Made by a program: the position numbers and the translations under genes
Part shown: piece after piece, positions 1 to 32,000 of the stretch
How positions within the stretch are numbered: position 1 is the first letter of the stretch
Layout of the letters: the number at the start of each line of letters is the position of its first letter
From: an archaeon
Lineage (GTDB): Archaea; Asgardarchaeota; Thorarchaeia; Thorarchaeales; Thorarchaeaceae
Direction of reading: 5' to 3'
Length of the DNA: 32,000 nucleotides
NCBI GenBank assembly: GCA_024275415.1
Contig: JAJRZD010000091.1
Location: forward strand, 1-32,000
The notes under the pieces: generated by a model
Database searches by the model: none
What the model was told of the DNA's origin: nothing
What the model saw: only the letters and a program-made list of their open reading frames with translations

Positions 1-288
1 CACTGAACGATACTGTGTGCCAATGTCATTGCCTTGGCGGTTCATTGTTGTTGGATCATGAACCTCGAAGAAAATCTCCAAGATTTCATCATAGGTCATC
101 GTTTCTGGGTCGAAGGTGATCTGACACACCTCTGCGTGTCCAGTCCTTCCGGTGCAGACCTCATCATATGTGGGATTTTCACTATGTCCTCCGGCATATC
201 CCGAAACAACCGATTCTACTCCTTCTATGTCTTGGAAGATTGCTTCTATGCACCAAAAGCAACCTCCACCTAGAGTTGCGACTTCCAT
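1..288 (-). CDS. msrA: Peptide-methionine (S)-S-oxide reductase MsrA, 3' end runs off the window
   Basis: Not in the ORF track. Manual translation from ATG at 288 gives [61 protein letters not shown]...[20 protein letters not shown], with the GCFWC active-site motif. An alternative in-frame ATG lies at 312. Confidence 0.96.
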
Positions 289-361
289 GTTCAGGAATAT
301 GTTTCGTTCCATTTCAATTATTGTCTAGCGGAATTGACCTCGATGGACAGTTCTCACTGGT

Positions 362-988
362 CTACTCTAATAAATCCCTGATTTTCCTCACACCTTCCAT
401 TGCGTCTGCCCCATAGTCATCTGCACCGAACTCCTTTGCCAACTCAAGAGATAATGGAGCTCCTCCTACTATGAGCTTTACATTGTTCCTGATGTTTTCC
501 TTCGTGAGGGATTCATGAACAGTTGCTATCTCATTCATGGTCGTTGTTAGAAGGCTGCTTAGTCCTATGACCTTGGCACCGTGATCCTTTGCTGAACCGA
601 CTATCTTCTCCGCAGGACAATCAACCCCTAGATCAATCACATCGATTCCAGCAGAAACTAGCATGGAATTGAGTATATTCTTGCCTATATCATGGTTATC
701 GCCCTTAACTGTAGCCAGTATCACAGGACCCTTCCTACCGCCCCCAGTGGCAGTCAGATGGGGCTTCAGTATCTCGAAGGCATCTTTCATCGTTTCCCCT
801 GCAAGGACGAGTTCTGTCAAGAAATACTCGCCACTCTCATATCGCTTTCCAATCAGATCCATCCCTCTTGTCAGTGCGTCTAATACGTCCTGAGGATCCA
901 CATGCGATTCTAAGGATGATCGTACTTGACCGACAAGATTATCGCTGTCCAACTCAAGGAGTAACTGTGTGATTCTCTCGAGTGCCAT
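362..988 (-). CDS. Methyltransferase-cognate corrinoid (B12-binding) protein, MtbC/MttC-like
   Basis: N-terminal helical cap (GMDLIGKRYESGEYFLTELV), DxHxxG cobalamin motif (GDNHDIGKN), SxL motif (GLSSLLTTTM) and VGGAP. Confidence 0.93.
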   Translation of the reverse strand: MALERITQLLLELDSDNLVGQVRSSLESHVDPQDVLDALTRGMDLIGKRYESGEYFLTELVLAGETMKDAFEILKPHLTATGGGRKGPVILATVKGDNHDIGKNILNSMLVSAGIDVIDLGVDCPAEKIVGSAKDHGAKVIGLSSLLTTTMNEIATVHESLTKENIRNNVKLIVGGAPLSLELAKEFGADDYGADAMEGVRKIRDLLE

Positions 989-1119
989 CGTAAGTCCTCA
1001 TCTTCCTAATGAAACACCATGACATATTATTCTTCTTTATCACCACATGGCTTTCACTCGGCATTGGAGAGCCATGAGGTCTTTAGGTTCTGCGAGAATG
1101 GTGATGTGAGGACACTTTC

Positions 1120-1407
1120 ATGGCATCCAAATATGAATACGAGCGCCGTCTACAAATCAAGCATTTCTTTGACGACCGAGAAACTGGAGCGAAGAGAAGA
1201 ACCTGGTTGGAGGTTCAGCTGAGCAATCCCAAGAAATCCCCAGAAGGCTGGGTCAATGATGGGAAAATACGGATCACTCTTGGTGAGAACCGCGACATCA
1301 AGGGCTCGTTTCTTCTGAATATCGAAGAGGCATCCCGGCTGATCAAATCCTTGGAGATAGCGATTGAGGATCATGAACGAGAGAAAGCTGGACTTTGGAG
1401 AAACTGA
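1120..1407 (+). CDS. Small hypothetical protein, possible PC4/Whirly-like nucleic-acid-binding fold
   Basis: 95-aa ORF with an RBS-like GTGAGG upstream and a terminator downstream. The pattern is several beta strands followed by a long amphipathic helix. The fold is inferred. Confidence 0.7.
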   Translation: MASKYEYERRLQIKHFFDDRETGAKRRTWLEVQLSNPKKSPEGWVNDGKIRITLGENRDIKGSFLLNIEEASRLIKSLEIAIEDHEREKAGLWRN

Positions 1408-1433
1408 CCTTATCTTCTTTTCTTTCTTATAAT

Positions 1434-1459
1434 GGCACAGCATAATGTGCCTTTTTTTT
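1434..1459 (+). terminator. Hairpin + T8 terminator-like element
   Basis: GGCACA-GCATAA-TGTGCC followed by TTTTTTTT, just after the 1120-1407 gene. Confidence 0.7.
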
Positions 1460-1510
1460 GTCAGTGCTGTCTTGACATTGACGCAAGACAACAACTGGAA
1501 GTGAAATAGT

Positions 1511-2158
1511 CTAGATTTTGGTCTTTGCCTCGTCTATCCATGTTTTCACTTTTTCAAGTGTGAACTCATAACCTGCAGGGACTTCTACATCGCCCTTCTC
1601 GACACTCTTCTGAATCCGTGCTAAAAGGTCTGCTGGATTGAACTCTGCAAGTTTCCTCAACTCCCTTATTCCCGTTGCAAAAACAATCGCTTCGGCATCT
1701 TCTTCAGAAACTGAATCGAGCCATGCGAACTGGCTCATAGCTATCCATCTTTCTGCCTGCCTTGTTGTCACTCCACACACTTCTTTCACCTTGGAGGGAA
1801 GTGCGCCCCTCAAGTCCGATACAGTGCTTATCCCTGCGTCACGTAGCATCTTTCCATAGGATGGACCGATTCCCTCGATTGTTTCTACTGGAAGAGTACT
1901 TAGGGGTGCCTCAGGAACTTCGACTTCTGGTACATATTCTTCCTCATGGGTTTCTGGCGTTTCGTCCAGCAGATCCTCGAGATCGATGAAGTCCTCATAC
2001 ATCAGATAGACAATGATAGGAATAGCCATAGCGATACCAAGCAGTATCAAGGAAATGGTTTGGTCGATTCGCCAAGAGATGAGAGATACGATTCCAACTA
2101 TTGCACCTATAACGATTGCGATTAGGAATTTCCGGTTTGCGGTCATTTCGAAGCTCAT
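1511..2158 (-). CDS. Membrane-anchored DUF4332-like helix-hairpin-helix protein
   Basis: Two N-terminal TM segments, an acidic linker, then an HhH motif (IEGIGPSYGKMLRDAGISTVSDL) and a second degenerate module. Confidence 0.8.
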   Translation of the reverse strand: MSFEMTANRKFLIAIVIGAIVGIVSLISWRIDQTISLILLGIAMAIPIIVYLMYEDFIDLEDLLDETPETHEEEYVPEVEVPEAPLSTLPVETIEGIGPSYGKMLRDAGISTVSDLRGALPSKVKEVCGVTTRQAERWIAMSQFAWLDSVSEEDAEAIVFATGIRELRKLAEFNPADLLARIQKSVEKGDVEVPAGYEFTLEKVKTWIDEAKTKI

Positions 2159-2309
2159 ATTGTACCACCTTTCTCTCAGATGATTATCATCTCTACAGTG
2201 TACCTATTCATTGTTATTACTTGTTTGTTCCAATATGCCTAGACTAGTATTATCACGTCGTACTTCATAATACGCGCCAAATCTCATTGGATATTTGATT
2301 TTCAGATAG

Positions 2310-2675
2310 TCAAAGACTTCCCGGTATTTCATCGTTAGGCATTTGCTGAGGCTCTGATAGAGATGATTCATCGTCCCCTACAAGTGAAATGTTCTTTTTC
2401 TCTGAATCATCTTGGTGAATTCGGATCATCGAGGTCCATCCAATGGGGATGATACTTGAGTGGATGGGACGCCTCGGCCCCACGATAAAGAAGTCTTCGC
2501 CAACATAGATGATCCGTACACCTTGTGTTTCAGCACGCATTTGTTCATTGTCATTGATATTCCCGTATGCATTTGAACAGAGGAATACGTCTACGATTAC
2601 CTCTGAGTCTGCAAGGAATTTCAGCATCTGATGCCAGTCCTTGCCATATTGTAGCACATCAATTGTAGCAGTCAT
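2310..2675 (-). CDS. Hypothetical protein (possible Sm-like/SH3 barrel with acidic tail)
   Basis: ATG at 2675 is preceded by GAGGA; the longer ORF-track start runs through intergenic-looking sequence. The core is beta-rich (VIVDVFL, GVRIIYVGEDFFIV, IIPIGWTSMIRI). Confidence 0.6.
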   Translation of the reverse strand: MTATIDVLQYGKDWHQMLKFLADSEVIVDVFLCSNAYGNINDNEQMRAETQGVRIIYVGEDFFIVGPRRPIHSSIIPIGWTSMIRIHQDDSEKKNISLVGDDESSLSEPQQMPNDEIPGSL

Positions 2676-2870
2676 CGATGCTTCCTCGGCGCCAATTGGT
2701 TTCCATTGATGATTTAGAAGTGAACTAATAAAAACCAAATAAACTAGGATATCCCTGCCCACGTCGCGCTCACACGGCAGGACTTGCCTATTTGGTGCAT
2801 TGGACAAAGACTTATTGAACGATTCCTGCATTGCATACTGACCGAAGGTTCGGTCATCGAGTGGGATCTA

Positions 2871-3125
2871 ATGCCAAAACCAGTTGCTGACAACGACGAG
2901 AATATGGCTATCTGCCGTCAATTCTGTGGCCCGTGTCCATCTTTCAAGCCAAACGAGCTTAACAAAGTCCCGCCACATGCACTATTTTGCGCACGTGGCC
3001 CGTCCACTAAGCCCGCTGAGGAAATCACCGATAAGGGGTGTAGTTGCTTTAGCTGCCCTGTATATCGAGATCATGAGCTTCAAGGTGGTTGGTTCTGTAT
3101 TCATGGGATTGAAGGTAGAAAGTAG
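2871..3125 (+). CDS. DUF2769-like Cys-rich small protein
   Basis: MPKPVADNDENMAICRQFCGPCPSF...LFCARG...GCSCFSCPVYRDHELQGGWFCIHG matches the Cys pattern of archaeal DUF2769. Confidence 0.8.
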   Translation: MPKPVADNDENMAICRQFCGPCPSFKPNELNKVPPHALFCARGPSTKPAEEITDKGCSCFSCPVYRDHELQGGWFCIHGIEGRK

Positions 3126-3206
3126 TGCAACAACGATGAAGTGCCACATCAGTGGATTGGACAATACATCCGTCTGTGTAGCACTCTTCCCTTTCTTTTT
3201 TGCAGA

Positions 3207-3371
3207 CTATCTATAGAACAAGACCATCAATAAGAGAAGGAGTGGCCCAATCACCCAAAGAAGGAACAATAGCAGATTCCCTGTCATAGTCCCTTGATAC
3301 TTGCAGAACGGACACAGGTACTCAGGCTGACCTTGCTGTATCGACACGACAATCGGTTCCTCGTCTCTCAT
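3207..3371 (-). CDS. 54-aa small protein with a CPFC motif and a C-terminal TM helix
   Basis: Below the ORF-track cut-off. Translation: MRDEEPIVVSIQQGQPEYLCPFCKYQGTMTGNLLLFLLWVIGPLLLLLMVLFYR*. AGGTGA RBS just upstream, and it fills an otherwise empty gap. Confidence 0.6.
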   Translation of the reverse strand: MRDEEPIVVSIQQGQPEYLCPFCKYQGTMTGNLLLFLLWVIGPLLLLLMVLFYR

Positions 3372-3447
3372 ATTCACCTATCCTTCCTCTCCATCGAACG
3401 ATATTATCTTTCGGATATGTCCGTGTCGATGGACTGGTGGACTAATT

Positions 3448-3780
3448 TCATCTTTTTTCGTGCATTTGGTGACGTACCCAATCAAGAGGAGCTCGAAGCA
3501 GTAGCCGTGGTCCTGAAAAGCGCATCACCCTTTTGATGTGGTCACGCATCTCTGGACGATAGCAATGCTTCGCACATTTCCTGCAAGTAGGTTTTTTTTC
3601 CCCATATTCGCAGTGATCAAGCCTATGATGCGAATATCTGAGCAAGTCTGCACAGCTCAGGCATAAGGTGCCCGGTTCTGATTTGTGTTTTTTTTCACAA
3701 TAGAGCTGAATCATGTTGTGGATGACTTTCTTCTCTTTCGCGATCACTGGTCCGTCCTTGGGCTCGAGATTTTCGCTCAT
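3448..3780 (-). CDS. YgbA-like (nitrous oxide-stimulated promoter family) Cys/His-rich protein
   Basis: EKKVIHNMIQLYCEKKH...LCLSCADLLRYSHHRLDHCEYGEKKPTCRKCAKHCYRPEMRDHIKRVMRFSGPRLL. ATG at 3780. Confidence 0.9.
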   Translation of the reverse strand: MSENLEPKDGPVIAKEKKVIHNMIQLYCEKKHKSEPGTLCLSCADLLRYSHHRLDHCEYGEKKPTCRKCAKHCYRPEMRDHIKRVMRFSGPRLLLRAPLDWVRHQMHEKR

Positions 3781-4003
3781 CAGTACCAAGGATAAGAGTG
3801 AATTCACAACGATATTAACCCGTGTCTGCTGGCAAAAAGTAAGTTTCACAGCAAGCCGGTGGGAGCCAGCAGAGAGTCATTAGGTGTGGTACATTGGTAG
3901 GTGCGTACCATGACAATCCCCGCAAGCGGGCCCACCAAGACATACCAGTATGGTGTATTTGCTAAATGTTTTCTTCCCGAAATCCCTTATCCGTCCATTC
4001 ATA

Positions 4004-5239
4004 TTATCTTACTACGGCCAATGGCTGGTTGAGCAGATAGTCACTATCAGCTCTCCACTCATCATCTACGAAGTTCTCATGATAGAAGAAATATGTTCTT
4101 GATGCATCGAGTTGGAGTTGGAACACGCTGATTTCTTGGGCATGATTCCAGATTAACTCTGAAAGATCTGGGGCAACTGACGGTGGGGTTGTGCTATAAA
4201 TCAGAAATGTTCTTGTATCAGAAAAGACAGCGGTTTCGAATGGTAGCATTCCAGATTGAATGAAATGATGCAATGTGGTCGGCGTTAGTCCAGATTTCTT
4301 TTTGAACACACCATAAATCAGCTGAGGGTATGTGAGGTCGAATACCTGTCTATCGTAGTATAGGCGGTTTCTAGTGACGATATGTTCTCTGAGTCGTGAA
4401 ACTCTCCGCGACAATGTAGTGGCGTCCTTCTTGAAGTCTTCCGGCAACCGTGGGTTCTTGGCATACATCTCGCTTATCTTTGTCAGAACAGGTTTTGAGT
4501 TGATTGTAAGTTCCCTTAGGAGTTGCATGTCCAATTTATCGAACTGATATCTTTTCTTCGGCTGGATTTCGTGGATTTCGAAGTCGCCACTCGTGTCTAC
4601 AGACATTGTCCAGCTATCCTCAAGGTCGCTGGATTCCCTGACCGTTTTCAATTCTTCCCGTGGTCCCACTTGCCAGAGGTCTCTTTTCAGATCCCATCGT
4701 GTGAAGTTGGCATTACAGAGCGAAAAGTGGCGTTCATCAATAACGATGCTGTCGGTGCAAAGTCCCTGCATCTCAATTTCATCATAGAGCTTTCTCATGG
4801 GTGCACTTGCTTCCGGGGGGAGGTCGAACTGGATGTAGAGTGACGCTGATTGCCCATAGGCAGGAACTCGATAATGGGTATAGGGGTGTCTATCACATAT
4901 CGACCGGATCGTATCCAATGCATTCCTATCTGGAATCCCCTTCAAGACGACGTGTTGCCTAACAAGTCCGAGTGAGGTCTGTTGATATACGCCGTTTGCT
5001 TCTGTCTGCAGACGGGCTCCAAGGATCGGATCTTCAATGGTTCGATTGGCCCTGAGAAACCCTTTCTCTTTCATTGCCATTATCCTTGAACGAACTGCCT
5101 CTGATGATAGATTGACCTTGCGACCGATGGACGCATTGCTTTGGAGGGGGTTTTCTTTCAGATTCAAGAATATCTCATAGTCTTTCAGGTCTAGCCCATA
5201 TGCCCTCCAATTTACCATTCTTTTCACTATTCCTCGCAT
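4004..5239 (-). CDS. Large Lrp/AsnC-like transcriptional regulator with two HTH + effector-like modules
   Basis: N-terminal HTH (LKENPLQSNASIGRKVNLSSEAVRSRIMAMKEKG) and a second HTH-like unit (FDKLDMQLLRELTINSK...TLSRRVSRLRE), each followed by an alpha/beta segment. Confidence 0.7.
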   Translation of the reverse strand: MRGIVKRMVNWRAYGLDLKDYEIFLNLKENPLQSNASIGRKVNLSSEAVRSRIMAMKEKGFLRANRTIEDPILGARLQTEANGVYQQTSLGLVRQHVVLKGIPDRNALDTIRSICDRHPYTHYRVPAYGQSASLYIQFDLPPEASAPMRKLYDEIEMQGLCTDSIVIDERHFSLCNANFTRWDLKRDLWQVGPREELKTVRESSDLEDSWTMSVDTSGDFEIHEIQPKKRYQFDKLDMQLLRELTINSKPVLTKISEMYAKNPRLPEDFKKDATTLSRRVSRLREHIVTRNRLYYDRQVFDLTYPQLIYGVFKKKSGLTPTTLHHFIQSGMLPFETAVFSDTRTFLIYSTTPPSVAPDLSELIWNHAQEISVFQLQLDASRTYFFYHENFVDDEWRADSDYLLNQPLAVVR

Positions 5240-5275
5240 TTATTCCCTGATGCTTTCCCAGAATAGGGTGTTGTT

Positions 5276-5776
5276 TTATGCTACTCTAAAGACTGGATCG
5301 CCTCCACCATCTCCTCCGGGTGGATCGAATACAAGGCTTGCACTGTCCAGAATGACGCTTGGAAATACCATCAATGCCACAACTTCAACTTTGTAGTCAC
5401 CAGCTTCTGTAGCATGATTGAGGAATTCATTATCAATCCGGATATGCTCATACCACGCCAAAACATGGACTCTATAGGTATAAGTCAGTCCCGAAGGTAA
5501 GGTCAGTGAAATGTCATAATAGATTTCGTAATATGCGTAGTAACCCAAATCAAATAACAGAGTCACATGGATGTCATTATCCACGCCTCCTTGATCAAGG
5601 TCACCGTAGTACGCATCATAGATTATGACATTTATATAATCTGAATTCTGAGTGTAGGCACTGGCTGTTGGCACATTTGAAAATGCAACCAATACAAGCG
5701 CAGTGATGCAAATGAGAAGAACTCGCATATACACTTTCTTACTCGAGTTCTCCGGCCTCCTTTTGACAGCGAGCAT
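5276..5776 (-). CDS. Secreted hypothetical beta-rich protein
   Basis: Signal-peptide-like segment (MRVLLICITALVLVAFSNVPTASA), a Tyr-rich beta domain and a C-terminal DPPGGDGGGDP. The start is ATG 5776 or 5728. Confidence 0.75.
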   Translation of the reverse strand: MLAVKRRPENSSKKVYMRVLLICITALVLVAFSNVPTASAYTQNSDYINVIIYDAYYGDLDQGGVDNDIHVTLLFDLGYYAYYEIYYDISLTLPSGLTYTYRVHVLAWYEHIRIDNEFLNHATEAGDYKVEVVALMVFPSVILDSASLVFDPPGGDGGGDPVFRVA

Positions 5777-5957
5777 TACAACCAACTCTATGCCAATATT
5801 CCAAGAAGCTATATATATTCCTTGTGGGAAGTCATGCATGCAAGAATGACTGGAAGGACTTATATACCATATTGTAATAAATGCAACCTCGATTCCTAGG
5901 CATTTTCTAGGAATCTAGCCCGGTATTCGCGTGGACCGGGTACGTGGTGAATCGAAA

Positions 5958-7799
5958 ATGAAAAGACGAGAGAGATTGATGCTCGTTAGTGCAATGATAT
6001 TGCCCTTGTTATGTCTTGGAGCCTTCACAGCTCCCGCAAGTGCAGTACCATTGAGCGGGCAAAATTACTTAGATGTAATCATCTTCTTCAATCCTGGCAT
6101 CACTGTCAATTTACAGGATGTTACAGTAACTCACGAATACACGGCATTGAATGGTATAGCAGCCAGAATCCCTGAATCCATGTACAGCGTTCTTGAAAAC
6201 TCGTGGTTTGTAGATTCAATATCACTTGACTCTGTACATACCATGTCACAGGACACACTTGATTGGGGTGTCGATGATGTGAACGCAGAACGTGTCTGGG
6301 GCGGTGCTGAGGATGCCGTAGATGTTGTGGCAGGCAATGTTGCAGGCAATGGTGTCAAAGTGGCTATTATTGACACTGGTATTGACTATACGCACCCAGA
6401 GTTGGATGGGGTATATGCGGGTGGTTATGACTTTGTAAACGGTGACAATGATCCAAAGGATGACAATGGACATGGAACCCATGTTGCTGGAATCGTTGCC
6501 GCTGAGGACAATGGTGTAGGTGTGATTGGTGTCGCACCACAGGCATCGATATATGCCCTCAAAGTTCTCAACGCACAGGGTTCTGGTTACACTAGTGACA
6601 TTATTGCAGCTGTTGATTGGTCTGTTAACAATAACATGGATGTCATATCCATGAGCCTTGGTGGTGGAGGTTATGACTCTGCCTTCGACGCAGCTATTGA
6701 TCGTGCTTACAATGCTGGTATCGTTGTCGTTGCCGCATCTGGAAACGATGGCACTGGAACAATATCCTACCCAGCAGCATATACCAATGCAATTGCTGTA
6801 GGTGCGATTGATGCCAATCACAACCTTGCAAGTTTCAGCAATTGGGGTCCTGAACAAGAGGTCGTGGCTCCAGGCGTGAACATTTACAGCACGATGCCCA
6901 CCTATACTGTGACACTCAACACACTGTATGGATACAGCCAAAACTACGATCAGATGAGTGGCACATCAATGGCAACTCCGATTGTCAGTGGAACCGTTGC
7001 ATTGATTCTGTCAGCCAATCCTTCGCTAACCCCTGCAGAAGTCCGTGACATTCTACACACAACCTCACGAGACCTTGGCGCAGCTGGTTGGGATCAGTCA
7101 TATGGCTGGGGTGCTGTTGAAGCTGAAGCTGCTGTAGCAGCAGCTGGTGGAACTCCTGGTGATAATCCTCCATCATGCACCATCGCAGATCCAGCGGCAG
7201 GTGCTACTGTTTCAGGCACCTATCGAGTGCTTGTTTCAGCAAGTGATGACAACTCAGTTTCCAAGGTAGAGGTCAACATTGATGGAGCTGCATGGATTGA
7301 CATCACAGCTAATTTCGATGGTACATACTACTTCTACGACTGGGACACAACAGCCTACACTGATGGCTCCCACACAGTGAATGCCCGAGCTACTGATTCG
7401 GCCGGTCAGACTGCCACTGACAGCAATGGAGTCACTGTTAACAATGGTGGTGGCGCAGCAGATACCATGCATGTCGCCTCGATTGATATGTGGTATGAAA
7501 CTGTTCGATGGTGGTTCTGGGTCATTGGCTATGATGTCTACATCAAGGTCACTGTACATGATGGACTTAGTACCGCTCTAGCTGGCGTCACTGTCAGCAT
7601 AGATCTGGCATTACCAAGTGGTGGCATTGCGAGTGGCACAGCAGATACTGGAGCTGATGGTACAGTCACATTTGTCTATGAGGCAGCCTCGTACGAAACA
7701 GGTACATATGTTGCCACAGTCACGAATTTGGCGAAAACAGGTTATACCTACGTACCATCTGACAACATAGAAACCTCTGAATCACTTGTAGTTCCTTAG
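5958..7799 (+). CDS. Secreted S8 subtilisin-family serine protease with propeptide and two C-terminal Ig-like domains
   Basis: Catalytic triad motifs IIDTGID, HGTHVAG and GTSMATP, with a signal peptide. GGTGA RBS lies before ATG 5958. Confidence 0.97.
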   Translation: MKRRERLMLVSAMILPLLCLGAFTAPASAVPLSGQNYLDVIIFFNPGITVNLQDVTVTHEYTALNGIAARIPESMYSVLENSWFVDSISLDSVHTMSQDTLDWGVDDVNAERVWGGAEDAVDVVAGNVAGNGVKVAIIDTGIDYTHPELDGVYAGGYDFVNGDNDPKDDNGHGTHVAGIVAAEDNGVGVIGVAPQASIYALKVLNAQGSGYTSDIIAAVDWSVNNNMDVISMSLGGGGYDSAFDAAIDRAYNAGIVVVAASGNDGTGTISYPAAYTNAIAVGAIDANHNLASFSNWGPEQEVVAPGVNIYSTMPTYTVTLNTLYGYSQNYDQMSGTSMATPIVSGTVALILSANPSLTPAEVRDILHTTSRDLGAAGWDQSYGWGAVEAEAAVAAAGGTPGDNPPSCTIADPAAGATVSGTYRVLVSASDDNSVSKVEVNIDGAAWIDITANFDGTYYFYDWDTTAYTDGSHTVNARATDSAGQTATDSNGVTVNNGGGAADTMHVASIDMWYETVRWWFWVIGYDVYIKVTVHDGLSTALAGVTVSIDLALPSGGIASGTADTGADGTVTFVYEAASYETGTYVATVTNLAKTGYTYVPSDNIETSESLVVP

Positions 7800-7815
7800 T
7801 TCAATCAACCCAATA

Positions 7816-7870
7816 AAGGGAGTGCGGGAATCTTCCTTTGCTCCCTTCCTCCTTCTTTTTTTCCTCTTTT
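7816..7870 (+). terminator. Hairpin plus pyrimidine/T tract after the protease gene
   Basis: AAGGGAG(7816-7822) pairs with CTCCCTT(7841-7847), the inner stem continues with G-U pairs, and T-rich runs follow. Confidence 0.6.
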
Positions 7871-7915
7871 GTTCCTACAACAATCATTATAGAGCGTAAG
7901 AAGTGTGCTCGTATC

Positions 7916-8218
7916 ATGCATCACGAATCAAGAGCAAAAGGCTACTACTGCACTATGGTACGAGGTCCATGCAGAGGTGCATTGTGCGACTTTTGGGCGA
8001 GAGCAAAGATTAGGAACGCCACAGTCAATGAATTGGTTGCAAAGGCAGAAGAGAGCATAACCGAATGCATGGCATCCGATGGAGGGATTGCCCTTAAAGA
8101 GGCATTAAGGATGTTCTGGAAAGATTTCGGGCTGAAGAACCCCGAACTGCTCAGCAACGAAGAGCCTGCCCTCTACAGGAAGATAGAGTTAGTCGAACAA
8201 GCAATTCTCTCACAATGA
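7916..8218 (+). CDS. Hypothetical protein with an N-terminal Cys cluster
   Basis: MHHESRAKGYYCTMVRGPCRGALCDFW... (C-x6-C-x4-C) followed by a helical domain. ATG at 7916. Confidence 0.65.
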   Translation: MHHESRAKGYYCTMVRGPCRGALCDFWARAKIRNATVNELVAKAEESITECMASDGGIALKEALRMFWKDFGLKNPELLSNEEPALYRKIELVEQAILSQ

Positions 8219-8282
8219 ATCTTGTAAAAAAGATGATTTGGAAGTGACAGGAGTTCCTGTCGCCTTCCATCTATCAATGTTC

Positions 8283-9929
8283 CTATCTGTCTGCAGGAAC
8301 GGGAACCACATTTCCTCGGTTCAATAGCCACTTGGGGTCGAGTGCACGTTTGACTGCCTGCATCTGCTCGATACCCTTCTCCCCGTACATGATTTTCAGA
8401 AAATCACGCTTGAGTTTTCCGATACCATGTTCTGCAGCTACAGTACCTCCCAATTCTACTGCCTTCTTTGCGAAGGTCATGTAGTTGTCCATGCCCTGAT
8501 CCACCTCTTCATCATTACGGGGTATCATGTTGCAATGAAGATGGTTGTTTCCGATATGCCCAAAGATGACATATTCCATTCCCTGTCCATCCAAGACTGT
8601 CCGATAATACTTGAGGTAGTCGCGTAGGGATTCATCAGGAACTGCCATGTCGGTGCCGATTTTGTGGACCTTGGGAAATTGTGCCTTCCGCTGGGCAATA
8701 AGCCCGTTCACTGTTTCAGGAACGAAATGCCTCACAATTTTCATTTTTTCGAGTTCAGAGCGTTCCATTCCGGCCCAACTTGACTCTGAGGAGCTGTTAT
8801 GTTTGTTCAGAACTGTTTCGAGGCCCATGATTTTATCTTCCATATCCGCATCTGTGTACTCGAACTCAAAGAAGACAATCGCCTTTGTCTGGTCTGACAA
8901 TGCCGGGATTTTGATTCCTGCAGAAGAGGCTTTTTCCTTGATCATCTCAATGGCATTAGGGCCGTAGTATTCCAAGAAGTCCATTTTCACAGGAGAGTCC
9001 GAAGACCTGATGTCGTATACAAATCCTACAGCATCATCCTCACTTGGGAAGAACGCTTTTACTGGCATGATATTCTCTGGGAGTGGGACAAGCCCGAGTT
9101 CGACAAGGGTAATGGCTCCCAGAATCCCTTCAGATCCGATGAAGAGGTCTATTAGATCCATGTCTGGTTTTGCATAGAGTCCTGCCGCATTCTTTGTACG
9201 GGGCATCACGTATGTTGGAATATTGACAGTCACCTTCTCTCCATCAGAGTGTTCTATCTCGAACACACCGTTATCTGCATTGCATTGTCCTCTACGAATG
9301 TCCAAGATATCCCCATTGGCTAACACGACGCGGATTCTTTTCACCCATTCTCGTGTAGCTCCATACTTGAAGGTGCGGGCACCCGAAGCATTGCAGGCTG
9401 TGATTCCACCTATCCATGCGCTTGTTTCAGTGGGATCTACGGGGAACGTGTATGCCTTTTTCTCGTTCAGGAACCTCTCGAGTGCTTTCTCCTCATCCGG
9501 CCCACCTTGTCCCTTTATCATGTCCAATCTCTTGCTTTGTACTGCATTGACAAGATCCTCGAGAAGAACCCCTGCCTCAGTTGTGATAGTATATAGGTTC
9601 TCGTCTTCATAGTATTGCATGTGAAGAAGGTTATTCATCCTTTCAAGGTTCACCGTCAGCCCACCTAATGGCACAGCAGCACCAGTCAATCCTGTGCGTG
9701 CACCTTGGATTGTGACAGGAATCTCCCTCTCATAGGCATCTTTCAGGACTGCCGCGACCTGTGCTTCATTTGCTGGGAACACAATTTTCTCTGTTTCTCC
9801 CTCAAATGAATGGCTCTCGTCATCAAGATATAGTGCGTATGTTTCAGTGATATCCGCCTGATATTCAACCACCTTCATATCCGAAAGATCGGCTTCATCT
9901 GGAGCCAGTGCTTTGATCTTATTTGTCAT
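8283..9929 (-). CDS. FAD-binding oxidoreductase (GlcD / D-lactate dehydrogenase-like FAD-linked oxidase)
   Basis: QGARTGLTGAAVP, PVDPT...IGG...NASG, GSEGILG, HIGNNHLH and AEHGIG motifs. The likely start is MTNKIK at 9929. Confidence 0.93.
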   Translation of the reverse strand: MTNKIKALAPDEADLSDMKVVEYQADITETYALYLDDESHSFEGETEKIVFPANEAQVAAVLKDAYEREIPVTIQGARTGLTGAAVPLGGLTVNLERMNNLLHMQYYEDENLYTITTEAGVLLEDLVNAVQSKRLDMIKGQGGPDEEKALERFLNEKKAYTFPVDPTETSAWIGGITACNASGARTFKYGATREWVKRIRVVLANGDILDIRRGQCNADNGVFEIEHSDGEKVTVNIPTYVMPRTKNAAGLYAKPDMDLIDLFIGSEGILGAITLVELGLVPLPENIMPVKAFFPSEDDAVGFVYDIRSSDSPVKMDFLEYYGPNAIEMIKEKASSAGIKIPALSDQTKAIVFFEFEYTDADMEDKIMGLETVLNKHNSSSESSWAGMERSELEKMKIVRHFVPETVNGLIAQRKAQFPKVHKIGTDMAVPDESLRDYLKYYRTVLDGQGMEYVIFGHIGNNHLHCNMIPRNDEEVDQGMDNYMTFAKKAVELGGTVAAEHGIGKLKRDFLKIMYGEKGIEQMQAVKRALDPKWLLNRGNVVPVPADR

Positions 9930-10085
9930 TATTCGTTCATTCCTTGAGCAATTATTATCATGGTGTGACCGCCACAGTATCAATCTTTGCCATATGACAT
10001 TTACTGATGACATGTACATTTTGAAGTCAGACCAATCGGATTAAAACCGATTTGGGAATAACAGGTTTCATTAGGAGGACGAAGG

Positions 10086-10985
10086 ATGCGGATTGTTGCA
10101 ATATCCGATATACATGCCCGAAGAAACGGACTTGATGACGATCTTGTCTGCGCTATCAGATCTAAAGTGGAAGAGTATTCTCCAGACGTATTCATAGTCG
10201 CAGGTGATGTCAGTGAGAATGCAGAGATTCTTCGTCGAACCTTAAGATTGTTGGCAGTACCTGATGCAGCCAATCTCTATGTTGCTGGCAACCATGATAT
10301 ATGGTTTGAAGAACGGTCTGGACTAGGATCGTTCGAGAAATACTCGTCTGTGATTGGCGATATCTGCCGTGATGCAGGTTTCGTCCACATCCCCGATGAG
10401 CCCTATATCCAAGGTTCTGTCGCTTTTGTCGGTAGCATGGGATGGTATGATTACTCGTTCAGGCGCGTCGACCTTGACATATCTGAAAAGCACTACTTGC
10501 AAAAACAATGGCGAGGTTACGTGTGGAGGGATTATTATGCCATTGATTGGCCATATACCGACCAAGAGTTCACGACTTTGCTAAACGGCAAGTTGAACTA
10601 TGACCTTGAAACCCTGCCCGAACATATCGAACAAGTCGTGTACGTTTCCCATCACCTTCCATTCCGAGACCTCACATTCTACAAGGATAGCCTTCCGTGG
10701 GACTTTTTCTCTGCATTCATGGGCTCGGTGAAGACAGGCGAGATATTGAAACAAGATGGGAGGGTGCTTCTATCAATCTCGGGGCACAGCCACATCCGAC
10801 GACGGGTTGAGGTCGATGGATTGACAGCAATTACAGTTCCTTTAGGCTATGGGCGGCCTCCTGATAATGTGTATGAATCGCTGGTGCAAGATGCCATTGC
10901 AATCTTGAAGTTAGGGGATACAGGTCTTTTTATTGAGCATTTTGTCGAAGGCGACATATGCGAAGGTCTTCCATATATCTTCTGA
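10086..10985 (+). CDS. Calcineurin-like metallophosphoesterase
   Basis: Motifs ISDIH, AGD, GNHD, SHH and GHSH. GGAGG RBS. Confidence 0.92.
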   Translation: MRIVAISDIHARRNGLDDDLVCAIRSKVEEYSPDVFIVAGDVSENAEILRRTLRLLAVPDAANLYVAGNHDIWFEERSGLGSFEKYSSVIGDICRDAGFVHIPDEPYIQGSVAFVGSMGWYDYSFRRVDLDISEKHYLQKQWRGYVWRDYYAIDWPYTDQEFTTLLNGKLNYDLETLPEHIEQVVYVSHHLPFRDLTFYKDSLPWDFFSAFMGSVKTGEILKQDGRVLLSISGHSHIRRRVEVDGLTAITVPLGYGRPPDNVYESLVQDAIAILKLGDTGLFIEHFVEGDICEGLPYIF

Positions 10986-11099
10986 AGAATGAATTACGAC
11001 AGATTAATGAGTGGGTACTGTTCCCTTTGCAAGTTGTGTATCATTTCGAGCCCGTGTTCCAAATGATTCGGTATATTTCATAAACTTACGTCAGGTGAA

Positions 11100-12524
11100 A
11101 TGAGTGTGGCATTGGACGCCTTTGGAGTATCGGTACTGCTTGTCTTTATTGGCACCTACATCGTAATCTCGTCTGAGAAAGTGAACAGGACTGGAACCGC
11201 GCTCCTTGGGATGGGACTTGTGGGGTTCGTATTTTGGATATTCTACGAACTTGGTCACCCTATCACGGAGGGATGGGAGGAACACGGCCCGTTCGTCGAG
11301 CTTGTGTCGCATATCGAATGGGACACCATCCTCTTCGTCACAAGCATGATGATCATTGTTGCAGTCGCGGGGGGTTCTGGGATGTTCCAGTATCTTGCCC
11401 TTCGTCTCGTTCGACCTACTAAAGGTGACCACCGAGCACTCTTCATTACCTTCCTTCTGTTCGTATTTGGGATTAGTCTATTCTTTGACACCGTTTCTAC
11501 CATGCTGATAATGTCCCCCCTAACTATCGAGGTCTGTCGTGCTCTAGATATCGATTTCAAACCCTTTCTCGTAGCAGAGTCTATAACCTGTAATTATGCT
11601 TCTATCCCTTCGATAGTAGGGGCTGTCCCAAATCTGGTCATTGCGAACAAGGTCGGGCTTGATGCTGGGTTCCTTTTTACATCCTTCTTTCCCCTTTCTG
11701 CCATACTCTTCTTCGTTAGTCTACCAATCCTCCTCAAATGGTACTCGAAGGTGTTTGGAGAAACTGACCCTCACCGTGTTGAAGCTGTATTTAGCATTGA
11801 CCCAGATCATATGATAAAGTCAAAGCGTGATTTCTACGCCTCGGTGATTGCCATAGCCGTCTTAATAATAGGATTCATGTTTGGACCGACAAGTGATCTT
11901 GCTCCAGCCATGTTTGCTCTTGTTATTGCTGCCTTCATGTTGATCCTCTCACATGACCGCGCGAATGATTTCCTCTCAAAGGTTGGTTGGGATACTGTCT
12001 TCTTTCTTGTAGGTCTCTTCGGGCTTGTCGTAGCGCTCGATATAGTTGGTCTTATCGATGATTTGGCTGCATGGATTGCAATCGTGATTGGTGATAACGC
12101 CGTTATTGCAACTGCATTCATGGTATGGGTGCCTGCTATGCTTTCTGCCTTTCTAGACAACCTCCCCGTTTCGATAGTCCTTGCACCCATCGCAGAGCAA
12201 TTCTCAACGGTCAGCCCTGTCCTCCCACTGGCACTCGTCTTTGCAGTCAATATCGGTGGCTACATATTCACCCCTCTTGGTTCGCCAGCAAATATGGTCG
12301 CGATCGGCTTTTCAGAGAAAGAACATGACCCAATCCCCTTTATAGAATTCATAAAGATCGGGACAATCCTAGGTCTTATCCATCTGACAATTGGAACAGT
12401 GTGGCTTTTACTACTTGGATATATGATCGGTCTGGGGCTTTGGATTGGCATCCTGTTCATCTTTGGTGTGGCAGTCTTTGTGCTTGGAATCGTTTATGTC
12501 GTCAAAAAGTATTTTCCCTATTAG
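11100..12524 (+). CDS. ArsB/NhaD (P-protein-like) ion-transporter-superfamily permease, paralog 1
   Basis: Multiple TM helices, with IT-family motifs FFDTVST, SIVGAVPNLVI, SAFLDNLP and GSPANMV. Confidence 0.9.
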   Translation: MSVALDAFGVSVLLVFIGTYIVISSEKVNRTGTALLGMGLVGFVFWIFYELGHPITEGWEEHGPFVELVSHIEWDTILFVTSMMIIVAVAGGSGMFQYLALRLVRPTKGDHRALFITFLLFVFGISLFFDTVSTMLIMSPLTIEVCRALDIDFKPFLVAESITCNYASIPSIVGAVPNLVIANKVGLDAGFLFTSFFPLSAILFFVSLPILLKWYSKVFGETDPHRVEAVFSIDPDHMIKSKRDFYASVIAIAVLIIGFMFGPTSDLAPAMFALVIAAFMLILSHDRANDFLSKVGWDTVFFLVGLFGLVVALDIVGLIDDLAAWIAIVIGDNAVIATAFMVWVPAMLSAFLDNLPVSIVLAPIAEQFSTVSPVLPLALVFAVNIGGYIFTPLGSPANMVAIGFSEKEHDPIPFIEFIKIGTILGLIHLTIGTVWLLLLGYMIGLGLWIGILFIFGVAVFVLGIVYVVKKYFPY

Positions 12525-12563
12525 AGTCGCCAGTGATATCGGGAAATTCACAATCGAAAGGTC

Positions 12564-13859
12564 ATGGAGGAACAACAAATGGACGTTGTAGGTGGCTTCG
12601 TTTTAGCAATCTTCATCGGAACCTATTTGGCCATTTCCACCGAGAAAGTGAATAGGACTGCAACAGCATTATTGGGTCTGGGACTAGTTGGCATTGTTCT
12701 CTGGTCTGCGTCTACAGAGTTCAACGTGCTAGTAGAGCACATCGAATGGCAGATAGTCTTATTCGTGACCGCCATGATGATCATAGTCACAGTGGCCTCC
12801 GGATCCGGCATGTTCCAATTCCTCGCCATTGAAATTGCAAAACCAACTCATGCCGACACAAAACAGCTCTATATTGCATTCCTGTCTTTTGTGTTCGTGA
12901 TTTCCCTTGTCCTCGATACGACTTCCACGATGCTTATCATGGCACCTTTGACGATCGAGCTGTGCAAATCTCTTGACATCGATTTCAAGCCCTTTCTGAT
13001 ATCAGAGGCCGTGGTGTGCAATTTTGCCTCGATCCCATCGATTGTTGGTGCAGTTCCCAATCTTGTCATTGCAGAAGAAACAGTCATTGATCAAGGGCTT
13101 CTATTCATAACTCTGATGCCTCTTTCTATTATTCTATTCTTGATATCACTTCCAATCTTGCTCAGATATTTTGATGCAGTCCTGAGCGTTCCAAGTGCAG
13201 AAGAGGTTGTTGATGAGATCCTTCTACTTGATCCCCATCACATGATCCGGTCAAAACGTGATTTTTACGCCTCTATTATCGCAATACTCGTCTTAGTGGT
13301 CAGCTTCACTATTGGTCATTCCATTGGATTCGCTCCCTCTATGGTCGCAATCATTGTAGCCTCGTTCCTTCTTTTAATAAGCCGAGAGTGGGTCGATGAC
13401 ATTCTGAAAAAAGTCAACTGGGGGACAATCTTCTTTCTGATAGGTCTCTTTGGACTCGTTGCTGCATTAGGCATTACTGGGATTATTGACGAGATTGGCA
13501 TTGCTATCGGGGCCCTGATAGGTGATGACAAACTTGTAGCAATTGTGTTTATGATATGGGTTCCCGGACTGCTTTCAGCTGTAATAGATAACATTCCCAT
13601 ATCAGCTGTTGTCGCCCCTATCGCAAATCTGTTCGCTCCGATTAGCCCCCTATTGCCTATCGCATTGATATTCGGTGTCAACGTCGGAGGTTTCATATTG
13701 CCAATAGGTTCGCCTGCCAATATCCTTGCGATGGCGTTTGCAGAGAAAGAACATGACCGGATAAGCATGAGCGAGTTTGCTAAGATTGCTACCCCTCTCG
13801 GTTTTCTCATGCTGGGAGTTGGAACTATATGGCTCATGCTCATGTCATTGATTTTCTGA
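12564..13859 (+). CDS. ArsB/NhaD (P-protein-like) permease, paralog 2
   Basis: Same motif set (VLDTTST, SIVGAVPNLVI, SAVIDNIP, GSPANIL), tandem with paralog 1. Confidence 0.9.
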   Translation: MEEQQMDVVGGFVLAIFIGTYLAISTEKVNRTATALLGLGLVGIVLWSASTEFNVLVEHIEWQIVLFVTAMMIIVTVASGSGMFQFLAIEIAKPTHADTKQLYIAFLSFVFVISLVLDTTSTMLIMAPLTIELCKSLDIDFKPFLISEAVVCNFASIPSIVGAVPNLVIAEETVIDQGLLFITLMPLSIILFLISLPILLRYFDAVLSVPSAEEVVDEILLLDPHHMIRSKRDFYASIIAILVLVVSFTIGHSIGFAPSMVAIIVASFLLLISREWVDDILKKVNWGTIFFLIGLFGLVAALGITGIIDEIGIAIGALIGDDKLVAIVFMIWVPGLLSAVIDNIPISAVVAPIANLFAPISPLLPIALIFGVNVGGFILPIGSPANILAMAFAEKEHDRISMSEFAKIATPLGFLMLGVGTIWLMLMSLIF

Positions 13860-13875
13860 GTGTTACAAGATAGAA

Positions 13876-13941
13876 GGCGGCGTCCGTTCCTGTCCATAGC
13901 CGCCGGGAGGACGAACAAGAACGAGACCGGACGCCTCTTTT
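13876..13941 (+). other. GC-rich structured element (terminator-like) downstream of the permease pair
   Basis: GGCGTCCG(13879-13886) pairs with CGGACGCC(13928-13935), followed by TCTTTT. An alternative helix GGCGGC/GCCGCC is also possible. Confidence 0.5.
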
Positions 13942-14079
13942 ACCACACCAAGCTTATAGTCAAGTTCCCTTTTGAAACTTATGAAGCACACATATTTGTT
14001 TGAACAATAAGAAAGTGTAGGAATGCCATGTAAAAACTATCAAAAGGGGTGCATGGCCGGAATCTCAGAGGTTCACTAG

Positions 14080-14577
14080 TTGCCAAAACGTGCTCGTTGT
14101 CCTCGTTGTGACAGACTTTTCGATAGGCGGGTCTTGGACGACCACATCAGGAAGTGCAGGTTTCAGAAACAAGTGCCATTTACTCGTCAGCCGACTCCTA
14201 CTAGCAAGGTGTTAGTAGTGGACGGGAACAATGTCGCATACCATCTGGCCCCGATGGGAGTACCTCACGCAGCTAACCTCTTGAATGCCATCAATAGCCT
14301 TGTTATGGCCGGGTATAGACCCCTCGTTGTCATTTCAGCAGCTCTCAAACACAAGATTGACCGACCTATGGTTTTGATGGACTTGATTTCAAAAGGCTAT
14401 GTTATTGAAGCTCCTTCTGGTACTGATGATGACCTGTTGATAATCAAGCAGTCCCGACAGAGAGGTGCGGATATTGTCAGCAATGACCGGTTTCTTAACT
14501 GGCTGAATCGTTTTCCTTGGCTTGTGTCTAGACTGAGAAGGTATCGCCTTACCCCTTCCGGGCTCATCCTAACCTAA
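14080..14577 (+). CDS. Zc3h12a/NYN-type PIN ribonuclease with an N-terminal C2HC zinc finger
   Basis: Finger CPRCDRLFDRRVLDDHIRKC, PIN motifs VVDGNNVA, GTDDDLLII and IVSNDRF. TTG start with an AGAGGT RBS. Confidence 0.85.
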   Translation: MPKRARCPRCDRLFDRRVLDDHIRKCRFQKQVPFTRQPTPTSKVLVVDGNNVAYHLAPMGVPHAANLLNAINSLVMAGYRPLVVISAALKHKIDRPMVLMDLISKGYVIEAPSGTDDDLLIIKQSRQRGADIVSNDRFLNWLNRFPWLVSRLRRYRLTPSGLILT

Positions 14578-14642
14578 CACAATTGTTTTAATGACTTGGG
14601 GGTTGGCGTTTCTGAAACATCTCAGCACAAGGAGTGGTCTTC

Positions 14643-16415
14643 ATGAACGCGAAAGAACTTAGAAAGATGTATCTGGACTTCTTCAAGGAGAAGGGTCATG
14701 CTGTGATACCCTCCGCATCACTCATGCCTGAGAATGATCCAACGGTTCTTTTCACCTCTGCTGGCATGCATCCGTTGGTTCCTTATCTCCTGGGTGAGCC
14801 ACATCCTGAAGGTACCCGCCTTGCAAGCTGTCAGAAGTGTGTTCGGACGACTGATATTGATGAGGTCGGGGATACCACCCACCTGACATTCTTTGAGATG
14901 CTGGGGAACTGGAGCCTGAATGATTACTGGAAGAAGGAGGCCATTTCTTGGAGCTACGAGTTTCTCACTTCCAAGAAGTATCTCGGGTTCGATCCAGAGA
15001 AACTCTGGGTCACAGTGTTCGCTGGTGATGACGATGCCGAAAGAGACGAGGAATCTGCGGAGGTTTGGAAAAGCCTTGGAATTCCCGAAGAACGCATCTA
15101 CTATCTAGGGAAGAAGGATAACTGGTGGGGGCCGGCTGGAAGCACCGGGCCCTGCGGTCCTGATACTGAGATGTTCATAGAAGTTGATGAGATACCCCGA
15201 TGTAGTGATGGCTGTCGGCCCGGATGCAGTTGTGGACATTTCGTCGAGGTGTGGAATGATGTCTTCATGTACTACAACAAGCAGGAAGATGGAAAGTACG
15301 TGAAGATGGAACGAAGGAACATCGATACAGGCATGGGGGTTGAACGCACCCTAGCAATGCTCCAAGGAGTACAGACCGTCTTTGATACTGATCTTTTCCT
15401 CCCTCTTATCGACAAGATAAAAGAGATGGCAGGAATTGAAAATCCTGATGCACACCAGACCCGTCTGATACGCGTAGTGGCTGACCATGTGAAATCAGCC
15501 GTCATGATTATGGCAGACGACCGTAAAGTTTCACCGTCAAATGTAGAAGCGGGCTATATTGTCCGTAGACTCATCAGAAAGGCAATTCATAGTGCCGACA
15601 TCTTGGGAATAGAGAAAGGCTTCATGAAGAATCTCGCAGACATAGTCATCCAGATGTATGGGGACGTATATGATGAGGTCGAGCGAAACAAGGATTTCAT
15701 CCATCAGAACCTGGAGCTTGAAGAGAACAAGTTCAGGAAGACTCTACGCAAAGCATTGAACAAGTTGCATAGGATTCTCAATGAAACTGGCTCGATTACG
15801 GGTGCGGACGCATTCCTCCTTTTTACCAGCTTCGGACTTCCTGTAGAGATGACCCGAGAAATTGCCATAGAGAACGGAATCCAAGTCGATATGAAGGAAT
15901 TCCAGAGGCAGTTCGAGGAACACAGAGAGAAGTCCCGTACTGCCACACAAGGTAAGTTCAAGGGTGGTCTCGCTGACCATAGCGAGGAGATTACAAAGCT
16001 CCATACGGCCACACACCTGTTACAGGCTGCGCTCCGTAAGGTTCTGGGCGACTCGGTGACCCAGAATGGTAGTAACATAACTAAGGAGCGTCTACGGTTT
16101 GATTTCACATTTGACCGCAAGCTGACTCCTGAGGAAGTCAAGGCTGTAGAAGACATTGTCAATGAGGTAATTCAGGCTAACTTGGAAGTGAAACGAGAGT
16201 TTATGCCCTATGAGGATGCGATCAATTCAGGAGCGTTAGCATTCTTTAAGGAGAATTATGGTGATACAGTATCTGTCTATGCTGTTGGCGATTTTAGCAG
16301 GGAACTCTGTGGTGGGCCTCATGTGGAGCGAACCGGAATCCTTGGCAAGTTCAAGATTGCTAAGCAAAAGAAGATTGGTGCTGGTATCATGCGTATTCGG
16401 GCCGTGTTAGAGTAG
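14643..16415 (+). CDS. alaS: Alanine--tRNA ligase, short form (no C-Ala domain)
   Basis: Motifs DPTVLFTSAGMHP, FFEMLGNWS, GPCGPDTE, IDTGMGVER and DHVKS. The editing-site motifs HTATH and LCGGPH are intact. The start is ATG 14643 or GTG 14634. Confidence 0.96.
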   Translation: MNAKELRKMYLDFFKEKGHAVIPSASLMPENDPTVLFTSAGMHPLVPYLLGEPHPEGTRLASCQKCVRTTDIDEVGDTTHLTFFEMLGNWSLNDYWKKEAISWSYEFLTSKKYLGFDPEKLWVTVFAGDDDAERDEESAEVWKSLGIPEERIYYLGKKDNWWGPAGSTGPCGPDTEMFIEVDEIPRCSDGCRPGCSCGHFVEVWNDVFMYYNKQEDGKYVKMERRNIDTGMGVERTLAMLQGVQTVFDTDLFLPLIDKIKEMAGIENPDAHQTRLIRVVADHVKSAVMIMADDRKVSPSNVEAGYIVRRLIRKAIHSADILGIEKGFMKNLADIVIQMYGDVYDEVERNKDFIHQNLELEENKFRKTLRKALNKLHRILNETGSITGADAFLLFTSFGLPVEMTREIAIENGIQVDMKEFQRQFEEHREKSRTATQGKFKGGLADHSEEITKLHTATHLLQAALRKVLGDSVTQNGSNITKERLRFDFTFDRKLTPEEVKAVEDIVNEVIQANLEVKREFMPYEDAINSGALAFFKENYGDTVSVYAVGDFSRELCGGPHVERTGILGKFKIAKQKKIGAGIMRIRAVLE

Positions 16416-16517
16416 GCTATTCCAGCCTTCATGGCATGATTTAACCCGCACATCTACATCATAGCCTTTTTATGATGTACCCCGTAAATGCCGAGTCCAC
16501 GATAGGAGATTACTAGA

Positions 16518-17180
16518 ATGGGAACCTTCTCTCGCATATTCGGCACCGAAGATAAGAAGTTGCAGAAGAGGGCTGATGAGCTCCTACTCAGGCTCAGCAA
16601 GGGACTTCAATCTGCAAGTGCCAAGCTTTGTGTGGCATCAAAGGTCTGGGAGGAACAGAAACTCGATGTTCTTAGGGAAATAGAACACGAGGTCATTGAA
16701 CTTGAAAGAGAGATGGATGAGGTCAAGGAGGAGCTGATCGAGAACATCCTCACCAAATCAGCATTCCTACCCCAAGCATCTCTGGAACGGCATACTCTTG
16801 CCAAAGCAATGGATCGGGTCGTTGATGCTGCTGAGAATGCTATCCGTATAATGGCTATGGGGTGTGGTATGAAACCTCCATCTGAGATTCGGAAACTTGG
16901 GAAGAAAGTATGGATGTGCACTGACTTGCTTCAAGATGCTGTCAAATATCTGTACAAGGACTTCAATAAAGCCATAGACATAACCAGAGAGCTGGATCAT
17001 CTCAGGGAAGAAGCCCGTGATATCCAATTCTTGCTGCTTGGAAATCTGTATAACACTCCCGAATTTCGTCCTAATGAGATTATCCTGTTCCAGACCGTTT
17101 CCGAAAGGATGGTTTTGGTAGCACAACGGGCCGAGGATGCCGCGGACTACATTCGTGAGCTTGCTGTCAAGTACAGCTGA
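16518..17180 (+). CDS. DUF47 family (PhoU-like) phosphate transport regulator
   Basis: All-helical, with LEREMDEVKEEL...FLP and AQRAEDAADYI motifs. Directly upstream of a PiT transporter. Confidence 0.88.
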   Translation: MGTFSRIFGTEDKKLQKRADELLLRLSKGLQSASAKLCVASKVWEEQKLDVLREIEHEVIELEREMDEVKEELIENILTKSAFLPQASLERHTLAKAMDRVVDAAENAIRIMAMGCGMKPPSEIRKLGKKVWMCTDLLQDAVKYLYKDFNKAIDITRELDHLREEARDIQFLLLGNLYNTPEFRPNEIILFQTVSERMVLVAQRAEDAADYIRELAVKYS

Positions 17181-17196
17181 TTCAGAGGAATGAGCA

Positions 17197-18225
17197 GTGG
17201 AACTCTATCTGTTACTTGTCTTGCTCATTATCTGTTTTATAGTGGCCTTTGCCATTGGAAGCAATGACGAAACCATGAGCCCTGCTGTAGGTGCGAGAAT
17301 CTTCTCAATCCGACTTGCAGTCATAATTGGTGGCATCATAAACATAATTGGAGCTATATCTCTTGGAGGTGGCGTTTCAGAGAAGGTAGGCTCTGACTTG
17401 GTCAGCGGTATCTCGCTTACCACGAGCATGGTATTCGCAATTTTGATATCAATGGCAATCTGGTTGCTCTTGGCATCGGCTACCAAGGGACTCCCCATCA
17501 GCACAACACAGTGTATAGTTGGCTCTGTGTTAGGTGTTGCAATAGGTGCTCCACTTCTTGGCATCGATGGTTGGGGCATCTCGGTCATTGACTGGTTTAT
17601 TGTCATAGAGATATTCGCAGGCTGGATTATTTCTCCTATCATCGGATTCCTCATAGCTGGGTTTGTCTTTGCCACAGTCCGACGAATTCAGAAGCGGGCT
17701 TCTGGCCTTGAGGCCCGCGAGAAACAAGAGCGAATTGCGGCATATGGTCTAGCACTTTTCCTTATCTTTACAGGACTGAGTCGTGGAGGCAATGATGTAG
17801 CTAATGCGGTATCTCCACTTATTGCAATGGAGGACTTCCAAGGCACTTTTTCGATTGGCAGTGTGACCGTTGGGACATTTATCATCCCTCTCTTCGTTGG
17901 TGGTCTGGGTATGGCTATCGGGCTCGCAGTCGTGGGCCGAAAAGTAATCAAGACCCTGTCTACAGAGGTTGTCACACTTTCCCCATCATCGGCTCTTTCA
18001 GCCAGTGTTTCAGTCTCATTGGTCATGTTCGTGGGCACGTACTTTGGTCTTCCTCTCAGCGGGACGCATGTTCTTGTGGCAGCTTTGATTGCAGTCGGAT
18101 GGGTTTCTCAGGAACCAGTTCATAAAAAGCAAGTAAAGTCTATCATCATATCTTGGATAGCCACAGTTCCAATATCGGCGCTATTTGGTTTCTTCATTTT
18201 ATTGTTCACGAACATGGTCGTATAG
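17197..18225 (+). CDS. PiT-family inorganic phosphate transporter
   Basis: PiT signature motifs AIGSND and GGNDVANA, plus GLPISTTQ and GLPLSGTH. Confidence 0.93.
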   Translation: MELYLLLVLLIICFIVAFAIGSNDETMSPAVGARIFSIRLAVIIGGIINIIGAISLGGGVSEKVGSDLVSGISLTTSMVFAILISMAIWLLLASATKGLPISTTQCIVGSVLGVAIGAPLLGIDGWGISVIDWFIVIEIFAGWIISPIIGFLIAGFVFATVRRIQKRASGLEAREKQERIAAYGLALFLIFTGLSRGGNDVANAVSPLIAMEDFQGTFSIGSVTVGTFIIPLFVGGLGMAIGLAVVGRKVIKTLSTEVVTLSPSSALSASVSVSLVMFVGTYFGLPLSGTHVLVAALIAVGWVSQEPVHKKQVKSIIISWIATVPISALFGFFILLFTNMVV

Positions 18226-18226
18226 G

Positions 18227-18982
18227 TCAACGAGATATCACGGACTTTCCAACTTCTGGCTTACGGTGGATGATAAGGGACTCTTTGGCCTTTTTTCCTA
18301 ATTATCTTGCTTCAAGTTCGAGGAGATGCACCTTTCTTGACGGATTAGGATGCTGTTCATGGGTAGCCTCGATGACCGCGAGATCCGCCCCACTGACTAG
18401 ATCAATAAGGCTTTGACACATCCTGCTATCGCCTGTATATGAAATAACAGACTCTCCAATTTGCACCCTATATCCTACTGCTGGCATGAGGATGTCTCTA
18501 TCTGTATCATTCTCCATGCCATAATGTTCCACACCCATCGCCTTGACCTTAAAGAAATCGGTATCGAATCCCGAGCCGTGCTGCAGTTCGAAGACATTGA
18601 TTTGGAACGGTATTGTATCCAGATAGCTTTCCTTGAACCCCCTGACGATATTCATCACTTCAATGCAACCTCTTGGGACTAGGATGTTCAGTGGATCCTT
18701 TCTCTCAAGCATCCTAAGAAAACCGAGCAGTGTCCATAGTCCTCCGACGTGGTCAAAATGTCCATGTGTTATGATTACAAGGTCAATCTCGTTCACAAAG
18801 TCAAGAGACCCTGTGCTTAATAGGTCTCGAACAGCACCATCTCCCACATCCATGAGCAAGATACGTCCCGTGAATTTTGACACCACAATGACAGTCGTTC
18901 CGACACCCGCTGCACTGTACGGAATGGCTACACTAACTTCGTCATTTTCCCAGTTCGCGGTGTGCCTCGCTGGTGCTAGCAT
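18227..18982 (-). pseudogene. MBL-fold RNase Z/BN-like hydrolase interrupted by an in-frame TAA (or a sequence error)
   Basis: Motifs DVGDG, THGHFDH, YTGDS and EATH. TAA at 18304-18302 is followed in frame by LGKKAKESLIIHRKPEVGKSVISR and TGA at 18229-18227. Confidence 0.75.
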
Positions 18983-19084
18983 CTTCTGTTAGTCTCCTAT
19001 GAGTTCACCATCACAGTGTTTCAATTTGTCAAAAAGGTGTCGATGACATATGCTTCAACCGTTGGGGAAATAAATAGGAGGAGT

Positions 19085-19109
19085 TGATGCGGGATGCACT
19101 CCCACATCA
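19085..19109 (-). terminator. Hairpin downstream of the 19116-20228 gene
   Basis: On the minus strand, TGATGTGGGA-GTGCA-TCCCGCATCA forms a 10-bp stem with one G-U, followed by a pyrimidine-rich tract. Confidence 0.55.
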
Positions 19110-19115
19110 GTAGTT

Positions 19116-20228
19116 TCAATCGTATCCCAGTTTTGGCACCCTTGCCATCCATGCCATGAAATACCCTACAAGAACCGAAATGATTAATCCCGCGACCACC
19201 GAGAACATGACTGTGAGGATATCCGGCGTAGTATTGTACATGAGCTGCATAATGCTCCAATATGTGAAGGCGAGTGACATACCCGAGAAAGCGACCTTTT
19301 TCAAGGGGGTTTTTACGCTCTTCGTCTGGAATATGCCTAGATGAGTCATCGCAGCTGCAAGGATCCCTCCTTGTTCTCGCTTCAGGTGGAGCGACTTGGC
19401 GAGCTTCCCTACTGGCACTTTCGATTTTGGACGAACCACGTTCAACGCTTTTGGTGCATATTGTGCGACCTCCTCGGCACCAGGGAATGCCTGTTTCACC
19501 CTCCCAATCAGTTCCTCTTTGCCAATCTTCTCCTTTTTCTTGGGGCGTCGTCTGAGTACCACTGGAGCTGGGAATATGCCGATGTCCTTGGCAGTCTTTC
19601 CTTTTCTCATCTTGCGAGCTGCAAAGATGCCCTTCTGGAACTCGTCAAGAGACAATAACAGGCTGAATACCGCCATGACTGCGAATCCCACGGTGATCAT
19701 CCCAGTAACTGAGCTTAGGGCTCCGGCACCCGTGGCACCAATTGCAAGGGCGAAATTCTCTGTGACCGTGACATTATCAGATGACCCGAACAATGTATAG
19801 GTGAGTGAAAACGTCCCCTCTATTGTGCCTGAAACAAGATCGACACCACCAGGGGTTAGTGTGCTCAGGTCTAATGATGTGTTAAGAATGGTTTCTGAAA
19901 CTCCATTAATCAATGGCACATTTAGGTCAAATGGCTGGTTGAAAATGGGGATGCTCAGGTAAAACATAGAGAATGAACCTGATTTCAATGTGAGGTTCGC
20001 ACCGACATCGATTGTCACAACAAACTCCACGGGTTCTGTTAGGACTATCGGAATCGGATTATTTGCATCGGAATCAGTTGCTGAAGTATCATTGATCTCA
20101 AGCAAGAATGCAAGATTGTCGTCACCACTCCATCCAACAGGCTGTGCCTGAAGTGGCATGATTATGAACGAACCTGTCAAACAGAGTATAATGAACACAC
20201 TAAGAATACGAGGTGCCGCACGCATCAC
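19116..20228 (-). CDS. Membrane protein: signal peptide, extracellular beta domain, TM, basic cytoplasmic domain, two C-terminal TMs
   Basis: Hydrophobicity pattern of the translated ORF. GAGAGA purine-rich sequence upstream. Confidence 0.8.
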   Translation of the reverse strand: MMRAAPRILSVFIILCLTGSFIIMPLQAQPVGWSGDDNLAFLLEINDTSATDSDANNPIPIVLTEPVEFVVTIDVGANLTLKSGSFSMFYLSIPIFNQPFDLNVPLINGVSETILNTSLDLSTLTPGGVDLVSGTIEGTFSLTYTLFGSSDNVTVTENFALAIGATGAGALSSVTGMITVGFAVMAVFSLLLSLDEFQKGIFAARKMRKGKTAKDIGIFPAPVVLRRRPKKKEKIGKEELIGRVKQAFPGAEEVAQYAPKALNVVRPKSKVPVGKLAKSLHLKREQGGILAAAMTHLGIFQTKSVKTPLKKVAFSGMSLAFTYWSIMQLMYNTTPDILTVMFSVVAGLIISVLVGYFMAWMARVPKLGYD

Positions 20229-20299
20229 ATCTCTCTCCTCTATCGGATGATTGTCTATATCAGATACGAGTTCGTGCTTATATCTTTAGAGCGTACGAG

Positions 20300-20664
20300 C
20301 TATCTCGTCCTTCCAAATGCCTCCTCGATTTCCCTATCAAATTCCTCATCGTCCTCTGGCTCAAAATAAACACGTCGTTTCGGTTGCTCTCTCGTCGGCA
20401 GAGCCCAATTCAATGTTTCACCAAATAATAACCTGCAAGACAAGCGATTACTGCTATTATCAACTTCGACTCGCTCAAGGGAATGTTGAATCCTATGATA
20501 ATCCCCACAAGAATCCCTCCAACGAATCCTACAACCACACCTAACAGTATTCGTTCTACTGCTTTTAGATCCCCTTGTCCCCCTATCAGATATCCCATTC
20601 CTATCCCCGCCATGATGGCAGTCCCACCATATATGAGAGTTGGAATATCGAAGAGCGACTGCAG
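20300..20664 (-). pseudogene. Small 3-TM membrane protein with an acidic tail, split by a 1-nt frameshift (or sequence error)
   Basis: The N-terminal TM frame (…MAGIGMGYLIGG…IAVIACLAGY) switches near 20425-20430 to the frame encoding LFGETLNWALPTREQPKRRVYFEPEDDEEFDREIEEAFGRTR*. AGGAGGT RBS lies 7 nt before CTG at 20664. Confidence 0.65.
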
Positions 20665-20727
20665 TAGTGATACCTCCTTGCAAGTCGATCACTCAGAGAT
20701 ACATCACATAATCTTTTGCATTGACCA

Positions 20728-21276
20728 TCACCATTTGTCATGGTGGACTATCTCGCCAATCTCCTTGCGATCTCTGGGTGCTCGCTCTTTTCCCTGAGTT
20801 CGCTCATCAAGCAATGTAATATCGCCAGCGTATCCGATGAAGATTACAGTTCCAATTCGACGATCTTCTGGGATTCCAGTAACATCCTTCAATTTTCGTT
20901 CATCCCAGCCTGCTGTGGGATGGGCTATCAACCCGAGATGGAATGACTGCAGAAGAATATTCTGAGTTGCCAGCCCTACGTCCATCATCCAGTAGGGGAG
21001 CCCATGAGCCCCACATCCTCCGTTCTCTTTTGTGACAACAATAAGCATGACTGGCGCACGTTTTCCCCACGCATTTCCCCTGCTTATTCCCTCGTGTGCT
21101 TGTTGTAATAATTCAGGGCCAGTGATGATCACGAACTCCCATTCTTGAGTGTTGGCGCAGGACGGAGCCAGCCTTCCCGCCTCAAGTATCGTGTCAAGCA
21201 TCTCTCTTGGAACTGGTCGTGTGTCGAATGCACGTTTGCTTGTTCTTACCTTGATTTCTTCAAGTAGTCCTTTCAT
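20728..21276 (-). CDS. Nitroreductase family protein
   Basis: RTSKRAF, EAGRLAPSCANTQEW and MDVGLATQNILL motifs. GGAGG RBS before ATG 21276. Confidence 0.93.
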   Translation of the reverse strand: MKGLLEEIKVRTSKRAFDTRPVPREMLDTILEAGRLAPSCANTQEWEFVIITGPELLQQAHEGISRGNAWGKRAPVMLIVVTKENGGCGAHGLPYWMMDVGLATQNILLQSFHLGLIAHPTAGWDERKLKDVTGIPEDRRIGTVIFIGYAGDITLLDERTQGKERAPRDRKEIGEIVHHDKW

Positions 21277-21319
21277 AACAGTCCTCCTGTGATAGGGGTG
21301 TAATGCATTGGAAGGTATT

Positions 21320-21487
21320 TCACTCCTTGAGTTCCATATACTCGTCACAGTGCTTTGGTATCTCCTGAGCACCACATCCGGCTCCCATCCAGCAGACAAG
21401 CTGGTTCCCTTCTACATGCATATCCTGCCCACAGTGAGTGGGTACTGCAGCCTCTTCGCCACATTTTGTACATACTAATCGCGACAT
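21320..21487 (-). CDS. 55-aa Cys/His metal-binding protein with two desulforedoxin-like repeats
   Basis: Missed by the ORF track. Translation: MSRLVCTKCGEEAAVPTHCGQDMHVEGNQLVCWMGAGCGAQEIPKHCDEYMELKE*. AGGAG/GGTG upstream and a visible internal repeat. Confidence 0.85.
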   Translation of the reverse strand: MSRLVCTKCGEEAAVPTHCGQDMHVEGNQLVCWMGAGCGAQEIPKHCDEYMELKE

Positions 21488-21636
21488 AAAATAGCACCAG
21501 TAACTCCTATGTGTTAACTATATTTATTCGTTATCATATGGTGTCGTTTTGGTGATTCCTGCTTGAACTTGAAAGACTGGGATGAATCCCTGAGAGTCGG
21601 TTATGATTTCTCTTGAAGGCATAAAGTAGACCGCTG

Positions 21637-22896
21637 TCACTTTGGATAGTATTTTCTCAGATCCTCAGCGTAGACTTTCTCTACAGTCTTGTGTGCTCCT
21701 GGTGTGTCAAGTTCGACATCACGTTTTAGAGACTTATCCTCAGATAGGATCTCCTTGAATACCTCGTTCTGGATGATAAGTCGTTGCACCTCGTTACTTC
21801 CAGTCCAGATTGTTGCAAGACGGGCATCCCTGTATAATCGTTCGATGGGGTAGACATCAGTATACCCAATCCCGCCGAGAATCTGCATTGATTCGTGCAC
21901 AGCTTTGAATCCCGCCTCGGTAGCGTATGCCTTTGCCATCGAAATCTCTTTCCGGCACCATGCTCCTGTATCTGCGACTTTAGCTGCACGATAAATTAGG
22001 CCTCTTGCTGCATCAAGTTCCATCGCACAATCCGCGACTTTGAAACTGATTGCCTCAAACCTACGGATTGTCCTACCAAACGCCTCTCGTTTGTCAGCGT
22101 ACCTGGCGGCTATCTCAAGTGCGGCTCTACCCATCCCTATTGAGCCTGCTGCTGATGTCAGACGTTCTGGGCGCATCATGCTGTTGAACACACTATTGCC
22201 ATCATGCAGTTCTCCGACAATGTTCGTTTCAGGCACCTCGACATCCTTCATGACAATTCGAGCCGCTCCCATTCCCCTGCAACCCATCAACTCGTACTCT
22301 TCCTCGACCTTGACGCCTGCATCTCTGTCCACCAGGAATGCACTAAGTGACTTGTGAGGCGGAGCTTCGAAATCAGTCTTCGCATAGATGATGAAATAGT
22401 CCGCGCCGATGCCCCCTGCGACGAAACGTTTCTCACCATTAATGATGTAGATGTCCCCCTTTCTGATGGCAGTGGTATTGGTTCCAAAGAAGTCAGAGCC
22501 ACCACGAGGTTCTGTCAGCCCCTCTCCACAGATTTTTTTACCTTTCAATGTGGGCTGGAGATAATTCCTCTTCAACTCCTCACTGCCATGGAAAAAGATA
22601 CCTTCTCCAATGATGCTTGGTAATGAATAGGCACATCCCAGTGCTATGCCTAGGACACCTACCTCCTCAATTGCAACCATCTCGGAAACCCATCCTAGTC
22701 CTCTTCCACCGTACTCTTTTGGGAATCGCAGTCCCAAGAGGTTCTCTTTGGCCGCAGCCTTTACGAACTCGTACGGATACTCCTTCTCCTTCGAATCCAT
22801 GGCAATGAGAAGCTCTCTATCAACTTTATCTCGAACAAAAGCGCGAACCTCATCTCTGAGTGATCTTTCTTCATCAGTCAAAAGCACATCGAACAT
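21637..22896 (-). CDS. Acyl-CoA dehydrogenase
   Basis: Motifs GLTEPRGGSD, INGEKRFV, AFGRTIRRFEAI, ILGGIGY and IWTGSNEVQR. The likely start is MFDVLL at 22896; the longer start overlaps the ferredoxin. Confidence 0.96.
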   Translation of the reverse strand: MFDVLLTDEERSLRDEVRAFVRDKVDRELLIAMDSKEKEYPYEFVKAAAKENLLGLRFPKEYGGRGLGWVSEMVAIEEVGVLGIALGCAYSLPSIIGEGIFFHGSEELKRNYLQPTLKGKKICGEGLTEPRGGSDFFGTNTTAIRKGDIYIINGEKRFVAGGIGADYFIIYAKTDFEAPPHKSLSAFLVDRDAGVKVEEEYELMGCRGMGAARIVMKDVEVPETNIVGELHDGNSVFNSMMRPERLTSAAGSIGMGRAALEIAARYADKREAFGRTIRRFEAISFKVADCAMELDAARGLIYRAAKVADTGAWCRKEISMAKAYATEAGFKAVHESMQILGGIGYTDVYPIERLYRDARLATIWTGSNEVQRLIIQNEVFKEILSEDKSLKRDVELDTPGAHKTVEKVYAEDLRKYYPK

Positions 22897-22918
22897 CGTT
22901 TCCAATCTCACGCGGTAG

Positions 22919-23251
22919 TTATACATTTCCAAGTAAAGAGTCTAGCGTATCATCAGAGCCCACATGCTTGTCAACGCAGATAGCCTCTGTTGGACACACC
23001 ATCTCACAAATCATACAGAAAATACAATCCCTTTCGTTGGTGGGGACGACCACCATATCCTCTCTGAGAATGGTGAACACACTGGTTGGACACGCATTTA
23101 CGCACTTCATGCATCCAATACACGATTCGAGATGAATTCCTACTATGGATCCATGTATTTCGCCTTCGGCATGCTTAGCGATCCAGATGTCATAGGATTT
23201 TGTCTTTACATCCACATTCCACGTATCTCGATACGTCCGATCGATTGGCAA
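22919..23251 (-). CDS. 2[4Fe-4S] dicluster ferredoxin
   Basis: CIGCMKCVNACP and CIFCMICEMVCP motifs. Confidence 0.93.
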   Translation of the reverse strand: MPIDRTYRDTWNVDVKTKSYDIWIAKHAEGEIHGSIVGIHLESCIGCMKCVNACPTSVFTILREDMVVVPTNERDCIFCMICEMVCPTEAICVDKHVGSDDTLDSLLGNV

Positions 23252-23298
23252 ACGCTTTGACCTTCTCTAAAGCATATCATCAAACTACTGTGCACTTA

Positions 23299-23742
23299 CT
23301 ACTCAAGGTCTCCCAGTCTTTTCTCTCCCTCTATTGCTTGCAACGGGGTGAGATTGATGGTTGCCTCAAGAGTGCCGAGGTATTCTCCTTCTTCGCTTCT
23401 AATGGCTCGGTAGCGGATGAGCACTTTGCTCAGAACCCCATCCACTTGCATATCCAACCAGAAATCAATCTGGTCACGCTCACCACTCTTAAGATACTGG
23501 AGGACTTTCTCTACATTATGGATGCTCGCAGGGGGATGACACATTCGCACGTTCCGTCCAATCACGGCAGGCCCTCTCTTGAAGATCCTGACGCCATGCC
23601 TATTCCAATAAAGGACGTTATCGTCTGCATCAATCACTGAGAAGTCCACTGGAAGGACATCATGCACCATTGAAAGAAAATCTGGAGTCATCGCCTCTAA
23701 TGCCTTGAGTAAAGGTTCAATTCTCATGGTAAATGATGACAT
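23299..23742 (-). CDS. Stand-alone PAS domain protein (PAS_10 / DUF438-associated type)
   Basis: LPVDFSVIDADDNVLYWN...IGRNVRMCHPP...SGERDQIDFW...YLGTLE. The start is 23742 or 23727. Confidence 0.85.
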   Translation of the reverse strand: MSSFTMRIEPLLKALEAMTPDFLSMVHDVLPVDFSVIDADDNVLYWNRHGVRIFKRGPAVIGRNVRMCHPPASIHNVEKVLQYLKSGERDQIDFWLDMQVDGVLSKVLIRYRAIRSEEGEYLGTLEATINLTPLQAIEGEKRLGDLE

Positions 23743-23928
23743 CTGAGATCTTCCTAAAAAATTATGTTTATGGTCCGAAGGAGTTCAGTTATCATCTTGG
23801 ACAGTCATGGGAGAATCAAAGCCCATTTCTGAGCATTTCAGTACCAATGTGCCTAACTCTTAAGAAGCTTTAACATAATGTGACAGCAGGATTCCAGTAG
23901 TCAAAGACCATAGCATGGAGGTTCTCCT

Positions 23929-24414
23929 GTGGAGGAAGTCATCATCAGATTCCGGACGACAAACGGGCTTGAGCAAAGCCGTGTTCTATCCGTCCATGAG
24001 AGCGCGTTGAACTTAGACCTTCGGAATATAGCAGAGATTGACTTGCTCCCACTCGTCTGGTGCAGCAAACTTGAACGACTGTCTATTCGCTATAATCATC
24101 TTGTTGAGATAGATCTCTCCCCACTCAGTAAATGTGTGAGTCTTGAAGTACTGCATCTCAATCATAATGAACTAGTAAAAGTGGATCTCCACCCTCTAAG
24201 TGACTGTCCCCATCTTCGAGAGGTGGATTTGAGAAACAACCACCTATCGAGTGTTGACATCTCACCTTTGTTCCACTGCTCAGAACTGGAAACTTTGCTT
24301 TTGGATGATGATGTGACCTTGACTGCTGACCTCCTACTCCGCTCGATTGGTAGTTGGCCCGATGTCCTAGTAGGCTTGTTTCATCGGATTCTCTGGAAAT
24401 CATCTCATATGTAG
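23929..24414 (+). CDS. Leucine-rich repeat protein
   Basis: About four 24-aa repeats of the form [IV]DLxPLxxCxxLExLxLxxNxLxx. GGAGG RBS before a GTG start. Confidence 0.9.
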   Translation: MEEVIIRFRTTNGLEQSRVLSVHESALNLDLRNIAEIDLLPLVWCSKLERLSIRYNHLVEIDLSPLSKCVSLEVLHLNHNELVKVDLHPLSDCPHLREVDLRNNHLSSVDISPLFHCSELETLLLDDDVTLTADLLLRSIGSWPDVLVGLFHRILWKSSHM

Positions 24415-24452
24415 CGCATTGATCTATGGCCAATATGGAGGAACGAAATACC

Positions 24453-25277
24453 ATGGAACTCGGATTGCATGACAAACACGCATTAGTGACCGGTGCCTCA
24501 AGTGGTATCGGTCTTGAGATTGTAAAGGGCTTCCTCAAAGAAGGGGTAAGAGTGACTGCATCGTACAATACACAACGGCGCGAATTGGCAGACCTATTGG
24601 AAAGACACAAGCCCCATCTGAGTGTCATTCAGGCTGACGTTTCTAACGAGTCTGATGTAAGGGATCTTTTCACTGATGCTGTTTCCAACAATGGCCGTGT
24701 GGACATAGCAGTTGCAAACGCAGGGATTGCCAATCATGAAGGAGTCGGTGTACACAAGATGCCCGTCGAGCAATGGAATCGGATAGTGAGCGTCAATTTG
24801 ACCGGAGCATTCCTCACTGCAAAGTACTTCTTTGCCAATCTTGAATCTAATCCGGGATCCGATGCATCCCTTGTTCTTATCGGGTCTACAGCGGGTGTGT
24901 TCGGTGAGGCATGGTACAGTGACTACTCTACCTCGAAAGCAGGTATGTATGGGCTACTGCGTAGCCTGAAGAATGAGATAGTGCATCTAGCAGATCGGGG
25001 CCGGGTCAACATAGTGAACCCTGGCTGGACAAGAACACCCTTAGCCAAAGAGGCACTATCTGACACATTCACTCTGTCCCGCGTGTTCCAGACACTCCCT
25101 CTCAGAAAGGTCGCCACTCCAATCGATATCGCAAATGCAGTCTTGTTCCTCTCCTCGGATTGTGTTGCAGGACATATCAGTGGACAAGCGCTTACTGTTG
25201 CGGGTGGGATGGAGGGCCGAGTCCTTTTCGCACCAGATGAAGTGGAAGAGCATGCAAAGATACAGGCATCAGAATAG
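24453..25277 (+). CDS. Short-chain dehydrogenase/reductase (SDR)
   Basis: TGASSGIG, ANAG, VNLTG and YSTSK (YxxxK) motifs. GGAGGA RBS before ATG 24453. Confidence 0.95.
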   Translation: MELGLHDKHALVTGASSGIGLEIVKGFLKEGVRVTASYNTQRRELADLLERHKPHLSVIQADVSNESDVRDLFTDAVSNNGRVDIAVANAGIANHEGVGVHKMPVEQWNRIVSVNLTGAFLTAKYFFANLESNPGSDASLVLIGSTAGVFGEAWYSDYSTSKAGMYGLLRSLKNEIVHLADRGRVNIVNPGWTRTPLAKEALSDTFTLSRVFQTLPLRKVATPIDIANAVLFLSSDCVAGHISGQALTVAGGMEGRVLFAPDEVEEHAKIQASE

Positions 25278-25288
25278 GGGTTTCTCCG

Positions 25289-26050
25289 ATGAACGTATTT
25301 GACGATTTGGCTGTAGCCTATGACAACACAATAGACTGGAAATCACGACTGGAGCGAGAGATGCCTCTCATCCTCTCGTCTTTTTCCCAAAAGGAAGGTC
25401 GTAGGGCGTTGGACATCGCATGTGGGAGTGGAAGGCATGCAGTAGCACTCGCCAAGGAGGGATTCGAGGTGTCTGCTTTCGATAGTAGCCCATCCATGAT
25501 TGCCGCAGCCAAGGATCTAGCCAAAGAACAGGATGTCGGAGTGAGTTTTCGGGTGGGCGATATGCTGAGCCTGCATGAACTCTATAATTCCTCTTTTGAC
25601 TTGGCCATTTGCTTGGGCAACTCGCTTGCATTATTGCCCTCATTCTCCAAGTTCGAAACCATGGTGTCATATGTCCATGACCTGCTTTATCCAGAGGGAA
25701 CCTTCATCTTTCAGGTTCTGAATTTCGAGGCCATCGAGTCACAGGGCATCAGGTTCATGCCTGTACGGACGGGACATCTACACACTGGTGAAGAGGTGAC
25801 TTTCAGCAGGTTCCTTGACCACACACAGGGTGACCCCGAGAAGGCAAATCTGGTCTTGTCAGCCATCATAGAGTCAGAAGACGCCAAACCCATCGTTAAA
25901 ACGCAAGAAGTGCTTCGGTTGACCTACGATATTGTACAGGGTGCTATCAAGAAGGCGGGTTTTTCCATGTTCGATGTATTCTCCGACTACTTTAGCAAGC
26001 CATTCCAGAAGGAATATGACCGCAATATTGTTGTCCGAGCACGAAAATGA
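25289..26050 (+). CDS. Class I SAM-dependent methyltransferase
   Basis: LDIACGSGRH, GDM and FDLAICLGNSL motifs. Confidence 0.92.
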   Translation: MNVFDDLAVAYDNTIDWKSRLEREMPLILSSFSQKEGRRALDIACGSGRHAVALAKEGFEVSAFDSSPSMIAAAKDLAKEQDVGVSFRVGDMLSLHELYNSSFDLAICLGNSLALLPSFSKFETMVSYVHDLLYPEGTFIFQVLNFEAIESQGIRFMPVRTGHLHTGEEVTFSRFLDHTQGDPEKANLVLSAIIESEDAKPIVKTQEVLRLTYDIVQGAIKKAGFSMFDVFSDYFSKPFQKEYDRNIVVRARK

Positions 26051-26617
26051 TTATCCAATCCAAATGCGTTCCCATCTTGATTCATTGGTTCTTATGATGA
26101 TCAGTGCCAATGCACTGCCCATGATGATGTTGATGGCCACATTGGCAACAAGGAAGCCGGTCAAGATATCCCCGCCAAGAAAAGTCGAGAAATAGATGTC
26201 CAACGGACCGATAATGGAGTATGGATTAACCCACGGCCATAGTATAGGATTGAATGGATGATACAGTAAATCCACTGCAAGATGGGATACGATTCCCAGA
26301 GCCACCGACATTGTCAGTGTTGGAGTGATATCACACTCGGCTCTCAGTCTTTCCAGATTCAATCCAAAAAGCCTACCAATCAAAGGTGGATAGATGTACT
26401 TTGTCACGAATATTGCCAGAAACAGTCCCACTGTGAAGGCACCAATCAAACTATGAAGGACAAGGTGATCTGGAAGAATATTTTGAAAAAAGATTACCAA
26501 GATTGGAACCTCAATATCTGGGAAGACCGTCCCTACGACCAACCCCGAGAGATTGAGTTTCTTATTAACCTTTGAGATTCCGAAAGCAAAGGGATAATGT
26601 AGCGGTGTAACTGGCAA
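26051..26617 (-). CDS. DUF4184-like integral membrane protein (metal-dependent hydrolase-like)
   Basis: PVTPLH, GTVFPDIE, LHSLIG and SHLAVD motifs. Likely TTG start at 26617 after GGAGGT. Confidence 0.75.
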   Translation of the reverse strand: MPVTPLHYPFAFGISKVNKKLNLSGLVVGTVFPDIEVPILVIFFQNILPDHLVLHSLIGAFTVGLFLAIFVTKYIYPPLIGRLFGLNLERLRAECDITPTLTMSVALGIVSHLAVDLLYHPFNPILWPWVNPYSIIGPLDIYFSTFLGGDILTGFLVANVAINIIMGSALALIIIRTNESRWERIWIG

Positions 26618-26707
26618 TGAGTGACCAACCTCCACCATAGCCTCGTTTATTCCATTGCAATACTCTAAAAAGCCGACTGGTCAGTACATCCCATAGGTGT
26701 AGTGATA

Positions 26708-27223
26708 ATGGGACTTTTCGAATTCGATGGGAAGAAACCAAAAGTGCATCCTGATGCCTACGTATCCCCAAGAGCCTCACTCATCGGTGATGTTGAAATC
26801 GGTGAGGATAGCAGCGTTTGGGAGTTCGCAGTACTTCGAGGGGACATGAACTCTATCAAGGTAGGAAAGGGCTCATCGATACAGGATAATGCAACTGTGC
26901 ACTGCGAGTTCATGAATCCAACTATCATCGGCGACAATGTCACTGCTGGACACAATTGCGTCATACATGGCGCTGTTATTGGTGATAATGTCGTGATAGG
27001 TATTGGTGCCATCGTCTTGTCAGGTGCGAAGATCGGTGAGAACAGTGTTATTGGTGCAGGATCCGTCGTGACTGAGCGCACCGAGATTCCGCCGAACTCG
27101 CTGGTGTTAGGTATCCCTGGAAAAGTAGTGAAAGAGATATCGGATACCATGCGTGACGGTTTCAAGATGAATGCCCAGCTCTATGTGGAACTTGGAAAGA
27201 AACACAAGGAACGACAGTCATAG
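26708..27223 (+). CDS. Gamma-carbonic anhydrase family (hexapeptide repeat) protein
   Basis: Left-handed beta-helix repeats, with LRGD, IQDNATVH, GHNCVIHG metal ligands. Confidence 0.93.
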   Translation: MGLFEFDGKKPKVHPDAYVSPRASLIGDVEIGEDSSVWEFAVLRGDMNSIKVGKGSSIQDNATVHCEFMNPTIIGDNVTAGHNCVIHGAVIGDNVVIGIGAIVLSGAKIGENSVIGAGSVVTERTEIPPNSLVLGIPGKVVKEISDTMRDGFKMNAQLYVELGKKHKERQS

Positions 27224-27321
27224 TATGACAACATTGCAAAGATTTCCACAATCGGACAAAGGTGCCTACAACGACCTCTCTTAACGAAAGATGATATATG
27301 CAGGGAAGCCTTTGATTCTAT

Positions 27322-28911
27322 GTGAGCCCGATGGTTAGTCACTCTCTTGAAGCGATTATGATAATTGACCGGAGTGGTACTCCGCGTTTCTATATGCAAC
27401 TCGATCCCAGGGCTTTCGATTTGGATCCGGTTCTTGGGTCAAGCTTCTTCGCAGCCATAGACATGTTCTCTGAGCAGATACTCGAGCAGAGTACACCTGT
27501 GTTCCAAGTTGATTATGGCGCTAGGATTTTCACGATTATCCACGGCGTTGAAACGAACTTGGTTGCAGTGTGTAGTCGCAGACCTGATGATGAAACCTTG
27601 GACATCCTTGACTCGTTGCTTGCCGAGTTTGAGCTCGAGTGGATTCCAGCTGCAGAGTCCTTTGAATTCGATGACTCGTTCATGGAAGTCTACTTGGAAT
27701 CTTTTGGTGAGCGTGTTCTTGACAGACTAGCATTCCAAGAGATTCCTGGTTCTTGGGTTCCCTATCTGACCGAAAAGTCCGACTCCATGCAACCAATGGG
27801 GAGTGCAATCCTTTCTTACATCAATGGTTCCCGAAGTGTCAAAGAGATTAGCGAGTTAAGCGGCATCACGCATAAGGAACTTCTAGTGGAAATGTCAAAG
27901 CTGTGGGCACATCGCGTCATCAGGTTTCGCAATATGCTTAGCTTCAAGGACTTCTTGAGTGCCCGTTCAAGCTTTCTACGATACACGCAGGCAACTTCAG
28001 TCGAGGTGCAAGATTTGATGAATGCTCATCCTGAGATGGTCACAATCATCCCTCGATTGGCTGGGCTAATCGATGGGAGGCGCACCGTGAAGGAGATCCT
28101 CGATGAGCTTGGGAACCAATATGATGAGCGTGAGATTCTACGAGTCCTCGATTATCTACGGGAAACAGAGGTCATTGAGGTGCTGACCTCCGAGAAACGA
28201 AGAATACTCCTCGCAAAGGAATTGCTGGAAATATCACTTCGAACAGCTGAGGAAATCTATGGCCCTCGCGACACCTCAACCATTCTGAAAAGCATCTTGA
28301 ATCGTGTGTCTGCTCCTGAAACAATCGGTCAGCTACAACTTAAAGACGGTCGATGGTCGGTCGATTTCGATTTCAAGGCTCTTGACGGCACTCCACCAAA
28401 ACGACTGATGACAATGTATGGCGAATGGATGAAGATACTGGCCCAATTCGCTGCTGGGCTGGATCGCAAACAACTAGACCCGTTCATCGATTCCCTCAGC
28501 CAGAAACTATCATCTCACATACTCGATCGATATTCCAACTTTGATCTTAGAGGGTTGGAAGAGTTCTCGTTCTGGCTTGAGCATCTGGGAACTGAAGGCT
28601 GGCCAAAAGTCCAGATTGATAGGACATACCCCCTTGAGCGAATCGACAATAGTGCACTCGAAGATGTAGTACACACACTTATCGAGCGTGGGCAATCGAT
28701 ATACGGGTCTGAGTTGATAGTTGGTATTGCCGGATCTGCTGGAATCCCTCTTGTAGATGGACTGCCTGTCAGTCGTGTTGAAGGGGGTCGAATCGAGTCT
28801 TTCAAGCGGTTCCTGATTGCCTATTCCACTCTTGGAGTCGCTGCCAAACTCACACTCCTTATCATATCGCGACAACGAGGTGTCCCTCTCCCCAAGGAGA
28901 TTGCCCTCTAG
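27322..28911 (+). CDS. Longin-like domain + tandem winged-helix (NPRL2-like) protein
   Basis: N-terminal beta-beta-alpha-beta-beta-beta-alpha pattern (MIIDRSGTPRFY...LGSSFFAAIDMFSEQI...FQVDYGARIFTIIHG...LVAVC), two [DN]GxR[ST]VKEI wHTH repeats and an unknown helical C-terminus. The start is GTG 27322 or ATG 27331. Confidence 0.75.
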   Translation: MSPMVSHSLEAIMIIDRSGTPRFYMQLDPRAFDLDPVLGSSFFAAIDMFSEQILEQSTPVFQVDYGARIFTIIHGVETNLVAVCSRRPDDETLDILDSLLAEFELEWIPAAESFEFDDSFMEVYLESFGERVLDRLAFQEIPGSWVPYLTEKSDSMQPMGSAILSYINGSRSVKEISELSGITHKELLVEMSKLWAHRVIRFRNMLSFKDFLSARSSFLRYTQATSVEVQDLMNAHPEMVTIIPRLAGLIDGRRTVKEILDELGNQYDEREILRVLDYLRETEVIEVLTSEKRRILLAKELLEISLRTAEEIYGPRDTSTILKSILNRVSAPETIGQLQLKDGRWSVDFDFKALDGTPPKRLMTMYGEWMKILAQFAAGLDRKQLDPFIDSLSQKLSSHILDRYSNFDLRGLEEFSFWLEHLGTEGWPKVQIDRTYPLERIDNSALEDVVHTLIERGQSIYGSELIVGIAGSAGIPLVDGLPVSRVEGGRIESFKRFLIAYSTLGVAAKLTLLIISRQRGVPLPKEIAL

Positions 28912-28975
28912 CGTCAGGTTATGACAATGGTTATCAGAGGGCTCTCCCTTGTTAGTCTTGCAAAGGTGTTAGCTC

Positions 28976-29497
28976 ATGAGCCCATCATACCTTCTCAAGC
29001 TGGTCACTGTAGGTTCCGCCTCGGTGGGTAAGACGAGCATGATCATCCGTTACTCCACAGGGACATTTCGTGAGCATTACTCTCCCACACTAGGCACTGG
29101 TTTCTCATATAAGAAACTACAAACCAATGGCAACTTCGTGACGCTTCAAATCTGGGACATGGGCTCTCAAGACTTCCTTGAGCGTGTCCGATCCAACTAT
29201 TACATTGGGACACAAGGTGTCCTCATCGTCTTTGATGTGACAAGCTGGGAGTCATACAATGATGTCATCGAATGGAAGAACGAAGTTGATAGGAACCTAG
29301 AGGAACCCTGTCCTGCTATTCTCATTGGGAACAAGATCGACCTTGCTGTTGACCGCGTGGTGTCTACTGAGGAGGGACAGATGCTCGCCTCACAGATGGG
29401 CATGGATTATCTAGAAACTTCAGTTCTTATGAATAATAACGTCAACGAAGCCTTTGAGATGATTGCAAAGAAGATCATTCAGTCCTTCGAACTCTGA
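28976..29497 (+). CDS. Ras-superfamily (Rab-like) small GTPase
   Basis: G1 GSASVGKT, G2 PTLG, G3 WDMGSQ, G4 NKID, G5 ETSV. No C-terminal Cys prenylation motif. Confidence 0.95.
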   Translation: MSPSYLLKLVTVGSASVGKTSMIIRYSTGTFREHYSPTLGTGFSYKKLQTNGNFVTLQIWDMGSQDFLERVRSNYYIGTQGVLIVFDVTSWESYNDVIEWKNEVDRNLEEPCPAILIGNKIDLAVDRVVSTEEGQMLASQMGMDYLETSVLMNNNVNEAFEMIAKKIIQSFEL

Positions 29498-29516
29498 AGG
29501 CTCAATAGTTTTGAGC

Positions 29517-31277
29517 CTACGTGGACATAGCGCGTTTCTTCAACTCCATTTCTCGCAATACTCGCCTGAGTACTTTCCCGACATTGCTCATTGGGAGTTC
29601 GTCAACAAACTCCACTTCTTTGGGTCTCTTATATCCCGCCATCCGCGGTCTGCACCATTCGATGATCTCCTTCTCGGTGGCGGTTTCTCCTTCCTTCAGG
29701 ACGATGAATGCCTTTGGGTACTCGTTTGACGGTTCGTCCTCACGAGGAAGTCCGACGACAGAAGCAATCTTCACTTTCGGGTGCCCAAAGAGAACATCCT
29801 CGATCTCACGCGGGTATGCCTTGAGACCTCCAACGTTGATCATCGCCTTCTTCCTATCACTAATGTACGTGTATCCGAGACCATCCATATGCCCTATGTC
29901 CCCTGTGAGGAAGTAGCGTTTTTCATCAATCTCACGCATGACGTTCTCCGTTTCATCAGGCTTGTTATAATATCCCTTCATGACCTGTGGGCCGTGGATT
30001 GCAATCTCGCCTATTTCCCCGATGGGCATCTCGTTGGTTCCAGTTTCAACATCAACAATTTTGCAGATAGTGTCCGATACCGGCAATCCTATCGATCCGA
30101 ACTTCCGGAATCGTCTGTTAGTCGGATTGATATGAGTGACAGGTGAGGTTTCCGTGAGACCATACCCCTCGAACAGCAATGCGCCAGTGACAGCCTCGAA
30201 GTTTTTTGCCAGCTCAGGAGGCAATGGAGCTGCTCCTGAGCTACAAATCGTGATGGACGAAAGGTCATAGTCTTTCACGTTGGGGTGATTAGCAATGGCT
30301 GCATATAGTGCTGGGACACAATTCAAGACTGTTGCCTTGCTTTTCTCAATGTCCCGCAAGAGGTCTGACAGGGGTGGGTCGCCTGACCTCGGATCTGGTA
30401 TGCAAACAAGCTGTCCCGCATACCAAACCGACATGAGCAACGTGAGTGTAAGCCCATAGCTGTGATACCATGGTACAGCCCCACAGAAGACCTCCTCACC
30501 ATGGCGTATTCGTCCTGGTGGGTGCGGTGCTGCATCCTCTTCGTCAAGAAACACCCACTCACTGATCTGAAGGATGTTGGAAATCAGATTCATGTGCGTC
30601 AGTTCCGCTCCTTTTGGAGTGCCCGTAGTCCCTCCTGTGTATATGAGGACCGCAGTATCATCTGGGTTCACGGTTATTGTCGGAGCGGTTGGATCATGCT
30701 CTGACACTACTTTGTGATAGAAGAATGTCTTGTCCTCTTCATAGTATGGACTTTTTGGCACCATTCCAAGCAACCCTCCGATTGCTGCTTTAACTTTCGG
30801 CAAGAACGGCTTGAGGTTGCAGACGATGACTGTGTCGACCTGTGTCCCTTTGATTGCTTCGTAGCATGTGGGCGTGAAGACAGGATGATCGAGCACAAAA
30901 ACTGCAGTCGCTCCTGTATCTGTGAGTTGGTGGTTCAGTTCACCTGCCTTGTAGAGTGGGTTACAGGTCACAACCCTTGCACCTGCTTTCAGTGCCCCGA
31001 AGAATGCCACCGGAAAATGAGGTACATTCGGTAGGAACACTGCGACAACATCACCCTCCTTGATGCCGCGCTTGTTCAGAAATGCAGCAACACGGTTAGC
31101 GTCATCTCGCATCTCTCTATATGTTCTTGTCTGTCCCATGAACCATGTGAACGGCAGATGACCACTTTTGTCGGCCGCTCTGTCTAGCATCGCAAACAGC
31201 GGCTCCCTTGGATAGTCAAGAGATTTCCGAGCGCTCTTTGGCCATGCAGCGCCATCTTGCCAGAATAAATCACCCAA
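29517..31277 (-). CDS. Long-chain-fatty-acid--CoA ligase (ANL adenylating enzyme)
   Basis: YTGGTTGTPKG, EGYGLTETSP, TGDIG, YPREIED and GKVLRR motifs. Confidence 0.95.
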   Translation of the reverse strand: MGDLFWQDGAAWPKSARKSLDYPREPLFAMLDRAADKSGHLPFTWFMGQTRTYREMRDDANRVAAFLNKRGIKEGDVVAVFLPNVPHFPVAFFGALKAGARVVTCNPLYKAGELNHQLTDTGATAVFVLDHPVFTPTCYEAIKGTQVDTVIVCNLKPFLPKVKAAIGGLLGMVPKSPYYEEDKTFFYHKVVSEHDPTAPTITVNPDDTAVLIYTGGTTGTPKGAELTHMNLISNILQISEWVFLDEEDAAPHPPGRIRHGEEVFCGAVPWYHSYGLTLTLLMSVWYAGQLVCIPDPRSGDPPLSDLLRDIEKSKATVLNCVPALYAAIANHPNVKDYDLSSITICSSGAAPLPPELAKNFEAVTGALLFEGYGLTETSPVTHINPTNRRFRKFGSIGLPVSDTICKIVDVETGTNEMPIGEIGEIAIHGPQVMKGYYNKPDETENVMREIDEKRYFLTGDIGHMDGLGYTYISDRKKAMINVGGLKAYPREIEDVLFGHPKVKIASVVGLPREDEPSNEYPKAFIVLKEGETATEKEIIEWCRPRMAGYKRPKEVEFVDELPMSNVGKVLRRVLREMELKKRAMST

Positions 31278-31435
31278 TCACGGTCATCTCCGTATCGCTA
31301 TCAAATACCATTCACTACCTAATGAAGCCTCTCCTCTTAATCCTTCGGTCTCCTCAGACCAGTTCGGCCATGGATTTAACACTCATTCCCTGTAATCGGA
31401 CGCTTTTTCACGTTCGCTATGTCTTTTTTCCTGTC

Positions 31436-31470
31436 AAAAAAAGAAGGGGACGAGGGAAACATTCTCCCTC
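31436..31470 (-). terminator. Hairpin + T7 after the second acyl-CoA ligase
   Basis: GAGGGA-N7-TCCCTC (31452-31470); on the minus strand it is followed by CCCCTTCTTTTTTT. Confidence 0.55.
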
Positions 31471-32000
31471 TATGCCATTCCCCGTTTCTTCAACTCCGCC
31501 GCGCGAAGCTCGCGCCTGAGAACCTTGCCTACCTGACTCAGGGGCAGCTCATTCACGAACTCCACTTCCTTGGGGCGCTTGTATCCCGCCATCTTGTCCT
31601 TTGCCCACGCAATGAACTCGTCTTCGGTGGCGGTTTCCCCGTCCTTCAGAACGATAAACGCCTTCACATATTCGTTGCTCGGATCGTCTTTTCTCGGAAG
31701 TCCAATCACTGCCGCCATCTTTACCTTCGGGTGTGTGAAGAAGATGTCTTCTATCTCCCGTGGGTATGCCTTCAAGCCACCTACGTTTACCATGTCTTTC
31801 TTGCGGTCAGATATAACAAAGTAGCCCTCTTCATCCATATGACCGATGTCGCCCGTGAGGAAGAAGCGTTTCCCGTCTATCTCGCGCATGACGTTCTCTG
31901 TTTCCTCGGGTTTGTTATAGTAGCCCATCATGACCTGGGGGCCATGAACCGCAATCTCTCCTGTTTCTCCCGGAGGAAGAACCTTCGTTCCTGTTTCGAC
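31470..32000 (-). CDS. Long-chain-fatty-acid--CoA ligase paralog, 5' end outside the window
   Basis: The open frame extends to base 32000 (VETGTKVLPPGETGEIAVHGPQVMMGYY...TGDIG...DRKKDM...GKVLRR) and is highly similar to the neighbouring ligase. Confidence 0.95.
   Translation of the reverse strand, partial: VETGTKVLPPGETGEIAVHGPQVMMGYYNKPEETENVMREIDGKRFFLTGDIGHMDEEGYFVISDRKKDMVNVGGLKAYPREIEDIFFTHPKVKMAAVIGLPRKDDPSNEYVKAFIVLKDGETATEDEFIAWAKDKMAGYKRPKEVEFVNELPLSQVGKVLRRELRAAELKKRGMA

Follow-up and report, generated by a model that had tools for sequence, protein, structure and literature searches.

An NPRL2-like longin protein encoded next to a Rab-like small GTPase in Thorarchaeota: a candidate regulator-GTPase module

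Together with NPRL3/Npr3, NPRL2/Npr2 forms the core of GATOR1/SEACIT, the GAP for RagA/Gtr1, and human NPRL2 carries its catalytic arginine finger, Arg78, on a loop of the longin domain. Bacterial MglB is a GAP that supplies no arginine finger, and in eukaryotes most longin regulators that serve Rabs are exchange factors. Reviews describe longin domains mainly as GEF platforms (PMC10933270; PMC8534245). Asgard genomes encode dozens of small GTPases as well as longin and roadblock proteins, and the matching of regulators to GTPases is mostly unsettled. In a cultured Loki strain the GTPase genes are generally not organized in operons with such proteins (Tran et al., PMC10933270), which makes it difficult to match a regulator to its GTPase. 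According to the part of the text by Liu et al. available to us (bioRxiv 10.1101/2020.10.19.343400; Nature 2021), NPRL2-like proteins occur in most Thor MAGs, the family having been given this annotation there independently. The taxonomic spread found here agrees with what that part of their text gives for the NPRL2-like family. The large gene described in the following is almost certainly a member of it. The family is thus one already on record, and the cognate pair is real and useful and incrementally novel. In this pair, the genome layout supplies the match, as a single NPRL2-like protein and a single Rab-like GTPase show two-way linkage in most genera having them and are co-duplicated. This two-way linkage and co-duplication make the regulator/GTPase question answerable with two soluble proteins, i.e., whether NPRL2-type longin proteins acted on a GTPase cycle before eukaryotes and whether they did so as GAP or as GEF.

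The window analyzed is a stretch of 32,000 nucleotides of a thorarchaeal contig (JAJRZD010000091.1). The large gene (27331..28911, forward strand) encodes a protein of 526 amino acids from the ATG at 27331, as supported by the open reading frame, the starts of the homologues and an AF2 model (pLDDT 81.6, pTM 0.77). A GTG at 27322 opens the same frame and yields 529 amino acids (27322..28911, forward strand; the numbering used below). However, the ATG at 27331 is the likely start because Met4 of the longer form is the first residue both in the homologues and in an identical database protein of 526 amino acids (P0003). Following an intergenic spacer of 64 nt (28912..28975, forward strand, read from the sequence), the gene of the small GTPase (28976..29497, forward strand; 173 amino acids) begins, preceded by a Shine-Dalgarno-like AAGGTG at 28963-28968, 7 nt ahead of its ATG. 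The arrangement that had been described in an earlier note made from the DNA letters, a gene for a 529-residue protein located 64 nt upstream of a small GTPase on the same strand, was recovered with both reading frames confirmed. Upstream, the sequence ATATAT (27294..27299, forward strand), 32 nt ahead of the ATG at 27331, is a possible archaeal TATA box and, if real, would imply a near-leaderless transcript. A perfect 7-bp inverted repeat, GGCTCAA/TTGAGCC (29499..29517, without assigned strand), lies directly 3' of the GTPase stop codon between convergent genes, the downstream one encoding an AMP-binding acyl-CoA synthetase, and it likely marks the end of the two-gene unit. Neighbors at the locus are genes for a hexapeptide transferase, a YdjM-like membrane protein and the acyl-CoA synthetase. 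The pair is probably a self-contained and putatively co-transcribed two-gene module of Thorarchaeota; no public sequencing run was listed for this DNA or for RNA made from it.

The adjacency of the two genes is conserved: of 69 related loci, 60 have a GTPase gene on the same strand whose start lies within the next 300 nt. Searched from the side of the GTPase, an NPRL2-like gene is located directly upstream in all genomes considered (29/29), with spacers of the orthologous loci ranging from 68 to 141 nt. Moreover, the module has been duplicated as a pair: a paralogous module B, present in other Thor genomes, has its own GTPase paralogue, which shows about 50% identity compared with 61-81% for orthologues. 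The genome analyzed here has an NPRL2-like paralogue of its own (on C93), and one locus of a Heimdall MAG is flanked by two NPRL2-like paralogues. The earlier proposal of a dedicated regulator-GTPase unit is thus upheld with respect to conserved adjacency in both directions. The family as a whole, however, is not exclusively a GTPase partner, because its distant Loki- and Heimdall-type members and the C93 paralogue have no adjacent GTPase.

The GTPase itself is Rab-like, as had been suggested earlier. It matches Pfam Ras with an E-value of 5.5e-48 over 161 of 162 positions, and its best relatives of known structure are Rab35, Rab1 and Ypt1 (E ~1e-37 to 1e-35), while the Pfam match to Gtr1_RagA (3.4e-4) stays below the cut-off. 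The assignment is further supported by the conservation of its motifs, with the P-loop GSASVGKT at 29012-29035, the switch II sequence W-D-M-G-S-Q at 29153-29170 and N-K-I-D at 29330-29341. The GTPase orthologues share the P-loop, Thr38, Gln65 and N-K-x-D; the C-terminal Cys that is prenylated in Rabs is absent from the protein. In switch II a Ser replaces the glycine of the DxxG motif. The orthologues read D-[LM]-G-S-Q instead of the canonical D-T-A-G-Q, with Gln65 being invariant and Ser64, at the position of the DxxG Gly, being at least 90% conserved (alignment A3). Only one of the 26 small GTPases of the genome shows this exchange, and it is absent from the other 25. This altered switch II strictly co-occurs with the NPRL2-like partner, which suggests a co-adaptation of both proteins at the catalytic region.

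The large protein is homologous to NPRL2. This is most apparent downstream of the longin domain, in a WVP motif with a first winged helix (residues 145-215; 27754..27966, forward strand), delimited by profile alignment to NPRL2 151-253 and secondary structure, and in a second winged helix (residues 227-288; 28000..28185, forward strand), delimited by profile alignment to NPRL2 254-328 and as a repeat of the first. The earlier note had quoted WVPYLTEK, found here at residue 145, and two repeated motifs, YINGSRSVKEISE at residue 166 (nt 27817) and LIDGRRTVKEILDE at residue 249 (nt 28066), which mark the I-x-G-S-R motif of winged helix 1 and the I-D-G-R-R-T-V motif of winged helix 2, respectively. 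The internal duplication that it had read from them holds, as the two motif regions align with each other (BLASTP E 0.002, 9/20 identical) and AF2 models both repeat regions as winged helices. With a narrower profile (A1), the best PDB sequence is NPRL2 at an E-value of 0.0027. With a broader Asgard profile (A2), human NPRL2 is matched at 3e-7; the 166 aligned positions span the two winged helices, profile positions 120-285 corresponding to NPRL2 151-328, and the next PDB match follows at E 0.03. A Foldseek search with the whole model returned as its top 13 matches only NPRL2, NPRL3, Npr2 and Npr3 chains of GATOR1/SEACIT (E 3e-6 to 3e-3); the domains are oriented to each other differently than in NPRL2 (whole-model TM ~0.2). 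The VIA alignment of the whole model is dominated by the longin domain, and therefore the post-longin fragment was folded separately. It consists of winged helices and helices, and among 48,161 PDB chains VIA ranked NPRL2 first (Z 8.6, 166 residues) and yeast Npr2 second (Z 8.4), residues 1-280 of the fragment model (138-417 of the protein) being aligned to NPRL2 166-375. The top seven Foldseek matches of this fragment are all NPRL2/Npr2. The structural Z scores of this C-terminal region, 8.4-8.6, are modest. The NPRL2-like character that had been suspected for the post-longin region is therefore borne out by the profile and by both structural searches. The second winged helix, which had been put forward as a distinguishing feature, does not set the architecture apart because NPRL2 has it too and the alignment spans both. 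A DENN-like part was not seen, and DENN, FLCN and SMCR8 chains are missing from the matches listed for the post-longin fragment, a listing that distant similarity may escape.

Pfam NPR2 (PF06218) gave no hmmscan match to the large protein at E-values up to 10, and in a six-frame search it reached 10.1 bits (E 0.35) at 27778-27873 against a cut-off of 27.5; genome-wide, the only two weak matches of this search were the large gene and its paralogue. Matches to HTH_NPRL3, in winged helix 2, and to DUF433 (Pfam/NCBIfam) are sub-threshold as well. The same applies to PqqD, likewise in winged helix 2 (PF05402, E 0.0031, 18.2 bits with the cut-off at 23.4), and to NCBIfam TIGR03859 (E 1.4e-7, 31.3 bits with the cut-off at 46). 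In the structural search, RRE domains match winged helix 2 with a Z of 7.8. These similarities would fit winged helices that bind DNA or peptides, as in a transcription factor or a protein of the PqqD/RRE type, with the adjacency to the GTPase reflecting co-regulation only. We rejected the PqqD/RRE function because the I-D-G-x-R motif occurs in NPRL2 itself and the neighborhood is unsuited to it, there being no RiPP or PQQ genes nearby. Every PqqD-type match remains below its curated cut-off, and a gene that is strictly linked to the GTPase in both directions and has been duplicated along with it favors a protein-protein relationship, so that we regard DNA or peptide binding as extremely improbable.

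The N-terminal part, residues 6-141 (27337..27744, forward strand; delimited by VIA alignment and conservation), is a longin domain as anticipated, with the topology beta-beta-alpha-beta-beta-beta-alpha-alpha in the AF2 model. It aligns over 113-129 residues with longin domains at VIA Z scores of 10-12.2, and the matches include TRAPP subunits, adaptin sigma/mu (AP), COPI zeta and Sec22b. Fuzzy, a component of the Fuzzy-Inturned (CPLANE) Rab23 complex, matches too, and MglB is among the structural matches at Z ~10. With closest folds that include TRAPP subunits and Fuzzy, with a Rab-like GTPase as linked partner and with no conserved arginine finger evident in the longin domain, the protein could be a longin-type GEF resembling the TRAPP, Mon1-Ccz1, DENN or Fuzzy-Inturned platforms. 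We consider this rather unlikely, as NPRL2, to which the homology specifically points, is part of a GAP, and in MglA-MglB, the precedent among prokaryotic operons, the partner is a GAP as well. Moreover, G19-x-P21 at the start of longin strand 2, both residues of which are at least 90% conserved in 41 divergent members and are among the few positions conserved family-wide, is situated at the location of the GP motif that was described before longin strand 2 as specific to GAP-type longins (PMC12290439), although it reads G-x-P and not G-P and the equivalence is by position only.

A GAP faithful to GATOR1 would be expected to use an NPRL2-type arginine finger, presumably in the loop between beta4 and beta5, beside the GP motif. 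The candidate would be R68 of the D-Y-G-A-R hairpin, which is the most conserved longin Arg of the family (76% of the GTPase-linked members) and lies within a hairpin with conserved Y65-G66. We set R68 aside as arginine finger because it is Arg in 26 but His in 8 of the 34 members that retain the adjacent GTPase. In addition, it is placed topologically in the beta3-beta4 hairpin rather than in the beta4-beta5 loop, and IML1/DEPDC5 (PF12257) has no match in the genome, which is 92.9% complete. A mechanism of this kind is thus very unlikely. Moreover, the family alignment contains no conserved Arg in the beta4-beta5 loop, and no Arg of the longin domain is invariant among the 34 GTPase-linked members. 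As no longin Arg is conserved, the feature that defines NPRL2 catalysis is not evident in this family.

The remaining C-terminal part had been described earlier as an unknown helical region of about 230 amino acids. Its helical nature stands, but it is not one unit, being composed of a family-wide helical domain and an add-on domain of about 100 amino acids which is a separate gene elsewhere. The helical domain (residues 290-426; 28189..28599, forward strand), assigned by a pLDDT of ~90 or higher in the fragment model and by conservation, is found in all family members. It starts with an invariant E-K-R-R-I-L-L sequence (R293, R294) and contains a beta hairpin at 338-347; the structural alignment to NPRL2/Npr2 covers it in part, and no other convincing fold match was found for it. 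The add-on is a C-terminal four-helix domain (residues 432-529; 28615..28908, forward strand) delimited by alignment A5 and by the separate ORFs, with an invariant R-G-Q-x-I-Y-G motif whose Arg, R456, is encoded at nt 28687. In the paralogous modules it is a stand-alone gene of ~105-115 codons, as in locus L055 (7256-7603), on contig C93 of the same genome (about 4410-4727) and in the Heimdall locus L084. A profile of residues 432-529 matched nothing in the PDB below an E-value of 0.25, the Pfam search gave nothing consistent, and a feature search of the Atlas led to unnamed clusters only (0.87). The Arg of the R-G-Q-x-I-Y-G motif was considered as a finger acting in trans; modules that have no linked GTPase retain this Arg too, so that a structural role is no less likely.

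In total, ~390 of the 526 residues do not belong to the longin domain and show good conservation, and some relatives are linked to an ODP sensor and a small RG..YG protein in place of a GTPase. Both observations would be compatible with an effector or scaffold which binds the GTPase in its GTP form and relays a signal via the winged-helix, helical and accessory domains. On the other hand, the understood longin/roadblock partners of small GTPases, homologous and analogous ones alike, act on the nucleotide cycle, and the catalytic co-adaptation suggested by switch II speaks against a purely downstream role as well. We therefore regard an effector function as unlikely.

Taken together, the module probably comprises an NPRL2-like protein followed by its cognate Rab-like GTPase, the former being a candidate for binding the latter and controlling its nucleotide state. 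The longin protein would bind this one GTPase and set its nucleotide state, probably acting in dimeric form, like other longin/roadblock platforms. By analogy to NPRL2, FLCN, SMCR8 and bacterial MglB, it might promote GTP hydrolysis in a GAP-type manner without the arginine finger of NPRL2, a tentative proposal that is plausible although short of probable. Along this route, it could position Gln65 of the GTPase itself or use another conserved Arg, i.e., R293/R294 or R456. Predictions of the complex, made from alignment A1 for the full-length protein and alignment A3 for the GTPase, scored 0.59, 0.19 and 0.00 in the individual runs, values that we count neither for nor against the pairing. An extended version, which we judge quite improbable, would see in the module a prokaryotic forerunner of the longin GAP complexes, with the large protein being a true GAP and the Gly-to-Ser exchange in switch II rendering hydrolysis dependent on the partner. 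Its catalysis would be unlike that of NPRL2 with Arg78 (using, e.g., R293/R294 or the Arg of the R-G-Q-x-I-Y-G motif), and where both modules occur the two paralogous pairs could form an NPRL2/NPRL3-like heterodimer on two GTPases. If true, such a heterodimer of two regulator/GTPase pairs would foreshadow GATOR1 with the Rag heterodimer. Handles for mutagenesis are the conserved Gly-to-Ser switch II and the R-G-Q-x-I-Y-G domain, fused in this protein and separate elsewhere.

Several described systems resemble this pair in part. Like the Asgard operon of a LAMTOR1-like protein, a Rab-like GTPase and a DENN protein, as far as described in the available part of Liu et al., it is a conserved, probable operon combining a Rab-like GTPase with eukaryote-type longin/roadblock regulators. 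In that operon, the regulators are DENN and a roadblock protein rather than an NPRL2-like one, and no DENN-like part was detected in the Thor pair. The same part of their text does not mention, for the NPRL2-like family, that a Rab-like GTPase is adjacent, that the module is co-duplicated, that switch II carries the Gly-to-Ser exchange or that the accessory domain is split or fused. MglA-MglB of Myxococcus and Thermus also unites a small Ras-like GTPase with a partner of roadblock/longin fold in one prokaryotic operon; MglB, however, is a single roadblock domain of ~130-160 amino acids with no winged helices, and MglA is not Rab-like. NPRL2/Npr2 (with NPRL3/Npr3) also has tandem winged helices downstream of a longin domain; the V-P...I-D-G-x-R motif is in common, a Gly/Pro motif before longin strand 2 possibly so, and it is likewise paired with small GTPases. 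The Thor system differs from it in that its partner is Rab-like and lacks the Rag-type C-terminal roadblock domain, in that the protein has no evident conserved arginine finger, no DEPDC5/IML1 match in its genome and a Pfam NPR2 score below the cut-off, and in that it adds a helical domain of ~135 amino acids and the fused accessory domain of ~100 amino acids, while regulator and GTPase are encoded together in a probable operon.

The window encodes a longin protein of the Asgard NPRL2-like type together with a dedicated and unusual Rab-like GTPase; the pairing reported in the earlier note is real and its interpretation is supported. The open reading frame of the large protein (27322..28911, + strand, 529 aa from a GTG) is followed, after the 64-nt gap already described, by that of the GTPase (28976..29497, + strand, 173 aa). 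The quoted motifs lie at exactly the bases assigned to them (residue 166 at nt 27817, residue 249 at nt 28066), and both motif regions align with each other (BLASTP E 0.002), as expected for the proposed internal duplication. ATG 27331 is probably the true start, because Met4 is the first residue of the homologues and of an identical database protein of 526 aa. A possible TATA box (ATATAT) is located 32 nt ahead of this ATG, a Shine-Dalgarno-like AAGGTG is positioned 7 nt before the GTPase ATG, and between the GTPase stop codon and a convergent acyl-CoA synthetase gene there is a perfect 7-bp inverted repeat. The genes upstream of the pair are unrelated (hexapeptide transferase, YdjM-like membrane protein, methyltransferase, SDR and LRR protein) and the downstream gene is convergent; therefore, the unit consists of two genes. 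No public sequencing run containing this DNA or its RNA was listed.

Among these neighbours, the 161-aa LRR protein (23929-24414, + strand) has leucine-rich repeats along nearly its whole length (LRR_4 1.9e-15, LRR_8 8e-13) and no other domain. Tandem AMP-binding acyl-CoA synthetase paralogues are encoded at 29517-31277 and 31470-32000 (both - strand), the second exceeding the window end; their C-terminal sequences are near-identical.

Searches of the large protein with Pfam and NCBIfam returned nothing above cut-off, and its fold was analysed in a confident AF2 model built from 34 homologues (pLDDT 81.6, pTM 0.77). In this model residues 6-141 form the longin domain that had been recognized at the N-terminus (VIA Z 10-12.2 to longin domains), matched by COPI zeta/delta, TRAPP subunits of the Tca17/sedlin/Bet5 type, AP sigma/mu, Sec22b and also an experimentally solved Lokiarchaeota longin. 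The first 13 Foldseek places of the whole model are occupied solely by NPRL2, NPRL3, Npr2 and Npr3 chains of GATOR1/SEACIT (E 3e-6 to 3e-3, about 345 aligned columns); low TM scores indicate that the domains are oriented differently from those of these chains. To exclude that the longin domain alone drove this result, residues 138-426 were folded separately (pLDDT 90.5) and searched against 48,161 PDB representatives without Foldseek, as well as in a separate Foldseek search. Of the 48,161, human NPRL2 came first (Z 8.6, 166 residues, rmsd 5.7) and yeast Npr2 second (Z 8.4, 167 residues); they were the only multi-domain matches, lower ranks being single winged helices, e.g., of the RRE/PqqD type; NPRL2/Npr2 also took Foldseek places 1-7.

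Sequence profiles provide evidence for NPRL2 homology that is independent of the structure models. With a profile of Thor members, NPRL2 is the best sequence in the PDB (E 0.0027), and the match covers exactly the V-P...I-D-G-x-R stretch that the earlier note had compared with NPRL2. When divergent Loki-, Hod- and Heimdall-type members from an exhaustive search were added, the assignment of the post-longin region was strengthened (NPRL2 E 3e-7 over 166 profile positions; NPRL2 151-328, both winged helices included), and the second-best PDB match has an E of 0.03. With the Pfam NPR2 model the large protein stays below the cut-off; a six-frame search of the 3.5-Mb genome with it yielded only two matches, both weak, on this gene and its paralogue. 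HTH_NPRL3 is found sub-threshold in 6/34 members.

The idea of a dedicated unit is borne out by gene order. Species-representative genomes yielded 77 related loci, of which 69 extend far enough downstream to judge: a GTPase lies <300 nt downstream on the same strand in 60 of the 69 and 0.4-3.6 kb away in five more. Searched from the GTPase side, the linked GTPase is found in 58/81 genomes and 10/17 genera of the class, and in all 29 loci fetched for its best matches in other genomes an NPRL2-like gene ends 68-141 nt upstream. The module with the short paralogue has a GTPase paralogue of its own (~50% identity, versus 61-81% for orthologues), and thus both genes were duplicated together. In the wider NPRL2-like family the link has exceptions: in a few Thor genomes a second long copy lacks the GTPase (L012, L013 and L073), and distant Loki- and Heimdall-type members and the paralogue on another contig of the window's genome (C93) have other neighbours. 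Two long (~526-aa) copies per genome occur as L012 with L036 (both CP070658.1) and L013 with L030 (same MAG), one copy of each pair being followed directly by the GTPase and the other not.

Beyond the winged helices, all family members share a helical domain (residues 290-426) that begins with an invariant E-K-R-R-I-L-L. Residues 432-529 are an add-on domain with an invariant R-G-Q-x-I-Y-G motif; searches of PDB, Pfam and Atlas gave no relative of it, and paralogues of ~413-424 aa lack it. In the short-paralogue module, typified by a Thorarchaeota MAG (L055, 5959-8180), a ~420-aa NPRL2-like gene is overlapped at its end by a ~115-aa gene homologous to residues 432-529, followed by a GTPase paralogue (~53% identical). 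The window protein is a fusion of these first two products, and by the Rosetta-stone argument the small stand-alone protein would bind NPRL2-like proteins. The domain is likewise a separate gene on C93 and in a Heimdall MAG. The C93 locus (2359-4727), which contains no GTPase, encodes a 412-aa NPRL2-like paralogue (35% identical), then a di-iron protein of the ODP family with a metallo-beta-lactamase fold (PF19583, E 9e-52) and lastly a ~105-aa stand-alone homologue of the R-G-x-x-x-Y-G domain; the Heimdall MAG (L084, 1534-5224) repeats this order, followed by a second NPRL2-like paralogue and then, on the opposite strand, by an MCP-signal gene. This gene order suggests a sensor-coupled NPRL2-like module.

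The GTPase is Rab-like, as had been proposed (Pfam Ras 5.5e-48, with much weaker Arf and Gtr1/RagA matches), and the solved structures that match it best are those of Rab35, Rab1 and Ypt1 (E ~1e-37 to 1e-35); a solved Thorarchaeota Rab is no closer and hence not its orthologue. P-loop, Thr38, Gln65 and N-K-x-D are conserved across 35 linked GTPases. Their switch II reads W-D-[LM]-G-S-Q (window nt 29153-29170), a serine replacing the DxxG glycine. With one exception (G-G-Q), this serine is conserved among about 60 linked GTPases, orthologues and paralogues alike, and it is absent from the other 25 of the 26 small GTPases found in the window's genome, the nearest being 38% identical. Because the DxxG glycine is needed for the GTP-driven rearrangement of switch II, as established for Ras and G-alpha, the serine suggests altered, possibly partner-dependent switching.

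Both the homology and the linkage speak for a regulator/GTPase pair, in which the role of the large protein is less clear-cut. Eukaryotic longin regulators of Rabs are for the most part exchange factors, which speaks against a GAP-type role, as does the lack of a conserved longin arginine (R68 is His in 8/34 linked members). A GAP-type role is favored by homology to a GAP subunit, the catalytic Gln kept in the GTPase, the bacterial MglA-MglB operon as precedent and a nearly invariant G-x-P that begins longin strand 2 and may correspond to the GP motif of GAP-type longins (PMC12290439). It is tentatively the likeliest of the roles considered, at less than even odds; an exchange-factor role is somewhat less likely, and that of an effector or scaffold slightly less likely again.

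The NPRL2-like family, of which the window gene is almost certainly a member, has already been catalogued by Liu et al. (bioRxiv 10.1101/2020.10.19.343400), who reported it in most Thor MAGs; in the accessible part of that text the GTPase operon described is LAMTOR1-like/Rab-like/DENN and the linked GTPase is not mentioned for this family. According to Tran et al. (PMC10933270), the GTPase genes of the cultured Loki strain generally do not share operons with longin/roadblock genes, an obstacle to matching the two. Added here are the switch II peculiarity, the split or fused accessory domain and the reciprocal linkage count; the novelty is incremental rather than surprising, and the pair is useful as a testable cognate regulator and GTPase. 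In contrast to GATOR1, no DEPDC5 is detectable in the window's genome (92.9% complete) and no conserved arginine finger is evident, the GTPase partner is Rab-like instead of Rag, and the large protein carries extra domains.
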